In this document: positions 1-64,000 of the stretch, in pieces
How the letters are laid out: each line of letters begins with the position of its first letter
Numbering within the stretch: the stretch's first letter is position 1
From: an uncultured Prevotella sp.
GTDB taxonomy: Bacteria; Bacteroidota; Bacteroidia; Bacteroidales; Bacteroidaceae
Direction: 5' to 3'
DNA: 64,000 nucleotides
NCBI GenBank assembly: GCA_964433895.1
Contig: CAYSSU010000002.1
Coordinates: forward strand, 47,822 to 111,821
Notes under the pieces: generated by a model
Databases searched by the model: none
The model's input: only the letters and a program-made list of their open reading frames with translations
Told to the model about the DNA's origin: nothing
Translations under genes and position numbers: made by a program

Positions 1-707
1 CAGCAGGGGTAGGTTATGGTAACAGAGCTCCAAGCGTAACCGAATCATTTGGCTATTTTATAAATAATATTCTCGATAAGTATGATTATATTGGTAATCC
101 CAAGTTGAAAAATGAATCAGCTTTGGAATTGAATGGTTCTATGTCATGGGCTGACAGCAAGGTGAATTTGAAAGCAGAGGCTGATGCATTCTTTTTTCAC
201 AATTATATAATAGGATTGCCCGATGATCGCCTGTCTGCAATGACAATAGGTGCTGCGGGAGTTAAAGTGTACCAGAATCTCAGTCATGCAAAAATAGTAA
301 ATTTTTCATTTCTTGCAAATTGGAATATACTTGACTTCTTGAGATGGGAAAACATAGTATCTTATATTTATGGTGTGGAAAGCAATGGAATCTATTTGCC
401 TATGATGGCACCTGTTACATATAAATCTGCATTTAGAATCATTGGAAAACTATGGGAAGCAAAAATAGGAATGGAGTCTGCTGCCTGTCATTCAAATTAT
501 AGTGCCAAGTATGGTGAAACAGAGACTCCTGGTTATGCGGTGTTTGATATAAATGGAGGTTATAAGTTTGTTTTCAGAACTTTTACTGTAGATTTTCATG
601 CAGGTATAGAGAATGTTTTAGATCATCGTTATACCACATATTCCGACTGGAACAGTATTCCCAAGAAGGGGCGCAATATATATGTAAATGCCACATTCAC
701 TATTTAA
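1..707 (+). CDS. TonB-dependent receptor family outer-membrane protein, C-terminal fragment (5' end outside window)
   Basis: The reading frame is open from the window edge (AGVGYGNRAPSVTESFGYF...) into listed ORF 105-707. It has a beta-strand-like alternating pattern and ends in ...YVNATFTI, like a terminal barrel strand. The TTG at 105 is an ORF-caller artefact. Confidence 0.55.
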   Translation, partial: AGVGYGNRAPSVTESFGYFINNILDKYDYIGNPKLKNESALELNGSMSWADSKVNLKAEADAFFFHNYIIGLPDDRLSAMTIGAAGVKVYQNLSHAKIVNFSFLANWNILDFLRWENIVSYIYGVESNGIYLPMMAPVTYKSAFRIIGKLWEAKIGMESAACHSNYSAKYGETETPGYAVFDINGGYKFVFRTFTVDFHAGIENVLDHRYTTYSDWNSIPKKGRNIYVNATFTI

Positions 708-730
708 CTATGTCCTGTGCGTAAGAACCA

Positions 731-1690
731 TCAGAATTCAATAGAATATCCGACACCTATATCAAATGTTCGCTCGGTTTCTGTTCCTCTGTAGTGTCTC
801 CATCCATATTCAGCTTTAATTGTAAAATTGGTGATGGGACAGAGGTTGAAACCTAGCGTCCATTTGTTCATTGTTGGTGTTTCTGTATTGAAAACACCGT
901 CATAGCGAGCAAAAGGTATAATAAATAAACCTTTGTATTCTGTAAAAGACATAAGGTCATAGCCAAATTCAATGCCTGCTGATTTTGCAGAGTTTTTGTC
1001 TGAATATATTATTGAACCGTCGGCAATGATACCTTTAAACTGCATCTCGGTGTCTATGGCTCCACAGAATCTGTTACTGCCCAGGAAACTGCTGGCTCCT
1101 ATACGCAGAAATTCAGCAGGATGATAGTCTAATCTGGCAGAACCTCCCAATACCATGGATTCATTAAATGGCAACTTGCCATAAACAAGAATTGATGCGC
1201 TGTATTCCAATTTGCCATAGCCACCCCAGAGCATAGCTCCGCCCTCATGCCATTTCATTGGCAATAGAGCTGCCTCGCTCTCCGGGTCGTATATTGTCAG
1301 AGCCGTTCCCTCGGAGTTTACCTGTCCTACAGGAATGTTGATGATTCCTGCTTTTACATTTATGGCGTTGCTCCACGATTTGTTCAGATAGAGTAAATCT
1401 GTAGTGAAATTGTTCTTAAAGCTGTTTTCCCAAGTTCCGTCTCCGTATAGTCTTTCATATTCAAGTCTGGCATATATGCTCCATCCGTGATTTAAGTTTA
1501 ATTCTCCATCTACAACAATATGAGGAAAATCGATATCTTCACGATTTTCTCCATAATAATTATGTCCATAGTTAACCTCGGTATAGACTGTCCCTGAAAA
1601 AGTATATTGTTCTGTAGAGTCAACTTCAGCAGCTGTAATCTCGCCGGAACTCGCCATCGCAATACATATTGCCACAGTTTTTAAATTCAT
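731..1690 (-). CDS. Outer-membrane beta-barrel (porin-like) protein, function unknown
   Basis: 319 aa. N-terminal signal peptide MNLKTVAICIAMASSGEITA. Gly/Tyr-rich alternating strands. C-terminal ...GVGYSIEF with the terminal Phe typical of OMPs. Confidence 0.7.
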   Translation of the reverse strand: MNLKTVAICIAMASSGEITAAEVDSTEQYTFSGTVYTEVNYGHNYYGENREDIDFPHIVVDGELNLNHGWSIYARLEYERLYGDGTWENSFKNNFTTDLLYLNKSWSNAINVKAGIINIPVGQVNSEGTALTIYDPESEAALLPMKWHEGGAMLWGGYGKLEYSASILVYGKLPFNESMVLGGSARLDYHPAEFLRIGASSFLGSNRFCGAIDTEMQFKGIIADGSIIYSDKNSAKSAGIEFGYDLMSFTEYKGLFIIPFARYDGVFNTETPTMNKWTLGFNLCPITNFTIKAEYGWRHYRGTETERTFDIGVGYSIEF

Positions 1691-1717
1691 AAAATTTTAT
1701 TCAATTTTTAACGGTTG

Positions 1718-1725
1718 CAAAATTA
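1718..1725 (-). promoter_or_regulatory. -7 promoter box TAATTTTG (Bacteroidota TAnnTTTG consensus)
   Basis: Lies 27 nt upstream of ATG 1690 on the minus strand. Confidence 0.55.
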
Positions 1726-1764
1726 CGCTTTTTCCGGTTAATCTTCCAAATTTGAAGTATCGCC

Positions 1765-1813
1765 AAAAGTAGGTAAATTTTTTGTATATTTTTTTAAGTT
1801 CATACCTACTTTT
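1765..1813. terminator. A-tract/stem/T-tract hairpin (11-bp arms AAAAGTAGGTA / TACCTACTTTT, AT-only 27-nt loop)
   Basis: Perfect inverted arms at 1765-1775 and 1803-1813. It sits between repeat copy A and the promoter of the OMP gene. Confidence 0.35.
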
Positions 1814-1874
1814 GTGCTGTGTGAAATGAATTAAATAGGAAAATATAGGTATTATTCCATATTAGCATGATAAA

Positions 1875-2280
1875 AATGCTATCTGTGTTTTTTTTCTGTT
1901 TTTATCTGTCATCTGTCATAAATCATCTCGCTCCTCCAGTGTTTATCGGCATTCCGGCTTATGACAGATACTATGACAGATGACAGATAAATGATAAAAA
2001 AGTGCTGAAAATGGCGATTTTCACTAATCTTATAGCGTTTTTATCGTATAGAGGGTGCAATTTTTGGCGTGTTTTTGCTGTTTTTTTTTAGTTTTGTGGT
2101 ATATTGTCTTCAAATTCATTAAATGTATGTTCAAATAATATTGTAACGTCGTAATTATATCACACGTCATTTTAAAATCAGTATAAAGGCTGTATACAAA
2201 GAGTCTCTATGCTTTGTATTCATCGTATTTGTGCTGTATATTCACAATACAAAGCCTTTAGACAACGAGTACAGAAATTA
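1875..2280 (-). repeat. Composite non-coding element, copy A (inverted homolog of 41415-41968)
   Basis: The reverse complement aligns with copy B in two blocks. Module 1 is about 2176-2280 (GTCTAAAGGCTTTGTA...CAGCCTTT). Module 2 is about 1875-2090 (TGCACC...CTGTCATCTGTCATAGTATCTGTCATA...AAACACTGG..GCGAG.TGATTTATGACAGATGACAGAT...AAAAAAAACAC.GATAG). Confidence 0.85.
1902..1990. repeat. Hairpin with 19-bp perfect inverted arms TTATCTGTCATCTGTCATA / TATGACAGATGACAGATAA and a 51-nt spacer
   Basis: Arms are at 1902-1920 and 1972-1990. A further ATGACAGATA copy lies inside the spacer. The octamer TGACAGAT/ATCTGTCA occurs 5 times. Confidence 0.9.
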
Positions 2281-2388
2281 AATATAATTTTCTGTACTGT
2301 TAATTCCAAAGTAAAAGAAAACAAAAAGAGAAATCTATATATAATGTTGTTTTCCTGCATTTTACTTGCACGATTGAATATAAATATT

Positions 2389-2396
2389 TAATTTTG
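2389..2396 (+). promoter_or_regulatory. -7 promoter box TAATTTTG
   Basis: Lies 19 nt upstream of ATG 2416. Confidence 0.55.
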
Positions 2397-2415
2397 CAAG
2401 CAAAATGTTAAGATA

Positions 2416-3786
2416 ATGCTTGAAAATATAGCAAATGGTATAAATGATTTCTTTGCAGCTTTTAGTTCTGCATTGTGGGGATGGCCGATGATAATACTTC
2501 TGTTGGGGACGCATATATTCCTGACAGTAAGGCTGCGTTTTCCTCAGCGTAAGATATTTACAGCCATACGGCTGTCTGTGAGACGTGATAAAAATGCGTC
2601 GGGAGATGTATCGCAGTTCGGTGCTCTGGCAACGGCTTTGGCTGCAACGATAGGTACCGGCAATATTATAGGTGTGGCAACAGCTGTGGCTCTTGGCGGT
2701 CCGGGAGCGGTGCTGTGGTGCTGGCTTACCGGTGTGTTTGGAATAGCAACGAAATATGCTGAAGGATTACTTGCCGTGAAATATCGTGTGACTACCAAAG
2801 ACGGAAGAATGTTGGGCGGTCCGATGTATGCGTTGGAACGTGGTTTGGGATGGAAAAAAATGGCAGTGCTGTTTGCCGTATTCACTTCTGTGGCTTCATT
2901 TGGAATAGGAAATACTGTTCAGGCTAATGCCATAGCCACAATAGCGAATACTACATACGGAGTGCCTACATATATTACCGGTATAGTGGTCTGTGTACTT
3001 GCTGCGGCTGTTATTCTCGGTGGTGTAAAGAGTATTGCCAAAGTTTGCGGAATGCTTGTGCCGTTCATGGCTTTGTTTTATGTGTTGGGATGTGTATATA
3101 TTCTTTTTGTAAACGGTCATTATGTATGGCCGGCACTGGTAATGATTGTGAAGTCGGCATTTACTTCTCAGGCTGCTGGTGGAGGATTCCTTGGGTCTAC
3201 AATAATGTTGGCTTCAAGATATGGCATAGCGCGTGGCTTGTTTTCCAATGAATCAGGATTGGGCTCTGCCCCTATTGTGGCTGCTGCCGCACAGACCCGC
3301 AATCCTGTGAGACAGGCATTGGTATCATCAACAGGGACTTTCTGGGATACTGTTGTGATATGTGCGCTTACGGGACTTGTGATAGTGAGCAGTGTACTGG
3401 CTTATCCTGACATTGATTTTACGAATGGAGCCGGACTGACAACAGCGGCTTTTGATAAAATTCCTTATATAGGAACACCGCTTCTGACGTTCGGATTGCT
3501 GACGTTTGCTTTCAGCACGATATTGGGTTGGAGTTATTATGGTGAGCGTGCCGTGGAATATCTTAAAGGTCACAGATGGATATATGCTTACAGGCTACTG
3601 TATATCGGTGCCGTGTTTTTTGGCAGCGTGATGAACCTTACAATGGTTTGGAACATATCTGACTGTATGAATGCGCTGATGGCAATACCAAACTTATTGT
3701 CTCTGTTGTTTCTCAGTGGTATGCTGGTACACGAAACGCGTAAATATCTCTGGCGAGACAGGCTCGACAGAGATATGGATGAATAA
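2416..3786 (+). CDS. Alanine/glycine:cation (sodium) symporter, AGCS family
   Basis: 456 aa polytopic membrane protein. Carries the AGCS signature region SQFGALATALAATIGTGNIIGVATAVALGGPGAVLWCW. Confidence 0.88.
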   Translation: MLENIANGINDFFAAFSSALWGWPMIILLLGTHIFLTVRLRFPQRKIFTAIRLSVRRDKNASGDVSQFGALATALAATIGTGNIIGVATAVALGGPGAVLWCWLTGVFGIATKYAEGLLAVKYRVTTKDGRMLGGPMYALERGLGWKKMAVLFAVFTSVASFGIGNTVQANAIATIANTTYGVPTYITGIVVCVLAAAVILGGVKSIAKVCGMLVPFMALFYVLGCVYILFVNGHYVWPALVMIVKSAFTSQAAGGGFLGSTIMLASRYGIARGLFSNESGLGSAPIVAAAAQTRNPVRQALVSSTGTFWDTVVICALTGLVIVSSVLAYPDIDFTNGAGLTTAAFDKIPYIGTPLLTFGLLTFAFSTILGWSYYGERAVEYLKGHRWIYAYRLLYIGAVFFGSVMNLTMVWNISDCMNALMAIPNLLSLLFLSGMLVHETRKYLWRDRLDRDMDE

Positions 3787-3792
3787 AATTGT

Positions 3793-5034
3793 TTATTTGT
3801 TGAAATTGAATCTTATACCGACGTTGAGGTTAAGATTCAATTTCTTATCCTGATAAATAGTAGGGACATTGCTGTGATTGTCAAAGTAATATCCAACACC
3901 CGGTTCTGCGTAAATGCTTACAGCATCTTGTAGCTTATATTCTGCTCCTATGGCTGCGTTTACGGAATACTGCGGTTTCTTCATTGTTATCTTCTCGTCA
4001 GTAGTTTCAAAGTCGTCACCAATACTGGTGCTTAGTTTGCCTTTCACCATCTTCTGTATCATGGCTCCTGCTGAGGCATAGACGTTGAAATGCCGGTTGC
4101 TCCAAATGTTGTATATTGCATTTACAGGTATGCCGATATACTGAAGGCTTTGGTTGGTCACAGTGGTATTGTTTCCCGTGGTGTGTGTTATATCTGATGA
4201 TAGATAACTGTATTTCACACCGCTTTCTATGCTCCATTTGTCATTTATCGGTATGCGTAGAGACACGCCAATGCTTATTGGCTGTTTATGACGCACGTGC
4301 TCTTCTATTTTCGGTGCAGCATTAACCACAAGTTCCTCTTTGGAGTAGTCTCCGGGGTCAGACATATAGGAGGCGAGAACCGGTGTTTTTCCGTTTCCCG
4401 CAGCGCCATTGCCACCAAGTCCGCCAGATGCGTATATCTTGGCAGTTATTGATGTGGAGTGGTTATGGTGGCTTGATGTATGCCGAAATGCAGTAGTGGT
4501 GTATCTTTCAGAACTTCTTGCCGGAGATTTATCGGTTGTCGGCAGATTGCCGACTAATTCTGCCGGTTGCTTAATCTCAGATGTTGAAGTGCTGTCAATG
4601 GTCTGTTCTTGGGTTCCACCGGTGGTTGCCATAGCCATTAATACAGGCTGGTAATCATTATTGCTATTCTTATTCTTGTATGATGTGATATTGTAAATTA
4701 TCTGTGCAATATTTGCTATAGGGCTGTTGCCTCCTGTAATATTCTTTTCAGCAATATCCTCTTGAATTTTTGCAGACTGAGTCTTTGTGCCTTTTAAAGC
4801 AAAAGAATCAGATGTATCATCATGCAGCAGCGTCATATAACAGGTTCCACCTATTATTAATATGGCTATGGCGGCGGCTATAGAACGTTTGCCCCATATA
4901 GAAAATATCTTGCCTTTACTATTCTTGCGATTTTCAGCTACCGTCTTTTCAATGTCAGCCCATGAAAGTTCAGGAGCCGACTGCTGATAGCCGGTCAACT
5001 TCTGTTGAAGTTTATTTATCCACTGATCTTTCAT
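3793..5034 (-). CDS. Putative anti-sigma factor with single TM segment and C-terminal beta-barrel-like domain
   Basis: 413 aa. Its start overlaps the stop of the ECF sigma gene by 23 nt. One TM segment (IAAAIAILIIGGTCYMTLL). Ser/Thr/Asn-rich linker. The C-terminal ~180 aa has an alternating beta pattern (IGVSLRIPINDKWSIESGVKYSYL...NLNVGIRFNF). Confidence 0.6.
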   Translation of the reverse strand: MKDQWINKLQQKLTGYQQSAPELSWADIEKTVAENRKNSKGKIFSIWGKRSIAAAIAILIIGGTCYMTLLHDDTSDSFALKGTKTQSAKIQEDIAEKNITGGNSPIANIAQIIYNITSYKNKNSNNDYQPVLMAMATTGGTQEQTIDSTSTSEIKQPAELVGNLPTTDKSPARSSERYTTTAFRHTSSHHNHSTSITAKIYASGGLGGNGAAGNGKTPVLASYMSDPGDYSKEELVVNAAPKIEEHVRHKQPISIGVSLRIPINDKWSIESGVKYSYLSSDITHTTGNNTTVTNQSLQYIGIPVNAIYNIWSNRHFNVYASAGAMIQKMVKGKLSTSIGDDFETTDEKITMKKPQYSVNAAIGAEYKLQDAVSIYAEPGVGYYFDNHSNVPTIYQDKKLNLNLNVGIRFNFNK

Positions 5035-5602
5035 ATTTTATATCTTTATTGTTTCTATATTCTAATATTTTTTTTGCCAATAGATTTTTAGCCCTGTGCA
5101 ATTGTGAAGCTGAACTGTCTTTTTTAATTCCAAGAATTCTTGATATGTCGTCATGACTTTTGTTTTCCAAGACGAAAAGATTGAATACTGTTCTGTATCC
5201 TGTGGGCAGTTCCTGTATCATTCTTTGCAATTCTTCTGCCGTAATATTGTCTATCGGAGGGTCTTCAACTTCAGGTTCATCAGGCAAGTCCCATTCCAGT
5301 TGAATCCATTCCTGTCGTTTCCTGTCTCTGAGGAATGACAGAGCCTGATTTATGACAAGGCGTGTCGCCCAAGCCTGAAGAGACCCTTTGCCACGATATT
5401 TAAAGTCTCCGATGCGTGAGAATATCTTAATCATAGATTCCTGCATCACGTCTTTAGTGTCCTCTTCATTAATAATGTATCGTGCGCATGCAGCAGTGAG
5501 ACTTCCGGAATATAAGGAATAGAACTCTCGCATAGCGGTATTGCTACCGTTACGAAGTCGCTTAGCTAATGCTTCTTCCTTATTTCCGATTCCTAATATC
5601 AT
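5012..5602 (-). CDS. RNA polymerase ECF-type sigma-70 factor
   Basis: Region 2 (FYSLYSGSLTAACARYI...DVMQESMIKIF) and region 4 HTH (LPTGYRTVFNLFVLENKSHDDISRILGIKKDSSASQLHRAK). Start moved to ATG 5602 (MILGIGNKEE...) because a -7 box lies at 5622-5629 inside the longer ORF. Confidence 0.85.
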   Translation of the reverse strand: MILGIGNKEEALAKRLRNGSNTAMREFYSLYSGSLTAACARYIINEEDTKDVMQESMIKIFSRIGDFKYRGKGSLQAWATRLVINQALSFLRDRKRQEWIQLEWDLPDEPEVEDPPIDNITAEELQRMIQELPTGYRTVFNLFVLENKSHDDISRILGIKKDSSASQLHRAKNLLAKKILEYRNNKDIKYERSVDK

Positions 5603-5621
5603 TTGTTTATGAATTAAATCA

Positions 5622-5629
5622 CAAAAATA
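5622..5629 (-). promoter_or_regulatory. -7 promoter box TATTTTTG
   Basis: Lies 19 nt upstream of ATG 5602 on the minus strand. Confidence 0.5.
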
Positions 5630-5787
5630 TAGAAAACTTGCATGAGAAAGAAGAAAAGTATAGTTAATAAAAGCAAAATAATTTGTTAACTTTTTTTTAT
5701 ATTGCATGATGCAAGTTTCTTTTCTTATATGCATTTATATGGGTGAAAGTAACAGATTAATAACCAATATTTAAAATTAGAAGAAAA

Positions 5788-6387
5788 ATGAAAAGTATTA
5801 AGATTTTATCAGCAGTATTGCTTTGTGCAGTAACTTTAGGTTTCACATCATGTATGAATGATGATGATAATAACAATTCTTTGACTCCGGCAGAGGTCAG
5901 TCAGTGTTATAATGCGGTTAAGGGTACATATACCGGAAAGTTGATTTACCCAAGTGTAAATCCAAATAACACCAAGGATACGGCAGATACACTGGCTGCA
6001 AATTGGACTATAAATACAGACTCAACAATGATAATAAGAAACTTTCCGCCAAAGGTTCTTGCTTCTGCAATAACTAATACAGAGATAAAGGAAGCTCTGG
6101 AGAAAGAAGCACCTAAGGACTTGAATTGCTATATTGGCTTCGTTAGGGTTTCTCCTGTTACATTTTTGATAAATGTTCAGGCTCCAGAATATACTCTGAC
6201 TTATGGCGGCAAAGAACATAAGGCAAAGATTGTATTCTACGGTAACAGTTCTTATTCTTTTGGAGTTTATACAGCGGCAAAAAATACATTTGAGATGCAG
6301 ATAATAGAGGCGCGTCTATATATAGACGACAATCCAACGTCATATATCAATAACGGAGTAGCATTTTACTTTACAGGGAAGAAATAA
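5788..6387 (+). CDS. Lipoprotein, function unknown
   Basis: 199 aa. Lipobox signal MKSIKILSAVLLCAVTLGFTSC followed by an Asp/Asn-rich linker. Confidence 0.7.
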   Translation: MKSIKILSAVLLCAVTLGFTSCMNDDDNNNSLTPAEVSQCYNAVKGTYTGKLIYPSVNPNNTKDTADTLAANWTINTDSTMIIRNFPPKVLASAITNTEIKEALEKEAPKDLNCYIGFVRVSPVTFLINVQAPEYTLTYGGKEHKAKIVFYGNSSYSFGVYTAAKNTFEMQIIEARLYIDDNPTSYINNGVAFYFTGKK

Positions 6388-6415
6388 AAACAGTTCGAGA
6401 TAAAATTATTTTTTG

Positions 6416-6450
6416 AAGGCGGAGAACTTAATTGGGCTTCGCCTTTTTTG
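6416..6450 (+). terminator. Intrinsic terminator
   Basis: AAGGCG (6416-6421) pairs with CGCCTT (6440-6445), followed by a T6 run. It lies 29 nt after the stop of the lipoprotein gene. Confidence 0.5.
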
Positions 6451-6483
6451 TTTTATTTATTTTTATTCCTCATTAAAAATGTC

Positions 6484-6491
6484 TATCTTTG
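6484..6491 (+). promoter_or_regulatory. -7 promoter box TATCTTTG
   Basis: Lies 22 nt upstream of ATG 6514. Confidence 0.6.
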
Positions 6492-6513
6492 CAAAACGTA
6501 AATAAGATAGCAG

Positions 6514-7695
6514 ATGGATAATACAGAAAGATTATGGAATAAGGATTATTGTAAGGTGATGACGGCAAACTTCATGATTTATTTTGCTTTCTATATACTT
6601 ACGCCTCTATTGCCGATATATCTTAGTGAGACATTTGGAGCTACAAAGGATGTAATAGGCATTGTTCTGTCAGGCTACACAATAGCAGCTTTGGTAATTC
6701 GCCCGTTTTCTGGTTTTGTGGTAGACAGTTTCGCACGTAAGAAAGTGTTGGTGATAAGTTTCTTTCTTTTCTTTATTTTTTTTGTAGGATATATTGCTGC
6801 TTCTACTTTGTTGATGTTTGCCATTGTAAGAACCCTACACGGAGTGCCTTTCGGGGCTGTGTCTGTGGCTAACAGCACTACTGCTATAGACGTGTTGCCG
6901 CCCGGCAGAAGAAATGAAGGTATAGGGTATTATGGACTTAGTAATAATCTGGCTATGGCAATAGCCCCTAGTATAGGAGTATATATTTATAAATATACGC
7001 AGAATTTTGCCATATTGTTTTGGATTGCTTTGATTATGGCATTCGTTGGATTGTTTGCTGCATCATCGGTTAATTTGCCGCAAAAGCAAATTGCGAGAAC
7101 AAGGAAGACTCTTTCTCTTGACCGTTTCTTCCTTACCCGTGCCTGGATGCTGGCTGTAAACATTGCGTTCTTTGGATTCTGCTTTGGAGTGTTGAGTAAT
7201 TATCTGGCAATATACAGTAAGGAAAGTCTCGGTATAACAGGAGGAACCGGTACATTCTTTGCTTTGCTTTCAATAGGACTTGTGGCTTCAAGGCTGCAGG
7301 GGGCAAAGGCTTTGAGGGAAGGTAAACTTACTCAGAATGCGGGGTGGGGAATACTTTTGTCTACAGTGGGATATATTCTCTTTGTGAGTTGCAACAATAT
7401 AGCGGCATATTATGTAAGTGCGCTGCTTGTAGGTTTGGGCAACGGACACATGTATCCCGCATTCCTCAATATGTTTATTTCCATAGCCCATCATGATGAG
7501 CGCGGTACGGCAAACTCATCTATATTGACTTCATGGGACTTGGGATTCGGACTTGGCATATTGCTTGGTGGTGTCGTGGCTGAACATTTGGGATACACAT
7601 CTGCATTCTGGATGGTTGCTGCAATACAGGCAACGGGAGCTGTGTTATTCTTTGCTGCTTCCCGTAATTTCTTTCTTGCCCGTATCGTGAAGTGA
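6514..7695 (+). CDS. MFS transporter
   Basis: 393 aa with about 12 predicted TM segments. MFS loop motif GFVVDSFARKKVL between TM2 and TM3. Confidence 0.85.
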   Translation: MDNTERLWNKDYCKVMTANFMIYFAFYILTPLLPIYLSETFGATKDVIGIVLSGYTIAALVIRPFSGFVVDSFARKKVLVISFFLFFIFFVGYIAASTLLMFAIVRTLHGVPFGAVSVANSTTAIDVLPPGRRNEGIGYYGLSNNLAMAIAPSIGVYIYKYTQNFAILFWIALIMAFVGLFAASSVNLPQKQIARTRKTLSLDRFFLTRAWMLAVNIAFFGFCFGVLSNYLAIYSKESLGITGGTGTFFALLSIGLVASRLQGAKALREGKLTQNAGWGILLSTVGYILFVSCNNIAAYYVSALLVGLGNGHMYPAFLNMFISIAHHDERGTANSSILTSWDLGFGLGILLGGVVAEHLGYTSAFWMVAAIQATGAVLFFAASRNFFLARIVK

Positions 7696-8580
7696 TTTGC
7701 TCTTTATTACAAGCCATACGCCAGAGAATACAAGTATGATGGCTATTCCCTGCATGATTGTGAATACGCCTATGCCTGTGAGCAGGCTCACAGCAACAGA
7801 GACTATTGGCTGCACATAATTATATATACTCACAACGGTAGGACGGAGTACTTTCTGACCAACCATAGTGAGAATATAACTTACAAAGGTGCCGAAGAAT
7901 ACCACATAGCCGGCTTCCAGCCATGTCTTTGTGCTTATCTCGCTCCATGGTAAAGATGCCACATGAGCTCCGCTGAATGGCCATATAAGCAATACAGCCC
8001 ATAGAAACATCCACTTGTTTACAGTGAATACAGAATATTTCTTTATCAGTTTGTTGAACAATGAAAGATATAGGGCAAAAGACATCTGCGCACCAAGACA
8101 CATAAGGTCTCCGCGGATATCACCTACTTTGGCATTTACAGCTGCAGCACTTGAAAGTATAAGAATTACGGCTCCGCAACAGCCAATGAATACTCCCAGA
8201 GCTTTCTGTAATGTGATAGGCTCTTTGAGTATGAAAAACGACAGAACCATGGCAAAGATAGGCATGGAGGTGGTAACAATGCTGGCGTTGACCGGAGATG
8301 TGATGCTGAGACCTATGGTGAAAAGACATTGGTTACAGGTGAGACCAAATATGGCTGCACCGATAAACAATAGCTTGTCACGTAATGGCACGTGCTCGTG
8401 CTTTATGAAAAGTGACGTAATCCAAAAGAGTATGGCTCCGCCAAGAACACGGAATGAAACCATACTTATACCGTCTATGCCATGTGTCATGGCATCTTTG
8501 CCGAGTGGAGCCATTAATCCCCAGAAAAATTCGGCAGTGAACATGCTGAGATGAGCTTGCAGCGCTTTGTTGTTATTCAA
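7645..8580 (-). CDS. DMT superfamily (EamA-like) transporter
   Basis: 311 aa with 10 TM-like segments in two EamA-type halves. The 3' end overlaps the convergent MFS gene by 51 nt. Confidence 0.8.
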   Translation of the reverse strand: MNNNKALQAHLSMFTAEFFWGLMAPLGKDAMTHGIDGISMVSFRVLGGAILFWITSLFIKHEHVPLRDKLLFIGAAIFGLTCNQCLFTIGLSITSPVNASIVTTSMPIFAMVLSFFILKEPITLQKALGVFIGCCGAVILILSSAAAVNAKVGDIRGDLMCLGAQMSFALYLSLFNKLIKKYSVFTVNKWMFLWAVLLIWPFSGAHVASLPWSEISTKTWLEAGYVVFFGTFVSYILTMVGQKVLRPTVVSIYNYVQPIVSVAVSLLTGIGVFTIMQGIAIILVFSGVWLVIKSKSLHDTGKKEITGSSKE

Positions 8581-8591
8581 AAGAATACAAA

Positions 8592-9116
8592 TTATTTAAT
8601 TATTCTGTAATATCCTTCTTTACGAGGTTTCACTGTATGTGGATGAGCTGAGGCATAACCCAAGCTTATTGCACCTACTCCAATAATATTTTCAGGAAGA
8701 TTCCATTGTCTCAGCAATGCCTTGCCTTCTTCTGTTTCAAACATCTTGTCCTCACGGTTAATCCAGCAAGAAGCTAATCCTATGGAGTGGGCTGCAAGCA
8801 TCATATTGCCAATGACAAGGCTGCCGTCCTTTATGTTGTTATTCCAGTCTTTAGAGGAAAAAACCAGAACTATGGTAGGGGCTCCATAGTAAGGGTCAGA
8901 TTCAGTACCCATTATGCGCGCATTCTCTTTACGTAACCAGTCTGACTGTTCTTTGTTTTGTACGGCTACAATCCATGAGTCCTGTTTGCTCATGCCGTTT
9001 GCTGCCCATGTGCCGGCTTCGAGTACCGTATTCAGTTCTTCATCACTTATTTGTTCTTCTTTATAACGGCGGATACTGCGTCTTTCCCTTATAGTTTTTA
9101 ATACTTCGTTTTCCAT
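8592..9116 (-). CDS. Nitroreductase family protein
   Basis: N-terminal RRSIRRYKEEQISDEEL FMN-binding motif; ...WIVAVQN...GNMMLAAHSIGLASCWI. Start set at ATG 9116 (MENEVLK...) because the -7 box at 9144-9151 overlaps the longer ORF start at 9146. Confidence 0.85.
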   Translation of the reverse strand: MENEVLKTIRERRSIRRYKEEQISDEELNTVLEAGTWAANGMSKQDSWIVAVQNKEQSDWLRKENARIMGTESDPYYGAPTIVLVFSSKDWNNNIKDGSLVIGNMMLAAHSIGLASCWINREDKMFETEEGKALLRQWNLPENIIGVGAISLGYASAHPHTVKPRKEGYYRIIK

Positions 9117-9143
9117 TTCTGTTTGTTTTTTACAGTTTATCGG

Positions 9144-9151
9144 CAAAGGTA
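9144..9151 (-). promoter_or_regulatory. -7 promoter box TACCTTTG
   Basis: Lies 27 nt upstream of ATG 9116 on the minus strand. Confidence 0.55.
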
Positions 9152-9213
9152 ATCATCTTTAAGTTATTGACAAAATAATAGTTTGTTTTTATTTTGCCAG
9201 GTAACTGTTTTTA

Positions 9214-9377
9214 ATTACCTTTGAATAAGATAAGCTGCATTCGGAAATCCAAAGAAAAATAGATTTTCCTTTGCTATTTCACTCATTTGCATTACCTTTG
9301 AATAAGATAAGCTGCATTCGGAAATCCAAAGAAAAATAGATTTTCCTTTGCTATTTCACTCATTTGCATTACCTTTG
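9214..9377 (+). repeat. Perfect tandem direct repeat, 77-bp period (2 full units plus a 10-bp third start)
   Basis: Positions 9214-9300 are identical to 9291-9377 (87 nt read base by base). Each unit boundary carries ATTACCTTTG, so TACCTTTG -7 boxes fall at 9216, 9293 and 9370. Confidence 0.95.
9370..9377 (+). promoter_or_regulatory. Proximal -7 box TACCTTTG with TTTG -33 element 19 nt upstream
   Basis: TTTG-CTATTTCACTCATTTGCAT-TACCTTTG, 43 nt upstream of ATG 9421. An identical full promoter lies 77 bp upstream (9293-9300). Confidence 0.6.
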
Positions 9378-9420
9378 CGCATGAAAAACAAACTACTATT
9401 TAAATTTTAAAAAAAGGAAA

Positions 9421-10785
9421 ATGAGTTCTTTAACTATTGCGATTATCGTTGTGTTCGTAGTGGGCTATATTTTTATTGCCCTGGAGAGCATAACAAAAGT
9501 GAACAAGGCTGCCATAGCCTTGCTGATGTTTGTGGCTTGCTGGACACTGTTTATGGTGGAACCGGGAAGTTATATGACAGGTGTTACAGGCGATAACCTG
9601 ATAAATGAAGTCAGTGAAGCCATTGAACGGCATTTGGGCAGTACATCTACGACATTGTTTTTCCTTATGGGAGCTATGACAATTGTTGAGATTGTGGACC
9701 AGAATGGTGGTTTCAACTGGGTGCAGACGCGTATGGCTACAAAGAGCAAGCGTGGACTTCTGTGGAAGATAGCTTTTATGACTTTCTTTCTTTCTGCAAT
9801 ACTTGATAATCTTACCACAAGTATTGTGATGATAATGATTCTGCGAAAACTGGTTCATGACCATAAAGACCGCATCGTATATGCTTCTCTGGTCATAATC
9901 GCTGCAAATTCTGGTGGAGCGTTCTCACCGATAGGTGATGTCACTACTATTATGTTGTGGAATAAAGGTGTGATTACGGCACTTGGTGTGATGTCTGAAG
10001 TTTTCATTCCGTCAGTAATATCACTTGTAATACCGACGCTTATATTGCAGACACAGTTGAAGGGTGAGTTGGCTGCTGCACCAAAAGTGAAAGTGGATGA
10101 AAAGAAAACCACAGAACTGGAGTTCAGCAAAGGGCAGCGTAAAATGATATTTATTCTGGGTGTAGGCGGACTGATGTTTGTGCCTGTATTCAAGAGCATT
10201 ACACATCTGCCTCCGTTTGTAGGTATACTTCTTGTGCTTGGTGTCTTATGGACTGTTACAGAGGTATTCTACAGCAATTTGCATAACGGATATAGCAAAG
10301 GAACTTTTCAGAATCGAGTTACCAATTTGCTTTCTCATATAGATATGAGCACAATATTGTTCTTCCTCGGTATTCTTATGGCTGTGGCTTGTCTTGAAGA
10401 GGTTGGTGTACTGACATCTTTGGGAAAGGGACTCAATGAGACCTTCTGTGGAAACCATTATCTTGTTACGGGTATTATAGGTATAATGTCAAGTATTGTA
10501 GACAATGTGCCTTTGGTGGCAGGCTGTATGGGCATGTATCCTGTAGCGCCGACAGGTGATATGGCAATAGATGGAATCTTCTGGCAATTGCTGGCTTATT
10601 GTGCCGGTGTCGGTGGCAGTATGCTTATTATCGGCAGTGCTGCCGGAGTTGTGGTGATGGGACTTGAGAGAATTACCTTCGGATGGTATATGAAAAAAAT
10701 AAGTTGGATTGCCTTTGTAGGTTATGCTGCCGGTATTCTTTCTTATTGGATAATAAGAACTTTTATATTTACAACACCTATTTGA
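9421..10785 (+). CDS. nhaD: Na+/H+ antiporter NhaD / ArsB-NhaD permease family
   Basis: 454 aa polytopic protein. Conserved blocks FFLSAILDNLTTSIVM, ANSGGAFSPIGDVTTIMLW, SSIVDNVPLVA. Confidence 0.85.
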   Translation: MSSLTIAIIVVFVVGYIFIALESITKVNKAAIALLMFVACWTLFMVEPGSYMTGVTGDNLINEVSEAIERHLGSTSTTLFFLMGAMTIVEIVDQNGGFNWVQTRMATKSKRGLLWKIAFMTFFLSAILDNLTTSIVMIMILRKLVHDHKDRIVYASLVIIAANSGGAFSPIGDVTTIMLWNKGVITALGVMSEVFIPSVISLVIPTLILQTQLKGELAAAPKVKVDEKKTTELEFSKGQRKMIFILGVGGLMFVPVFKSITHLPPFVGILLVLGVLWTVTEVFYSNLHNGYSKGTFQNRVTNLLSHIDMSTILFFLGILMAVACLEEVGVLTSLGKGLNETFCGNHYLVTGIIGIMSSIVDNVPLVAGCMGMYPVAPTGDMAIDGIFWQLLAYCAGVGGSMLIIGSAAGVVVMGLERITFGWYMKKISWIAFVGYAAGILSYWIIRTFIFTTPI

Positions 10786-10813
10786 CGATATAAGTAATTC
10801 GTTATTTGAAAAA

Positions 10814-10857
10814 AGTTAAGACTGATAAATCAATTACATGAAATATCAGTCTTAACT
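10814..10857. terminator. Bidirectional intrinsic terminator between convergent nhaD and cysK
   Basis: 14-bp arms AGTTAAGACTGATA / TATCAGTCTTAACT, flanked by an A-run and a T-run. Confidence 0.8.
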
Positions 10858-10892
10858 TTTTTATTTTTTCAGTACATAATGTAGATTATGTA

Positions 10893-11840
10893 TTATAGGG
10901 GATATTCTTCGAAAGCATAGAGTACGGTGCTTAGATATCTTTCTCCCGTATCAGGAAGCAAAGCTACAACAAGTTTGCCCTTGTTTTCCGGACGTGCTGC
11001 AACTTCGGCTGCTGCAAATGCTGCTGCACCGGACGAGATACCTACAAGCAGACCTTCCTGCTGTGCCAGTTGACGACCTGCCAGAATGGCGTCATCATTG
11101 TCTATATCCAGTACTTCATCAATTACGGCTGCATCGTATGTCTTTGGAATGAAACCGGCACCTATGCCCTGAATCTTGTGAGGACCGCTTTTGCCGCCGT
11201 TGAGAACAGGAGATGTTGCTGGTTCTGCTGCTATAATCTTAACATTGGGATTTTGTTCCTTAAGATATTTTCCTATACCGGAAATAGTACCGCCTGTGCC
11301 AACTCCGGCAATGAAAATGTCTACTTTACCGTCTGTGTCTTTCCATATTTCAGGACCTGTGGTTTCATAGTGGTTACGAGGGTTGGCAGGATTGTCAAAC
11401 TGTCCGAGGATAATGCTGCCCGGAATACTGTCGCGCAATTCTTCGGCGGCTTTTATGGCTCCGGTCATGCCGTCACGTCCATTTGTCAGTTTCACTTCGG
11501 CACCGTAGGCTTTTACCAGATTGCGTCGTTCTATACTCATCGTCTCTGGCATTGTAAGGATTAGATGATAACCCTTGACGGCAGATATCAGAGCCAGACC
11601 GACACCGGTGTTGCCACTTGTAGGCTCTATAATAGTTGCTCCAGGCTTAAGTTTGCCTTTTTTCTCAGCGTCTTCAATCATGGCAAATGCAATACGGTCT
11701 TTTACACTGCCACCGGGGTTGAATGATTCTACTTTTGCAATTATTGGTGTCTTCAGCCCTTTAGAGGCGGAATATTTGTTAAGCTCCACAAGTGGAGTAT
11801 TACCGATAAGTTCGGTAAGATTTTTAGCAATTTTTGTCAT
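10893..11840 (-). CDS. cysK: Cysteine synthase A (O-acetylserine sulfhydrylase)
   Basis: 315 aa. PLP-lysine motif [15 protein letters not shown] loop, [10 protein letters not shown]. Confidence 0.95.
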
Positions 11841-11860
11841 GATGTTATAATTTAATTTTG

Positions 11861-13156
11861 TTATTTTACGTAACTGAATGCTTCGTCAAGGGCATCAATG
11901 AGGTCTTCAACGTTTTCTGTTCCGATGCTCAGACGTATTGTTGAAGGATACAGATGCTGGTCTTCAAGTTCTTTAGGAGACAGTTGGGAGTGAGTAGTTG
12001 TTGCAGGATGTATAACGAGTGACTTTACATCTGCCACATTGGCAAGCAATGAGAATATTCGCAGATGGTCTATGAACTCCCATGCTTCTTCCTGCCCTCC
12101 CTTGATGTCGAATGTGAAGATAGAGCCTGCACCGTTTGGATACAACTTCTTGTATAGCTCATGGTCTGGATGTGAAGCTACAGCAGGATGGTTGACATTC
12201 TTTACCTTAGGGTGCTTTTGCAGATAATCCACAATCTTAAGTGCGTTTTCTACGTGGCGCTCTACGCGGAGACTTAATGTTTCAAGACCTTGCAGCAGAA
12301 TCCATGCGTTGAATGGGCTAATGGTAGCACCTGTGTCACGGAGTATGACTGCGCGGATACGTGTCACGAAGGCTGCTTTACCTGCAACATCAGCAAAAAT
12401 CGCGCCATGATATGAAGGTTCTGGTTTTCCCAAAGTAGGGAATAGGTCGGCATTGGCTTTCCAGTCGAAGTTTCCTCCGTCAACGATTACACCACCGAGG
12501 CTGCTTCCATGACCACCGATGAACTTAGTTGCGCTATGTACCACGATGTCAGCTCCATGTTCTATAGGACGTATCAGATATGGTGTACCGAATGTGTTGT
12601 CTATTATTAGTGGCAAGCGGTGCCGGTGAGCAATTTCTGCCCATTTGTCAATATCGGTAACATCTGAATTAGGATTGCCGAAAGTTTCAGCATACAGCAC
12701 ACGTGTTTCTGGCTTTATGGCTGCCTCTATGGCTGCATAGTCGTTGTAGTCAACAAAAGTGTGGGTGATGCCAAGATTAGAGAATGTATGCTCTATAAGG
12801 TTTGTTGTTCCGCCATATACATTTTTTGCTGCTACGATATGTTGACCGGAAACAAGTATGTTTTCTAGAGCATAAGTTACAGCTGCTGCGCCAGAAGCTA
12901 CAGCCAGACCGGCTACACCGCCTTCTAGAGCTGCAACACGATCTTCGAATACTCCTTGAGTTGAATTAGTAAGACGCCCATATATATTGCCGGCATCACG
13001 GAGCCCGAAGCGGTCGGCTGCATGTTGAGAATTACGGAATACGTAACTTGTTGTCTGGTATATTGGAACTGCACGTGAATCTGTTGTCGGGTCTGCCTGT
13101 TCCTGACCTACGTGAAGTTGAAGTGTCTCGAAATGAAGTTTCTTTTCTGTACTCAT
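11861..13156 (-). CDS. metY: O-acetylhomoserine aminocarboxypropyltransferase/sulfhydrylase (Cys/Met PLP family)
   Basis: 431 aa. [14 protein letters not shown]-terminus. PLP site [11 protein letters not shown]. Lies 20 nt upstream of cysK on the same strand. Confidence 0.92.
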
Positions 13157-13204
13157 AATCTATATCCTTTCTTTTATAAGTTTATTGTTTCTTGTTTACA
13201 TCTG

Positions 13205-13212
13205 CAAAGTTA
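13205..13212 (-). promoter_or_regulatory. -7 promoter box TAACTTTG for metY-cysK
   Basis: Lies 48 nt upstream of ATG 13156 on the minus strand. Confidence 0.55.
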
Positions 13213-13366
13213 CGGCAAAAATGAATGGTATGAAATCGCATATTTGGGGCATTTGGCATACCACATTTGTGGTATATGATGTTTTTTGAGGTTAATAAAT
13301 AAGAAAAAAGGAAATAAAGTACAATAAATTTGACTTTCAGGACTTGCAGATTAACTATATAATACT

Positions 13367-13374
13367 TATATTTG
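13367..13374 (+). promoter_or_regulatory. -7 promoter box TATATTTG for the ATPase/DUF4435 pair
   Basis: Lies 22 nt upstream of ATG 13397. Confidence 0.5.
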
Positions 13375-13396
13375 TGGAAAAATAAAATAAGTAATT

Positions 13397-14212
13397 ATGC
13401 AGAAGTATGCTGATTATATAGAACAGATAGAGATAGACTCTCTCTGGAGTGGTACAAAACATATCATCTGGAATCTGGACCGCAAAGTGAATATACTTAG
13501 TGGAGTGAATGGTGTGGGAAAAAGTACTATATTAAATAAGGTGGTGAAGAGTGTAGCTTGCAATGGCGAATTTCCCAGTCATCTGCTTAAAGGAGTACAC
13601 TTGAAAGTGTATCCGGAAGATGCCAAATGGATTCGGTTTGACGTTATAAGAAGCGTCGACCGTCCGTTGCTTAATAGCAGTATTGTGGAAAAAATGGATA
13701 TGAGTCTCGCCACAGAACTGGATTGGCAATTATTTCAGTTGCAGCGTAAATATCTTGATTATCAGGTGAACATTGGCAATCGCATTATTTCTGCATTGCA
13801 GAGTGGTGAGCCTGATGCTGCCGTGAAAGCCCAGAAACTTAGTGAACCGAAGAAACTTTTTCAGGATATGCTTGATAATCTGTTCAATGATACAGGAAAA
13901 ACTATTGTACGCACTGAAAATGAAATCAGATTCTTGCAGATGGGAGAGGTGCTGGTCCCATATCAACTGTCGGCAGGAGAAAAGCAAATGCTTGCTATTC
14001 TGCTGACTATGCTTGTGGAAGACAATTTGCCATATATGCTGTTTATGGATGAACCGGAGATAAGTTTGCACTTTGAATGGCAGAAACAGCTTATAGGACT
14101 GATATTGAAACTGAATCCTAATGTGCAGCTTATCATGACTACGCATAGTCCGGCTGTTGTCATGGATGGATGGACGGACAAAGTGACAGAGGTTACAGAT
14201 ATTACAGTTTAG
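13397..14212 (+). CDS. Small ABC-type (AAA_21/23-like, SMC/RecF-style) ATPase; AriA-like partner of a DUF4435 protein
   Basis: 271 aa. Walker A GVNGVGKST (13502-13528, K42). ABC signature LSAGEKQ (from 13967). Walker B LFMDEPEISLH (D218 E219). H-loop TTHSP (H250). A short helical insert of about 60 aa separates Walker A from the signature. Confidence 0.8.
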   Translation: MQKYADYIEQIEIDSLWSGTKHIIWNLDRKVNILSGVNGVGKSTILNKVVKSVACNGEFPSHLLKGVHLKVYPEDAKWIRFDVIRSVDRPLLNSSIVEKMDMSLATELDWQLFQLQRKYLDYQVNIGNRIISALQSGEPDAAVKAQKLSEPKKLFQDMLDNLFNDTGKTIVRTENEIRFLQMGEVLVPYQLSAGEKQMLAILLTMLVEDNLPYMLFMDEPEISLHFEWQKQLIGLILKLNPNVQLIMTTHSPAVVMDGWTDKVTEVTDITV

Positions 14213-14279
14213 CATTGAATGTTTTGCTATAGATAATGTGTTGTGAATCTTTAAATAATTTATTGTGTAGTTTTAGATA

Positions 14280-15272
14280 ATGTCAAACAGACTTATAAAT
14301 AATATAACATCCGGATATTTTGAAGCTGCCAACAGAATGACTTCAAAACAGACAAGGCGCAGAATCGTTGCTTATGTGGAAAGCTATGATGATGTGTTTT
14401 TCTGGCGTACCATATTGTCTAATTTTGAAGATAAGACTCGTTACTTTGAAGTGGTATTGCCATCACATGACAATTATCTGGAAAGGGGTAAGAAAGCAGC
14501 CATAGCTGGACTTATAAATGGTGCCGGTAGGGATATGATAGCCTGTGTGGATGCAGATTATGACTATCTGATGCATGGAATTACCCATTCTTCAAGTTCG
14601 GTTCTCAATAATCCTTATGTTTTCCATACTTATGCTTATGCCATAGAGAACTGGCAGTGCTATGCGCCTTCTCTTCATACTGTGTGCGTGGCAATAACAC
14701 TTAATGACCATGATATATTTGATTTTGTGGGGTTCCTGACAAGATATTCTCAGATTATATATCCTTTGTTCGTGTGGCAGATATGGTATGCCAAACATGG
14801 GCGCCAGAGCGAATTTACTATATTGGACTTCAACAGAGTGGTAGACGTGCATACAGATATAAGGAATGTTGAAGATGCCATGGAAAGATTGGATATAAAG
14901 GTAAGACGTAAGGTAAAGGAACTTCGCAGAGAAAATCCTGAAAAATGGGACAGTTTGAACAATGTAAAAGAAGAGTTGAAAAGACTGGGAGTTACACCTG
15001 ATACAACATATCTGTATATTCAAGGACATAATCTGTTTAACAAAATAGTATCTCCACTTGTTGACCGCGTGTGCTCTTCTTTGTTTTCTGAGCGTCAGAA
15101 TGAAATAAAAACACATTCAAAGCATAGTGCACAGATGCAGACAGAGTTGTCTTGCTATGACAATAGTGTGGAGAGCGTAGTGGGAATGTTGAAAAAAAAT
15201 ACGGGCTATATGATGTCACCCGTATTCCTTAATATTTTCAGAGACCTTAAATGTATGTTTCCAGAAACTTGA
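14280..15272 (+). CDS. DUF4435 / Toprim-like (OLD-family nuclease-like) protein; AriB-like
   Basis: 330 aa. Toprim-style acidic motifs YVESYDDVFFW (E34), GKKAAI, ACVDADYDYL (D91/D93/D95), YAIENW. Lies 67 nt downstream of the ATPase gene on the same strand. Confidence 0.72.
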   Translation: MSNRLINNITSGYFEAANRMTSKQTRRRIVAYVESYDDVFFWRTILSNFEDKTRYFEVVLPSHDNYLERGKKAAIAGLINGAGRDMIACVDADYDYLMHGITHSSSSVLNNPYVFHTYAYAIENWQCYAPSLHTVCVAITLNDHDIFDFVGFLTRYSQIIYPLFVWQIWYAKHGRQSEFTILDFNRVVDVHTDIRNVEDAMERLDIKVRRKVKELRRENPEKWDSLNNVKEELKRLGVTPDTTYLYIQGHNLFNKIVSPLVDRVCSSLFSERQNEIKTHSKHSAQMQTELSCYDNSVESVVGMLKKNTGYMMSPVFLNIFRDLKCMFPET

Positions 15273-16209
15273 TTGTACCGTCTACATATATTTCTTTTGT
15301 AGTGGCAGGAATCAGGATGGATTCTCCTTCATGGAAGGTGATTTCATTGCCTTCATTGTCTTTGATTTTACCTTCTCCTTTCAAACCGATTAGAATGACG
15401 AAACTGTCTAATTCGCTATAGTCTATCGTCATAGACTTGTCAAGGTCATATACGGATGTATTGAAGTAATTGCAGTGAACGAGACTAACACCCTGGTCTT
15501 TTTCCTGTTTGTATGCTGTGCGATAGTCTTTCTCCACATTATAGTTTATACATTCTGCAGCCTCTTTAGTGTGCAATTGGCGATAGTTGCCGTTTTTGTC
15601 CTTGCGCTTGAAGTCGTAGATTCGGTATGTCACATCACTAGTCTGCTGAATTTCAGCCAGAAAACATCCTGTACCTATGCTGTGAATACGTCCTGCAGGC
15701 AAAAAGAAACAGTCACCCTCTTTAACGTTATATTCTGCCAGAGCATCTGTAATGGTATCATTTTCTACCATTTCTTTATATTGCTCAGGGGTGATTTCCA
15801 TTTTTAGTCCACTTCGCAATTTTGCGTCAGCATCACTGTTCATGATGTACCACATTTCTGTTTTGCCGCGTTCTTTACCCATGCGCTTTGCTATCTCGTC
15901 AGTAGGATGTACCTGAATGGACAGTTGCTGGCGTGCATCAATAAATTTGATAAGCAAAGGAAATTCATTGCCAAACCGTTTATAATTTTCATCTCCAAGA
16001 AGTTTGCCTTTTAGAATACTCACAACTTCATTAAGATTTTTACCGGCATATTCACCATCGGCAATTATGCTTTCGCTGCCTTTTACTCCGGAGATTTCCC
16101 AGCTTTCGCCTACGTTTTCTTGTTGAACATCAAGGTGCTTGAACGGAATGATTTTACTTCCACCCCAAAGGGTAGACTTAAGAATTGGTCTAAATTTTAT
16201 TGATTTCAT
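15247..16209 (-). CDS. manA: Mannose-6-phosphate isomerase, class I
   Basis: 320 aa. LWGGSKI, SIQVHPTD, KTEMWYI, AGRIHSIG metal/cupin motifs. The 3' end overlaps the DUF4435 gene by 26 nt. Confidence 0.9.
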   Translation of the reverse strand: MKSIKFRPILKSTLWGGSKIIPFKHLDVQQENVGESWEISGVKGSESIIADGEYAGKNLNEVVSILKGKLLGDENYKRFGNEFPLLIKFIDARQQLSIQVHPTDEIAKRMGKERGKTEMWYIMNSDADAKLRSGLKMEITPEQYKEMVENDTITDALAEYNVKEGDCFFLPAGRIHSIGTGCFLAEIQQTSDVTYRIYDFKRKDKNGNYRQLHTKEAAECINYNVEKDYRTAYKQEKDQGVSLVHCNYFNTSVYDLDKSMTIDYSELDSFVILIGLKGEGKIKDNEGNEITFHEGESILIPATTKEIYVDGTIKFLETYI

Positions 16210-16228
16210 AACTATTGTTTATTGTTAG

Positions 16229-17686
16229 TTAGTTGTCTTTCCAGAATGACGGTGACAAAATCACCAGAACAGAGAATATTTCCAGACGGCCTATCAGCAT
16301 CAGTGTGGAGCAAATCCATTTTACAAATGCAGGTAACTCAGACCAGCTCATTGTCGGTCCTATTTCTCTACCGAAAGCCGGTCCCACGTTACCCATGCTA
16401 CTTAATGTTATTGTTATGGCATCGGTATTGTCAATTCCAGCTATAATAAATATTGTTGATGCTACAACACATATAGTGAGATATATTGCCAGAAAAGCAA
16501 GTAGGGTTGCCTGCTTTTGTAAAGGAACGTTCACCTTGTCTATTTTCATCGGTATCACTGCATTAGGATGAAGCATTTGGCGAAACTGATTCTTTATGTC
16601 TTTTATCAGCATCACCCCTCTTATGCACTTAAAGCCACCACTTGTACTGCCTGAACATGCGCCTATAAACATACATATAGACAAAACCACCCAGGTTGTG
16701 TGTGGCCATGTGGCGGCATCGTCATTGAATAAACCTGTTGTGGATATGCACGATGCGACCTCAAATACTCCGCTTCTGAAAGCATGCTCCAATGTATAGC
16801 CGTTTTTGGATACCAATTCAAACGTTATGAATGCAGTGAAAAATGCAACTATATAAAAATAGAATTTGAATTCCTGACTCTTGAAAAGTTGCATTGGCTT
16901 TAGTTTTACTACAGAATAATACAGAAGCGTGAAGTTTATTCCAAATATGAAACAGAACAGAGCATTGGAATATTCCAAAAATGGAGAATTGAAGAATGCT
17001 GTGCTGCTGTTGTGTGTAGCAAAGCCACCGGTGGCAGCTGTTGACATAGCGTAGTTCAGACCGTCAAACCATCCCATTCCGCCAAGCATGAAACATCCGA
17101 AGCATGCACATGTGAGAACGATGTATACCGTCCATATTAATTTGGAACTTGTTGTCAGGCGTGGGTGTAATTTAGTATGTATAGGTCCTGTAGCTTCTGC
17201 GGCAAATACCTTAACCGATCCTCCAACAAATGAAGGAAGTATGGCTATGGTGAAGAATACAATTCCCAGACCACCTATCCATTGGGTCATGGAGCGCCAG
17301 AACAGCAGTCCGTGCGGCAATGCTTCAACGTTGTTGATAATTGTCGCACCTGTGGTGGTGAAGCCAGACATTGTTTCAAAATAGGCATCAGTGAAGTTAG
17401 GAATGAAACCACTTATAATGAAAGGCAGTGTGCCAAAGATACTGAATATAATCCATGATAATGTTACTACGAGATATGAATCTTGCCGTGACATGGAATT
17501 GTCTGATTTTCGACCGATATATCTAAGTATGAAAGCTGCAAAAGCCGTTATGAAAACAGATATGAAGAATGCCATTACATCGTCTTCATTGTATATCAGA
17601 GCCATGCACATGCACAATGCCATCAGCGTTGCTTCTATGCCGAGCAATGCTCCCAATATTTTGTATATAGTTTTCCAGTTCAGCAT
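16229..17686 (-). CDS. trkH: Potassium uptake protein TrkH
   Basis: 485 aa polytopic protein. Repeated selectivity-filter-like TTTG/TGGF/STTG loops (SGFTTTGAT, ATGGFATHN, CISTTGLF, GSTSGGFK). Confidence 0.92.
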   Translation of the reverse strand: MLNWKTIYKILGALLGIEATLMALCMCMALIYNEDDVMAFFISVFITAFAAFILRYIGRKSDNSMSRQDSYLVVTLSWIIFSIFGTLPFIISGFIPNFTDAYFETMSGFTTTGATIINNVEALPHGLLFWRSMTQWIGGLGIVFFTIAILPSFVGGSVKVFAAEATGPIHTKLHPRLTTSSKLIWTVYIVLTCACFGCFMLGGMGWFDGLNYAMSTAATGGFATHNSSTAFFNSPFLEYSNALFCFIFGINFTLLYYSVVKLKPMQLFKSQEFKFYFYIVAFFTAFITFELVSKNGYTLEHAFRSGVFEVASCISTTGLFNDDAATWPHTTWVVLSICMFIGACSGSTSGGFKCIRGVMLIKDIKNQFRQMLHPNAVIPMKIDKVNVPLQKQATLLAFLAIYLTICVVASTIFIIAGIDNTDAITITLSSMGNVGPAFGREIGPTMSWSELPAFVKWICSTLMLIGRLEIFSVLVILSPSFWKDN

Positions 17687-19035
17687 TTGTTAAACAGATT
17701 TTCTATTTTTTTTAGATTGAATTTATTGCTGAACACCATTACTGAGTCTCCGGCATTTATCTGTGTATTGCCGGTAACAAGTATTCCTTCACTGTCACGT
17801 ACCAGTCCACCTATTGTCACTCCATGTGGCAGCCCTAAATCTTTAACAAGTTTCTTTGTTATTTTGCTACCTTCTTGAGGAATGAATTCTGCAACATCAG
17901 CATTGGCATTCATCAGAAATCTCATATTGTGTACATTGGCATCAAGCATCATCTGATATATATGACTTGCAGCAATGGTCTTCTTATTGATAATGGTGCC
18001 TATGTCAAGACTTTCAGCCATAGGAACATAGTCTACGTTCTCAACCATGGCAACAGTCTTTCTAACGCCAAGTCGCTTGGCTGTCAGGCATGCTAGAATA
18101 TTAGTTTCTGCATTTCCTGTGAGTGCCACGAAAGCCTGAGTATTCTTTATACCTTCTTCTACGAGTAAAGGCACATCACGCCCATCGCCATGAATAATCA
18201 GAGTAGAGTCATTGTCCATAAGGTCATTTAGGCGCTCACATCTGTGTTCGTCAATTTCGATAATCTTCACATCCATATATTCCGGCATTGTCTTTACTGC
18301 TCTGACTGCGGTTTTGCCTCCTCCCATTATCATGACGTTTTTCACGTCAACATAATGTTCCTTTCCAACAATCTTACGTATATATGGTATGTATTGGCGT
18401 GTTGTCATGAAGTATGCCATGTCATATAGTTTAAGTTCATCATTGCCACCGGGGATAATTGTATCTCCACCACGCTTGATAGCTACTATATGAAATGGGT
18501 CATTCTCACCGCTTACATCTTTCAGAGGCTGATTCAGAATTTCACATGTTTCGCGAAGTTTTATGCCAAGCATAACCAAAGCTCCGTCATGTACATCCCA
18601 TCTTTGGCGTACCCAACTCATTTTTAGACCGTTGTTGATGTCCTGAGCGGCTAGCATTTCTGGATAGATGATACTGCTTATTCCAAGCTTATTGAAAAAT
18701 TCAGTGAGTTCGGGAGCTATATATTCAGCATTGTCTATCTTCGCTACAGTTTTTTTTGTGCCTAAAGCCTTTGCAAGTGTGCATCCTGTCATATTCTTGC
18801 TTTCATCAGGAGTTACAGCAATGAATAGGTCAGCTTGTTCGGCACCTGCATCTTTCAGAGCCTTTATACTGGTGCATGAAGCGTTTATTGTCATCAGGTC
18901 AAAATCGGCACCAATGTTTTCAATTCTTTCCTCACATTCGTCCATGAGCACAATATCCTGATTGCGTCTTGACAAAAGTTTTGCCAAATATGTTCCAATG
19001 GCATAAGCCCCCGCTATAATGATTTTCATATTCAA
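17680..19035 (-). CDS. trkA: Trk system potassium uptake protein TrkA
   Basis: 451 aa with two Rossmann NAD-binding repeats (IIIAGAYAIG..., VMIMGGGKTA...) and RCK C-domains. Overlaps the trkH start by 7 nt. Confidence 0.92.
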   Translation of the reverse strand: MNMKIIIAGAYAIGTYLAKLLSRRNQDIVLMDECEERIENIGADFDLMTINASCTSIKALKDAGAEQADLFIAVTPDESKNMTGCTLAKALGTKKTVAKIDNAEYIAPELTEFFNKLGISSIIYPEMLAAQDINNGLKMSWVRQRWDVHDGALVMLGIKLRETCEILNQPLKDVSGENDPFHIVAIKRGGDTIIPGGNDELKLYDMAYFMTTRQYIPYIRKIVGKEHYVDVKNVMIMGGGKTAVRAVKTMPEYMDVKIIEIDEHRCERLNDLMDNDSTLIIHGDGRDVPLLVEEGIKNTQAFVALTGNAETNILACLTAKRLGVRKTVAMVENVDYVPMAESLDIGTIINKKTIAASHIYQMMLDANVHNMRFLMNANADVAEFIPQEGSKITKKLVKDLGLPHGVTIGGLVRDSEGILVTGNTQINAGDSVMVFSNKFNLKKIENLFNKC

Positions 19036-20916
19036 TTAATTTATGATAGACAGTCTGATACTTTCATTGTCCAGACCAACAATCTGTCTTAATTCGTCTA
19101 TGGTTCCGTGTTCCACGAATTCGTCAGGTAGTCCCAGACGCTTTATTGTAGGAGTATATCCGTGGTCTGACATCCATTCAAGAACAGCACTACCCATACC
19201 TCCGTTTCTCACTCCGTCTTCAACGGTGATAATCTTTTGATATTTTTCTGCTACCTCTTTAAGTATATTGTTGTCAAGAGGCTTCAGAAATCTCATGTCA
19301 TAGTGTGCAGCTTCAGGAATGTCTTTTACCACATCGGCAACATCATTGCCAATCGGACCTATTGTTAAGACGGCAATATTTGTGCCATCTTTGAGTTTTC
19401 TGCCTGTACCTATTTCTATTTCTTCAAAATCACAATGCCAGTCTGTAAGTACTCCGCGTCCACGGGGATAGCGTATCACGAATGTTCCCTTACCCGGTAA
19501 TTGGGCTGTATACATAAGTTTTCTCAGTTCATGCTCATCCATAGGACTGGCGATTGTTAGATTTGGTATAGGACGCAATGCCGCCATATCGAAAGCCCCA
19601 TGATGTGTAGGTCCATCTTGCCCGACAAGTCCGGCGCGGTCAAGGCATAATACTACCGGTAGGTTGAGTATTGCCAGGTCATGAATAATATTGTCGTATG
19701 CCCGTTGTGCAAAAGCACTGTATATGTTGCAGAATGGCAGCAAACCGTCTTTTGCCATACCGCCAGAGAATGTTACCGCATGTTCTTCGGCAATGCCTAC
19801 ATCAAATACTCTGGTTGGCATCTCTTTTTGCATTATATTCATAGAGCAACCTGTGGGCATAGCTGGTGTTACGCCTACTATTTCTGTATTCTGTCTTGCC
19901 AGTTCCAAAAGAGTCTTTCCGAATACTTCCTGAAATTTAGGAGGCATATTCGTACAGTCTTGAATTTCGCGTTCTCCAGTTTCTGCATCAAACTTGCCGG
20001 GAGCATGCCACACGGTTGCGCTTCTTTCTGCAGGTTCGTACCCTTTGCCTTTTGTAGTATGCAGATGTAGAAGTTTGGGACCTTTCATGTTTTTGAGTTG
20101 TCTCAGTACACGAACCACTTCTTTAACATCGTGTCCGTCAAAAGGTCCAAAGTAACGGATGTTCATGCCTTCAAATATATTCTGCTGATGGCTTAAGGCA
20201 CTCTTCAGGGCATTGTTTAATCTTATTATGCCTTTGCGTCGGTTTTCATTTAGATAACCTTTTTGATGAAGCCATGTAGAAGCCTTGAACCGCAACTTGT
20301 TGTAGGTTTCGTTTGTGTCAAGATTAAGCAGATATTTTTCCATACCTCCTACGGCATGGTCGATAGACATATCATTATCATTGAGTATTATCAGAAGGTC
20401 ATTAGGAGTGCTAGACACATTATTAAGTCCTTCAAAGGCAAGTCCGCCACTCATGGCTCCGTCACCAATTACTGCAACGACATGACGTGATGGTCCTGTC
20501 TGGTCAAATCTGGCAGCTACTGCCATACCCAAAGCCGCAGATATTGAATTGCTTGCATGTCCACAGGTAAATGTATCATATTCACTTTCCAATGGAGTAG
20601 GAAATGGGCGAATACCTTTCAACTTGCGGTTAGTGCAAAACTTATCTCTACGGCCTGTAAGAATCTTGTGCCCGTAAGCCTGATGCCCAACGTCCCATAC
20701 AATACGGTCTTCTGGAGTGTTAAAAACGTAATGCAAAGCAACTGTGATTTCAACAACACCTAGGGATGACGCAAAATGACCGGGGTTCACGCTCACTTCG
20801 TCAATGATGTCTTCGCGTAGTTCTTTGCATATTTCCGGCAGTTGCTCAACGTTCAGCTTTCTAAGGTCGGCTGGGTATTTAATATTACTTAAAAGTCCAA
20901 ATTTCTTTTTATTCAT
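19036..20916 (-). CDS. dxs: 1-deoxy-D-xylulose-5-phosphate synthase
   Basis: TPP motif [31 protein letters not shown], transketolase-like C-terminus. Start set at ATG 20916 ([21 protein letters not shown]) because the -7 box at 20942-20949 lies inside the longer ORF. The stop abuts the trkA start. Confidence 0.93.
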
Positions 20917-20941
20917 CAACACTCGTGTATGATTATGGGGG

Positions 20942-20949
20942 CAAAGGTA
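20942..20949 (-). promoter_or_regulatory. -7 box TACCTTTG with TTTG 19 nt upstream (at the end of a T10 run)
   Basis: Lies 25 nt upstream of ATG 20916 on the minus strand. Confidence 0.6.
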
Positions 20950-21012
20950 CTTTAAAATAAGATAAGAACAAAAAAAAACACTAAAAAACTTGTTATGTTT
21001 CTTTTTTATTCC

Positions 21013-21020
21013 TATCTTTG
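21013..21020 (+). promoter_or_regulatory. -7 promoter box TATCTTTG
   Basis: Lies 32 nt upstream of ATG 21053. Confidence 0.6.
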
Positions 21021-21052
21021 TCATTAGAAAAACATTTTAAACAATTAACATT

Positions 21053-21595
21053 ATGAAAGAACTGAAAGGAACAAAGACAGAGAAAAACCTGCAGGATGCT
21101 TTTGCAGGTGAGTCACAGGCTCGTAACAAGTACACTTATTATGCATCTAAAGCAAAAAAAGACGGATATGAGCAAATTGCTGCCTTGTTTGAGGAAACTG
21201 CCGGCAATGAGAAAGAACATGCAAAAATGTGGTTCAAACATCTTAATGGTGGTTGCATAAAAGATACTGTGTCAAATCTTAAGGATGCTGCAAATGGTGA
21301 AAACTTTGAATGGACTGATATGTATGCCCGTATGGCTAAAGAGGCTCATGAAGAAGGTTTTGAAGATATAGCCAAGGAGTTTGAACTTGTTGGTGCAATA
21401 GAAAAGCATCACGAGGAGCGTTATCTTAAGTTGTTGAAGAATATAGAAGAAGGTGTTGTGTTCTCACGTGACGGTGATCGCATTTGGAAGTGTCGTAATT
21501 GTGGACATATTGTTATAGGTCCGGAAGCTCCTGATGTTTGTCCTACTTGCAAGCATCCCAAAAGCTATTTCGAAATCAGCGCAGAAAATTATTAA
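21053..21595 (+). CDS. rbr: Rubrerythrin
   Basis: 180 aa. Ferritin-like di-iron ExxH motifs ([18 protein letters not shown]) plus a C-terminal rubredoxin CxxC...CxxC (CRNCGH...CPTCKHPK). Confidence 0.93.
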
Positions 21596-21596
21596 T

Positions 21597-22292
21597 TTAA
21601 ACGTATTGGAGCACTTCTTTGAAGTGCTCTATTTTTATAAGATTGTCGTGTTCCAATTCTTCGCTTTTCTCCATCTTCCATACTATACTGAAAGGTATGT
21701 GTATAGCCGTAGCACCTATATTCAGTGCCGGTGCACAATCTGATTTGAAAGAATTGCCTATCATAAGAAGTTCTTCGGGGCGTATGCCGTAGTTGTGGCA
21801 CATACGCATAAATTCATCTTCAGTCTTGTCTGATACTATTACAACATCATCAAAGTAACCACGAAGACCGCTCCTTTTCAGTTTGTTTTCCTGATCTTGC
21901 AGTTCTCCTTTTGTGAACACAACGAGTTGAAAATACTTCTTTTCTTTAATTTTGTTCAATAGTTTCAGTGTGTCTTCTACTTCTGGTAATGGAGTCGTTG
22001 GGAATGAAAGCAGGCTATTGCCTAATTTCATTATAGAGCCTATGGTGTTGCCTTTTACTTTTCCGCTACTTATTTTCACGGCATTTTCTATCAGTGAAAG
22101 AGTAAAAGCCTTACTTCCAAAACCAAGACTAGGCATATTCTTGGTTTCTGTCTTAAATAGTTCTGCTGATACTGTTTTTGCTTCTGCAAAATCTTTCAGA
22201 AGTGCACAGTATTTTTCTTCTACACGGTCAAAATGAGATTGGCAGTCCCAAAGAGTATCATCAGCATCAATGGCTATTACTTTATAATTCAT
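21597..22292 (-). CDS. HAD-superfamily hydrolase
   Basis: 231 aa. Motif I IAIDADDTLW, motif II VVFTKG, C-terminal MIGNSFKSD acidic motif. The stop lies 1 nt from the rbr stop (convergent). Confidence 0.75.
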   Translation of the reverse strand: MNYKVIAIDADDTLWDCQSHFDRVEEKYCALLKDFAEAKTVSAELFKTETKNMPSLGFGSKAFTLSLIENAVKISSGKVKGNTIGSIMKLGNSLLSFPTTPLPEVEDTLKLLNKIKEKKYFQLVVFTKGELQDQENKLKRSGLRGYFDDVVIVSDKTEDEFMRMCHNYGIRPEELLMIGNSFKSDCAPALNIGATAIHIPFSIVWKMEKSEELEHDNLIKIEHFKEVLQYV

Positions 22293-22306
22293 GTCTTTAT
22301 ATAGTA

Positions 22307-22328
22307 GGGGCGTGATAAATCACGCCCC
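22307..22328 (-). terminator. Intrinsic terminator downstream of the acyl-CoA dehydrogenase gene
   Basis: GGGGCGTGA-TAAA-TCACGCCCC, a perfect 9-bp GC-rich stem 11 nt after the stop at 22339. Confidence 0.7.
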
Positions 22329-22338
22329 TTGAATCTAT

Positions 22339-24057
22339 TTATTCGTTGGCATCTGCTGCTGCAAATGCGTTGAGATCTTCTACGTTGAAGTTCTGAATGT
22401 AAGCACTCTTTCCTATAACGTCTTCTTCTGTCATACGTACATATACGTTTGCACTCTTGGCAAAAAGTTCAGGAGCACGTGTAGCATCATCAATGATGAG
22501 CAGACTCATTACGATTTCTGCAGTCATATCATAGAGACGACGTCCCATGAAGTCATGTACGCTCTGATTTCCGCTTTCTTTCACCTTATTAATTGCGGTT
22601 TCAAGCATGTCAACAAGTTTGGCAACACGAGTCTTCAGTGGCTGCATATCTGCAGAAACTTCCTTACTCAGCATTTCCTTGATGATGTTCATGTAAGTGC
22701 CATTGGTGATGTAGCGAATAGCGGCTACAACCTGCAACTGTGTAGTACCCTCATAGATTGAGAATATGCGTGCGTCACGGAACAGGCGCTGAGACTTGTA
22801 TTCCATGATAAAACCAGAACCTCCGTGAATGCTGATTGCATCGTAAGCATTCTGGTTGGCATATTCAGAGTTCATACCTTTTGCCATAGGAGTAAATGCA
22901 TCAGCAAGACGAGTGTATTTCTTCATTTCCTGACGCTCCTCTGGTGTGAGCTTTGTGTCGCGTGCAATGTCTTCAAGTGACTTGTAGATATCTACGTAAC
23001 GGGCTGTCTGATAAAGCAGAGAACGACCGGCATCCAACTTTGCTTTCATACGTGAAAGCATATCGTAAACAGCAGGGAAGTTGATAATCTTCTGTCCGAA
23101 CTGTGCGCGTTCTTTGGCGTACGCCAAACCTTCATTGTATGCTTCCTGCTCAACGCCAACACTTTGTGCTGCAATGCCCAGACGGGCACCGTTCATAAGA
23201 GCCATTACATATTTGATAAGACCCAAACGGGTGCTTCCGCAAAGTTCAGCCTTGGCATTCTTGTAAACAAGTTCGCAAGTAGGAGAACCGTGAATACCGA
23301 GCTTGTTCTCAATGTGGCGTACTGTAACACCACCGTCACGCTTGTCATATATGAACATAGACAAACCGCGACCGTCGTGTGTACCTTCTTCTGAACGTGC
23401 CAGAACCAAGTGAATGTCAGAGTCACCATTGGTGATGAAACGCTTCACGCCGTTAAGTCTCCATGTGCCGTCTGCATCTTGTGTGGCCTTCAGCATAACG
23501 CGCTGTAAGTCAGAACCTGCGTCAGGTTCTGTCAAGTCCATAGACATAGTCTCACCTGCACATACACGTGGAATATATTTCTGGCACTGTTCTTTGGAAC
23601 CGAATTCATACAGTGTATCTATACAGCTTTGCAGAGACCATACATTCTGGAAACCTGCGTCTGCGGCAGAGATAATCTCACTGGCCATAGAGAATATGGC
23701 ATTAGGCAAGTTGAGACCGCCATATTGGCGAGGCATTGATATACCGTGAAGTCCGGCTTTGCGTGTGGCATCAAGATTTTCGAATGTCTTGCTGGCATAA
23801 ATCATGCGTCCGTTCTCCAAATGAGGACCTTCCTGGTCTACGCTTTCAGAGTTTGGCTCTATGATGTTTGCAGCCACATCACCTGTAATGTCTAACAGGC
23901 GTTTGTAGTTCTCGATGGCATCCTCATAGTTTACAGGAGCATCTTCAAATTTATCTTTCTCAACGTAGTTGCGCTCTTTCAAGTCAACAACACGCTTCAT
24001 CTCAGGATGGTTCAGATAGAACGCAATCTCAGGATGATCTGTATAATAGTTTGCCAT
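22339..24057 (-). CDS. Acyl-CoA dehydrogenase (long form)
   Basis: 572 aa. ACAD middle and C-terminal domain motifs (MSMDLTEPDAGSDL, KRFITNGD, IYEGTTQLQ). Lies immediately downstream of etfB-etfA. Confidence 0.88.
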   Translation of the reverse strand: MANYYTDHPEIAFYLNHPEMKRVVDLKERNYVEKDKFEDAPVNYEDAIENYKRLLDITGDVAANIIEPNSESVDQEGPHLENGRMIYASKTFENLDATRKAGLHGISMPRQYGGLNLPNAIFSMASEIISAADAGFQNVWSLQSCIDTLYEFGSKEQCQKYIPRVCAGETMSMDLTEPDAGSDLQRVMLKATQDADGTWRLNGVKRFITNGDSDIHLVLARSEEGTHDGRGLSMFIYDKRDGGVTVRHIENKLGIHGSPTCELVYKNAKAELCGSTRLGLIKYVMALMNGARLGIAAQSVGVEQEAYNEGLAYAKERAQFGQKIINFPAVYDMLSRMKAKLDAGRSLLYQTARYVDIYKSLEDIARDTKLTPEERQEMKKYTRLADAFTPMAKGMNSEYANQNAYDAISIHGGSGFIMEYKSQRLFRDARIFSIYEGTTQLQVVAAIRYITNGTYMNIIKEMLSKEVSADMQPLKTRVAKLVDMLETAINKVKESGNQSVHDFMGRRLYDMTAEIVMSLLIIDDATRAPELFAKSANVYVRMTEEDVIGKSAYIQNFNVEDLNAFAAADANE

Positions 24058-24061
24058 GATT

Positions 24062-25084
24062 TTATTTGCTATTCTGTTTGTAATACTTAATCAGCTTAGG
24101 AACTACTTCCTCTACTGTGCCATTGATAACATAGTCTGCAATCTTGTTGATTGGTGCCTCTGGATCATTGTTTATAGAAATGATAATACCGGAATCCTGC
24201 ATACCTGCAATGTGCTGTATCTGACCTGAGATACCGCATGCAATGTAAACTTTAGGATGAACGGTTACTCCGGTCTGACCAATCTGACGGTCATGGTCTA
24301 CCCAACCTGCATCTACAGCGGCACGGCTGGCACCAACTTCACCATGAAGTAATTTGGCTAGTTCGAAGAGCTGTTTGAAACCTTCTTTACTTCCTACACC
24401 GTAACCACCGGCTACAACGATAGGACTACCTTTAAGATTGTGCTTGGCTGCCTCTACGTGATGGTCAAGAACCTTAACCGCAAAGTCTTCTGTAGGTACA
24501 TACTTGTTTACATCCATGTAAACAACTTCGCTTTTGGCTTTGCCTTCGTAGAGTGCCTTCTGCATAACGCCTGAACGCACTGTTGCCATCTGTGGGCGAT
24601 GTTCCGGGTTTACGATAGTTGCAACGATGTTGCCACCGAATGCCGGACGAATCTGGTAGAGCAGACCGTCATAATGGTTGCCGCTCTTCTTGTCGTCGTA
24701 ATCGCCAATCTCCAGTTCTGTACAGTCAGCCGTAAGACCACTTGTAAGTGAAGAAGAAACCCTAGGACCAAGGTCGCGACCTATAACAGTGGCGCCCATA
24801 AGTGCTATCTGTGGCTTTTCCTCTTTGAAAAGATTAACAAGAATGTCTGTATGAGGAGCTGAAGTGTAAGGGAACAAACCCTCAGCGTCAAATACAAAAA
24901 GTTTATCTACACCATAAGGAAGAATCTGAGCTTCTATATTTCCTTTTATGCCTGTACCAGCAACAATGGCATTCAGCTCTACGCCCTGCTCGTTGGCAAG
25001 TTTGCGTCCTTTGGTGAGCAATTCCTGAGATACCTCGGCAACAGTAGTGCCTTCAACCTCGCAATAAACAAATACGTTGTTCAT
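24062..25084 (-). CDS. etfA: Electron transfer flavoprotein subunit alpha
   Basis: 340 aa. FAD-binding C-terminus VYIACGISGQIQHIAGM. Confidence 0.92.
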   Translation of the reverse strand: MNNVFVYCEVEGTTVAEVSQELLTKGRKLANEQGVELNAIVAGTGIKGNIEAQILPYGVDKLFVFDAEGLFPYTSAPHTDILVNLFKEEKPQIALMGATVIGRDLGPRVSSSLTSGLTADCTELEIGDYDDKKSGNHYDGLLYQIRPAFGGNIVATIVNPEHRPQMATVRSGVMQKALYEGKAKSEVVYMDVNKYVPTEDFAVKVLDHHVEAAKHNLKGSPIVVAGGYGVGSKEGFKQLFELAKLLHGEVGASRAAVDAGWVDHDRQIGQTGVTVHPKVYIACGISGQIQHIAGMQDSGIIISINNDPEAPINKIADYVINGTVEEVVPKLIKYYKQNSK

Positions 25085-25104
25085 AAAACTACTACTATTT
25101 TAAA

Positions 25105-25974
25105 TTAACCGATGATACTTTCGTCCAACAACTCTTTCACCAGACCATCAATGTCGGCATCTGAGCCTGTGAGGGTCTTGCTTTCCTTAGCTTGGAACAC
25201 GATACTCTTTACAGCCTTGACCTTGGTAGGAGAACCAGACAGACCGCACTGCTGTGCATCACCGTCTACATCGGCTACGCTCCATTGATTCAATGTTAGG
25301 TATGGGCGCTCATTATAAAGCTCAGTCCAAGGTTCATCGCCTTTTCGCTCCATCGGACAAGTTGCATATTTATACTTCATCACGAGTTTTGCGTTACATG
25401 GACGACATGGAGCCGCACTTCCGTTTACAGTTATTACAACTGGCAGAGGAGCCACTACAGTCTCAACACCACCATCGATATGTCTGCGAATAGTAGCCTT
25501 GCTGTCTTCAACTTTAAGTATTTCTTCAGCGTATGTAACCTGGTTCAATCCTAGCTTTTGAGCTACCTGAGGACCAACCTGGGCTGTATCACCATCAATA
25601 GCCTGGCGGCCACCAATAACGATGTCTACCTTGCCAATCTTTTTGATACCAGTGGCAAGAGCATAAGATGTAGCAAGTGTATCAGCACCGGCAAAGAGAC
25701 GGTCGGTAAGTAACCAACCGGTATCAGCACCGCGATATAGTCCCTGGCGGATGATTTCACCTGCGCGTGGAGGACCCATGGTCAATACTCCAACTGTAGA
25801 ACCCGGATTCTGCTCCTTCAGGCGAAGAGCCTGCTCCAGAGCATTCAAATCTTCAGGATTGAAAATTGCAGGAAGTGCGGCACGGTTTACTGTGCCTTCT
25901 GCGGTCATCGCATCCTTTCCCACATTTCGTGTGTCAGGTACTTGTTTGGCAAGTACTACGATTTTCAGTTTCAT
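25105..25974 (-). CDS. etfB: Electron transfer flavoprotein subunit beta
   Basis: 289 aa. MKLKIVVLAKQVPD N-terminus, GRQAIDGDTAQVGPQVA. Confidence 0.92.
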   Translation of the reverse strand: MKLKIVVLAKQVPDTRNVGKDAMTAEGTVNRAALPAIFNPEDLNALEQALRLKEQNPGSTVGVLTMGPPRAGEIIRQGLYRGADTGWLLTDRLFAGADTLATSYALATGIKKIGKVDIVIGGRQAIDGDTAQVGPQVAQKLGLNQVTYAEEILKVEDSKATIRRHIDGGVETVVAPLPVVITVNGSAAPCRPCNAKLVMKYKYATCPMERKGDEPWTELYNERPYLTLNQWSVADVDGDAQQCGLSGSPTKVKAVKSIVFQAKESKTLTGSDADIDGLVKELLDESIIG

Positions 25975-26017
25975 AAATTATAATATATAATTGTGTTGTT
26001 TGTTTCGAAATCGGTCG

Positions 26018-26025
26018 CAAAATTA
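26018..26025 (-). promoter_or_regulatory. -7 promoter box TAATTTTG for etfB-etfA-acd
   Basis: Lies 43 nt upstream of ATG 25974 on the minus strand. Confidence 0.55.
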
Positions 26026-26280
26026 CCAAATTTTTACTTCTAAACCAAATAAATTGCACAAAAACGAATTTTACGTGCACATTATTGCCTTTTTGTGCAA
26101 TAATTGATATGGTGTATTTTTCGATTGCCAAACTATTATCTAATGCTGCCTAATACATTATTATATAGGATGCTTCTAATTATCTATTGTGGAGCTTAAT
26201 ATGCTTTCAGTTGGCACGATGCTTTTATGTTGTGCGTTATGTATGCTACTATTCTATTTGGTATAAGAATGCACTTCTTA

Positions 26281-26320
26281 CAAAACAAAAGCACCATGCA
26301 AAAATGAATTTGCATGATGC
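26281..26320 (-). terminator. Intrinsic terminator downstream of the lipoprotein gene
   Basis: Stem GCATCATGCAAA / TTTGCATGGTGC (26291-26320), followed on the minus strand by TTTTGTTTTG. Confidence 0.7.
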
Positions 26321-26352
26321 CCTTGAGCTTTTATGAATATTGTTAAATCTGC

Positions 26353-26871
26353 TTATTTTGTGCGGAAGAATCTCTTTGGTCTCTGAGGTGAACCTGTTGA
26401 TCTCCAACTTTGATTATAAGTATAATTATTCCAGTTTGGTGAGGATGTATGTTGAAGGGTGAAGTCCACTTTTTCGCTTCCGTAATAGATTCTTCCCTTG
26501 AAATAATTATCGTTAATGCTGTAGTCACCTATTGATATGTTTGTATTTTCTTCTACAAAATGAATATAGATGATTTTATTTTTTACTTCCCATGTAATGT
26601 GATTTGCCACATAGTCGGTACCCCAACTTGAATTATCATAGTAGTCAACCCAGTATCCTGTGCCGTTGGCATAGGCATAAGGATCTTCTGAGAAGCAAAT
26701 TTCGGAATAAGTGGCATCATAAACCTGATTGTTGTAACTTGAAGAAACGTACATGTTTCCTTTCCAAGTTCCCTCCAAAGTGTCTGCAATGTTACCGTCA
26801 TCACAAGATGAAAGCGATAGTGATGTGAGTGCTGTAAGTAGCATCGTCATTATAGATATGAACTTTTTCAT
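26353..26871 (-). CDS. Lipoprotein, function unknown
   Basis: 172 aa. Lipobox signal MKKFISIMTMLLTALTSLSLSSC. Tyr/Trp/Asn-rich beta-type sequence. Confidence 0.7.
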   Translation of the reverse strand: MKKFISIMTMLLTALTSLSLSSCDDGNIADTLEGTWKGNMYVSSSYNNQVYDATYSEICFSEDPYAYANGTGYWVDYYDNSSWGTDYVANHITWEVKNKIIYIHFVEENTNISIGDYSINDNYFKGRIYYGSEKVDFTLQHTSSPNWNNYTYNQSWRSTGSPQRPKRFFRTK

Positions 26872-26919
26872 AATTTTATCGTTTTGTTGTTTTTATAAAT
26901 TTCGTGAATTAATTGTGTG

Positions 26920-26927
26920 CAAAATTA
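26920..26927 (-). promoter_or_regulatory. -7 promoter box TAATTTTG
   Basis: Lies 48 nt upstream of ATG 26871 on the minus strand. Confidence 0.5.
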
Positions 26928-27024
26928 ATATAAATTATCAGTAATAGCAAGTCTTTTTTGATTAAATTTATTATGCGACTTGTTTTTGTAAGTTTAAATT
27001 GTTGAATGATGGAAATATTTTTTG

Positions 27025-27032
27025 TATCTTTG
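27025..27032 (+). promoter_or_regulatory. -7 promoter box TATCTTTG (very short or leaderless dnaG mRNA)
   Basis: Lies only 9 nt upstream of ATG 27042. Confidence 0.5.
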
Positions 27033-27041
27033 TAACCGGTT

Positions 27042-28982
27042 ATGATAGATCATTTAACAATAGAAAAAATAAAGGATGCGGCTAACATTGTAGACGTGGT
27101 TTCAGAATTTGTTACTCTTCGTAAAAGTGGCAGTAACTATAAGGGATTGTGTCCGTTTCATAATGAGAAAACTCCTTCGTTCTATGTTTCGCCATCGCGT
27201 GGTACATGCCATTGCTTCGGCTGTGGTAAGGGCGGTAATTCTATAGGATTCATCATGGAACATGAACAGATGACTTATCCTGAAGCCCTGAGATGGCTTG
27301 CCAGTAAATATCATATTGAGATAAAAGAACGGGAGCTGACTGATCAAGAAAGGCAGGAACAGAGTGAAAGGGAGAGTATGTTCATTGTTAATGAATGGAC
27401 CAATGAATATTTTCAGAATTTGCTCCATAATGATGTAGACGGACTGGCTATAGGAATGCAGTATTTTCGTAGTCGTGGATTTCGTGATGACATAATAAAA
27501 CAGTTTCAGTTGGGGTATGACTTGCAAGACCGTTATGCTCTTGCCAAGACAGCTCTTGCCAGGGGATATAAAGAAGAGTATCTCTTGAAAACGGGTATAT
27601 GCTATAAGAGTGACCGTGGTGAACTTATTGATCGCTATGCCGGTAGGGTGATATTCCCGTGGATAGGACTCAATGGCAAAGTGATTGGCTTTACCGCCCG
27701 TGTGTTGGATGCACGTACCAAAGGCGTGAATCAAAAGTATGTCAATTCTCCTGCTTCAGAACTGTATGACAAGTCTAAGTCTTTGTATGGAATATATCAG
27801 GCAAAAAAAGCAATGGCAGCCAAAGACCGTGTTTATCTGGTAGAGGGACAGGCTGACGTGATATCAATGTATCAGAGTGGTATAGAAAATGTGGTGGCAG
27901 GTTCTGGTACAGCTCTTACTTTTCAGCAAATTCATATTTTGCACAGGTTCACTTCCAATATAACAATGATATATGATGATGATGCCGCAGGTATTCATGC
28001 TGCAATGAGGGGTATGGATATGCTGCTGTCTGAAGGGATGAACTTAAAGGTGTTGCTTTTGCCTGACGGTGAAGACCCGGATAGTTTTGCACGTAAGCAT
28101 ACACCGGAGGAACTGCAGACTTTCATAGACGAAAATGAAACTGACTTTATGCAGTTTAAGACAGATTTGCTTTTGAAGAATGAAACGGATCCACTTAAGC
28201 GTTCTGAAGCCATAAATTCTATTGTAGCATCTATATCCATGGTTATAAATCCTATATTGAGAGATACTTACTTGCACGATTGTTCGTTGCGTATCGGTAT
28301 AGCCGAGTCTACTCTTATCGCGCAGATGAACCGTCTTATAAGAGACCGCAAGGAGAGTGGAGGTGCTCAGCGTCAACAGCAGGAAGCTGTGAATGCAGTA
28401 AGTGATAATACTGTGACTAATGCTCAGAATATAAGTCCGACAACTTCACCGCATAAGGATAGTAAAGTGGAGCAGATGATGATTCAACTTATAATAAAAT
28501 ATGGTGAGCGCAAAGTTATACATAATGTTGAGGATGCTGATGGTAATGTGATAGACCTTGGATTGGCAGAATATGTGTATTCCAGTTTTGAGGCTGACGG
28601 ACTTGAATTTCATAATCCTCTGTATAATCAGATTATGCAGGAAACAGTGCAGCATCAGAATGAAGAAGGGTTTAAGGCTGAACCTTACTTGATGCATCAT
28701 CACGATATAAGAATAAGTCAGTTGGCTGTTTCTATGACAGAAGAAAAGTTTAAACTTTCTGAGAGTCAGCAAGTAGTGGAAACAGATGAGACTCTGCAGA
28801 ATAAAATTATTCATCTTATGCTTGATTTCCGTATGGAATATGTGGAGAAACGTAGGGATGAACTTAAAAAGCAGATGCATACTCAGCCTGATAAAATGAT
28901 GGAATTGATGGCTGAGTATAAGGATATGACAGAAATAAGAAATGCGCTTGCCATACAATTGGGCAACAACATTATAATGTAA
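27042..28982 (+). CDS. dnaG: DNA primase
   Basis: 646 aa. Zinc ribbon CPFHNEKTPSFYVSPSRGTCHCFGCGKGGN. Toprim LVEGQADVIS ... MIYDDDAAG. Confidence 0.95.
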   Translation: MIDHLTIEKIKDAANIVDVVSEFVTLRKSGSNYKGLCPFHNEKTPSFYVSPSRGTCHCFGCGKGGNSIGFIMEHEQMTYPEALRWLASKYHIEIKERELTDQERQEQSERESMFIVNEWTNEYFQNLLHNDVDGLAIGMQYFRSRGFRDDIIKQFQLGYDLQDRYALAKTALARGYKEEYLLKTGICYKSDRGELIDRYAGRVIFPWIGLNGKVIGFTARVLDARTKGVNQKYVNSPASELYDKSKSLYGIYQAKKAMAAKDRVYLVEGQADVISMYQSGIENVVAGSGTALTFQQIHILHRFTSNITMIYDDDAAGIHAAMRGMDMLLSEGMNLKVLLLPDGEDPDSFARKHTPEELQTFIDENETDFMQFKTDLLLKNETDPLKRSEAINSIVASISMVINPILRDTYLHDCSLRIGIAESTLIAQMNRLIRDRKESGGAQRQQQEAVNAVSDNTVTNAQNISPTTSPHKDSKVEQMMIQLIIKYGERKVIHNVEDADGNVIDLGLAEYVYSSFEADGLEFHNPLYNQIMQETVQHQNEEGFKAEPYLMHHHDIRISQLAVSMTEEKFKLSESQQVVETDETLQNKIIHLMLDFRMEYVEKRRDELKKQMHTQPDKMMELMAEYKDMTEIRNALAIQLGNNIIM

Positions 28983-29009
28983 GCAGAAATATTATACACT
29001 CTATTATAT

Positions 29010-30434
29010 ATGATATATGTAGATAACATATTGTTGACAATCTATTTTGCTACGATATTTGTCACGGTGATAACGGTTCTGATGGATAATCGGCAACCGG
29101 CAAAGACTGTGGCTTGGATTATGGTGCTTCTGTTTTTGCCAATAATCGGTTTTATCTTATATATATGTTTTGGACAGAATATCCGCAAGCAACATCTCAT
29201 CAGTCAGCGTAGTCTTGATAAACTCACCAAGCGCAATATGCTAGAGTTTGCCGAACAGAAAAATCTTTCAGTTCCTGAAGAGTGTCGCTCGCTTGTCCGG
29301 CTGTTTGCCAATCAGAGCATGGCACTTCCTTTCAAGGATAATCATGCGGATATATATACAAGTGGATATGATTGGATTCTGTCGTTACTTAGAGAAATTG
29401 GGCGGGCTGAGAATCATGTGCATATAGACACTTATATCATTGAAGATGACCCTCTGGGAATGCTTGTTGCTGATGCCTTGATAGATAAGGCGAAACAGGG
29501 AGTTGAAGTAAGGCTGATATATGATGATGTTGGATGTTGGAACGTGAAAAACAAATTCTTCCAGCGTATGATAAATGCCGGTGTGGAAGTACGTCCGTTT
29601 CTGCCGGTGAAGTTTCCTTTGCTTACCGGTAGGGTGAATTACCGTAATCACCGCAAACTTATTGTGATAGATGGTGAGGTGGGATTCATAGGCGGTATGA
29701 ATATTGCTTTGAGATATGTAAAAGGTAATCCTTGTCAGCCATGGCGTGATACTCATCTTAAAGTCACGGGCGGAATAATGTATGCTATGCAGAGAGCTTT
29801 TCTCATTGACTGGTATTTCACATCGCGCATACTGATTACCGATCACAGTTATTATCCTGACAGTAATATGGCTGATGAAAATGATTGTATTGCGCAGATA
29901 GTGACAAGTAGTCCTGCACAGCCTTGGCCTAATATTATGCAGGGATATGTTAAGATACTGCTTGAAGCAAAGAAATATGTTTATATGGAAACGCCTTATT
30001 TCCTACCAACAGAGGAGATACTCTTTGCAATGCGCACAGCAGCGCTTTCTGGTACAGATGTGCGGTTGATGGTACCGGTAAAAGGAGATGCCAAACTTGT
30101 GGAGTGGGCAAGTAGAACATACGTAAGTGCAGTAACAGAAGCAGGTATAAAGATTTATCTTTATAAGCCAGGTTTCAATCATTCCAAGATACTTATTGCT
30201 GATGATTATGTCTGTTCATGTGGAAGTGCCAATGTTGACTTTCGCAGTTTTGAGAATAACTTTGAATCTAACATTATCTTTTATGACCATGATATGGCAA
30301 TGCGGCTTAAAGAGGTTTGGAATGATGATGCCGCTCAGTGTGTTAGCATAGAAGACGTGAAGCAGTTTAATCACCGTGCTTGGCTTCAGCGTCTTTTTGA
30401 AAGCATAGTGAGAATTATGGCTCCGTTGCTCTGA
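29010..30434 (+). CDS. cls: Cardiolipin synthase
   Basis: 474 aa. Two N-terminal TM segments and two HKD motifs (HRKLIVIDG, HSKILIADD). Confidence 0.93.
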   Translation: MIYVDNILLTIYFATIFVTVITVLMDNRQPAKTVAWIMVLLFLPIIGFILYICFGQNIRKQHLISQRSLDKLTKRNMLEFAEQKNLSVPEECRSLVRLFANQSMALPFKDNHADIYTSGYDWILSLLREIGRAENHVHIDTYIIEDDPLGMLVADALIDKAKQGVEVRLIYDDVGCWNVKNKFFQRMINAGVEVRPFLPVKFPLLTGRVNYRNHRKLIVIDGEVGFIGGMNIALRYVKGNPCQPWRDTHLKVTGGIMYAMQRAFLIDWYFTSRILITDHSYYPDSNMADENDCIAQIVTSSPAQPWPNIMQGYVKILLEAKKYVYMETPYFLPTEEILFAMRTAALSGTDVRLMVPVKGDAKLVEWASRTYVSAVTEAGIKIYLYKPGFNHSKILIADDYVCSCGSANVDFRSFENNFESNIIFYDHDMAMRLKEVWNDDAAQCVSIEDVKQFNHRAWLQRLFESIVRIMAPLL

Positions 30435-30957
30435 ATAGGCTGAAGTTTACACTTCCGTAACTTCTGTGTTCTATGAAATTCTTATGGTCGCTGAAATCAT
30501 ATTCCTTGCCGTGTTCAAACACGAAAATACCATTGTCCTTAAGAATTCCACTGCTTAATATCAAATTGGGAATTTCCGGAAGTTCTTTTAGTGCGTAAGG
30601 AGGATCAGCAAAGATAAAGTCGAATTGCTGATGGCAACTCTTTATGAATCTGAATACGTCTCCGCGAATCAGTAAATCACTGTCGTCATTAATCTTATTG
30701 AAGTTTTGGCGTATGAAGTTGGCATGGTTGCGGTCGGCTTCCACGCTCACCACTTCCTTGCATCCGCGGCTGGCAAGTTCCAGACTGATGCTGCCTGTTC
30801 CCGCAAAAAGATCCAAAGCCAATGTGTCTTCAAAGTCTATATATCCCATCAGTACATTAAATATATTCTCTTTGGCAAAGTCTGTTGTTGGACGTGCTTT
30901 GAAAGAGCGTGGAATATCAAAATGTCTGCCTTTGTATTTACCTGTAATTATTCTCAT
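30415..30957 (-). CDS. rsmD: 16S rRNA (guanine966-N2)-methyltransferase RsmD
   Basis: 180 aa. RPTTDFAKENIFN, LDLFAGTGSISLE SAM motif, FADPPYA. The 3' end overlaps cls by 20 nt. Confidence 0.9.
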   Translation of the reverse strand: MRIITGKYKGRHFDIPRSFKARPTTDFAKENIFNVLMGYIDFEDTLALDLFAGTGSISLELASRGCKEVVSVEADRNHANFIRQNFNKINDDSDLLIRGDVFRFIKSCHQQFDFIFADPPYALKELPEIPNLILSSGILKDNGIFVFEHGKEYDFSDHKNFIEHRSYGSVNFSLFRATEP

Positions 30958-31766
30958 CTTCCTTTTAAAAATAAAGTTATAATATCAAACGGAATATCTT
31001 TTATTTGTGTTATAGGGGCTCTGTTGAACTCTGCTGAAGCATTTACGTAATATACATTCTTCACATATTTCTTCAGTTGTTCGGTGAGTGCTTCACGTTC
31101 TTCTATTTTTCCCGATATGTAGATTTCATCTTCAGTGGCATTTAGTCCCAATTGCTGGTACACGCATAGTATGAAGTAAGATGCGTCATTGTTGCCGATT
31201 ATATTATATTTATTGTAGAACTTAAAGTGATTTCCCGAAAAAGAGAACACTTCCAATTTCTTTTCATGGAAATACGTAAGTAGTTTTTTGTATTTGCCCG
31301 TAAAAGAACGTCTATGAAGATAATTCCATACAGGCTGCATCAGCGGCAATATCCTAATATCCTGAAAATGGTCTGTAAGTACCAGTTTCAAGTCTTTGTT
31401 TATGGGATATACAGCCACAGCATTCTCGCCCGGCAATATCGTGTTGAGTATTTCTTCGTTGTTGCGCTCGGTGAATGTATAGTTGTATAGGCTTTCTGCG
31501 TCTTCTGTTTTAAATTCATCTATAGGTACAATCATCACGGGAGAGTCTATTATCACTTGTGCTCTTTGGAATCCTTGACTCAATAGATTACTGTCACTGA
31601 ATGCCTCACGCAAGTTGGCAGCCATTGACATTCCGCTTTTGACGATATATGATTCCCATGCAAGTCCGTTGATAGCAGTGCTGTTGGCAACGGCAAATGC
31701 AAGTGTGTTGTCTGCAATGCGCATTGTTATACGCTGCAGTCTTATATTATTCCCAGTTTCCTGCAT
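30954..31766 (-). CDS. Conserved hypothetical protein (DUF3822-like by recollection of the Bacteroidota rsmD neighbourhood)
   Basis: 270 aa. ATGA start/stop overlap with rsmD indicates translational coupling. No catalytic motif recognised. Confidence 0.6.
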   Translation of the reverse strand: MQETGNNIRLQRITMRIADNTLAFAVANSTAINGLAWESYIVKSGMSMAANLREAFSDSNLLSQGFQRAQVIIDSPVMIVPIDEFKTEDAESLYNYTFTERNNEEILNTILPGENAVAVYPINKDLKLVLTDHFQDIRILPLMQPVWNYLHRRSFTGKYKKLLTYFHEKKLEVFSFSGNHFKFYNKYNIIGNNDASYFILCVYQQLGLNATEDEIYISGKIEEREALTEQLKKYVKNVYYVNASAEFNRAPITQIKDIPFDIITLFLKGR

Positions 31767-32226
31767 TGTTGTTGTCTGTTTGTATGTCTCCGAAAATCAG
31801 TCCGGGAAAAGTTCCGTTGGCAGAAGCTTTTTCCATAAGTTCATTTATGCTGTTTCTATCCAGTCCTTTCAGATATTCTTCATATCCGGCAAAGCAGTCC
31901 ATGAGGGGTATTTCTCTTCCGCTTTTGCCTACACCCATAGTTATGTCAATGCTGAATTTTTTGCCGTCTCCGAATGGTATGTATTCTATGCTGTCCGCAA
32001 GTCCGTATTTTTTCAGTTCATTGAAATCAGATGTAAAAATGCCGTTTTTCGCTCTGTATCTATTTTCGGCATTGCGAATTTTTACAAGTTGTTCTATTAC
32101 GGCTTTTTCACGTTTGGCTCTTTCCTCGTTAAAGTGCATCGGACTATATATGCTTAGAAAGCATATTATCACAAGTGCCAGTACACAAAGGCTGAGAATC
32201 AAATTATTTGTAAATTTCAGCTTCAT
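31747..32226 (-). CDS. Membrane-anchored hypothetical protein
   Basis: 159 aa. Single N-terminal TM segment LILSLCVLALVIICFLSIY followed by a charged helix. Overlaps the next gene by 20 nt. Confidence 0.6.
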   Translation of the reverse strand: MKLKFTNNLILSLCVLALVIICFLSIYSPMHFNEERAKREKAVIEQLVKIRNAENRYRAKNGIFTSDFNELKKYGLADSIEYIPFGDGKKFSIDITMGVGKSGREIPLMDCFAGYEEYLKGLDRNSINELMEKASANGTFPGLIFGDIQTDNNNAGNWE

Positions 32227-32241
32227 CTCGTTATTTCTTAT

Positions 32242-32263
32242 TATCTTTGTGCTTGCAAAGATA
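32242..32263. promoter_or_regulatory. Palindromic pair of crossing -7 boxes TATCTTTG-TGCTTG-CAAAGATA
   Basis: The plus-strand box 32242-32249 points to the helicase gene (start 32305). The minus-strand box 32256-32263 points to ATG 32226. The 8-bp arms are perfect. Confidence 0.55.
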
Positions 32264-32304
32264 GTGCAAAATGAGAGAAGAACAAAATAAAAAGGTAGTT
32301 AAAA

Positions 32305-33741
32305 TTGAAAATACAGGAATTCATAGAACGTATATTGGATGAATTTGGTTTTGCTCCTACGGCAGACCAACTTCATGCTTTGGATACTTTTGCCCGTTTC
32401 CTTGCCGACCGTGATACTCATTCTGTTATGGTCCTCCGTGGTAGTGCCGGTACGGGAAAGACATCTATAGCTGGGGCTATGGTAAGGGCTTTTACCAAAG
32501 TGGGACAGAAACTCATTCTAATGGCTCCTACCGGCAGGGCTGCAAAGGTGTTTTCTCTTAACAGCAGACATCCGGCTTTTACCATTCATCGTAAGATATA
32601 CCGTGAAAAAAGCTATCAGGGTATTGGCGGACAATTCAACCTGAATAGCAATATACACAAAAATACGTTGTTCATGATTGATGAGGCTTCCATGATATCG
32701 GGAGGGACCGGCAATGTCGATAATGGAATATTTGGCAGCGGCAGTCTGCTGGATGACCTTATCCAATATGTTTATCAGGGAGATAATTGTCGTATGCTGC
32801 TTGTTGGAGATAAGGCACAGTTGCCTCCTGTGGGTGAAGAAGAGGCTCCGGCTTTAAATGGTGATATGCTTAGTGGATATGGTCTGCATGTCTATCAGTG
32901 TGATCTTAATGAGGTGCTTCGGCAGAGTGAGGAGTCGGGAATACTTTATAATGCTACTGTTATCCGTGGTATGATAACACATGATGAACTCACAAAGTTA
33001 CCTAAAATTCGCTTTTCAGGTTTTGCAGATATTGTGATGATGCCTGGAAATGAAATAGTAGAGAGCATTGCAGACAGTTATTCAACCGTGGGACTTGACG
33101 AGACAATGGTGATAACACGTAGCAATAAAACGGCTATAATATATAATCGGGGCATACGTAATACGATTCTTGACAGAGAGGAATTACTTTCTTCCGGGGA
33201 TATGCTCATGGTGGTAAAAAATAAGTATTTTTCTTCCGATTCTTCTTCAAGAGAGGAAAAGCCTTCATTCATTGCCAATGGCGACAGAGTGAGAGTGGAG
33301 CGTGTGCGTAATATACGAGAAATGTATGGATTCAAGTTTGCCGATGTAGAACTTTCTTTTCCTGATTATGACGGACTAGAGATGACACAGACCGTGATTT
33401 TGGATACTCTCACATCAGAGGCTCCGGCACTTACGCATGAAGAGAATGAACGACTTTATAATAAGGTGATGGAAGATTATGAAGATGTTCCGCTAAAGCA
33501 CGACCGTATAGCCAGCCTTAAACAGGATGATTATTTCAATGCTCTTCAGGTAAAGTATGCATACGCCATAACTTGCCATAAGGCGCAGGGTGGGCAATGG
33601 GCTGATGTGTATATTGACCAGGGGTATATGACAGATGACATGCTTACTCCTGACTATATCCATTGGCTATACACGGCTTTTACCCGTGCTACCAATAAAC
33701 TGTATCTTATAAACTGGCCTAAAACACAGACAGAGGCGTAA
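32305..33741 (+). CDS. RecD/TraA-like ATP-dependent DNA helicase (SF1), TTG start
   Basis: 478 aa. Walker A GSAGTGKTS, Walker B FMIDEASM, LVGDKAQLPPV, C-terminal CHKAQGGQW. In-frame TAG at 32296. The first ATG is only 7 codons before Walker A, so TTG at 32305 (or 32335) must initiate. Confidence 0.85.
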   Translation: MKIQEFIERILDEFGFAPTADQLHALDTFARFLADRDTHSVMVLRGSAGTGKTSIAGAMVRAFTKVGQKLILMAPTGRAAKVFSLNSRHPAFTIHRKIYREKSYQGIGGQFNLNSNIHKNTLFMIDEASMISGGTGNVDNGIFGSGSLLDDLIQYVYQGDNCRMLLVGDKAQLPPVGEEEAPALNGDMLSGYGLHVYQCDLNEVLRQSEESGILYNATVIRGMITHDELTKLPKIRFSGFADIVMMPGNEIVESIADSYSTVGLDETMVITRSNKTAIIYNRGIRNTILDREELLSSGDMLMVVKNKYFSSDSSSREEKPSFIANGDRVRVERVRNIREMYGFKFADVELSFPDYDGLEMTQTVILDTLTSEAPALTHEENERLYNKVMEDYEDVPLKHDRIASLKQDDYFNALQVKYAYAITCHKAQGGQWADVYIDQGYMTDDMLTPDYIHWLYTAFTRATNKLYLINWPKTQTEA

Positions 33742-33749
33742 AAAATAAA

Positions 33750-33777
33750 AGTCTCCGATTCGCACGAACCGGAGACT
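33750..33777. terminator. Bidirectional terminator between the convergent helicase gene and alaS
   Basis: AGTCTCCG / CGGAGACT 8-bp stem, with an A-run before and TTGTT after. Confidence 0.55.
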
Positions 33778-33808
33778 TGTTGATTTAGTGAGATTTATAT
33801 TAATCTGA

Positions 33809-36472
33809 TTACAGATTAGCCAATTCTATGATCTTGTCCACTGCTGCACTCAGACCATCGACATTTTTGCCGCCTGCCTGTGCATAGTGAGGCTGACCGC
33901 CACCGCCACCCTGAATGAGTTTTGCGGCTTCGCTAATCATCTTGCCTGCGTTCAGTCCGTGGTCTTTCACAATGTCATCACTGAACATCACACTCAACAT
34001 TGGTTTGTCGTTGCTCTTACTTCCTATCACTGCAACGAGATTTTCAGGTTGAGCTTCACGCAACTTGAATACAAGATCTTTTGCTGCAGCAGGTTCCATT
34101 GGCAATACAGCTTTTATAACGGTTACTCCATTTACTGTTTCTGCACGCTTCAGAAGTTCGTCCTTGGTGCGTTCCACAGTTTGTGCCTGGAACTTCTCAA
34201 CTTCTTTCTTCAGTTCATCGTGCTCGTCAATATATTTCTTTATTACTCCCTGCAAGTCTTTGGCATTGTTGAATAGTGCCTTTACATTTGACAGAGTGTC
34301 CTGAAGTCCATAGATGGCTTCTTCACAAGCTTTGCCTGTTAGAGCCTCTATACGGCGTACACCTGCGGCAACACTGCTTTCTGATATTATCTTGAAGAAA
34401 CCTATGCTGCCGGTGCTCTTGGCGTGGATACCACCACAGAATTCACATGATGGACCGAAGCGAACCACGCGCACCTTGTCACCATATTTCTCACCGAATA
34501 GAGCTATTGCTCCCAATTCCTTTGCCTCTTCTATAGGAGTGTTTCTGTGTTCATCCAATGCATAGTCCTGTCGAATCATCTCGTTTACGATATGTTCCAC
34601 CTTGCGCAACTCTTCATCAGTCACTTTCTGGAAGTGAGAGAAGTCAAAACGTAGAGTGTCTGCATTGACAAAAGAGCCCTTTTGTTCCACATGGTCACCG
34701 AGAACTTGTTTTAGTGCGTAGTCCAGCAAGTGGGTTGCTGTATGATTGGCAGCACTGCCGTTTCTCTTGTCAATATCAACGCATGCCATAAAGTCTGCAT
34801 TGATATCTTCTGGCAGTTTCTTGACAATATGTATGCTTTGGTTGTTTTCTCTCTTGGTGTCGATAATCTCTATTGTTTCATTTTCAGAAACCAAAGAGCC
34901 CTGATCACCTACCTGACCGCCCATTTCTCCATAGAAAGGAGTACAGTCAAGAACAACCTCATAAAATGTATTCTTCTTTTGGGTTACCTGGCGGTAGCGC
35001 AGAATGTGACATTCGTATTCCGTATAGTCATAGCCTACGAATTCCTGTTCACCATCCTTAATAATCTGCCAGTCTCCGTTTTCTACGGCAGCAGCATTGC
35101 GTGCACGTGCTTTCTGCTTTGCCATTTCCTCATTGAATTTTTCCTCGTCAACAGTATATCCGTTTTCGCGGCATATAAGTTCCGTCAGGTCAAGAGGGAA
35201 ACCGTAAGTATCGAATAGTCGGAAAGCACTTTCACCGTCAAGTTCTTTTTGTCCGTGAGCCTTCAGCTCATCCATGTCACCATTCAGCAAATTGATGCCT
35301 TTCTCCAAAGTGCGAAGGAAAGAGTCTTCCTCTTCCTTTATCACTCGTGTTATCAATTCCTGTTGTGCAGGCAGTTCTGGGAAAGCACCGCCCATTTCCT
35401 GTATCAACACAGAAACTAGTTTATATAGGAATGCAGCTTTCTGGTCAAGGAAAGTGTATGCATAGCGTACGGCACGGCGCAGTATGCGGCGAATCACGTA
35501 TCCGGCTTTGGCATTGCTTGGCAGCTGACCGTCAGCAATAGAGAAACTTACAGCTCTCAGATGGTCTGCAACTACACGCATTGCAATATCAGTTTTTTCC
35601 TGTCCGTTGGCACCCTCACCGTTATTTCCGGTAGGTGATGTGAAGCCGTATTTCTTACCGCTCAGGCGTTCTATTTCTTTTATAATCGGCTGGAAAATGT
35701 CTGTATCATAATTTGAGTGCTTACCCTGAAGCATACGTACCAGACGCTCAAATCCCATACCGGTGTCTATGACGTGCATAGGCAGAGATGCAAGACTTCC
35801 GTCGGCTTTTCTGTTATATTGCATGAATACGATGTTCCATATTTCAATAACCTGTGGGTCATCTTGGTTCACCAATTCTCGTCCTGCAACTTTTGCCTTT
35901 TCTTCCGGAGTACGGCTGTCTACGTGTATTTCAGAGCAAGGACCGCAAGGACCGGTGTCACCCATTTCCCAGAAGTTGTCATGCTTGTTTCCATTTATGA
36001 TGTGGTCGGCAGGTACATGCTTAGCCCAGTATGAGGCAGCTTCATCGTCTCTGCTAAGTCCTTCTTCTTTGCAGCCTTCAAACACGGTAACATACAAATC
36101 GTCAGGGTTTAGTTTCAGCACGTCTACCAAATATTCCCATGCCATATCAATAGCACCTTCTTTGAAGTAATCTCCGAAACTCCAGTTCCCAAGCATTTCA
36201 AACATCGTGTGGTGATAAGTGTCATGTCCCACTTCTTCAAGGTCGTTGTGCTTGCCGCTTACACGCAGACATTTCTGTGTGTCCACCCGACGTACATCGT
36301 TTCCCGGATCCTTGGTGCCCAGAATGATATCTTTCCACTGGTTCATTCCTGCATTGGTAAACATCAGCGTAGGGTCATCTTTTATGACCATAGGAGCTGA
36401 AGGTACGATTTTATGTCCGTGAGCTTCAAAGAATTTCTTGTATGACTCACGCACTTCGTTAGCTGTCATCAT
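33809..36472 (-). CDS. alaS: Alanine--tRNA ligase
   Basis: 887 aa. Class II core ([30 protein letters not shown]), editing-domain HxxxH (NHTATHLL) and CGGIH, C-terminal DHHA1 GGGGG. Confidence 0.96.
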
Positions 36473-36515
36473 GTTTATTTTTGCTTTAATTTTTTATTTC
36501 TTCCAAAAACATTTG

Positions 36516-36523
36516 CAAAGATA
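36516..36523 (-). promoter_or_regulatory. -7 promoter box TATCTTTG for alaS
   Basis: Lies 43 nt upstream of ATG 36472 on the minus strand. Confidence 0.55.
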
Positions 36524-36535
36524 CCAAGTTTTGTT

Positions 36536-36543
36536 TAATTTTG
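36536..36543 (+). promoter_or_regulatory. -7 promoter box TAATTTTG for the merR-family gene
   Basis: Lies 41 nt upstream of ATG 36585. Confidence 0.55.
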
Positions 36544-36584
36544 CAATTAAATTAATCATTGTTTAATAAAAAAGCATTGAAAAT

Positions 36585-36935
36585 ATGGCATTGAATCCAA
36601 ATAAGAACTTAAAGTTGTACTACTCTATCAAGGAAGTAGCTAAAATGTTTAGTCTTCAGGAGAGTACACTGAGATATTGGGAAACGGAATTTCCCAATCT
36701 TCGTCCCAAAACTCAGTTGGGTACGAAAGTACGTCAGTATACTCAGAAGGATATTGATGAGATAAAAGTGATTTATAATCTTGTAAAGGAACGTGGTTTC
36801 AAGTTGGCTGCTGCACGTAAGATGTTGTCGCAGAACCGTGAGGGGGTGGATAAGAGTGCAGAGGTTCTTACCACGCTTATATCTGTGCGTGAACAATTGC
36901 AGGAACTAAAGGCTCAATTTGCAAAATTGGTGTAG
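36585..36935 (+). CDS. MerR family transcriptional regulator
   Basis: 116 aa. N-terminal winged HTH YSIKEVAKMFSLQESTLRYWE and a C-terminal coiled coil. Confidence 0.85.
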   Translation: MALNPNKNLKLYYSIKEVAKMFSLQESTLRYWETEFPNLRPKTQLGTKVRQYTQKDIDEIKVIYNLVKERGFKLAAARKMLSQNREGVDKSAEVLTTLISVREQLQELKAQFAKLV

Positions 36936-36990
36936 ATGATGTTCTTCGTTGTGTGAAATATTCTTAATGCCACGCCTAATACCAGACAAG

Positions 36991-37950
36991 TTAATGTCTG
37001 GTGTTGAGTGTTCTAAGATAATTTCTTACCATTTTTCCGTATGGTTTTATTACGTCATCAGTCCAGTTGCCTTCAGTCTTGGCTCTTGGTAACAGCATAG
37101 AGCATGTTTCGTTCTTATCAGAAACAGACCAGTTTACCCAACTCACTTTCAGTTCTTCCATAAGATTTATCCATTTCTGCCATTCCTCTTTGTTCAATGG
37201 ACCATCACCGGAAGCTTCCATTCCTGCACTTTCACTTACAAATACAGGCAGACCGCTTTCAACAGCAGTTTTTAGTTTGTCGCGCAGATAATCTTTGTGT
37301 GTTGCAGCATAGAAGTGAACGGTGTACATCATATTGCTTACGCCTTCTATCGGGCTTTTCTGCACCAAGTCTATGTCTTGGTCCCAATGGGGGCATCCCA
37401 TTAGAATAATATTTTTCTTGTCGTATGTTCGTATGGCATCTGTTATGGTCTTGCCATATACTTTCAAATCTTCCCAAGAATCATTTATCGGTTCATTGTA
37501 AAGTTCATATATCACGTTGGGATATTTGCCGTATTTCTTTGCCATGGCGGTGAAAAAAGCCTTTGCTTCCATGGTGTGCATGGTGTGCGCATGCCAGTCT
37601 ATAATCACGTAAGCGCCGTTCTTTATAGCGGCTTCTATTACAGGAGTCATGCATTTCATTGCAAATTCGGGATTCTCCAGATAGTTGTCTTCTATCTGTA
37701 TGCCCATTGCTGCTCTTATCACGTTAGCATGCCAGTCATCAATAAGCCACTTTACGGCATTCTTGTTATAAAATCTGGGCCATAAGTTGTGCCATCCCAA
37801 ACTTGCTCCGCGCAAAGTTACTGGGTCGCCGTTTTGGTCACACAATTGTGCGCCTTTTACTTGTAGTTGTCCCCATTGTTTAACAGGACCCGCTGCGTTT
37901 GCCAAAATGGCACAGCAGATGAACATTAATGTAAGAACTGTCTTTTTCAT
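36991..37950 (-). CDS. Glycoside hydrolase family 5 (endoglucanase/cellulase-like), secreted
   Basis: 319 aa with a signal peptide. Acid/base YELYNEP, nucleophile region VFVSESAG, WHAH and HFY motifs of the GH5 (beta/alpha)8 fold. Confidence 0.85.
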   Translation of the reverse strand: MKKTVLTLMFICCAILANAAGPVKQWGQLQVKGAQLCDQNGDPVTLRGASLGWHNLWPRFYNKNAVKWLIDDWHANVIRAAMGIQIEDNYLENPEFAMKCMTPVIEAAIKNGAYVIIDWHAHTMHTMEAKAFFTAMAKKYGKYPNVIYELYNEPINDSWEDLKVYGKTITDAIRTYDKKNIILMGCPHWDQDIDLVQKSPIEGVSNMMYTVHFYAATHKDYLRDKLKTAVESGLPVFVSESAGMEASGDGPLNKEEWQKWINLMEELKVSWVNWSVSDKNETCSMLLPRAKTEGNWTDDVIKPYGKMVRNYLRTLNTRH

Positions 37951-37966
37951 TGTATGTAATTTTAGG

Positions 37967-38830
37967 TTATAGCTTAATCATCTGCAGAGTGTACAGGTAT
38001 ATCACAGCAGCAGGAATTGCCATCAGCGAAGAGTCAAATCTGTCGAGCATACCGCCGTGTCCGGGTAATATCTTTCCACTGTCTTTTATTCCCAATGTGC
38101 GCTTGAACAGGCTTTCCACCAAGTCTCCCCATGTACCGAAAAATACTACTGTCAGCCCAAGTCCCATCCATTCAACAATGTTAAGACTTGACGGCAATAC
38201 TTCATTTCCGTTGGTATAATATCCTATAAGTGCTGCAACTACCAATACCAATAAACCTCCGCCTATGCTACCTTCCCAACTTTTCCCCGGACTTATCCGT
38301 GGAAATAGTTTGTGCTTGCCTAAAAGAGAGCCGGTGCAGTAAGCTCCGGCATCGTTAATCCACAGAAATACAAAAACACTTAGAGGTAGCAGCATATCAA
38401 ATCTAATCCCCGTGCCGTCTTCAGCCAATTCAAATGCCAGAACGTTGAGCATTGAGAAGGGTAGGGCTATATACATCTGCCCCAGCATGGTGTAAGCCCA
38501 GTCGTTCACGGCATCCTCCTGTTTCAGATACAGTTCACTAATAAACAGATATACTATTGTGAGCAGATATGGAACAAATATTATGAAGTTGCTTGAAATG
38601 CCCATGCGGAATGCTGCTACAGCCAGAAAGAAATATACGCCGGCAACAGTGGATATAAGTCTGTTTACATGAACGCCTTTGCGACTGTTTGCCAATCCCA
38701 CGTATTCCCATATCGTCATGCCGGTGATAAGTGCGAACAGAGGTACCATCCCGTGTGGTGACATCATTCCTGTAACCATAATGGCTACGAATATCACGCT
38801 TGTTATTGTTCTGGTTATAAGATTCTTCAT
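37967..38830 (-). CDS. cdsA: Phosphatidate cytidylyltransferase
   Basis: 287 aa polytopic protein. Signature SLFKRTLGIKDSGKILPGHGGMLDRFDS. Confidence 0.93.
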   Translation of the reverse strand: MKNLITRTITSVIFVAIMVTGMMSPHGMVPLFALITGMTIWEYVGLANSRKGVHVNRLISTVAGVYFFLAVAAFRMGISSNFIIFVPYLLTIVYLFISELYLKQEDAVNDWAYTMLGQMYIALPFSMLNVLAFELAEDGTGIRFDMLLPLSVFVFLWINDAGAYCTGSLLGKHKLFPRISPGKSWEGSIGGGLLVLVVAALIGYYTNGNEVLPSSLNIVEWMGLGLTVVFFGTWGDLVESLFKRTLGIKDSGKILPGHGGMLDRFDSSLMAIPAAVIYLYTLQMIKL

Positions 38831-38856
38831 ATATTCAAGTCTTCACTTTTCAGTAT

Positions 38857-40917
38857 TCAACCTTCATTCTCTTCAGTGTCTGCCTGTGAGCGCTGATGTT
38901 CTTCTTCAGCCTTTTTCACCTCTTCCGGCATATCTTCCAGTTTCGGCGCATTGGCTTCATTTTCATTAATAATCTCTTGAGCTCGGCTCACCCATGGACG
39001 TTTTCCGAATATGCGTTCAACATCTACGGCATAAATTACTTCTTTGTCTATCAGTAATTGTGCCAGTTCGTTATGTCCTTCCTTGTGTTCGTCTAGGATT
39101 TTCTTGGCACGGGCATATTCATCGTTTATCATTTTCAGAACTTCATCGTCAATCACTTTGGCAGTGGTTTCAGAGTAAGGTTTCTGGAACTGATACTCAT
39201 TGTTGTTATAATAACAGATGTTAGGCAGTCTGTCGCTCATTCCGGCGTATGCAATCATACCGTATGCGCTCTTCGTAGCTCTTTCCAAATCGTTCATTGC
39301 TCCGGTAGATATATGACCGGTGAACAGTTCTTCTGCAGCTCTTCCGCCCAGCAGAGAACACATTTCATCAAGCATCTGCTCTTTTGTGGTAATCTGTCTT
39401 TCTTCAGGCAGATACCATGCTGCTCCAAGAGCCTGTCCGCGAGGTACAATGCTTACCTTAACCAGAGGATTGGCATATTGGCAGAACCAACTTATTGTAG
39501 CGTGTCCTGCTTCATGCAGGGCTATAGACTTCTTTTCGGCAATCGTCATAACCTTGGTCTTCTTTTCCAGTCCACCTATTATACGGTCTACGGCATTCAG
39601 AAAGTCATGCTTGCCTACGGTCTTGCTGTCGTGTCTGGCAGCAATCAGTGCAGCCTCATTGCAAACGTTTGCAATGTCAGCGCCGCTGAATCCCGGAGTT
39701 TGTCTTGCCAAGAAGTCAATATCCAATGACTTGTCTATCTTCAATGGTCTTATATGTACCTTGAATATGGCTTTGCGTTCTGTCAAGTCAGGCAGGTCTA
39801 CGTTAATCTGTCTGTCAAATCGTCCTGCACGTAACAGGGCTTTGTCCAACATGTCGGCACGGTTGGTTGCAGCCAACACTATTACACCGCTGTTTGTTCC
39901 GAAGCCGTCCATTTCAGTGAGCAATGCGTTCAGAGTATTTTCTCGTTCGTCGTTTCCGCCCATAGCAGGATTTTTGCTTCTTGCTCTTCCCACAGCATCA
40001 ATTTCATCTATGAAAATTATGCATGGAGATTTCTCCTTAGCCTGGCGGAACACATCGCGAACGCGGCTTGCGCCAACACCAACGAACATTTCCACAAAGT
40101 CACTTCCACTCATCGAGAAGAATGGTACTCCTGCTTCACCTGCCACAGCTTTGGCAAGTAGGGTCTTTCCTGTTCCCGGAGGTCCCACTAAAAGTGCGCC
40201 CTTAGGAATTTTTCCACCCAAATCAGTATATTTTTTTGGATTCTTCAGAAATTCTACTATTTCCTCAACCTCCTGCTTGGCACCTTCTTGTCCGGCTACA
40301 TCTTTGAATGTGATGCCCAGGTCGTTGCCTTTTTCATACATTTTGGCTTTGCTCTTGCCAACGCTGAAGATACCTCCACCGCCGCTGGTGCCACCACCGC
40401 CGCCACCCATGCGGCGCATTATTACAATCCAGAAAATTACCAGAATGATAAGAGAGCCCCATGAGAACATAAAGTTCCACAAGTCGAATCCTTTTCCGTT
40501 ATCATAGCTGAAATCAGCTACCTTACCGTGTTTCTGTTCGTATGTGAGATATTTCTCCAGTTCATCCACGCTTCCAAATTCCACGCTCACGTAAGGTTTT
40601 TTACCCACTTGCTTAGCGTTCATGTGGAATACATCCTGCACGTGTTCGGGCTTGACATACATTTTCAGGGTGTTCTTGTCCTTGTTCACCTCTACGTTGC
40701 TGGCATATCCCTTTTCCACGTATTGTTTGAACTTTGTATAAGTGGCTTCCTGATTTGCTCCTCCACCGGTGGCAAGCATATCTCCTCCACCGGAAAACAA
40801 TATCACGCCCAATAATATCAGCACCATTATATAGAGCCAATTCATATTGAACTTCGGCATCTTAGGATCGTTGCCGCCTTTCCCGAATGGATTTTGTCTG
40901 TTGTTGTTATTGTCCAT
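38857..40917 (-). CDS. ftsH: ATP-dependent zinc metalloprotease FtsH
   Basis: 686 aa. Walker A GPPGTGKT, Walker B IIFIDEIDA, SRH, zinc site HEAGHA. Confidence 0.97.
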   Translation of the reverse strand: MDNNNNRQNPFGKGGNDPKMPKFNMNWLYIMVLILLGVILFSGGGDMLATGGGANQEATYTKFKQYVEKGYASNVEVNKDKNTLKMYVKPEHVQDVFHMNAKQVGKKPYVSVEFGSVDELEKYLTYEQKHGKVADFSYDNGKGFDLWNFMFSWGSLIILVIFWIVIMRRMGGGGGGTSGGGGIFSVGKSKAKMYEKGNDLGITFKDVAGQEGAKQEVEEIVEFLKNPKKYTDLGGKIPKGALLVGPPGTGKTLLAKAVAGEAGVPFFSMSGSDFVEMFVGVGASRVRDVFRQAKEKSPCIIFIDEIDAVGRARSKNPAMGGNDERENTLNALLTEMDGFGTNSGVIVLAATNRADMLDKALLRAGRFDRQINVDLPDLTERKAIFKVHIRPLKIDKSLDIDFLARQTPGFSGADIANVCNEAALIAARHDSKTVGKHDFLNAVDRIIGGLEKKTKVMTIAEKKSIALHEAGHATISWFCQYANPLVKVSIVPRGQALGAAWYLPEERQITTKEQMLDEMCSLLGGRAAEELFTGHISTGAMNDLERATKSAYGMIAYAGMSDRLPNICYYNNNEYQFQKPYSETTAKVIDDEVLKMINDEYARAKKILDEHKEGHNELAQLLIDKEVIYAVDVERIFGKRPWVSRAQEIINENEANAPKLEDMPEEVKKAEEEHQRSQADTEENEG

Positions 40918-40967
40918 AGTTAACTATTGATGTTTACCTTGTTATAAGGCAAACGGTATGCCATAAA

Positions 40968-41330
40968 TTAATCCAGATTAGGAATCTTTGTGAGACTGGC
41001 ATCTTCCCACAGTGTTTCCAGATTGTAATATTCTCTAGCTTCGGGCTGAAATATATGTACCATTACGTCTCCGTAGTCCATAGCTACCCATTGATCTGTG
41101 CCAAGTCCGGCAACATTCAATGGCTTTTCCTTGTTTTCTATACGTGCTGTGTCGCCAACAGATTCTGTTATAGCCTCTACTTGTGCCGGAGAATAGCCCT
41201 GACATATAACGAAGTATTTGGCTATTGCACCTTCAATGCCTGTAAGGTTCACGATTATTATGTTTTCACCCTTTTTTTCCTGTATACCTTTTGTTATGGT
41301 ATTTACCAGATTTTCAGTTTCTTTCATCAA
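40968..41330 (-). CDS. rsfS: Ribosome silencing factor RsfS
   Basis: 120 aa. YFVICQGYSPAQV...WVAMDYGDVMVHIF...REYYNLE. Confidence 0.9.
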   Translation of the reverse strand: MMKETENLVNTITKGIQEKKGENIIIVNLTGIEGAIAKYFVICQGYSPAQVEAITESVGDTARIENKEKPLNVAGLGTDQWVAMDYGDVMVHIFQPEAREYYNLETLWEDASLTKIPNLD

Positions 41331-41346
41331 TTATTATTTTAAGGTA

Positions 41347-41354
41347 CAAAGATA
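41347..41354 (-). promoter_or_regulatory. -7 promoter box TATCTTTG for rsfS-ftsH-cdsA
   Basis: Lies 16 nt upstream of ATG 41330 on the minus strand. Confidence 0.55.
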
Positions 41355-41414
41355 AGGTAAACTTATGAAATATCAAAATAAAAAACACTTTTTATAATTC
41401 AGAAAAGCATCACT

Positions 41415-41422
41415 TATTTTTG
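41415..41422 (+). promoter_or_regulatory. -7 box TATTTTTG directly in front of repeat module 1 (no CDS downstream)
   Basis: Lies 8 nt upstream of GTCTAAAGGC (41431). The next 640 nt contain no ORF of 60 aa or more and end at the terminator at 42044-42070. Confidence 0.45.
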
Positions 41423-41850
41423 TACTAGGAGTCTAAAGGCTTTGTACTGTCTGTATATAGCATAAATACTGTGAGTATTCAGCATAAATACAATGAGTAC
41501 ACAGCCTTTGTACAGATTATGTTTGACTTGGACCGATTTTGGTATACACTAATTAATACTTGTTACCTAATCTCTTTACAGATTGTGGAAAGAATTCCTA
41601 AATTCTGTGACATGGTTTTTTCTTAATTCTGTATAGATTATAATTTTCATTTATCAGCGCAGATATACATATTTTCCATAATAAAGTTGTAAACAGATTT
41701 TGATTATCTTCGTTTTTGAAGCAGAAAATGTAATCTTTTTAAGCCATTATATTGATAAATCAAAAAAAATGGAGCAAAAATGCACCTTAAATAGGACCTA
41801 ATATGTAAAAAAACACTATAAAAGTAGTGAAAAACGTCATTTTTTGGCAT

Positions 41851-41937
41851 TAATCTGTCATCTGTCATAGTATCTGTCATAGGCTGTAATGCCTATAAAC
41901 ACTGGGGAAGCGAGGTGATTTATGACAGATGACAGAT
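41851..41937. repeat. Hairpin with 17-bp perfect inverted arms ATCTGTCATCTGTCATA / TATGACAGATGACAGAT
   Basis: Arms are at 41853-41869 and 41921-41937. The spacer carries an extra GTATCTGTCATA and a 6-bp sub-hairpin ATAGGC/GCCTAT. Confidence 0.9.
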
Positions 41938-42043
41938 GAAAATGAAAAAAAACACTGATAGTGTTTCCATAACTTACCCCAAAATTTTAACTTAATTGGT
42001 AAACGAAAAAATGTATTTAAATCAGAATTTAGATAACAAAAAA

Positions 42044-42070
42044 AGCCTACTGAAATTCAGTAGGCTTTTT
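42044..42070. terminator. Bidirectional intrinsic terminator
   Basis: AGCCTACTGA-AAT-TCAGTAGGCT, a 10-bp stem flanked by A7 and T5. It lies immediately 3' of tRNA-Gln (minus strand) and downstream of repeat copy B (plus strand). Confidence 0.8.
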
Positions 42071-42071
42071 G

Positions 42072-42142
42072 TTGGGATACTCGGACTCGAACCAAGAATG
42101 GCAGGACCAGAATCTGCAGTGTTACCATTACACCATATCCCA
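42072..42142 (-). tRNA. tRNA-Gln (anticodon CUG)
   Basis: Folds manually into a 71-nt cloverleaf. Acceptor TGGGATA/TATCCCA, D-stem GTGT/ACAC, anticodon loop TTCTGGT, T-arm CTTGG-TTCGAGT-CCGAG. There is one A31-C39 mismatch at the base of the anticodon stem. No encoded CCA. Confidence 0.88.
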
Positions 42143-42249
42143 AAATTACATCCGCAACCCCTTGTTGCTTGATTGCGGATGCAAAGGTAGTAACTTTTTT
42201 GAAACTACCAAAATTTTGCAGAACTTTTTTTTCTGAAAACTCTGCTTTT

Positions 42250-43971
42250 TTATTTGTTTTGTGCGTCTATAGCTTTGATTTTCTGTTTCACCAGTTCCAA
42301 ATCATCTTTCAACTTCTGTACCTTCCGGTTCATCTCGTCTATCAAACTGTTGCCTTTTTTGCTGCTGGCATTTAAGAACCCGAGATTGTTTTCGTATGTG
42401 GTGATGTCTGATTTCAGACCTTCATAGCGGTGCATAAGTCTACTACGCTCATTATCCATAGCATCTTCACCCTTGCGTGCCACATTCTTCAAGTTGTTTT
42501 TGAAGTTGTCAAGTCGCTTGCGTGCCACTGCTATATGAAGTTCGTCATACAGTTTGTCTAGAATATCGTGATATTCTTTGTAGATATTGTCTTTGTCACG
42601 GAATGGCACATGTCCGATTTTATTATATTCATCTGTTAGAGCCATTACCTTGTCCTGTAAATCTTCTGATTTTTCTTCAAAAAGAGATTTCAACTGTGCC
42701 AAGATATCCTTTTTCTTCTTCAGGTTGTCATGTTCCTGATTACGGGTTCCGGCTCCGGCTGTGTTGCGGGCTTCAAAGAATTTGTTGCATGCTGTGAGGA
42801 AGTTAGTCCAAAGTTCATCACCATATTTCTTAGGAACAGTGCCTATTGTTTTCCATTCTTTTTGCAGAGCGATGAGCTTGTCGGTGGTAGACTTCCAGTC
42901 TGTGCTGTCCTGCAAAGCCTGAGCTTGTTCAACAAGAGACTGCTTCTTTTCTGCATTTTTTGCAAACTGTTCTTTTAAGGTCTTGTAAAACTCAGCTTTC
43001 TTTCCGAAGAAATCATCACATGCAGCGCGAAAACGCTCGAAAATCTTAACATTCATTTTTTGTGGAGCAAATCCAATCTTCTTCCATTCAGCCTGAATGT
43101 CAATTATAAGTTTGGTATGCTTTTCCCAATCAGAAGAGCCATTGTTGTCTTCTTTGGCAATGGCCTCTGCCTGCTCGCAAAGTGTTGTCTTTTTTGTAAG
43201 ATTATCCTCTTCACGTGCGCGAAGGTCTTCGAAATGTTGTTGATGACGCTTGTTGATTACGGTGCTGGCATCCTTGAATCGAGTCCAGATGCTTTCACGC
43301 ATATCTTTTGCCACAGGGCCGGTTTCGCGATATTGCTGATGCAAGTCCTGAAGTTGATGAAAAGCACTGATGATATCATTTTCGTCAGCGAGTTTTTCGG
43401 CAGACTCACATAATTTAGTCTTTATCTCAAGATTTTTCTTGAAGTCATATTCTCTGGCTTCACGGTTGAGGTTGAGCAAGTCATAGAATTCTTCAACATA
43501 CAACTGGTAGTTGCGCCACAGTTCATTGGCTTTGTCGGCAGGAACAGCCTTTATTTCTTTCCACTGCAGTTGCAGTTCCTTGAAATCATTATAGCATTTG
43601 TTGGCTTCTTCGGGAGAAGTAGCCATAGCCTTAATCTTTTCAATGATATCAAGTTTCTTCTGCAGGTTTTCCTGTTTTTCAGCTTCCTGCTCAAGGAAAA
43701 GTTTTGCTCGGCGTTCTTTGATAACGCTCATCTCAGCCTTGAAGATTTCTTCCTCTTCATCAGGTGTTACGACATACTTTTCGGGTTCGCCACCTGCTTC
43801 GAGGTAAGCTTTCTGCTGGGCTTCACGCTCTGCAAGATGAATCTTGTAGAATGTTGTTTTAAGATGGTCTAATTCATCTTTGCCAGGATTTTCATTGTTA
43901 CCGACAATCTCTTTAAGACGCTCGATAACTTCTTGCTTAGTTTTGTAAACTTTCTCTTGAGAGTCCATCAT
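42250..43971 (-). CDS. DUF349 repeat protein
   Basis: 573 aa, highly charged and helical. Five or more repeats of the ...W(K/R)..G.....ELW..F..A.D.FF... unit (LWRNYQLYVEEFY, IWTRFKDAS, IFERFRAACDDFF, LWTNFLTACNKFF). Confidence 0.75.
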   Translation of the reverse strand: MMDSQEKVYKTKQEVIERLKEIVGNNENPGKDELDHLKTTFYKIHLAEREAQQKAYLEAGGEPEKYVVTPDEEEEIFKAEMSVIKERRAKLFLEQEAEKQENLQKKLDIIEKIKAMATSPEEANKCYNDFKELQLQWKEIKAVPADKANELWRNYQLYVEEFYDLLNLNREAREYDFKKNLEIKTKLCESAEKLADENDIISAFHQLQDLHQQYRETGPVAKDMRESIWTRFKDASTVINKRHQQHFEDLRAREEDNLTKKTTLCEQAEAIAKEDNNGSSDWEKHTKLIIDIQAEWKKIGFAPQKMNVKIFERFRAACDDFFGKKAEFYKTLKEQFAKNAEKKQSLVEQAQALQDSTDWKSTTDKLIALQKEWKTIGTVPKKYGDELWTNFLTACNKFFEARNTAGAGTRNQEHDNLKKKKDILAQLKSLFEEKSEDLQDKVMALTDEYNKIGHVPFRDKDNIYKEYHDILDKLYDELHIAVARKRLDNFKNNLKNVARKGEDAMDNERSRLMHRYEGLKSDITTYENNLGFLNASSKKGNSLIDEMNRKVQKLKDDLELVKQKIKAIDAQNK

Positions 43972-44038
43972 TTCACTATTTTAGTTTATGATTCGTTTTT
44001 CATTGTCTGTTTTACGGACAAACAATCATTATAGCGTG

Positions 44039-44046
44039 CAAACTTA
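44039..44046 (-). promoter_or_regulatory. -7 promoter box TAAGTTTG
   Basis: Lies 67 nt upstream of ATG 43971 on the minus strand. Confidence 0.45.
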
Positions 44047-44198
44047 AATAAAAAAAACGTAATCTCCTAATTTTTATTGGTTTTTTTTGAAAAGGATAGC
44101 TTTTTTATATCAGTATTTTTTTTGCAGATTGCAACAATTTTTAGTTTAAAGGCGTCTAAGGTTTGTATAAGTTTGAAAAATAATAAATTTTAGATGAT

Positions 44199-46526
44199 AT
44201 GAAGAAAACATTTCTTTTGATGACTTTTTTGCTATTAGCTGTATCTCTGACGGCTTCTACATTAAAAGGTCATGCGGTGAATGAAAAAGGTGAATCCGTG
44301 GGATTTGCAACGTTGGTTGTTATGGATGGAACCAAGCAGGTTACAGGTATGGCGGCAAATGACAAGGGTATATTTGAACTGGATATACCTGACGGAAGTT
44401 ATACTCTGCAATTGAGTTATGTTGGTATGAAGAATGCTTTGAAAATGGTTACGGTGTCGGGACATACCAATGTAGGTGATATTATAATGGAGGAAGATGC
44501 CTCTGAATTGAAAGAGGTGGTGGTGAAAGGCTCTACGATAATACGCAAGGCTGACAAAAAACTGTTGATTCCTACTGACCGACAGATAAAACAGTCTAAA
44601 GACGGAGTCGATTTGGTTAAGAATCTTCAGATACCTTCTGTGACAATAAATCCTATAGATGATGAGATAAAACTGGCTGATAACGGGAAACTGGACCTGA
44701 GAATAAATGGTCGTCCTGTTTCTTCACGTGACATAAAGGCTCTGGATCCCAAGACTATTGTGAGAGTGGAACATCATGATGACCCTTCAATGAGATATGG
44801 TGATGCTAAGGCGGTGTTGGACTTTATAGTGAAGCTGCCTCAGAGTGGAGGTCAGGCTTCGGTTGAGTTGCAGCAGTCGCCTATAACATGGGGCTTCACT
44901 AATGTGAATGCCAGTGTGAAACTGAACGTGAAGAAATCTGAGTTTTCTTTCTGGTCTTGGTTTGGACCTCGTACTGGATTTGAACAATGGCGTGACAATA
45001 CTGAAAATTATACTAATCCTGACGGTAGTACATATAATCGTATTGAAACCGGTGTGCCGTCTCGTGTCATAATGATACAGCATTATAATCAGTTTGGATA
45101 TAATTTTACTGATCCTGGAAAGCAGTTGTTCTCTGCCCAAATAAAGATGGAGATATTCGGTACGCCTGTGAGCGAATATGAAGGTACATTATATAATGAT
45201 ATGACAAAACGTGTAATTGGAGTAAAAGACAATCAGCATAGCCGAAGTTTCTCTCCTACATTGGATTTGTATTACCAGCGCAATTTCGGTGAAAACCGCC
45301 TTCTGATGTTTAATGTTGTGGGGAGTTATACTAATTCTAATTCACGCAGACACTATGAAGAGGATGAACTGGATGATGCTCAAGCTAAATCGGTGTCACA
45401 GATAGCAGATATCTATACTTCCATAAAAGGTGACAGTTATGGTCTGGTTGCTGAAGCTGACTATGAACAGACTTGGAACCAATCTCGTATGACGTTAGGT
45501 GCCAGTCATAGCAACTCATGGAGTAATAGTGACTATCTGACAACTGATTACCATGACAAGATGCGCAATGGTAAAACTGATATCTTTGCTGAATATTGGT
45601 ATAAGGTGAATGAAAAATTCAGTGTTACTGCCGGATTAGGTGGCTGTTGGCTTACATCTCATGTCATTGATGGTGGAAAGACTTCTGCTTTTTTTCTCCG
45701 TCCACGGCTTACGGCAAAATATAATAGTGGTCCATCTTCTATGACATTATCTTATAGAATTGAGGGTACTAATCCTTCGGTTACGGATGTTGGTACTGAA
45801 CTCCAGACAATAGATAATTATCAGTCGTACATAGGTAATCCTAACGTGAAGGCTTTCCGCACGCATAAAGTGAGATTTGACTATGAGTTTACCAAAGGTA
45901 TATTATATAATAAGTTATCGGTCATGTATAATCATTCCGTGAATCCTATAATGGACGAGAAATACTGGTATAATAATGAATATATCATTAATACAGTGGA
46001 TAATCAGAAAAGACTACAGGAACTTATGTTTGCTTATGATGCTCAGATAAACGTGATTAAAAACTGGCTTACTGTGTCCGGTGAAATAGTATGGCACAGA
46101 GTGTGGTCTGTAGGTAATGACTATCTGCATGTACGCAATTTTATGTCTGGCAATGGTGAAATACAGTTGACTCACTGGAACTTTACTCTATCGGCTGATT
46201 TGCAGACTTGTTATAAATCAATGTGGGGAGAAACTGTGACAGGACGAGAGAATTATCATGCTCTGCAATTGCAGTATCGATTGAAACAACTTAGCTTCGG
46301 ACTAGGAATGCTGAATCCTTTCTGGGACAAATATAAGTATAAGATACCTTCAGAAAATCTCAACAAATATGCCGGATATAACCGTGAAACTCATTTCGAT
46401 GTTGCCAGCAGAATGTTTTTCGTGTCTTTGTCTTGGAATGTAGACTGGGGTCGCAAACACCAGGCTGACGCAAAGCGGATAAACAACGAAGGTACATCCG
46501 AAAAGGTCAGCGCTGCAGGTAAATAA
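44199..46526 (+). CDS. Outer-membrane beta-barrel / TonB-dependent-receptor-like protein with N-terminal carboxypeptidase-regulatory-like domain
   Basis: 775 aa with a signal peptide. CarboxypepD_reg-like LKGHAVNEKGESVGFATLVVMDG...YTLQLSYVGM, a plug-like segment, then a long Tyr/Asn/Gly-rich barrel. Confidence 0.75.
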   Translation: MKKTFLLMTFLLLAVSLTASTLKGHAVNEKGESVGFATLVVMDGTKQVTGMAANDKGIFELDIPDGSYTLQLSYVGMKNALKMVTVSGHTNVGDIIMEEDASELKEVVVKGSTIIRKADKKLLIPTDRQIKQSKDGVDLVKNLQIPSVTINPIDDEIKLADNGKLDLRINGRPVSSRDIKALDPKTIVRVEHHDDPSMRYGDAKAVLDFIVKLPQSGGQASVELQQSPITWGFTNVNASVKLNVKKSEFSFWSWFGPRTGFEQWRDNTENYTNPDGSTYNRIETGVPSRVIMIQHYNQFGYNFTDPGKQLFSAQIKMEIFGTPVSEYEGTLYNDMTKRVIGVKDNQHSRSFSPTLDLYYQRNFGENRLLMFNVVGSYTNSNSRRHYEEDELDDAQAKSVSQIADIYTSIKGDSYGLVAEADYEQTWNQSRMTLGASHSNSWSNSDYLTTDYHDKMRNGKTDIFAEYWYKVNEKFSVTAGLGGCWLTSHVIDGGKTSAFFLRPRLTAKYNSGPSSMTLSYRIEGTNPSVTDVGTELQTIDNYQSYIGNPNVKAFRTHKVRFDYEFTKGILYNKLSVMYNHSVNPIMDEKYWYNNEYIINTVDNQKRLQELMFAYDAQINVIKNWLTVSGEIVWHRVWSVGNDYLHVRNFMSGNGEIQLTHWNFTLSADLQTCYKSMWGETVTGRENYHALQLQYRLKQLSFGLGMLNPFWDKYKYKIPSENLNKYAGYNRETHFDVASRMFFVSLSWNVDWGRKHQADAKRINNEGTSEKVSAAGK

Positions 46527-46543
46527 TTAATAATGTGATGGTC

Positions 46544-47470
46544 TTATAGAAGTCGCTTGTATCGGAGTATCCACCATGATAATCCTGATACAACGACTGA
46601 TATAACCATGGCAATTATGAATCCCCATGGACTACTCTCCATACCGTTTATAAGGTTCATTCCGAACATGGAGGCAATGAGAGTTGGGAACATCATGATG
46701 ATACTCACACTGGTGAGAGTACGCATGGTCGTGTTCATATTGTTGTTGATGATACTGGAATATGTGTCCATAGTGCTCTCCAGAATATCGGAGTAAATGG
46801 ATGTTGTTTCGCGGGCCTGAGTCATCTCAATACTTACATCTTCAATAAGGTCAGCGTCAAGTTCATCTACCTGTAGTTTGAACTTAAGTTTCTGTAGCAG
46901 ATTCTCGTTGCCACGAATTGATGTGATAAAGAATGTAAGGGAATCTTGTAGTCGGCTAAGCCCGATAAGACTCTCGTTGTTGACTCCTTGGTCAAGATTG
47001 TGCTTTGCTTTTTCTATGAGCGAGTTAATCTGCTTGAGTCGCTTCAGATACCACACGGCACTGGATAGGAAGAGACGGAAAATAAGATCAACATAATCTG
47101 TGAATCCTTCGCGTCGCTTCTGTTGATAAGATACGAAATCTATCATCATGTTGGTTTCGTAATAACATACAGTGATAGTGACATCACGCTTGTGAATGAT
47201 GCCGAGAGGTACTGTGGTGTAAGGTGTGCGTGAGCGTACTTCCTTGACGTATGGTATACGTAGTATTATGAGCATCCAACCGTCATCGTATTCATAACGT
47301 GCCCGCTCATCAGTATCGCTGATGTCAGACAAGAAGTAATCTGGTATGTGGAATGTATCTTCCAGAAATTCCTGATCTTCGTTCGTAGGGCATGTTACCT
47401 GCACCCAGCAATTTGGCTGCCACTCCTTGAGGGCGCTCAAATTCTCGCTAATATTCCAAAATGTTCTCAT
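46544..47470 (-). CDS. corA: CorA family magnesium/cobalt transporter
   Basis: 308 aa. Two C-terminal TM segments with the GMN signature (ASMFGMNL). Confidence 0.9.
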   Translation of the reverse strand: MRTFWNISENLSALKEWQPNCWVQVTCPTNEDQEFLEDTFHIPDYFLSDISDTDERARYEYDDGWMLIILRIPYVKEVRSRTPYTTVPLGIIHKRDVTITVCYYETNMMIDFVSYQQKRREGFTDYVDLIFRLFLSSAVWYLKRLKQINSLIEKAKHNLDQGVNNESLIGLSRLQDSLTFFITSIRGNENLLQKLKFKLQVDELDADLIEDVSIEMTQARETTSIYSDILESTMDTYSSIINNNMNTTMRTLTSVSIIMMFPTLIASMFGMNLINGMESSPWGFIIAMVISVVVSGLSWWILRYKRLL

Positions 47471-47473
47471 ATT

Positions 47474-47515
47474 AAGCTAATCTCCATAAATAATAGTAGC
47501 AATGGGGATTAGCTT
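47474..47515 (-). promoter_or_regulatory. Leader hairpin abutting the corA start codon
   Basis: Arms AAGCTAATCCCC / GGAGATTAGCTT pair at 11 of 12 positions with an 18-nt loop. The hairpin ends 3 nt before ATG 47470 on the minus strand. Confidence 0.5.
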
Positions 47516-47600
47516 TTATGCTAAATCCTCACGCTGTTATAATTTAATGTGTCCGCGTGATAATCGTCCATATCTTTTTGATAAATTTGATTTAACGGTG

Positions 47601-47608
47601 CAAAGGTA
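47601..47608 (-). promoter_or_regulatory. -7 promoter box TACCTTTG for corA (leader of about 120 nt)
   Basis: Lies 130 nt upstream of ATG 47470 on the minus strand. Confidence 0.5.
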
Positions 47609-47744
47609 AAAAAATAAATTGAAAGTGAAGACAAAAATTGTCTTTTTTATGTTTTAAAATTTAAGTGTGCTGAATATTGTGTCGTGTGTGCGTTAACTCC
47701 GTAAATATATAATGTGGCTGGAGCCTGAGGCTGTATATAGTAAA

Positions 47745-47777
47745 AGCCGGCAGAATGCTTGCGCATGGCTGCCGGCT
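47745..47777 (-). terminator. Intrinsic terminator downstream of pepD
   Basis: AGCCGGCAG / CTGCCGGCT 9-bp stem flanked by A/T runs, 22 nt after the stop at 47800. Confidence 0.65.
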
Positions 47778-47799
47778 TTTATTAGTACCTTTATAGATG

Positions 47800-49245
47800 T
47801 TAGATTTCTTCCAAAGTTTGTTTTAGTAGATTCCAGAATGGAGCTATCGTAGATATTTCGCAACGCTCGCTTGTTGTATGAGGTGAACGGAGAGTTGGTC
47901 CCATACTCACAACGTCAAGATTTGGATATTTGCCGAGTATAACTGAACACTCTAAACCAGCATGGTCCACCTGTACTATAGCATCCTTGCCGGTCTGTTC
48001 TTTATAGATTTTCTTGAGCAGAGCCAGAATGTTACTTTGTGGATTAGGGTCCCAACCGCCATAGCTGCCACTGAACTCAGTTTTCATACCAGCCATACTG
48101 AAGCAACTTTCTAGAGTGGTGGCTACATATTCTTTCATATCTTCGCGTGAAGAGCGTGCCAGAATTTGGATGGCTGCTTTGCCGTCTGCTATGTCGATGA
48201 TAGCTAGATTACTTGATGTCTCTACTACTGAAGGATAAGCCGGTATCATGCGCACTACACCGTTTTGACAAGCATAAATGGCATCCACCAGGTTGTCTTG
48301 AATTTCTTCTGGTATTATAGTCTTAGGGGCAGCAGCTTCTTCTGTGAAGAATTCCACATCACTTTCGATGCCTTTGAATTCATCAATTATTGTATTCTTA
48401 CAGTCGGCTACAAGATTATTTACAGCTTCAATCTGATCTGTTGGCAAAGACAATACAACTTCAGCCTTGAAAGGAATAGCATTGCGCATGTTGCCACCAT
48501 GCCAACTGGCAAGGCGTGCTCCGTTTTGAGCAATGGCTTTGCGTACAAAACGAACCATTTCTTTATTGGCATTTGCACGTCCTTCGTTGATTTCCAGTCC
48601 AGAGTGACCGCCTTTTAACCCTTTCAGAGTTATTTTCAATGCTGATTTAAGGGTGTTTTCTGTTTCTTTATATTCAAGTGTAGCAGTGATGTCCAGACCA
48701 CCGGCAGAACCTACTACGAATTTGCCCCATGTCTCAGAGTCTAGATTTAACAGAACGTCACCATTCAGTTCATTTTCTGGTAAAGCATTGGCACCGAACA
48801 TTCCGGTTTCTTCGTCAGCTGTGATGAGTGCTTCTACAGGACCGTGTTTAATGTCTTTTGCCTCCATAATGGCCATTATGGCAGCTACGCCCATACCGTC
48901 ATCACTGCCAAGAGTGGTGCCTTTGGCATGTACCCATCCGTCTTCGATGTAAGTTTCAATAGGGTCGGTTTCAAAGTTATGTGTACTTTCAGGTGTTTTC
49001 TGTGGAACCATGTCCATGTGAGCCTGCAGCAATACAGTCTTCTTGTTCTCCATACCGGCAGTGGCAGGTTTACGCATAATGATGTTATTGCCAGCATCCT
49101 TGAAAGCCTCTACACCAACATTTTTGGCGAAGTCTAGTAGAAACTGTTGTATTTTTTCCAGATGTCCTGATGGACGTGGAATCTGTGTCAATGCATCAAA
49201 GTTACGCCAGATACATTCCGGTTGTAAATTCTTAATTTCTTCCAT
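47800..49245 (-). CDS. pepD: Aminoacyl-histidine dipeptidase (Xaa-His dipeptidase, M20 family)
   Basis: 481 aa. LQAHMDMVPQK, GTTLGSDDGMGVA, ITADEETGM metal-ligand motifs. Confidence 0.92.
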   Translation of the reverse strand: MEEIKNLQPECIWRNFDALTQIPRPSGHLEKIQQFLLDFAKNVGVEAFKDAGNNIIMRKPATAGMENKKTVLLQAHMDMVPQKTPESTHNFETDPIETYIEDGWVHAKGTTLGSDDGMGVAAIMAIMEAKDIKHGPVEALITADEETGMFGANALPENELNGDVLLNLDSETWGKFVVGSAGGLDITATLEYKETENTLKSALKITLKGLKGGHSGLEINEGRANANKEMVRFVRKAIAQNGARLASWHGGNMRNAIPFKAEVVLSLPTDQIEAVNNLVADCKNTIIDEFKGIESDVEFFTEEAAAPKTIIPEEIQDNLVDAIYACQNGVVRMIPAYPSVVETSSNLAIIDIADGKAAIQILARSSREDMKEYVATTLESCFSMAGMKTEFSGSYGGWDPNPQSNILALLKKIYKEQTGKDAIVQVDHAGLECSVILGKYPNLDVVSMGPTLRSPHTTSERCEISTIAPFWNLLKQTLEEI

Positions 49246-49286
49246 TCTTTTAAAGATTTATTTTAATTCATAATGTTGATAATCGA

Positions 49287-50276
49287 CTATCTTGCTTTTA
49301 CAGGACGTGCAAATGAGAGGGCTAGCCATGCGTATATGCCGAGCAATATAACGAGCAAAGTCTGTATGCTGTGTACTATCAGTACGAAATAAAGAGCATC
49401 ACTTTCTGCTACACCATAGAGTATGAGCATTGTCTTTACTGCAAAATGCCATGGACCTGCACCATTTGGGGTTGGTACTATGACGGCAATGCTGCCCACG
49501 ATAAATGTTACCAAGGCGCACATCATACCAAGGTGGGATGTGGCATCGAAACAGAAAAATGTGAGATAGTAATGTAGAAAATAGCAACCCCAGATGGCAA
49601 GTGTATAGAAAATGAACAATGGCTTGTTGCTGACATTGCGTAATGACATTATGCCTTTCATTATACCTTGAAAAGTGTCTTTAACCTTATTATATATAGA
49701 TAGCTTGCGAAGCAGATAATATATCAGTATTATAGCGGCAATGCCACATACGGCAGTGACAAACCATCCTGTAAACGAAAATTTGTGGAATATGCTGTCT
49801 ATGCTGGTACCGGTCTTGTCGAAGAACGTAGTGAATACCCGGAATTGCATCATGAATGTTAGAATTGTTATGATGAGTACCAGTAGTGAGTCTATAGCAC
49901 GCTCAGTAACTACTGTGCCTAAGGCCTTTGGAAAAGATACACGGTCGTATCTGCTGAGTATGCCGCAGCGGGCAAATTCGCCTATGCGTGGAATTATAAG
50001 GCTCACGGCATAAGATATAAATATTGAATTTACTGATGTTGAAGAACGAGGATTTTCACCTATTGGCTTCAATGTCTGTTTCCACCTCCATCCGCGGAAT
50101 GCCTGTGCAAGAATGCCAAATGGAAAAGAAAGCAGCATCCATATCCAGTTCATTTTGTGCAACAGTACGTATTCAATACTGTTGAAGTCAAAGTCACGAT
50201 ACATCCAATATAGTATGGCACCACCCAGAATGAGTGATACCAGCACCTTAAAAATATCATTAACTTTTTTATTCAT
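49287..50276 (-). CDS. Lysylphosphatidylglycerol-synthase-TM-like (UPF0104, flippase-like) membrane protein
   Basis: About 329 aa with 8 TM-like segments. Start set at ATG 50276 (MNKKVNDIFKVLV...) because the longer ORF overlaps the -7 box at 50283-50290. Lies 41 nt upstream of pepD. Confidence 0.7.
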   Translation of the reverse strand: MNKKVNDIFKVLVSLILGGAILYWMYRDFDFNSIEYVLLHKMNWIWMLLSFPFGILAQAFRGWRWKQTLKPIGENPRSSTSVNSIFISYAVSLIIPRIGEFARCGILSRYDRVSFPKALGTVVTERAIDSLLVLIITILTFMMQFRVFTTFFDKTGTSIDSIFHKFSFTGWFVTAVCGIAAIILIYYLLRKLSIYNKVKDTFQGIMKGIMSLRNVSNKPLFIFYTLAIWGCYFLHYYLTFFCFDATSHLGMMCALVTFIVGSIAVIVPTPNGAGPWHFAVKTMLILYGVAESDALYFVLIVHSIQTLLVILLGIYAWLALSFARPVKAR

Positions 50277-50282
50277 ATTGTG

Positions 50283-50290
50283 CAAAGATA
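50283..50290 (-). promoter_or_regulatory. -7 promoter box TATCTTTG (near-leaderless)
   Basis: Lies 6 nt upstream of ATG 50276 on the minus strand. Confidence 0.4.
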
Positions 50291-50403
50291 CAAATTTAAT
50301 TTTTAATACACTTTGTGTTGGCATAAATTTTGACTTAAATCAATAAAATAAGAAGAAAATATGTTTTTCGGCATAATTGTTTGCGCACACAGTAAAAATA
50401 CTC

Positions 50404-50411
50404 TATCTTTG
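50404..50411 (+). promoter_or_regulatory. -7 promoter box TATCTTTG
   Basis: Lies 51 nt upstream of the small ORF ATG at 50463. Confidence 0.5.
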
Positions 50412-50462
50412 CACTCGATAAAAATAATTAAGGATAACAATAAAGAGAAAGGTAAAAAGATT

Positions 50463-50546
50463 ATGGTAACATTGATGATTTTAGCCGTAGTTGCAATCAT
50501 GATTGCGCAGGCAGTGAATTTGGGACATAAGATAAACTTGAAATAA
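50463..50546 (+). CDS. Putative 27-aa hydrophobic peptide (MVTLMILAVVAIMIAQAVNLGHKINLK)
   Basis: It is the only in-frame Met downstream of the predicted transcription start. It has its own -7 box and its own terminator. It has single-TM-helix composition with a basic tail. Confidence 0.35.
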   Translation: MVTLMILAVVAIMIAQAVNLGHKINLK

Positions 50547-50610
50547 TCAAGTGAATCTTATTCCTTTTTTGAAAAAGAATTATTATTAGATTAGATAGAT
50601 ATTTGGAAGT

Positions 50611-50648
50611 GGCATGTCGGGATTAAAATTCCTGCATGCCATTTTTTT
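50611..50648 (+). terminator. Intrinsic terminator
   Basis: GGCATG...CATGCC outer stem with an imperfect inner extension, followed by ATTTTTTTG. Confidence 0.6.
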
Positions 50649-50682
50649 GTTTTAAACATTTGCAATAAATGATGAAAAGTAT

Positions 50683-50690
50683 TACCTTTG
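50683..50690 (+). promoter_or_regulatory. -7 promoter box TACCTTTG
   Basis: Lies 41 nt upstream of ATG 50732. Confidence 0.55.
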
Positions 50691-50731
50691 CAAAATAAAG
50701 GTGAACAAGCCTATATCAAAAAGATAAATTG

Positions 50732-51538
50732 ATGAAATTAGTAAAACCAAAGAAAAATCTGGGACAGCACTTCCTGACGGATTTGAATATAGCGAAGCAG
50801 ATTGCTGACACCGTTGATGCGTGTCCCGATATACCTGTGTTGGAAATTGGTCCTGGCATGGGGGTACTTACACAGTATCTTGTTGAAAAACCTAGAGACG
50901 TTAAGGCTGTAGAAATTGACAAGGAATCAGTGATTTATCTGCATGAGAATTTTCCTAAGTTGCGTGACAATATAATAGGTGAAGATTTCCTCCGAATGAA
51001 TCTTGATGAGATTTTCGATGGTAAGCAGTTCGTGCTTACCGGTAATTACCCATACGACATATCTTCACAGATATTCTTTAAAATGCTTGATTATAAAAAT
51101 CTTATACCATGTTGCACGGGTATGATTCAGAGAGAAGTAGCTCAACGCATAGCTTCTGCGCCAGGCAATAAGGCATACGGAATACTGTCTGTGCTGATAC
51201 AGGCTTGGTATAATGTGGAATATCTGTTCACGGTAGACGAAAATGTTTTCAATCCACCTCCAAAGGTCAAAAGCGCGGTGATAAGAATGACACGCAATGA
51301 GACCACAGACTTGGGATGTGATGAAAAACTGTTCAAGCGTTTGGTTAAAACTGTGTTTAACCAGCGGCGTAAGATGCTGAGAGTTAGCATAAAGCAGATG
51401 TTCTGTAAAGACCACATGCCTGATGCCGAATTCTATATATCAGACATGATGACAAAACGTCCGGAACAGCTTAGTGTGGCACAGTTTGTGGAATTGACAA
51501 ATATAGTATCAGCAGAAATGAAACATCTTGGTTTATAA
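50732..51538 (+). CDS. rsmA: 16S rRNA (adenine1518/1519-N6)-dimethyltransferase RsmA/KsgA
   Basis: KKNLGQHFL, VLEIGPGMGVLT SAM motif, TGNYPYDISS. ATG 50732 is preferred over the adjacent TTG at 50729. Confidence 0.93.
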   Translation: MKLVKPKKNLGQHFLTDLNIAKQIADTVDACPDIPVLEIGPGMGVLTQYLVEKPRDVKAVEIDKESVIYLHENFPKLRDNIIGEDFLRMNLDEIFDGKQFVLTGNYPYDISSQIFFKMLDYKNLIPCCTGMIQREVAQRIASAPGNKAYGILSVLIQAWYNVEYLFTVDENVFNPPPKVKSAVIRMTRNETTDLGCDEKLFKRLVKTVFNQRRKMLRVSIKQMFCKDHMPDAEFYISDMMTKRPEQLSVAQFVELTNIVSAEMKHLGL

Positions 51539-51623
51539 AAGATGCAAATATTTTGCTTGAAATATAGGATATATAAAAAATAATATTTAAATTTGTACAT
51601 CAGAAATTTAATACATTAAAAAT

Positions 51624-52184
51624 ATGTTAGACGTAAAGAAAACATTAAGTGATGCCGGAGAGCGCATGGAGATGGCAGCTATGTATCTTGCAGACGAACT
51701 GTCTCATATACGTGCCGGTCGTGCCAATACAGCTATCTTGGATGGTATAAAGGTTGAAAGTTATGGAAGTGTTGTGCCTCTTAACCAGGTTGCGAATGTG
51801 TCAACTCCGGATGCGCGTACAATAGCAATACGCCCGTGGGACAAGAAGGCTATTAAAGACATTGAAAAGGCTATTATGGACAGTGGAGTGGGTATAACTC
51901 CTGAAAATAACGGTGAGGTGATTCGTCTTGGAATTCCGCAGCCTACAGAGGAACGCCGTAAGGAACTTGTTAAGCAATGCAATAAAATTGGTGAGAATAT
52001 TAAGGTTCAGGTTCGCAATGTACGTGCGGAGATAAAGGATAAATTGAAGAAAGCTATAAAAGATGGACTTTCTGAAGATAATGAAAAAGACGCAGAAAGC
52101 GAACTGCAGAAAGTGCATGACAGATATATCAAGAAGATAGACGAGTTGTTGGCTGAAAAGCAGAAAGAAATCATGACCGTTTAG
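51624..52184 (+). CDS. frr: Ribosome recycling factor
   Basis: 186 aa. [24 protein letters not shown]...[14 protein letters not shown]. Confidence 0.95.
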
Positions 52185-52187
52185 TAA

Positions 52188-53120
52188 ATGCACGGATTAG
52201 TAATAAAGAATACCGGCAGTTGGTATACTGTAAAGACTGATGACGGTAAGATTATAGAAAGTAAGATAAAGGGCAATTTCCGATTGAAAGGCATACGCAG
52301 CACTAATCCTGTGGCTGTGGGTGACAATGTGGAAATTGTCACTAATCAGGAAGGTACGGCGTTTATCACGGAAATTGATGATCGCCGTAATTATATTATA
52401 CGTAAATCGCAGAATCTTAGTAAACAGAGCCATATATTGGCTGCAAATTTAGATCAGGCTTTTCTTATAGTTACGGTAAATTATCCGCAGACAAGTACCA
52501 CTTTTATTGATCGCTTCCTTGCTTCTGCTGAAGCTTACAGAGTGCCGGTAATATTGGTTTTCAACAAGCGTGATATACTCTCAGAAGAGGAACAGCATTA
52601 TCAACAAATGATGATGACTCTGTATAAGACTATTGGGTATGACTGTCGGAAAATCTCAGCTGTGAACGGTGAAGGTGTAGAGGAACTCTTACCGTTGCTG
52701 AAGAAAAAAATCACGTTACTTAGTGGCAATAGCGGAGTGGGTAAGTCTACATTGATAAATAGAATATTACCTGATGCTCAGCTAAGAACAGCAGAAATAA
52801 GCGATGCACACAATACCGGTATGCATACCACTACTTTCAGTGAAATGTTGGAATTACCGGAAGAAGGATATATCATAGATACTCCCGGAATAAAGGGATT
52901 TGGAACTTTTGACATAGAGCCAGAAGAACTGACCAGCTATTTCAGAGAAATATTTCAATTTTCACAGGATTGCAAGTTTTCTAACTGTACGCATACTCAT
53001 GAACCGGGATGTGCTGTAATAAAAGCAGTAGAAAATCATTATATTGCTGCAAGCAGATACCAAAGCTATTTGGGCATGTTGCAGGATAAAGACGAAAATA
53101 AATATCGCGAAGCCTATTAA
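52188..53120 (+). CDS. rsgA: Ribosome small-subunit-dependent GTPase A
   Basis: 310 aa. OB N-terminus, circularly permuted GTPase (FNKRD ... [10 protein letters not shown] ... DTPG), C-terminal zinc knuckle [14 protein letters not shown]. Lies 3 nt after frr. Confidence 0.93.
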
Positions 53121-53142
53121 GTGCTACGCTGATTAATATTGG

Positions 53143-53197
53143 AAACTGAAGACTTGGAGTGCAACAATGTTGCTATATACTTGCAAGTCTTCAGTTT
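53143..53197. terminator. Bidirectional terminator between convergent rsgA and the epimerase gene
   Basis: 14-bp arms AAACTGAAGACTTG / CAAGTCTTCAGTTT with an inner GCAACA-ATG-TTGC hairpin. Confidence 0.7.
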
Positions 53198-53228
53198 TCA
53201 TTTTTCTACTATAAGGCTGAAGTTGGGT

Positions 53229-54095
53229 TTAGCGAATGCTTATAGTGTATTCGCTCATAAAGCTGGCTCCAGGCAGAAGTTTGTTCATCAGATATTTATC
53301 CTTGAATTCACCGTCGTAATCAGCCCAATCGTGGATGCCATACCACGGTTCAATGCAGATGAAAGGAGCATTCTTGCCAGTAGGGTTCCAAATGCCTACG
53401 GCAGGAGTCTTTATGTCGAGAGTAACGGCAGGTTTGTTGTTTTCGTCAAGAAGTTCTATATGTTTAAGTTGCTGATGGTCGAAGATTACCGCGTCATCTT
53501 TGAATGTATCCTCGTTGACATCCCAAATACCGTCGTTTGTTTCTACTTTGTGATAACCTGGAGTTATGCATCCACCTACATTGCCATATAGTCTGCTAGG
53601 CTCCTTGTCATCTAAACGCAAGCGTGCGTGCATAGGTTCACCTTTTTTGCAACCGGGAACCATGAAGGCCGGATGACCGCCAATCTGGAAATAGATAACC
53701 TTGTTGTCTGTGTTCTCCACGTGCCATACTACGTGTATTTTGTTGCCGTCGAGTCGATAGCTTATGGCAAGATTGAAATGATAAGGATAATCCTTCAAGG
53801 TATCCTTTGATTCGCTAAGACCATACACCACCTTGTTTTCACCCTGTGCAATGAGTTTGAAATCAGTGTCACGTGCAAAACCATGTCTTGCTAATTTGTA
53901 TTCATGACCATTGATACTATATGTATCTTTCCAAAGTCCACATACTATAGGAAATAGAATTGGAGAGTGACGGTTCCAGTATTTTTCGTCACCGTCCCAT
54001 AGATATTCATTGCCATTGGCATCCTTGATGCTCTGGAGCTCAGCTCCATGTTTTGAAATTACGACAGTCAGTTTGTCGTTCTTGATTTGTTCCAT
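53229..54095 (-). CDS. Aldose 1-epimerase family protein (mutarotase-like)
   Basis: 288 aa. FPIVCGL, HGFARD, GGHPAF, EPW motifs of the galactose mutarotase-like fold. Confidence 0.8.
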   Translation of the reverse strand: MEQIKNDKLTVVISKHGAELQSIKDANGNEYLWDGDEKYWNRHSPILFPIVCGLWKDTYSINGHEYKLARHGFARDTDFKLIAQGENKVVYGLSESKDTLKDYPYHFNLAISYRLDGNKIHVVWHVENTDNKVIYFQIGGHPAFMVPGCKKGEPMHARLRLDDKEPSRLYGNVGGCITPGYHKVETNDGIWDVNEDTFKDDAVIFDHQQLKHIELLDENNKPAVTLDIKTPAVGIWNPTGKNAPFICIEPWYGIHDWADYDGEFKDKYLMNKLLPGASFMSEYTISIR

Positions 54096-54126
54096 GTTGT
54101 TAATAGTTTAATAATGAATTTGGAGA

Positions 54127-54134
54127 CAAAGATA
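54127..54134 (-). promoter_or_regulatory. -7 promoter box TATCTTTG
   Basis: Lies 31 nt upstream of ATG 54095 on the minus strand. Confidence 0.55.
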
Positions 54135-54176
54135 CAAAAAAACATTTTTGAATCAACAATATCTTATCTTTTTTTG

Positions 54177-54184
54177 TAACTTTG
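54177..54184 (+). promoter_or_regulatory. -7 promoter box TAACTTTG
   Basis: Lies 26 nt upstream of ATG 54211 and inside the longer listed ORF. Confidence 0.55.
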
Positions 54185-54210
54185 CAGTCATAATACGGGA
54201 AAATCAAGAG

Positions 54211-55080
54211 ATGAACAAAAAGGTAAAGGGCTTTATAGCCGCTATCATAGCCGCTGTATGCTATGGCACAAATCCATTGGGAACGCTTCCATTATATGCA
54301 GACGGATATAATTCCGGTACAGTATTATTCTACAGATACGCTATAGCCGTGGTGATATTTGCAGTGGTGATGCTTATACGTCGGGAGAGTTTTGCGATAA
54401 AATACGGACATGCCATAAGATTTGCATTTCTCGGAGCATTCTTTGCAATGTCTTCATGTACACTATATCTGAGTTTTCATTATATGGCAGCCGGCATTGC
54501 ATCAACAATTCTGTTTGTCTATCCGATAATAACAGCAATATTGATGACGGTGTTCTTTCATGAGAAAGTGACGTGGACAACAACTCTTTCGATAGCATTT
54601 GCAATAGGCGGAGTGGCAATGCTTTATCGCGGAGACGGCAATGCCAGACTTGATGCTACGGGATTTTCGCTGGTGATAGTTTCTTCACTGTTATATGCAG
54701 TCTATATAGTGTCGGTGAACCAGTGGAATAATGATATGACACCTTTGAAGTTTACTTTTTGGATACTTGTGGCAGGACTATTCACAGTGCTGATATATTC
54801 ATGGGTTGCCGGAGATTCTCTGCAATTGCTTCATACACCTATGCAATGGCTGTGTGCAACTCAGTTGGCGGTGTTGCCTACGGTATTGTCGCTGTTCCTG
54901 ATGACTATAGGTATCAAACTGATAGGCAGTACCCCATCGGCAATAATGGGAGCTTTGGAACCTGTTACTGCAGTTGTGATAGGAGTGAGTATATTCGGAG
55001 AGAATTTCTCGTTTAGACTGGCATGTGGAATAATACTTATATTGGCAGGAGTGACACTGATAATATTAAGAAAAAAATAA
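54211..55080 (+). CDS. DMT superfamily (EamA-like) transporter
   Basis: 289 aa with 10 TM-like segments. Start set at ATG 54211 (MNKKVKGFIAAI...). Confidence 0.8.
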   Translation: MNKKVKGFIAAIIAAVCYGTNPLGTLPLYADGYNSGTVLFYRYAIAVVIFAVVMLIRRESFAIKYGHAIRFAFLGAFFAMSSCTLYLSFHYMAAGIASTILFVYPIITAILMTVFFHEKVTWTTTLSIAFAIGGVAMLYRGDGNARLDATGFSLVIVSSLLYAVYIVSVNQWNNDMTPLKFTFWILVAGLFTVLIYSWVAGDSLQLLHTPMQWLCATQLAVLPTVLSLFLMTIGIKLIGSTPSAIMGALEPVTAVVIGVSIFGENFSFRLACGIILILAGVTLIILRKK

Positions 55081-55083
55081 AAT

Positions 55084-55980
55084 ATGGAACTAAGACAATT
55101 ACGATACTTTGTAAAGGCTGCGGAACTTCATAACTTTTCTGAAGCCTCAAAGGCCATGTTTGTCACGCAGAGCACTCTGTCACAGCAGATAAAGCAGCTG
55201 GAAGAAGAACTTGGCGTACAGTTGTTCCGTCGTAATAGTCATGATGTTTCTCTTACTGAAGAAGGTATGCAGCTTCTTCCGTTTGCCAGGGAGACAATAA
55301 ATTCTGCCGATAATTGTGTGGAACAGATTAATGAACTTAAAAATCTCCTCACGGGTACATTATATATAGGTGTAACATATACCTTCAGTCCGTTGCTTAC
55401 AGAAACAATGCTTGAGTTCTCAAGAAAATACCCTAAGGTAAAATTGCATGTATTCTATAAAACTATGACAGAACTTATGGATATGCTGCAACATAGGGAA
55501 CTAGACTTTGTATTGGCATTCAAACCTACTGAAAATTATGCTAAGATAGAAAGTCAGACTCTATTTAAAAATCGGTTGTGCGTTGTTGTGAACGAAAATC
55601 ATCCACTTGCCAGGAAAAGTATTGTAACGTTGGAAGATTTGCAGCGGTATGATCTTGCTATGCCGGCACGTGGACTTCAGGTGCGCAATACATTTGATGA
55701 AGCTCTGGCTGTAAATGCCGATATACAGTTGAGGGTGCACATAGAACTTAATGATGTGAGTATCTTGCTAAAGATATTGCGTGACAGTAATTATGTTTCG
55801 GTGTTGGCAGAGGCTGCTATACATGATGAAGAAGGAATTGTGGGCATACCGCTAGCGATAGAAGGTGATGAGATGGAGGGATGTATGCATTTTCTTAAAA
55901 ATACATACGCAAAGAATGCCACCCGTGAATTCTGCAATATGCTGAGCGAGTCTATTGCCGTGAAGAAATTCTCTATTTAG
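55084..55980 (+). CDS. LysR family transcriptional regulator
   Basis: 298 aa. MELRQLRYFVKAAELHNFSEASKAMFVTQSTLSQQIKQLEEELG HTH plus a substrate-binding domain. Lies 3 nt after the EamA gene. Confidence 0.92.
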   Translation: MELRQLRYFVKAAELHNFSEASKAMFVTQSTLSQQIKQLEEELGVQLFRRNSHDVSLTEEGMQLLPFARETINSADNCVEQINELKNLLTGTLYIGVTYTFSPLLTETMLEFSRKYPKVKLHVFYKTMTELMDMLQHRELDFVLAFKPTENYAKIESQTLFKNRLCVVVNENHPLARKSIVTLEDLQRYDLAMPARGLQVRNTFDEALAVNADIQLRVHIELNDVSILLKILRDSNYVSVLAEAAIHDEEGIVGIPLAIEGDEMEGCMHFLKNTYAKNATREFCNMLSESIAVKKFSI

Positions 55981-56059
55981 AATAAGTGATATTAGAATTT
56001 CTAATATCACAAATCGGAATTATCATTCATAACAGTTTTTCCATTATTTTATTTCTTGC

Positions 56060-56067
56060 TAATTTTG
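56060..56067 (+). promoter_or_regulatory. -7 promoter box TAATTTTG
   Basis: Lies 24 nt upstream of ATG 56092. The context CTAATTTTGCAGTCG is identical to the fhs promoter at 59582-59596. Confidence 0.55.
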
Positions 56068-56091
56068 CAGTCGGAAATAAAAAAAACAGTT

Positions 56092-57777
56092 ATGGAATTA
56101 TTAAGAAATCTTTTTATGGGATTCCCTGAATTCTGGGGAGGAGGCGTAGCTCATTCAGTATTAATACTGTCACTGGTCATTGCAATAGGACTGTTGCTTG
56201 GCAAGGTGAAGGTTAATCACATATCTTTAGGTATGGCATGGGTGCTTATAGTGGGTATAATATTTGGTCATTTCAATCTGAACTTAGATGAACACCTGCT
56301 CCATTTTCTTAAGGAATTTGGTCTTATAGCCTTTGTCTTTGCTATAGGTTTGCAGGTAGGACCGGGCTTCTTCTCTTCTTTTAGGCGTGGAGGTTTGAAA
56401 CTGAACACGCTTATGGCAATAGTAGTGTTGGTAAGTGTCGTTGTTACGGTGATAATTCATTTTTCTACAGGAATATCAATGACAACCATGGCGGGAATCT
56501 TTGCCGGAGCTGTGACCAATACTCCTGCATTAGGAGCAGCCCAACAGGCCACTACAGACCTTCATGGAATAGATGCTCCGGAGATAGCAATGGGATATGC
56601 GGTTACTTATCCTATGGGTGTCATCGGCGTGATACTTTCATTCCTGATATTACGTTATATCTTGCGCATCAATCTGAAAAAAGAAGAGCATAATGCCCTT
56701 CACGGGTATGACAATATGGAGGAAATTTCTGTGAGGAATCTCGTTATAGAAGTAACCAATGATATGATAGATGGCAGAATGCTGCGGGATATAAGATATT
56801 TCATAAAAAGAAATTTCATTATAAGCCGTGTTATTTTTGCAGGCAGCGAAGATAGCAGTATTGTTTCCGGCAATACCATTATACATAAGGGTGACCGCCT
56901 GATGGTAGTTACAACTCCAAAGGATGAAGACAGCATTGCTGCCTTATTTGGCAAAATTGTAGATTTCAACTGGAATGAGTATGATGAGAATCTTTCGGCA
57001 AGAAGGATTCCTGTTACCAGATTTGATGTTAACGGTAAGAGAATAAAAGACTTGAAGATACGTTCTAAGTTTGATGCCAATATAACCCGCGTGAGCAGAG
57101 GGGGAGTTGACTATGTGGCTTCACCGGATTTCCAGTTGCATACAGGTGACCTGTTGACAGTTGTAGGCTCAACATTGGCATTGACGCATACTGAATCAGA
57201 ACTTAACACAGCCAATAACAAGATATCATATCCTAATCTTATACCGATGTTCATTGGTATAGCTCTTGGATGTATTCTTGCCCATATACCGTTTATTATT
57301 CCGGGTGTTCCACAGCCGGTGAAATTCGGACTTGCAGCCGGACCAATGATTATAGCCATACTGATAGGGTATTTTGGCAGAAAGCATAACTGGATTTCAT
57401 ATAATACGATGAGTTCCAATATGATGCTGCGTGAAATAGGTATTACTATTTTTCTGGCATGTGTAGGATTGGGAGCAGGCAAAGACTTCATTAATACTAT
57501 TGTGACCAGTAATGGACTTATGTGGGCTGTATATGGTCTGATGATAACCATGATACCGGTATTGGTAGGTGGAATCATTGGCAGATGTGTGTTTCATCTC
57601 AATTATTTCACCATGTTGGGAGTGCTTTCCGGTGGTAACACAAATCCTCCGGCACTGGCATACGCCAATGAATATACCACCACAGATTCACCGGCGCTGG
57701 GTTACAGTATGGTCTATCCTGTGGCAATGATATTGCGAGTTATCATCATACAGATATTAATAATGACATTATCTTAG
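56092..57777 (+). CDS. AAE-family (AspT/YidE/YbjL-type) transporter with two central RCK_C/TrkA_C domains
   Basis: About 561 aa. Duplicated 5-6 TM halves flank soluble segments (GDRLMVVTTPKDEDS, GDLLTVVGSTLAL). Start set at ATG 56092. Confidence 0.8.
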   Translation: MELLRNLFMGFPEFWGGGVAHSVLILSLVIAIGLLLGKVKVNHISLGMAWVLIVGIIFGHFNLNLDEHLLHFLKEFGLIAFVFAIGLQVGPGFFSSFRRGGLKLNTLMAIVVLVSVVVTVIIHFSTGISMTTMAGIFAGAVTNTPALGAAQQATTDLHGIDAPEIAMGYAVTYPMGVIGVILSFLILRYILRINLKKEEHNALHGYDNMEEISVRNLVIEVTNDMIDGRMLRDIRYFIKRNFIISRVIFAGSEDSSIVSGNTIIHKGDRLMVVTTPKDEDSIAALFGKIVDFNWNEYDENLSARRIPVTRFDVNGKRIKDLKIRSKFDANITRVSRGGVDYVASPDFQLHTGDLLTVVGSTLALTHTESELNTANNKISYPNLIPMFIGIALGCILAHIPFIIPGVPQPVKFGLAAGPMIIAILIGYFGRKHNWISYNTMSSNMMLREIGITIFLACVGLGAGKDFINTIVTSNGLMWAVYGLMITMIPVLVGGIIGRCVFHLNYFTMLGVLSGGNTNPPALAYANEYTTTDSPALGYSMVYPVAMILRVIIIQILIMTLS

Positions 57778-57780
57778 ACC

Positions 57781-59190
57781 ATGGCTGCAGAAATTGAAAA
57801 TTTGAATACGGAGCAGGTATTGCGTCGCAAACTTGACCTGCTGACACGCACCGGTTGCCTATTGATGAAAAACGGAGCTGATACAGCCCGTATATTCAGA
57901 AATATGAAGAGGGCTGAGGCCTTTCTTGGACTTCCTGAAGAGAATATACACATTTATGTGAATTATAACATTCTGATGGTAAATCTGAGTGATCAGGAAC
58001 ATTCATTCTCTAAGTATCAGAGATGTGAACAGCACGGAATAAATATGACGGCAATAGAGTCGCTCAGCAAGTTTCTCTGGACTGCAATAAAAGATGATTA
58101 CTCTTTGGAGCAATATGAGGAAGGATTGAATAAAATAGGCCTTAGAAAGCGCAATTATACACCGTGGCAGGTGGCCGTAGGAGCCGGGTTCGCATGTGGA
58201 GGATTCTGTGTGCAGTTTGGTTGTGACTGGCCTGCGTTTTTCTATGCATCAATAGCGGCAATTCTTGGATTCCGTCTCCGTGCATGGCTCAATGAATTGG
58301 GCAGTAATCATTATGTTAGTATAGTTGTGGCATCATTTGTGGCTACAATTCTGGCATGGTTGTCTATATTCATATCCAATGACCCTCAGATAGCGGCAAT
58401 GGTACCGACATTCATGCACAGTGCCACTCCATTCCATCCGCTTATGGCATGCGCCCTGTTTATAGTACCGGGAGTGCCGTTGATAAATTTTGTTAGTGAT
58501 ATGCTTGATGATTATGTACAGATAGGACTGACGCGAGCCATGACTACATTACTTATGATTCTGGCCATGGCATTTGGCATTGCGTTTGCCATATATATAT
58601 GTGGTATAGACAATTTTGTTAAGAATTTGTCTATGACTCCACATCATGAATATTGGGAATATGCCATAGCAGCGGCTGTATCGGCAATGGGTTTTTCCAT
58701 GATATTCAATATTCCACGTAGACTGTTGCCTGTGGTGGCTGTTGGCGGCATTATTGCTGTGTGTACCCGCAACTTTGTGAATCTAGGTCCAAGTACCAAT
58801 AATATTGGACTTGACTATGGACCTATTGTTGGTAGTTTCGCAGGTTCTGCACTGATAAGCATCATTGTCACCAAGGCATGTCATTGGGTTCATACACCTC
58901 ATCACTGCATATCCATTCCTAGTGTAATACCAATGATTCCGGGTGTATTGATGTATAGGGCTCTTTTTGCTTTTATAGATATGCAGGGGGTTGTTGGCGA
59001 AGTTACTGTGGCAATGAACAATGCCATTCATGCAAGTCTTATAATTCTGTTTATCGCAATAGGAGTGGCAATACCTAACATCTTCGTACGTCGCATGATA
59101 CAGCCTAAGCGCAAGAGAAAGCTGTTGGCTCTGCTCATAGAGCGCAGAAAGCGACATGGCGAGATGATAGATTTAAAGGAATTAGATTAA
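57781..59190 (+). CDS. Threonine/serine exporter family (ThrE-like, fused DUF1212 + DUF3815) membrane protein
   Basis: 469 aa. Soluble-like N-terminus (LLMKNGADTARI) then about 10 TM segments. Lies 3 nt after the AAE transporter gene. Confidence 0.72.
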   Translation: MAAEIENLNTEQVLRRKLDLLTRTGCLLMKNGADTARIFRNMKRAEAFLGLPEENIHIYVNYNILMVNLSDQEHSFSKYQRCEQHGINMTAIESLSKFLWTAIKDDYSLEQYEEGLNKIGLRKRNYTPWQVAVGAGFACGGFCVQFGCDWPAFFYASIAAILGFRLRAWLNELGSNHYVSIVVASFVATILAWLSIFISNDPQIAAMVPTFMHSATPFHPLMACALFIVPGVPLINFVSDMLDDYVQIGLTRAMTTLLMILAMAFGIAFAIYICGIDNFVKNLSMTPHHEYWEYAIAAAVSAMGFSMIFNIPRRLLPVVAVGGIIAVCTRNFVNLGPSTNNIGLDYGPIVGSFAGSALISIIVTKACHWVHTPHHCISIPSVIPMIPGVLMYRALFAFIDMQGVVGEVTVAMNNAIHASLIILFIAIGVAIPNIFVRRMIQPKRKRKLLALLIERRKRHGEMIDLKELD

Positions 59191-59295
59191 AACAATCTAA
59201 ATATTAATCAATCAATCCATAAGTCGTATGATTCCGTGAGGAATTGTGCGGCTTTTTTTGGTATCGTTTTTCTTTGATATTTCATTCATTTGCAT

Positions 59296-59303
59296 TACCT
59301 TTG
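59296..59303 (+). promoter_or_regulatory. -7 box TACCTTTG with TTTG 19 nt upstream
   Basis: Lies 19 nt upstream of ATG 59323. The 38-nt block 59267-59304 matches 9341-9378 at 35 of 38 positions. Confidence 0.6.
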
Positions 59304-59322
59304 CCCAAAATATAAAAACACT

Positions 59323-59478
59323 ATGGTAGATTTTGCACATTTCAATTCTTCTGGTGAATATCGTCGGGAAGAACTTATCAGAACAATAGAGCGTGCTGTG
59401 GAGCATCTTTCACAAGGTGAATTGGAAGCTTTGTATTATGATATGCTGACAAAAGACTATATTCATGACAATCCGTAA
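59323..59478 (+). CDS. Small hypothetical protein, 51 aa
   Basis: MVDFAHFNSSGEYRREELIRTIERAVEHLSQGELEALYYDMLTKDYIHDNP. It has its own promoter and terminator. The upstream part of listed ORF 59290-59478 overlaps the -7 box. Confidence 0.55.
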   Translation: MVDFAHFNSSGEYRREELIRTIERAVEHLSQGELEALYYDMLTKDYIHDNP

Positions 59479-59546
59479 TTATTACAGATACTTTAAATAG
59501 AATATTTTCTTTCAGATTGACATAAAATACATTTTTTATGATATAA

Positions 59547-59580
59547 AAAGAGAAATATTGCGGATGTTTTCTCTTTTTTT
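59547..59580 (+). terminator. Intrinsic terminator
   Basis: AAAGAGAAA / TTTCTCTTT stem followed by a T-run. Confidence 0.65.
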
Positions 59581-59582
59581 AC

Positions 59583-59590
59583 TAATTTTG
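59583..59590 (+). promoter_or_regulatory. -7 promoter box TAATTTTG
   Basis: Lies 31 nt upstream of ATG 59622. Confidence 0.55.
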
Positions 59591-59621
59591 CAGTCGTAAA
59601 CTATTACGTTAATACAACATT

Positions 59622-61289
59622 ATGTTATCAGATATTGAGATTGCAAAGTCGGTAAAACTCAGAAAAATCAATGATGTAGCTGAGGAACTGGCTATTCCTG
59701 AAAGGCTTGTGGAAAACTATGGGCGCTATATGGCAAAGGTTTCCATCAAGGCTATAGATAAGACAAAATTCCAAAAACATCATCTGGTTCTGGTTACAGC
59801 TATCAGTCCTACTAAGGCTGGTATAGGCAAAACTACAGTATCTGTCGGATTGGCTTTGGGACTTAACAAGATTGGCAAGAAAGCCATTGTCGCATTACGT
59901 GAACCGTCTTTGGGACCTTGTTTTGGTATGAAAGGCGGTGCTGCCGGAGGTAGTTATGCTCAGGTGTTGCCTATGGAAAAGATAAATCTTCACTTTACAG
60001 GTGATTTCCATGCCATAACTTCTGCACATAATATGATTTCTGCCCTTCTTGATAATTATCAGTATAGGCATGCGGCAGAAGGCTTCCGACTAAAGGAAGT
60101 GACCTGGAAAAGGGTTATGGACGTAAACGACCGGGCTCTGCGTAATATAACAACCGGAAAGGGAGAGAAAAATGGTATAGAACAGGAATCAGGTTTTGAC
60201 ATTACTCCTGCATCTGAGATTATGGCTATAATGTGTTTTGCCACAGATATAGATGATTTGCGCCGCCGCATAGAGAATATTCTTTTGGGATTCACTGATG
60301 ATGATAAACCATTTACAGTAAAAGACCTGGGGGTGGCAGGCAGTATCACGGCATTGTTGTTGGATGCTCTTAATCCTAATCTTGTACAGACTACAGAGGG
60401 TACACCGGCATTCGTGCATTGTGGTCCGTTTGCCAATATAGCTCATGGATGCAATTCTGTAGTGGCAACAGAATGTGCTCTTACTTATGGTGACTATGCC
60501 ATTACTGAGGCTGGATTCGGAGCTGATTTAGGAGCAGAGAAATTTTATGATATAAAGTGTCGCAAGGCAGGATTGCATCCTGACATCACTGTGCTGGTTG
60601 TAACATCACAGGCTCTTAAACTTCATGGTGGTGTTTCGCAGGAAGAAATTAGAAAACCTAATATAAAAGGCTTGTGCAAGGGATTCTGGAATATGGATCA
60701 GCATGTAGCCAACATACAGAGCTATGGACAGCGTGTAGTGGTGGCTTTCAATAAATATGCCACTGATACAGATGAAGAAATAGATGTAATCCGCAGACAT
60801 TGTGAGGATGAACTGGATTGTGGCTTTGCCGTAAACAATGCTTTCATGGAGGGCGGTGACGGTGCCGCGACTTTGGCAAGGCTTGTGGTCAAGATGGTGG
60901 ATGAAAATCCTTCAGAACCGCTTCATTTGGCTTATGATGACAACGACACGGTTGAAGATAAAATAAAGGCTGTTGCTGTATATGAATATCATGCCGGTAG
61001 CGTGACGTTCAGTCCGGCTGCCAAGGAGATGATAGAACGCATTCATCAGTTAGGGGCTTATAAATTTCCGGTATGTATAGCCAAGACACAATACAGCTTC
61101 TCTACAGACCCAAAGGCATTTGGACCTACAGATGGCTTTGAATTATATGTGCGTGATATAGTGCTCAATATGGGAGCGGAAATGATAGTTGTAATAGCCG
61201 GGAGAATAATGCGTATGCCTGGACTTCCACTTGATCCTCAGGCTCTTAAGATAGATGTTGTTGACGGAAAAATTGTAGGATTAAGCTAA
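59622..61289 (+). CDS. fhs: Formate--tetrahydrofolate ligase
   Basis: 555 aa. MLSDIEIA N-terminus, P-loop [28 protein letters not shown]. Confidence 0.96.
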
Positions 61290-61318
61290 CTAAGTTTTTG
61301 ATATATATATATATAAAA

Positions 61319-61358
61319 AGAGCGAAGAGTTTTTCATTAAAAACATCTTCGCTCTTTT
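61319..61358. terminator. Bidirectional intrinsic terminator (fhs on plus, small ORF on minus)
   Basis: AGAGCGAAGA / TCTTCGCTCT 10-bp stem flanked by an A-run and a T-run. Confidence 0.75.
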
Positions 61359-61374
61359 CTTTTTGATTTTGCTA

Positions 61375-61500
61375 TTAAACCATTTTCTTTTTGTTGAGAT
61401 CAGCTTTACGGCTCTCTCTCATCTGCATCAGGCGAACGCTTTCTTCGCTTTGCACGCTGATGTTGATGTTTACCAGTTTGCTATCCATAACGTTTGTCAT
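61375..61500 (-). CDS. Putative 41-aa hydrophilic protein (not in the supplied ORF track)
   Basis: Hand translation gives MTNVMDSKLVNINISVQSEESVRLMQMRESRKADLNKKKMV. A -7 box lies 43 nt upstream and a terminator 17 nt downstream. Confidence 0.4.
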   Translation of the reverse strand: MTNVMDSKLVNINISVQSEESVRLMQMRESRKADLNKKKMV

Positions 61501-61543
61501 TTTCTTTTTTTTGTTTTAATACTATTTCGTAATAATTCGTTTG

Positions 61544-61551
61544 CAAAGATA
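61544..61551 (-). promoter_or_regulatory. -7 promoter box TATCTTTG
   Basis: Lies 43 nt upstream of ATG 61500 on the minus strand. Confidence 0.5.
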
Positions 61552-61748
61552 ATGTGCAGTATTTGTTTTTGCAAATTTTAAAAAAGGAAAATATTAAGTG
61601 TAAATGCTTTTTTGATGTTAGTCAAGAAATATTAGATTTTTATGCAACCGATTGCGCGTTGTGTTCCGGTATATCAATGAATATTCTCTTTTTCAAAGAG
61701 CACATGTATTAATTATATGATATTTTTGCCTACTTCTATTTTTATTTG

Positions 61749-61756
61749 TACCTTTG
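61749..61756 (+). promoter_or_regulatory. -7 promoter box TACCTTTG
   Basis: Lies 32 nt upstream of ATG 61789. Confidence 0.55.
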
Positions 61757-61788
61757 CCTAAGTTTTTTTAAGAGATAAAAATTAGAAT

Positions 61789-62814
61789 ATGACATCTTTC
61801 GAATGTGATTACGACAACGGTATGTTGCCGGAAATCTTACAACGGCTCATGGATACTAACAGTGAGCATACTTCAGGATATGGATTTGACCCATATACAG
61901 ACAGTGCGAAGAAAAAAATCAGAGAAGCCTGCGGCATTAAGGATGCCGATGTGGTATTCCTTGTTGGTGGAACACAGACCAATAGCGTAGTTATAGACTC
62001 ATTATTGTGGGGCTACGAAGGTGTTATATGTGCTGATACCGGCCATATAGGTGTACATGAAGCGGGAGCAATAGAGGCTTTCGGACATAAAATATTGCCT
62101 ATAGGCGGAAACAACGGAAAAATATCAGCAGAAGATATAGATGGCTATATGTCGGCATTCTTGGCAGATGACACTTGTATACATCAGGTGCAGCCCGGTA
62201 TGGTGTACATCACGTTCCCTACAGAATTGGGCGGGTTGTATTCCAAGCAGGAAATAGCTGATATCTATGCTGTTGCCAGAAGGTATGATTTGAAATTGTT
62301 CATTGACGGTGCCAGACTTGGTTATGGTTTGATGAGTCATGAATGTGATGTAGACTTGAAGTTTATAGCCGGACATTGTGACGTGTTTTATATCGGAGGT
62401 ACTAAAGTTGGAGCACAGTTTGGTGAAGCTGTGGTATATACTGGTACAAGGGCTCCCAAGAACATCTTTACTATTGTAAAGCGTCACGGGGCATTGCTTG
62501 CCAAGGGCAGAATGTTGGGCATACAGTTTGATACTCTGTTTACTGACGATTTATATTTACGTATATCAAAGCATTCTATAGATATGGCAGCAAAGTTGAA
62601 GGCTGTGTTCTTGAAACATGGATATAAGATGATGTTCGGTTCACCTACTAACCAGCAGTTTGTGCTGATGCCAAATGACAAGGCAAAGAAACTTGCCGAG
62701 AGTGTAAAGTTTGAAAAATGGGAGCCTGAAGATGAAAATAATTCTGTATTCCGTTTCGTTACAAGTTGGGCAACAACGGATGAAGATATAAATTCTTTGG
62801 ATTCTGCATTGTAA
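61789..62814 (+). CDS. Threonine aldolase family / beta-eliminating lyase PLP enzyme
   Basis: 341 aa. FLVGGTQTN and the PLP-lysine context YIGGTKVG. Confidence 0.8.
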   Translation: MTSFECDYDNGMLPEILQRLMDTNSEHTSGYGFDPYTDSAKKKIREACGIKDADVVFLVGGTQTNSVVIDSLLWGYEGVICADTGHIGVHEAGAIEAFGHKILPIGGNNGKISAEDIDGYMSAFLADDTCIHQVQPGMVYITFPTELGGLYSKQEIADIYAVARRYDLKLFIDGARLGYGLMSHECDVDLKFIAGHCDVFYIGGTKVGAQFGEAVVYTGTRAPKNIFTIVKRHGALLAKGRMLGIQFDTLFTDDLYLRISKHSIDMAAKLKAVFLKHGYKMMFGSPTNQQFVLMPNDKAKKLAESVKFEKWEPEDENNSVFRFVTSWATTDEDINSLDSAL

Positions 62815-62842
62815 ATTCCTGCTGTAATCAAAAAAATATTTG

Positions 62843-62850
62843 TATATTTG
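62843..62850 (+). promoter_or_regulatory. -7 promoter box TATATTTG
   Basis: Lies 29 nt upstream of ATG 62880. Confidence 0.55.
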
Positions 62851-62879
62851 CAAGCGAGAATATAGGAGAAATTCAGAGA

Positions 62880-63971
62880 ATGATAAATTATGATGAGATT
62901 AAGAACAAGCGCATTGCTGTGCTGCTATCCGGTGGCGTAGACAGCAGTGTGGTGCTCTATGAACTGGCTCAGCAGGGATTGCATCCTGATTGTTTTTATA
63001 TAAAGATAGGTCCCGAGGAAAAAGAGGAATGGGACTGCAGTTCTGAGGAAGATATGGAGATGGCTACCAGTGTGGCTCATAAATACGGATGCAGACTGGA
63101 GGTTATAGATTGCCATAAGGAATATTGGGGACAGGTTACCAAATATACCATGGATAAGGTTAAGGCGGGCTACACTCCAAATCCTGATGTGATGTGCAAT
63201 CGTCTTATCAAGTTTGGAGCGTTCAATGAGAAGCGCGGGCTTGATTATGATTTAATAGCCACCGGTCATTATGCTCAGACTGAAATTGATGATGAAGGAC
63301 GAAAATGGCTTGTTACGAGTCCTGACCCGGTGAAAGACCAGACCGACTTTCTTGCTCAGATTTATCAGTGGCAACTGAAAAAGGCCATATTCCCGATAGG
63401 TTATCATGTAAAGGATGAAGTGCGGTTGATAGCAGAACGCGAGAAACTTATCAATGCTAAACGTAAGGATTCCCAGGGTATTTGCTTTCTTGGCAATATT
63501 GATTACAATGAATACGTGCGCCGTTATCTTGGTGAGAAGACCGGTGATGTGATTGAACTTGAAACAGGCAAGAAAATAGGTGAGCATAAAGGGCTGTGGT
63601 TTCATACCATTGGTCAGCGCAAGGGGCTTGGATTTGGTGGTGGTCCATGGTTTGTGGTAAAGAAAGATGTGGAGCAGAATATACTCTATGTAAGTCATGG
63701 TTATGATCCGGAAACAGCCTATAAGCAGGATTTTGCCATCCATGATTTTGATTTTCTTACCGAAGGAATTGAAGAACTTCCGCAGCGTTGTACGTTCAAG
63801 ATACGCCACACTCCGGAATATCATCCTGCCGCAATAGAGAAAATAGGAGACCGATGCTACATGGTTCATTCAGATCAAAAGATTCATGGAGTGGCTCCTG
63901 GGCAGTTCTGTGTGGTTTATGATGATTGTCATCATAGATGCTATGGTTCCGGAGAAATCACAATATTATAA
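62880..63971 (+). CDS. mnmA: tRNA 2-thiouridine(34) synthase MnmA
   Basis: 363 aa. PP-loop AVLLSGGVDSSV, NPDVMCN, ATGHYA, KDQTDFL, DSQGICFLG. Confidence 0.94.
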   Translation: MINYDEIKNKRIAVLLSGGVDSSVVLYELAQQGLHPDCFYIKIGPEEKEEWDCSSEEDMEMATSVAHKYGCRLEVIDCHKEYWGQVTKYTMDKVKAGYTPNPDVMCNRLIKFGAFNEKRGLDYDLIATGHYAQTEIDDEGRKWLVTSPDPVKDQTDFLAQIYQWQLKKAIFPIGYHVKDEVRLIAEREKLINAKRKDSQGICFLGNIDYNEYVRRYLGEKTGDVIELETGKKIGEHKGLWFHTIGQRKGLGFGGGPWFVVKKDVEQNILYVSHGYDPETAYKQDFAIHDFDFLTEGIEELPQRCTFKIRHTPEYHPAAIEKIGDRCYMVHSDQKIHGVAPGQFCVVYDDCHHRCYGSGEITIL

Positions 63972-64000
63972 ATTATAAGGTGCAATATATCATCAGAAGC

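Follow-up and report, generated by a model that had tools for sequence, protein, structure and literature searches.

Introduction

Three kinds of described system come close to the element reported here, i.e., the replication origins of phage satellites, the composite MITEs of Bacteroidales and the gene-less remnants of integrative elements. In SaPIs, the origin lies immediately downstream of rep and consists of 6-12 short iterons, at least two on each side and pointing in opposite directions, to which a self-loading helicase binds through its C-terminal domain, a winged helix (PMC9371898). BrickBuilt, the MITE of Porphyromonas gingivalis, has 1-23 head-to-tail units of 23 nt, and terminal inverted repeats in its leader and tail segments (PMC4596501).

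The element is present in two inverted copies, A and B, in the window, which is the whole 64,000-nt stretch of DNA from an uncultured Prevotella sp. that was analysed. With SaPI/PICI-type origins (SaPI Rep, P4 alpha, VapE/D5 family), it shares short (6-8 nt) iterons, at least two of them per side in opposite orientation, and adjoining A/T-rich DNA. In contrast to these origins, which are found immediately 3' of rep, the element has no adjacent rep or helicase gene, its centre is not A/T-rich as that of SaPI origins is, and it sits in a housekeeping region of the chromosome, in two inverted copies, fused to a second array that we call block 1. A further likeness is to loci beside VapE/D5 genes (L015, L113, L130, L140, L141 and L255-L259), where TGACAG(A) sites have the same layout of two, about 40 nt and three. 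Compared by description, the element resembles BrickBuilt in being strictly intergenic, composite, species-restricted and present in multiple non-identical copies, with an internal array of ~22-23 nt period between other conserved segments, but it has only three phased 9-mers in diverged 22-nt units (PMC4596501).

As for gene-less remnants, copy B is gene-less and lies beside a tRNA gene, much like CIME-type remnants, which derive from integrative elements, are flanked by att sites and have no genes; unlike these, the element has no att direct repeats, and copy A is not at a tRNA. A functional parallel is phage-encoded resistance ('Per') in Lactococcus and Streptococcus thermophilus, in which cloned phage origins serve as decoys. 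Per is an engineered multicopy-plasmid effect, and we know of no natural chromosomal version elsewhere; the parallel is that an origin kept in the host without its initiator could titrate or misdirect the initiator of an incoming replicon. The iterons of RK2 (TrfA), 17-bp sites in oriV, were judged unrelated.

Iteron origins and MITEs are both known, and what the comparison suggests to be new is the combination of an initiator-less origin core, carried in a small dispersed repeat, with a second phased array. We give a probability of about 0.5 to the reading that A and B are a repeated element which carries an origin from a VapE-type mobile replicon but no rep, and on which an initiator acts in trans. 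Such an 'orphan' origin module would descend from a VapE-type phage, a satellite or an integrative element, either as a non-autonomous derivative or as a relic.

Two diverged copies of one non-coding element

Copy A (1879-2295, plus strand) and copy B (41962-41395, minus strand) are homologous in two blocks whose order is kept (Table 1), the likeness being fainter past 2278, on to ~2295. The initial annotation had proposed a non-coding composite at 1875-2280 with an inverted twin 39 kb away at 41415-41968, coordinates that were right to within a few bases, and the twin is recovered both by a MAFFT alignment of A (+) with B (-) and by a repeat finder, which pairs 1889-2001 with 41840-41952 (I1; 113 nt, 88% complementary) and 2176-2303 with 41391-41518 (I2; 128 nt, 73%). 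Within the window, nhmmer profiles, one per block, match the A and B places only (E 1e-35 to 3e-71). Homology begins near 1879, because identity is merely 9/29 over 1850-1878, as against 21/24 over 1879-1903, and it fades past 2263 (24/37 over 2264-2300). Allowing up to 3 mismatches, the 17-mer ATCTGTCATCTGTCATA has 6 matches in the window versus 0.31 expected, while TACAAAGCCTTTAGAC has 7 matches versus 0.6 expected; chance is excluded as the source of the likeness between A and B. Judged from their sequences, A and B appear to be two diverged copies of one ~0.4 kb non-coding repeat in promoter-distal intergenic Prevotella DNA.

Table 1. Coordinates of copies A and B, their parts and their neighbours in the window.
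Feature	Position	Strand	Basis or remark
Porin-like gene	731-1690	-	Upstream neighbour of copy A
Copy A, whole element, ~400 bp	1879..2278	+	Start by homology with B; 1886-2278 by contig ends
A, left iteron pair ATCTGTCATCTGTCATA, two CTGTCA repeats	1904..1920	+	17/17 identical in B
A, centre between iteron sets, 39 nt	1921..1959	+	32/39 identical to B; 51% GC
A, right iteron set TATGACAGATACTATGACAGATGACAGAT, three TGACAGA, opposite in orientation to left pair	1960..1988	+	29/29 identical in B
A, A/T-rich tail of block 2, 30% GC	1989..2095	+	70/96 identical to B
A, small palindrome GTGCTGAAAATGGCGATTTTCAC in block 2 tail	2002-2024	+	
A, spacer of variable length, 25% GC	2096..2175	+	39/80 identical to B
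A, block 1	2176..2263	+	67/88 identical to B
Alanine/glycine:cation symporter gene, downstream of copy A	2416..3786	+	PF01235
rsfS, then ftsH, downstream of copy B	40968..41327	-	PF02410; FtsH domains
Copy B, whole element, ~0.55 kb, between tRNA-Gln and rsfS	41395..41962	-	Alignment, repeat finder, nhmmer
B, block 1, three GCTNNNTAY at 22-nt phase and inverted copy	41431..41518	-	TRF
B, long spacer, 27% GC	41525..41759	-	
B, right iteron set, three TGACAGA	41853..41881	-	
B, left iteron pair	41921..41937	-	
tRNA-Gln(CTG), own promoter and terminator	42071..42142	-	Copy B begins ~110 nt 3' of the tRNA

The element has no credible ORF, as already remarked in the initial annotation: those across it reach 60 aa at most, none is kept between the copies, and the two that were looked up are not on record. 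Nor did an Rfam scan give any family for it, which agrees with the earlier failure to recognise a named RNA; at gathering score tRNA-Gln alone passes, and E-value thresholds add generic miRNA-type hairpin noise, all of it sub-threshold. When plasmid and phage collections were searched by BLAST, the whole element found no similar sequence and the core gave chance-level matches only.

Both copies lie in intergenic stretches (1691-2415 for A, 41328-42070 for B) and have the same orientation relative to their downstream genes, which have their own proximal promoters of the Bacteroidetes TAnnTTTG type, read from the sequence, outside the element. A tblastn search of the 64-kb window with three VapE-like proteins found no VapE/D5-type gene, so no initiator of this kind adjoins either copy, and among the ORFs scanned, ~30 between the copies and five on the flanks, there is no helicase of the VapE/D5 kind, integrase or phage gene. 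It is for want of such a gene in the window that we term the origin-like cluster 'orphan'. The named matches are to housekeeping and transport families (dnaG, alaS, dxs, trkAH, etfAB, ftsH, cdsA). The idea that the 39 kb between the copies might be a mobile element was rejected in view of these housekeeping genes and of the gene order at the copy B end, which is kept in other Prevotella. A chromosomal origin or terminus was likewise rejected, there being no GC-skew switch at A or B.

A candidate iteron cluster in block 2

In copy A, block 2 extends from 1879 to 2095 and opens with a T-rich leader. Each copy contains five TGACAGA/CTGTCA sites, two on the left and three, inverted, on the right, that is, short iterons with at least two per side; the right set of A is scored by TRF as a period-7 array, and the two sets of A are 43 nt apart, hexamer to hexamer. 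The centre between them is not A/T-rich (51% GC in A, 49% in B), and it is the flanks, at 24-30% GC, that provide A/T-rich DNA on both sides of the cluster. Between A and B, the iteron arms are identical at 46/46 bases, versus 123/159 (77%) in the rest of block 2, and under uniform divergence zero changes in 46 arm bases have a probability of ~6e-6. The iteron identity between copies could also come from gene conversion rather than selection.

The TGACAGAT arms, earlier described as a hairpin, are better explained as a double-stranded array of putative protein-binding iterons, and block 2 is thus better taken as a probable DNA iteron cluster than as an RNA hairpin. By analogy, it would be a cluster of the kind that forms the origin core of replicons with a VapE/D5-family (SF3, self-loading) primase-helicase. 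Two further details link it to L015, the origin core of which opens with the same 17-mer as the left arm of A, and where AAAATAGCGATATTCA, just past the iterons, resembles AAAATGGCGATTTTCA in the tail of A.

Elsewhere in the window, one isolated sequence at 33627-33643 comes close to the iteron pair (GCATGTCATCTGTCATA, 3 mismatches); it lies inside an AAA_30/UvrD_C_2 helicase gene (32305-33741) and is probably due to chance.

A variable spacer and a second phased array

The spacer between the blocks is barely alignable and differs in length, ~80 nt in A versus ~235 nt in B, which has 157 extra nt; that of A is, from its composition, a candidate DNA-unwinding stretch. In a JGI contig from the same species (L009, 99.5% identical), the B spacer is interrupted at ~41598 by an IS3-family element: positions 1-1231 of that contig encode an rve/rve_3 transposase, and identity to the window starts at ~41598.

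Block 1 of copy A has the 9-mer GCTNNNTAY at 2189, 2211 and 2233, in exact 22-nt phase, with an inverted copy at 2247, and an outer imperfect inverted repeat (TAAAGGCTGTATAC / ATACAAAGCCTTTA). In block 1 of B, TRF finds a period of 22 (2.8 copies, 41445-41505), and the stretch TACAAAGCCTTTAGAC is identical in A and B (16/16). The block folds better than its shuffles (z = -3.85). Recurring every 22 bp, the 9-mers therefore lie on one helix face, and block 1 has the look of a second array, for a putative DNA-binding protein partner. No counterpart of block 1 was present beside any VapE gene examined, and a block 1 scan of viral contigs returned 0 matches.

TGACAG iterons beside VapE/D5 helicase genes

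A metagenome scan with the arm pattern of block 2 matched two contigs, neither of them with a full copy. Both matches come 35-80 nt after a gene for a VapE-like (PF05272/DUF5906) primase-helicase, counted from its stop codon, and many more CTGTCA/TGACAG sites follow downstream, over ~300 nt; the two helicases are only ~30% identical to each other. At L015, the 17-mer is the same as in the window, and three TGACAGAT sites follow after a centre of 40 nt. An independent scan of viral contigs for three direct TGACAGA yielded 100 loci, 9 of which have a VapE-like gene (tblastn), with two others (L076 and L130) having D5_N/DUF5906 helicases by Pfam. The iterons are within ~1 kb of the helicase gene, in non-coding DNA, in 11/11 such loci, some with an A/T-rich stretch alongside, and in most they begin right past the helicase stop codon, the exceptions being L141, where they are upstream, and L091 and L162, where a methyltransferase-like ORF comes in between. 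A core of CTGTCA-n-CTGTCA, 39-43 nt and two to three TGACAG recurs in L015, L069, L113, L130, L140 and L141 as in A and B, with a centre spacing of 39-42 nt in most phage and satellite reference cores versus 43 nt in the window; in L113, L140, L141 and L015, the A/T-rich stretch is likewise outside the 40-nt centre.

The association was also examined in reverse, using 80 viral loci picked by helicase profile alone and defining a cluster as at least five TGACAG/CTGTCA per 300 nt. Dense TGACAG clusters were found in 5/80, while eight of ten control hexamers gave 0-1 and GTGACA, which overlaps the motif, gave 3. In L176, L178 and L184, the cluster begins right past the helicase gene and flanks an A/T-rich centre. 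The 2+3 layout with ~40-nt spacing is thus tied specifically to VapE/D5 genes, in at least nine independent lineages.

No relative of the L015 helicase was found in viral contigs. Its close relatives occur in small islands that run integrase / (AlpA) / Toprim primase / VapE, which is the organisation of P4/PICI-like satellites, and these islands have the same core, as a GGACAGAT variant, directly 3' of VapE. The 5.5-kb int-to-VapE island of L259 ends with the origin, beyond which lie genes of ordinary cellular type. The L014 helicase has a DUF3874 domain, which Pfam first described from a gene of Bacteroides thetaiotaomicron, and the TGACAG class is therefore probably found in Bacteroidales elements.

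Five Bacteroides/Phocaeicola phages with related helicases have no TGACAG iterons. In a rumen MAG of Prevotellaceae (L042 150-270, minus strand), a VapE-like gene is followed by three ATAGAGGGTT and inverted copies, a cluster that reads as origin-like iterons of a specificity differing from TGACAG. TGACAG is therefore one specificity class among several. The loci in which a TGACAG(A)/GGACAGAT core lies beside a VapE/D5 gene are L113, L140, L141, L130, L076, L184, L176, L178 and L255-L259, and the replicons with the TGACAG core vary widely in base composition, from A/T-rich to the 52-55% GC of int-VapE island loci.

Copy number and search for a parent element

Full copies seen number two only, and contig break-points provide a further view of copy number. 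Among Logan contigs from this strain, those of two assemblies end at 1915 and those of five assemblies from two run series begin at 2249, which is 30 nt inside each end of copy A. In a k=31 graph, a contig breaks k-1 nt into sequence that is present in more than one context, a rule borne out by a Logan contig nearing tRNA-Gln, which ends at 42114, 29-30 nt into the tRNA. From these contig ends and the k-1 overlap, it follows that 1886-2278 is common to at least one other context in the samples, and this is almost exactly the span of A/B homology. A contig that begins at 41553 (L008) similarly puts one end of a shared sequence near 41524, at the upstream boundary of block 1 in B, which implies that the long B spacer is itself repeated elsewhere. 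The contig ends, an indirect line of evidence, fit a multi-copy element of ~0.4 kb, and the extra copies that they imply could belong to other strains or species sampled. The initial annotation had suggested a family under selection rather than a recent duplication; the patchy conservation does indicate constraint on particular motifs and no recent duplication, while a number of copies above two depends on the contig break-points.

Neither a further full copy nor a parent element carrying both blocks was found by nhmmer in ~2 Mb of fetched loci, in which block 1 and the part of block 2 outside the iterons have no counterpart either, bar the AAAATGGCGATTTTCA/AAAATAGCGATATTCA motif, and genome contigs scanned with the block 2 arm pattern gave 0 matches. 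The rsfS loci of ~50 relatives are without both blocks and are too diverged (at most 75% amino acid identity) to define an empty site. Homologues of the symporter gene have contexts that differ from the copy A locus.

Alternative explanations

We find it rather unlikely that the element is an ordinary MITE, with the TGACAGAT arms and/or the block 1 repeats as transposase-binding sites, spread by cut-and-paste or copy-out with a transposase encoded elsewhere, and with a merely coincidental likeness to helicase origins. It does look the part, being small, A/T-rich, strictly intergenic and apparently repeated, with modules rich in inverted repeats and an imperfect terminal inverted repeat in block 1; moreover, Bacteroidales carry composite MITEs with internal repeats of ~23 nt (BrickBuilt; PMC4596501), and the B spacer is the target of the IS3 insertion in another strain. 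However, the inferred ends (1879/1886 and 2278) share no more than a weak match of ~7-9 nt (TTTCTGT), no direct repeat that might be a target-site duplication flanks A or B, the conserved arms are internal rather than terminal, plasmid and phage records hold nothing similar, and a coincidental likeness sits badly with a 2+3 iteron layout tied to VapE/D5 genes in so many lineages. No IS with ends similar to the element was found in the window or in the fetched loci. Another possibility, which we regard as decidedly unlikely, accepts the likeness to VapE-type origins and sees A and B as inactive leftovers, two independent or one duplicated, of satellites or prophages whose genes were deleted and whose origin-proximal end was kept. 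Two elements decaying independently would not both end up with these two blocks in a shared order, and neutral DNA that is 23% diverged should not keep 46/46 iteron bases together with an exact 22-nt phasing; the contig breaks, too, suggest near-identical further copies. Copy B does lie just 3' of tRNA-Gln, a classic integration target, at a site that has been rearranged, as indicated by related Prevotella with an opposite tRNA-Gln and no element, and the last place of the L259 origin in its island would suit such leftovers, but copy A is not at a tRNA, and a possible att scar at copy B was rejected for lack of a direct repeat of the tRNA 3' end.

Two further explanations invoke no mobile element. 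That the repeats are operators for a chromosomal transcription factor controlling the symporter and rsfS-ftsH is very unlikely: phased 22-bp repeats are typical of regulator arrays, and both copies point at the downstream gene, with 120-140 bp between their end and its start codon, but these genes are functionally unrelated, their own promoters are outside the element, and orthologous rsfS loci in ~25 Prevotella species do without it. The initial suspicion of a structured non-coding RNA gene or cis-RNA now seems highly improbable. Better folding than shuffles, seen on both strands (z = -3.1 and -5.2 for block 2, and in block 1 as given above), would fit an RNA, but folding scores favour any long inverted repeat; in the big hairpin, conservation is lower in the loop than in the stem, with no compensatory pattern in a comparison of two sequences; no Rfam family passes the gathering threshold; copy A lies between two divergent promoters; and the same motif elsewhere sits in origin regions. 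Transcripts had been suggested on the minus strand at A and the plus strand at B, a suggestion that found no support, as no conserved Bacteroidetes-type promoter was read in either copy and a sigma-70-type scan gave no terminator. It is the VapE-like layout without a nearby gene that makes A and B look like origin-bearing hitchhikers or relics, not RNA.

How a putative orphan origin might act

Our preferred reading, the origin-bearing element acted on in trans, is worded as a non-autonomous derivative or relic because no initiator gene accompanies A or B, and we do not class the element among the true origins of resident replicons because no rep is adjacent and the centre is not A/T-rich. An element that is resident in the cell or enters it would make the cognate helicase-initiator, the DNA-binding domain of which would bind the iterons. 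Once bound, the helicase could load and start replication on the spot, or it could do no more than be titrated; the iterons would be under constraint because the helicase-initiator supplied in trans still recognises them. A cognate helicase in the species, its binding and the ensuing replication, and the mode of spread are what we infer here, and the element might be parasite, relic or decoy.

A more speculative version, which we hold to be very doubtful, is that initiator-less origin copies scattered over the chromosome are kept to some end, by the host or by a minimal parasite that lives on parasites. They might act, once a VapE-type phage or satellite expresses its helicase, (i) as a decoy, with the chromosomal copies titrating this initiator in a natural 'Per'-like defence or (ii) by firing in situ, in which case the copies would over-replicate flanking host DNA and block 1 might be a further cis site, serving packaging, transfer or recombination, through which a mini-element or adjacent genes are mobilised.

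If the preferred reading of an orphan origin is true, a replication-origin module lives apart from its initiator in a small chromosomal repeat of gut/rumen Prevotella, which would be a new way for cis sites of mobile elements to persist and might influence phage or satellite replication (as decoy or through escape replication) or local genome rearrangement. The '2 + about 40 nt + 3' TGACAG(A) core may in addition be a general and easily searched signature for locating the origins of VapE/D5 replicons, a large and poorly studied class, and it makes a testable prediction on the DNA-binding specificity of their helicases.

The tRNA-Gln locus and other features of the window

The order DUF349 gene / tRNA-Gln / rsfS / ftsH is kept in ~20 related Prevotella/Segatella genomes (L018-L043). 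The tRNA-Gln is opposite in related genomes (e.g., L020 9719-9790), its orientation being as in the window in L030 only, and the DUF349-to-rsfS intergenic length is 916 nt in L020 versus 923 nt in the window. From these arrangements, it looks as if a small tRNA-bearing segment has been inverted, with variable DNA always on the 3' side of the tRNA. Just past the DUF349 gene in related species (L020 9170-9280, L018 5020-5130), a TAnnTTTG-type promoter is followed by ~60 nt, a hairpin and a T-run, a conserved unit that looks like a small RNA gene; none was seen in the corresponding stretch of the window.

At 13397-15272, amid housekeeping DNA, the window has an AAA_21/AAA_15 ATPase gene (271 aa, possibly truncated) adjoining that of a DUF4435 protein, a pair which, going by these domains, would be typical of PARIS-type anti-phage systems. 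Upstream of a CitMHS transporter gene, 9187-9393 consists of two and a half tandem units of 77 nt, with a related 53-nt copy at 59267-59319; their common core, TTTGCATTACCTTTG, looks like a Bacteroidetes promoter module, and the rsfS promoter region (41347-41383) has weak inverted similarity to it.

Follow-up and report, generated by a model that had tools for sequence, protein, structure and literature searches.

A 64,000-nucleotide stretch of the genome of an uncultured Prevotella sp. (the window) contains two genes that form the sole plus-strand unit from metY to manA, the first predicted to encode an ABC ATPase and the second a DUF4435 Toprim nuclease. Are they a PARIS-like anti-phage module, and did they arrive recently or are they an old part of this chromosome? 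We consider it probable that they constitute a two-gene module of the PARIS family (AriA/AriB-like, OLD class 4-like) of the smallest known size class, chromosomally fixed and vertically inherited in Prevotellaceae. PARIS is among the best-understood "anti-anti-restriction" systems, and all mechanistic work on it concerns a single AriA of 464 aa, encoded by a satellite of E. coli. Abundant human-gut and rumen Segatella/Prevotella, with orthologues in Bacteroides and Phocaeicola, would thus bear a stripped-down PARIS in which the ATPase heads and the nuclease active site are kept, the hexamer-forming, Ocr-binding bundle is gone, and inheritance is housekeeping-like. What appears to be new here, from sequence comparison and structure prediction, is the smallest size class, a hairpin replacing the AriA bundle, the lack of a variable patch, and a nuclease that evolves faster than its ATPase.

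Gene A (13397..14212, plus strand) encodes a 271-aa minimal AriA-like ABC ATPase of the AAA_21/AAA_15 class, identified from the ORF and from Pfam, PADLOC, PDB AriA, and Foldseek matches. Gene B (14280..15272, plus strand) encodes a DUF4435/AriB-like Toprim nuclease of 330 aa that ends in a helical domain (ORF, Pfam, PADLOC, AF2, and hhalign). All features within the two genes are on this strand. They are separated by a 67-nt spacer (14213..14279, plus strand), and the 3' end of gene B overlaps that of a convergent manA-like ORF (15247-16209, minus strand) by 26 nt (15247..15272). An earlier reading of this DNA, made from the sequence only, had described these ORFs, the gap, the overlap, and the motifs of both proteins, and all are present in the DNA and the translations. 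It had also placed a TAnnTTTG box shared by the two genes at 13367..13374, and TATATTTG, a Bacteroidota -7 promoter box for the A-B operon, indeed occurs there on the plus strand; a second candidate, TAAATTTG, lies at 13325-13332, also 5' of gene A. A single match of this kind is weak evidence alone, because the 8-mer is frequent in the window (102 matches versus 67 expected). All of 25 diverse loci orthologous to this one have a box 5' of gene A, usually at 26-52 nt from the ATG, and we conclude that A and B sit behind a conserved, standard Bacteroidota promoter. The A-B spacer, when scanned, contained no TAnnTTTG box, and co-transcription of the two genes is therefore likely. Orthologous loci vary in spacer length between -16 and 190 nt (commonest, 16-40 nt), and the distance separating the stop codons of gene B and manA varies between -6 and 3847 nt (median, 118). 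Rfam and tRNA scans detected no RNA elements associated with the pair.

The product of gene A is a complete ABC ATPase. Its translation includes a Walker A/P-loop, GVNGVGKST (residues 36-44, with K42; 13502..13528), a signature LSAGEKQ (191-197) running through Walker B LFMDEPE (215-221, with D218 and E219; 13967..14059), and an H-loop, TTHSP (248-252; 14138..14152). In 29 homologues, one E. coli plasmid copy included, G36, N38, G39, G41, and K42 of Walker A, L191, S192, G194, E195, D218, E219, and P220 of the signature and Walker B, and T249, H250, S251, and P252 of the H-loop are invariant. K42 corresponds to K39 of AriA, the Walker B of which is D392/E393 (PMC10802264). Pfam matches are to AAA_21 (67.5 bits, 2.8e-18) and AAA_15 (55.4 bits, 1.1e-14), and the PADLOC AriA model PDLC04164 aligns at 2.8e-52, with residues 6-270 on model positions 4-251 of 253. 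AriA is the best PDB sequence match (7e-11), in an alignment restricted to the N-terminal P-loop and gene A residues 191-262, where the signature-Walker B stretch falls on AriA 366-435. Given a moderate AF2 model (pLDDT 65.6), Foldseek was used solely for superfamily assignment and for the hairpin; PtuA chains are the best matches (about 3e-9) and AriA follows at about 3e-7, so that affinity to one or the other is not separable by this route. We rejected the possibility that gene A encodes the ATP-binding subunit of an ABC transporter, as ABC_tran scores just 26.2 bits, there is no adjacent permease gene, and all NCBIfam transporter matches are far under their cut-offs.

The sole insert in this ATPase is a conserved two-helix hairpin at residues about 101-166 (13697..13894), for which AF2 predicts helices at 107-134 and 141-164 with pLDDT 84-91. 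Helix 1 is conserved to the same degree as the ATPase core, the length of the insert is exactly constant in 23/23 diverse Prevotellaceae, and the conservation profile of the orthologues reveals no variable patch or hypervariable surface on gene A. By its Walker A-to-signature spacing (147 residues, compared to ~201-225 and 260-350 in the other groups), gene A belongs to the smallest of three ATPase size classes. The sequence-only reading described the ATPase as much shorter than characterized AriA and suggested that it may lack most of the coiled-coil scaffold. Its length is indeed 271 aa, versus 464 aa for AriA (PDB 8ux9/8v45), its spacing compares with roughly 320 residues in AriA, and the predicted hairpin stands in place of the AriA four-helix bundle, IS1 and IS2. 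In AriA, this coiled-coil bundle with IS1/IS2 forms the CC interface, responsible for hexamer assembly and for binding of the trigger Ocr (PMC10802264).

Gene B, judged by its sequence, encodes a DUF4435 Toprim nuclease whose acidic metal site comprises five residues and whose C-terminal domain is helical. The catalytic Toprim core spans residues 26-130 (14355..14669) and includes E34 and D38 in YVESYDD (14379-14393), D91-x-D93-x-D95 in CVDADYDY (14550-14564), and E123 in YAIENW (14646-14648), all of which are conserved across homologues. In 24-45 sequences, from Prevotellaceae through viral-contig and E. coli plasmid homologues, E34, D38, D91, D93, and D95 are invariant and E123 is nearly so. 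Residues E34, D38, D91, D93, and E123 share the spacing of the AriB active site, E26, D30, D88, E90, and E122 (PMC10802264), as established by motif and profile alignment rather than by superposition on solved AriB. The only Pfam family that matches is DUF4435 (172.4 bits, 1.8e-50, model positions 1-231 of 238), and the PADLOC AriB models PDLC02983 and PDLC04165 match at 1.5e-58 and 1e-37, respectively. The AF2 fold is alpha/beta in the N-terminal half and helical from about residue 138. Because this model is weak in the Toprim half (overall pLDDT 70.8), its Foldseek matches in PDB are noise (best E value, 0.65) and do not speak against the Toprim assignment; the comparison with AriB is built on Pfam, PADLOC, published residue numbers, and an hhalign alignment to a DUF4435 protein from a P2-like phage hotspot (probability 88%, E 2.8e-6), in which the Toprim motifs are aligned. 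No solved AriB chain was retrieved by phmmer with gene B, with profiles of the Bacteroidales B proteins or of a broad DUF4435 set, or with two DUF4435 proteins from long-AriA or phage systems as queries. In PHROGs, gene A has partial matches only and gene B has none.

Two further parts of gene B bear on how it might work. The N-terminal helix predicted by AF2 at residues 11-21 (SGYFEAANRMT; 14310..14342), in which four residues (S11, Y13, A16, and N18) do not vary among 45 sequences, is a candidate for docking at the interface between the ATPase heads, and the model is compatible with docking of the AriB type. The most variable segment, residues 171-235 (14790..14984), is helical; 0/65 positions are invariant, the mean major-residue frequency is 0.50, and its dN/dS of 0.115 is the highest of any segment, still purifying, with dS near saturation. 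At the position of AriB R28, which contacts the RNA backbone, gene B has Y36, and its substrate may therefore differ from that of AriB.

How closely does the pair resemble PARIS? The published detection rule calls for adjacent AAA_15 or AAA_21 and DUF4435 genes at thresholds of 32 / 27 / 27 bits (Rousset 2022, PMC9122126). The window pair scores 55.4 (AAA_15), 67.5 (AAA_21), and 172.4 (DUF4435) bits, with the genes 67 nt apart on the same strand. In PADLOC-DB v2, the AriA model PDLC04164 (253 positions) fits the short ATPase end to end (5.6e-58 for the B. finegoldii orthologue) and both AriB models match gene B, so an automated defence annotator would call the pair PARIS. The PARIS/AriAB-like identification proposed in the sequence-only reading is thus well supported. 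Its suggestion of an undescribed variant holds in part: the literature searched yielded no experimental study, phage-challenge data, or toxicity data for the Bacteroidales short form, but a catalogue model already fits it, and one study reports that PARIS is abundant in gut Bacteroidales and occurs in about 20% of gut MAGs (PMC10924106). PDLC04164 is a catalogue HMM rather than a characterized system, and the longer ATPases of plasmids, viral contigs, and phage match it only partially.

The reference system is that of E. coli B185, carried on a P4-like satellite (PMC9122126; Burman 2024, PMC11464382; Deep 2024, PMC10802264; PDB 8ux9, 8v45-8v49). Like it, the window pair has the organization of a two-gene operon (ABC ATPase first, DUF4435 Toprim nuclease second), a full set of ATPase motifs, five acidic nuclease residues with AriB spacing, a nuclease composed of an N-terminal Toprim and a C-terminal helical domain, and a conserved nuclease N-terminal helix that could dock on the ATPase heads. 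The E. coli complex is an AriA6:AriB3 propeller of about 425 kDa that sequesters AriB. In addition to the predicted hairpin and the residue at the R28 position, the window pair differs in that its ATPase is the slowly evolving partner without a variable patch and in that it is chromosomal, syntenic, and vertically inherited, whereas E. coli PARIS is satellite or phage borne. The context typical of PARIS, though not defining for it (phage, satellite, or defence island, with a patchy distribution), is not that of the window pair.

The nearest relatives beyond Bacteroidales (A, 27-45% identity over the best segment; B, about 17-33%) are pairs of intermediate size on 5.3-kb mobilizable E. coli plasmids of the pSE11-5 type and on IMG/VR contigs (L094-L109). 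These share the gene order and the invariant catalytic residues, but their ATPases are about 325-355 aa long with spacings of 201-225 residues, and they are plasmid or viral-contig borne, which is the usual setting of defence genes. Pairs of a short ATPase and DUF4435 that are more distant than the Bacteroidales orthologues occur on viral contigs, in a P2-like phage hotspot, and on mobilizable ColE1-type plasmids, and these relatives count in favour of a PARIS-family defence module. Gene A also belongs to the AAA_15/21 ABC ATPase superfamily common to Septu and retron PtuA, Gabija GajA, P2 Old, AbiL, and MADS3-4. The effector partner is HNH in Septu and retrons, a fused Toprim_Old in Gabija and Old, and RloB in AbiL; to our knowledge, none of Septu, retron PtuA, Gabija, Old, AbiL, or MADS3-4 has a DUF4435 partner. 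Many PADLOC PtuA models match the C-terminal half of gene A. Assignment to Septu or retron PtuAB was rejected, as the partner here is DUF4435/Toprim rather than HNH and the NCBIfam PtuA score is 51.5 bits against a 500-bit cut-off. OLD classes 1-3 (P2 Old, Gabija GajA, and retron-associated proteins, with fused ATPase-Toprim_Old) were rejected because there are two separate ORFs here; PADLOC GajA and ATPase-Toprim models match just the ATPase C terminus of A or its homologues.

Inheritance of the pair can be read from its distribution. It occupies the same locus (manA-trkH-trkA-dxs) in S. copri, S. bryantii, S. hominis, and rumen Prevotella and also occurs in Hallella. Gene B lies directly 3' of gene A in 87/87 intact loci. 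Among the 65 species-level loci with sufficient flanking sequence, manA is convergent downstream in 35, and at least one lineage (P0520) lacks the pair beside manA. The pairwise identities of A and B are strongly correlated (r = 0.96), as are those of A with manA, trkH, and trkA (r = 0.92-0.95). Both genes are under purifying selection (dN/dS, 0.043 for A and 0.073 for B) comparable to that on neighbouring genes (0.035-0.062), and the nuclease changes about twice as fast as the ATPase. In Bacteroides and Phocaeicola, the orthologues are 55-60% (A) and 45-48% (B) identical to those in the window, a divergence comparable to that of the linked EamA gene. This EamA/DMT transporter gene (Pfam EamA; 7645..8544, minus strand) lies ~5 kb away from the pair in the window and directly upstream of it in other Bacteroidales; it adjoins the pair in S. 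copri and S. bryantii, and the window protein is 47-48% identical to the pair-adjacent DMT gene product of B. finegoldii / P. massiliensis. We discounted "plasmid" matches from B. finegoldii / P. massiliensis as evidence of mobility, as these records carry chromosomal genes (meaB, a TonB-dependent receptor, and alpha-2-macroglobulin), are typed as non-mobilizable, and look like assembly fragments. Phage, viral-contig, and true plasmid collections contained no close relative of the pair. Taken at the level of sequence comparison, the pair is an old, vertically inherited chromosomal resident of Prevotellaceae with orthologues in Bacteroidaceae.

If the pair is a PARIS-family defence module, its likely mechanism, by analogy with AriAB, would be the freeing of a Toprim RNase under the control of its ATPase. 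Dimers of A, joined head to head and engaged with ATP, would keep B inactive by way of the conserved N-terminal helix of B; a signal, together with ATP hydrolysis, would set B free; B would then dimerize by its helical domain and cleave RNA, most likely tRNA, and translation would stop. As gene A is without the four-helix bundle, the oligomeric state and the trigger must differ from those of PARIS, and the release step is extrapolated, since gene A has no counterpart of the CC interface with which E. coli AriA binds its trigger. As no surface of A evolves fast, what sets the system off is probably a conserved hallmark of infection or stress and not a fast-changing phage protein. Family-wide fixation, housekeeping-level constraint, and the lack of a variable sensor surface are atypical of defence systems and count against this explanation, as do the failure of gene B to align with solved AriB, in sequence or in structure, and its tyrosine at the R28 position. 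Should the function be defence, the pair would be a natural minimal model of the AriA parts needed for nuclease sequestration and release, and of what a slow-evolving sensor targets.

A broader proposal is that the Bacteroidales short form is a domesticated, order-wide core module, either an ATP-gated Toprim RNase acting in the cell's own RNA metabolism or in stress-induced arrest of translation, or a "germline-fixed" innate immune sensor of some conserved consequence of infection and not of a variable phage protein. We regard this as possible, though on balance doubtful. With no trigger-binding bundle and no arms-race signature in the ATPase, it would signal by a logic other than that of E. 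coli PARIS, and much of "PARIS in 20% of gut MAGs" would be one vertically inherited pair rather than mobile immunity. Tallies of "PARIS" in gut metagenomes may to a large extent mirror vertical inheritance in Bacteroidales rather than a mobile defensome.

More narrowly, the pair could serve a housekeeping or stress role, no longer or never anti-phage, as the cell's own ATP-gated Toprim RNase, for example in rRNA/tRNA processing or in regulated translation shut-down under stress. Such a role would fit the synteny and conservation seen across the order, dN/dS values (0.04-0.07) like those of trkA, trkH, and manA, codon usage adapted to the host, the conserved standard promoter, the constant insert length, the ATPase without a hypervariable surface, and the lack of close relatives on phages, viral contigs, or true plasmids. 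The catalytic site of AriB is closest to that of RNase M5, the housekeeping Toprim rRNA maturase of Firmicutes (PMC10802264, PMC12409363), so there is a precedent for a housekeeping Toprim RNase; the similarity was published for AriB rather than for gene B, and RNase M5 works as a monomer together with uL18, a ribosomal protein, and lacks an ABC ATPase partner. We nevertheless find a housekeeping role rather unlikely: all related systems of known biology are defence systems, the nearest out-groups are borne by mobile elements, synteny with manA is broken in about half of the species and the pair is missing beside manA in at least one lineage, PARIS is reported in only about 20% of gut MAGs, and NCBIfam has no housekeeping model for either protein. 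Were the pair not to act in defence, it would be an example of the domestication of a defence module.

It is distinctly improbable that the pair is a selfish addiction module without benefit to the host, kept since loss of the antitoxin ATPase frees the nuclease. E. coli PARIS does act as a type II toxin-antitoxin pair in which AriA is antitoxin and chaperone (PMC10802264), the A-B gene order and tight linkage never vary, and the Pfam text for AAA_21 reads "putative AbiEii toxin, Type IV TA system." However, addiction leaves unexplained both the strong purifying selection on all parts of both proteins across genus- to family-level divergence and the single-copy syntenic position, and chromosomal toxin-antitoxin modules are usually patchy and decaying.

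Very improbable is a small defence islet recently gained by horizontal transfer between core metabolic genes, the direction in which the sequence-only reading leaned, as the same junction holds the pair in many species and genera and its divergence follows that of the housekeeping neighbours. Conservation at this locus with housekeeping-like composition, which that reading had itself named as contrary to its proposal, is largely what we observe, even though the pair stands alone on its strand, IS elements flank it in Prevotella sp. A2931, and the upstream flank is variable in S. copri (Fic, AAA_14/DUF4143, and SusCD). The genes were also said to be more AT rich than their neighbours, but against 50 window ORFs their GC contents are ordinary (gene A, 0.410, z -0.23; gene B, 0.384, z -1.18), with unremarkable GC3 and an above-average codon fit; the AT-rich signal sits in the intergenic DNA at 13000-13500.

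We conclude that the two genes very probably encode a member of the PARIS family, the anti-phage systems that pair an ABC ATPase (AriA) with a DUF4435 Toprim nuclease (AriB). The ORF table confirms the layout described in the sequence-only reading: a 271-aa ATPase gene (13397-14212, + strand) is followed on the same strand, after 67 nt, by a 330-aa nuclease gene (14280-15272, +), whose 3' end overlaps by 26 nt a convergent ORF for mannose-6-phosphate isomerase (manA; 15247-16209, - strand, 320 aa). The motifs described there are present in the translations (GVNGVGKST with K42, LSAGEKQ, LFMDEPE, and TTHSP in the ATPase; YVESYDD, CVDADYDY, and YAIENW in the nuclease), and searches against Pfam and PADLOC profiles bear out the proposed PARIS/AriAB-like pairing. 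The ATPase matches AAA_21 (2.8e-18), AAA_15 (1.1e-14), and SMC_N, and the PADLOC AriA model PDLC04164 (253 positions) spans its residues 6 to 270 (2.8e-52). Its top PDB sequence match is Escherichia coli AriA (464 aa, 8ux9/8v45), aligned over the P-loop and residues 191 to 262 only. The nuclease matches DUF4435 over nearly the full model (1.8e-50) and the PADLOC AriB models PDLC02983 (1.5e-58) and PDLC04165 (1e-37). With these scores, the pair is recognized by the published PARIS detection rule (adjacent AAA_15 at ≥32 bits or AAA_21 at ≥27 bits, plus DUF4435 at ≥27 bits; PMC9122126). NCBIfam holds no equivalog for either protein, and its transporter models scored far under their cut-offs.

To judge from their sequences, the ABC ATPase and the Toprim metal site are both intact. 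None of the Walker A, signature, Walker B, or H-loop residues varies in 29 ATPase homologues, a set that reaches Rikenellaceae and an E. coli plasmid copy. The nuclease shows no variation at E34, D38, G70, K71, D91, D93, D95, T117, Y120, E123, G249, and H250 among sequences from Prevotellaceae, Bacteroides, Phocaeicola, and the E. coli plasmid; when viral-contig homologues (15 to 33% identity) are added, E34, D38, D91, D93, and D95 remain invariant and E123 nearly so. The acidic residues are spaced (4, ~57 to 62, 2, ~32) much as in E. coli AriB, whose active site comprises E26, D30, D88, E90, and E122 (Deep et al., PMC10802264), whereas AriB R28, which contacts the RNA backbone, is replaced by Y36. 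With a probability of 88%, hhalign pairs YVESYDD/CVDADYDY/YAIEN with YVEGPDD/ACDADFTT/HSIEN of a DUF4435 protein from a P2-like phage hotspot. In the AF2 model, the N-terminal half is alpha/beta and the C-terminal half helical, a predicted layout that resembles published AriB.

The ATPase is indeed much shorter than characterized AriA (271 versus 464 aa). In E. coli AriA, the coiled coil consists of four helices in a bundle, enlarged by IS1 (122-180) and IS2 (242-289); the "CC" interface that it forms builds the hexamer and binds Ocr (PMC10802264). In contrast, the Prevotella protein lacks this bundle and is predicted to have a two-helix hairpin instead (107-134 and 141-164; pLDDT of 84 to 91, compared with 65.6 for the whole AF2 model). 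Walker A-to-signature spacing in 157 homologues defines three size classes: 132 to 158 residues in Bacteroidales chromosomal pairs (exactly 147 in 23/23 diverse Prevotellaceae), 201 to 225 in plasmid and viral-contig pairs, and 260 to 350 in the classical long AriA of viral contigs and phage satellites. The ATPase therefore falls in the smallest class. An exhaustive search with it returned 263 clusters (50% identity) at E ≤1e-30, with full-length members of 255 to 350 aa. The suggestion of an undescribed variant holds only in part, as PADLOC already models the short ATPase, but we found no experiment on a short-ATPase Bacteroidales pair in the literature searched. Nor did we find it recognized there that the minimal size class without the trigger-binding bundle is distinct, or that Prevotellaceae and Bacteroidaceae inherit the pair vertically and in synteny, with the constraint typical of housekeeping genes. 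In one B. thetaiotaomicron strain, PARIS is listed among the defense systems that are predicted and transcriptionally active (PMC12135933).

The two genes are obligately linked, co-evolve, and have a conserved promoter. The exact ATPase protein occurs in few assemblies, relatives 75 to 86% identical occur in 368 species-level genomes, and the nuclease gene directly follows in 87/87 intact loci. The TAnnTTTG box reported upstream is present (TATATTTG, 13367-13374); since this 8-mer turns up often across the window (102 matches versus 67 expected), a single box is weak proof. A T-rich tract and the box precede the ATPase gene in 25/25 diverse orthologous loci, mostly 26 to 52 nt before the ATG, which makes the putative promoter assignment reasonable. 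The pair adjoins manA-trkH-trkA-dxs in the S. copri complex, S. hominis, S. sinensis, S. bryantii, S. baroniae, and rumen Prevotella. Hallella carries the pair as well, although manA was not found in the Hallella loci examined. Among 65 loci whose downstream sequence extends for ≥5 kb, 35 have a convergent manA after the pair (median gap, 118 nt). Anchoring on manA recovered the pair in 10/10 places in the S. bryantii lineage; in one lineage rml genes stand in its place, the pair having been lost or moved. In Prevotella sp. A2931 (GCA_003043925.1, 6199-10963 of the locus), the pair sits between two DDE_Tnp_1/DUF4372 transposase genes, of which one separates it from manA, so that IS insertion at the junction spared the pair.

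Pairwise identities of the ATPase track those of manA, trkH, and trkA (r = 0.92 to 0.95). Its conservation matches that of trkA and cysK; over the same genome pairs it is ~78% identical, compared with 71% for manA and 67% for trkH, and the nuclease, ~51% identical, co-diverges with it (r = 0.96). The dN/dS values are 0.043 for the ATPase and 0.073 for the nuclease, versus 0.062 for manA, 0.035 for trkA, and 0.043 for trkH. Orthologues in Bacteroides finegoldii and Phocaeicola massiliensis (ATPase, 55 to 60%; nuclease, 45 to 48%) adjoin a DMT/EamA gene, to which the EamA homologue of the window (7645-8544, - strand) is 47 to 48% identical; the divergence of the pair thus equals that of a linked chromosomal gene. 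In S. copri, S. bryantii, B. finegoldii, and P. massiliensis, the EamA gene immediately precedes the pair. Here it lies ~5 kb off, with nitroreductase, CitMHS, cysK, and metY genes between (8592-13156), suggesting that an ancestral EamA-ATPase-nuclease neighborhood was rearranged in this lineage.

The spot-check impression that the pair is AT-richer than its neighbors was not borne out: GC is 0.410 (z = -0.23) for the ATPase and 0.384 (z = -1.18) for the nuclease relative to 50 window ORFs, GC3 is ordinary, and codon-usage fit to the window is above average. The low-GC signal nearby comes from intergenic DNA. Codon usage departs furthest from the rest of the window in a CorA Mg2+ transporter gene (46544-47470, - strand; codon log-likelihood z = -3.9, GC3 z = +2.4); should any gene in the window have been acquired horizontally, this gene would be the candidate rather than the pair.

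No close relative of the pair was found in the phage genomes, viral contigs, and genuine plasmids searched; the best well-covered viral-contig matches are 36 to 45% identical. More distant pairs that share the gene order and invariant residues are found on E. coli plasmids of the mobilizable ColE1 type, 5.3 kb in length (e.g., pSE11-5), and on at least 20 IMG/VR contigs; a P2-like phage has another in its gpV-gpS hotspot. Given these three settings, the wider family has the usual ecology of defense genes, to which the Bacteroidales clade is the exception. The phage pair (Escherichia phage vB_EcoM-813R9, ON470620.1, 2095-4198; 419-aa ATPase and 283-aa DUF4435 protein between baseplate gpV and tail gpS) is a PARIS-type system in a known P2 hotspot, although its record names the products no more specifically than "putative enzyme with ATPase activity" and "hypothetical protein." Two PLSDB entries, NZ_OY725943.1 (B. 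finegoldii, 34.8 kb) and OY726067.1 (P. massiliensis, 140 kb), labeled as plasmids, were discounted as signs of mobility: they carry ordinary chromosomal genes (for meaB, a TonB-dependent receptor, and alpha-2-macroglobulin), are typed non-mobilizable, and look like circularized or mis-assigned chromosomal fragments. Plasmid matches from PLSDB consequently need checking.

By analogy with E. coli PARIS, head-to-head, ATP-engaged ATPase dimers would hold the nuclease via its first helix (residues 11 to 21 are predicted helical by AF2, with S11, Y13, A16, and N18 invariant). A signal and ATP hydrolysis would release the nuclease, which would dimerize via its helical domain and halt translation by cleaving RNA, probably tRNA. 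As the CC bundle is absent, a hexameric propeller and an Ocr-type trigger site should not be assumed. Unlike classical AriA, in which putative trigger-recognizing pore residues are poorly conserved, the ATPase has no variable patch: major-residue frequency is 0.91 in hairpin helix 1 versus 0.88 to 0.92 in the catalytic core, slightly looser only at the hairpin tip, helix 2, and residues 90 to 100. This lack of a fast-evolving surface suggests a conserved trigger. In the nuclease, the Toprim core is conserved, the helical segment 171-235 has 0/65 invariant positions, and the C-terminal tail is variable too; dN/dS over 171-235 is only 0.115, with dS near saturation. We give the proposed release and RNA cleavage an even chance, and regard family assignment and mechanism jointly as somewhat probable.

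A domesticated housekeeping or stress RNase complex would fit both the conservation of the pair and its RNase M5-like active site, but we consider it unlikely, as every relative of known biology is a defense system, synteny is broken in about half of the species, and PARIS is reported in only ~20% of gut MAGs (PMC10924106). Less probable still is a purely selfish toxin-antitoxin module, which leaves the strong purifying selection throughout both genes unexplained. The horizontally acquired islet of the sequence-only reading is highly improbable as a recent event, contradicted by synteny, co-divergence, dN/dS indicative of purifying selection, deep orthologues, the lack of a close mobile relative, and host-like GC and codon usage; a conserved locus with housekeeping-like composition, the pattern which that reading had itself set against an islet, is mostly what was found.

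Elsewhere in the window, a perfect 77-bp tandem repeat (9214-9377; 2.1 copies, 100% match) immediately precedes the CitMHS-family transporter gene (9421-10785, + strand), with a -7-like box, TACCTTTG, in every copy (9216, 9293, and 9370), and may be a duplicated promoter region. The dxs ORF (19036-21024, - strand), at 662 aa as listed, exceeds most full-length orthologues (632 to 651 aa) by 11 to 30 aa, and its true start is probably the internal methionine of MNKKKFGLL.
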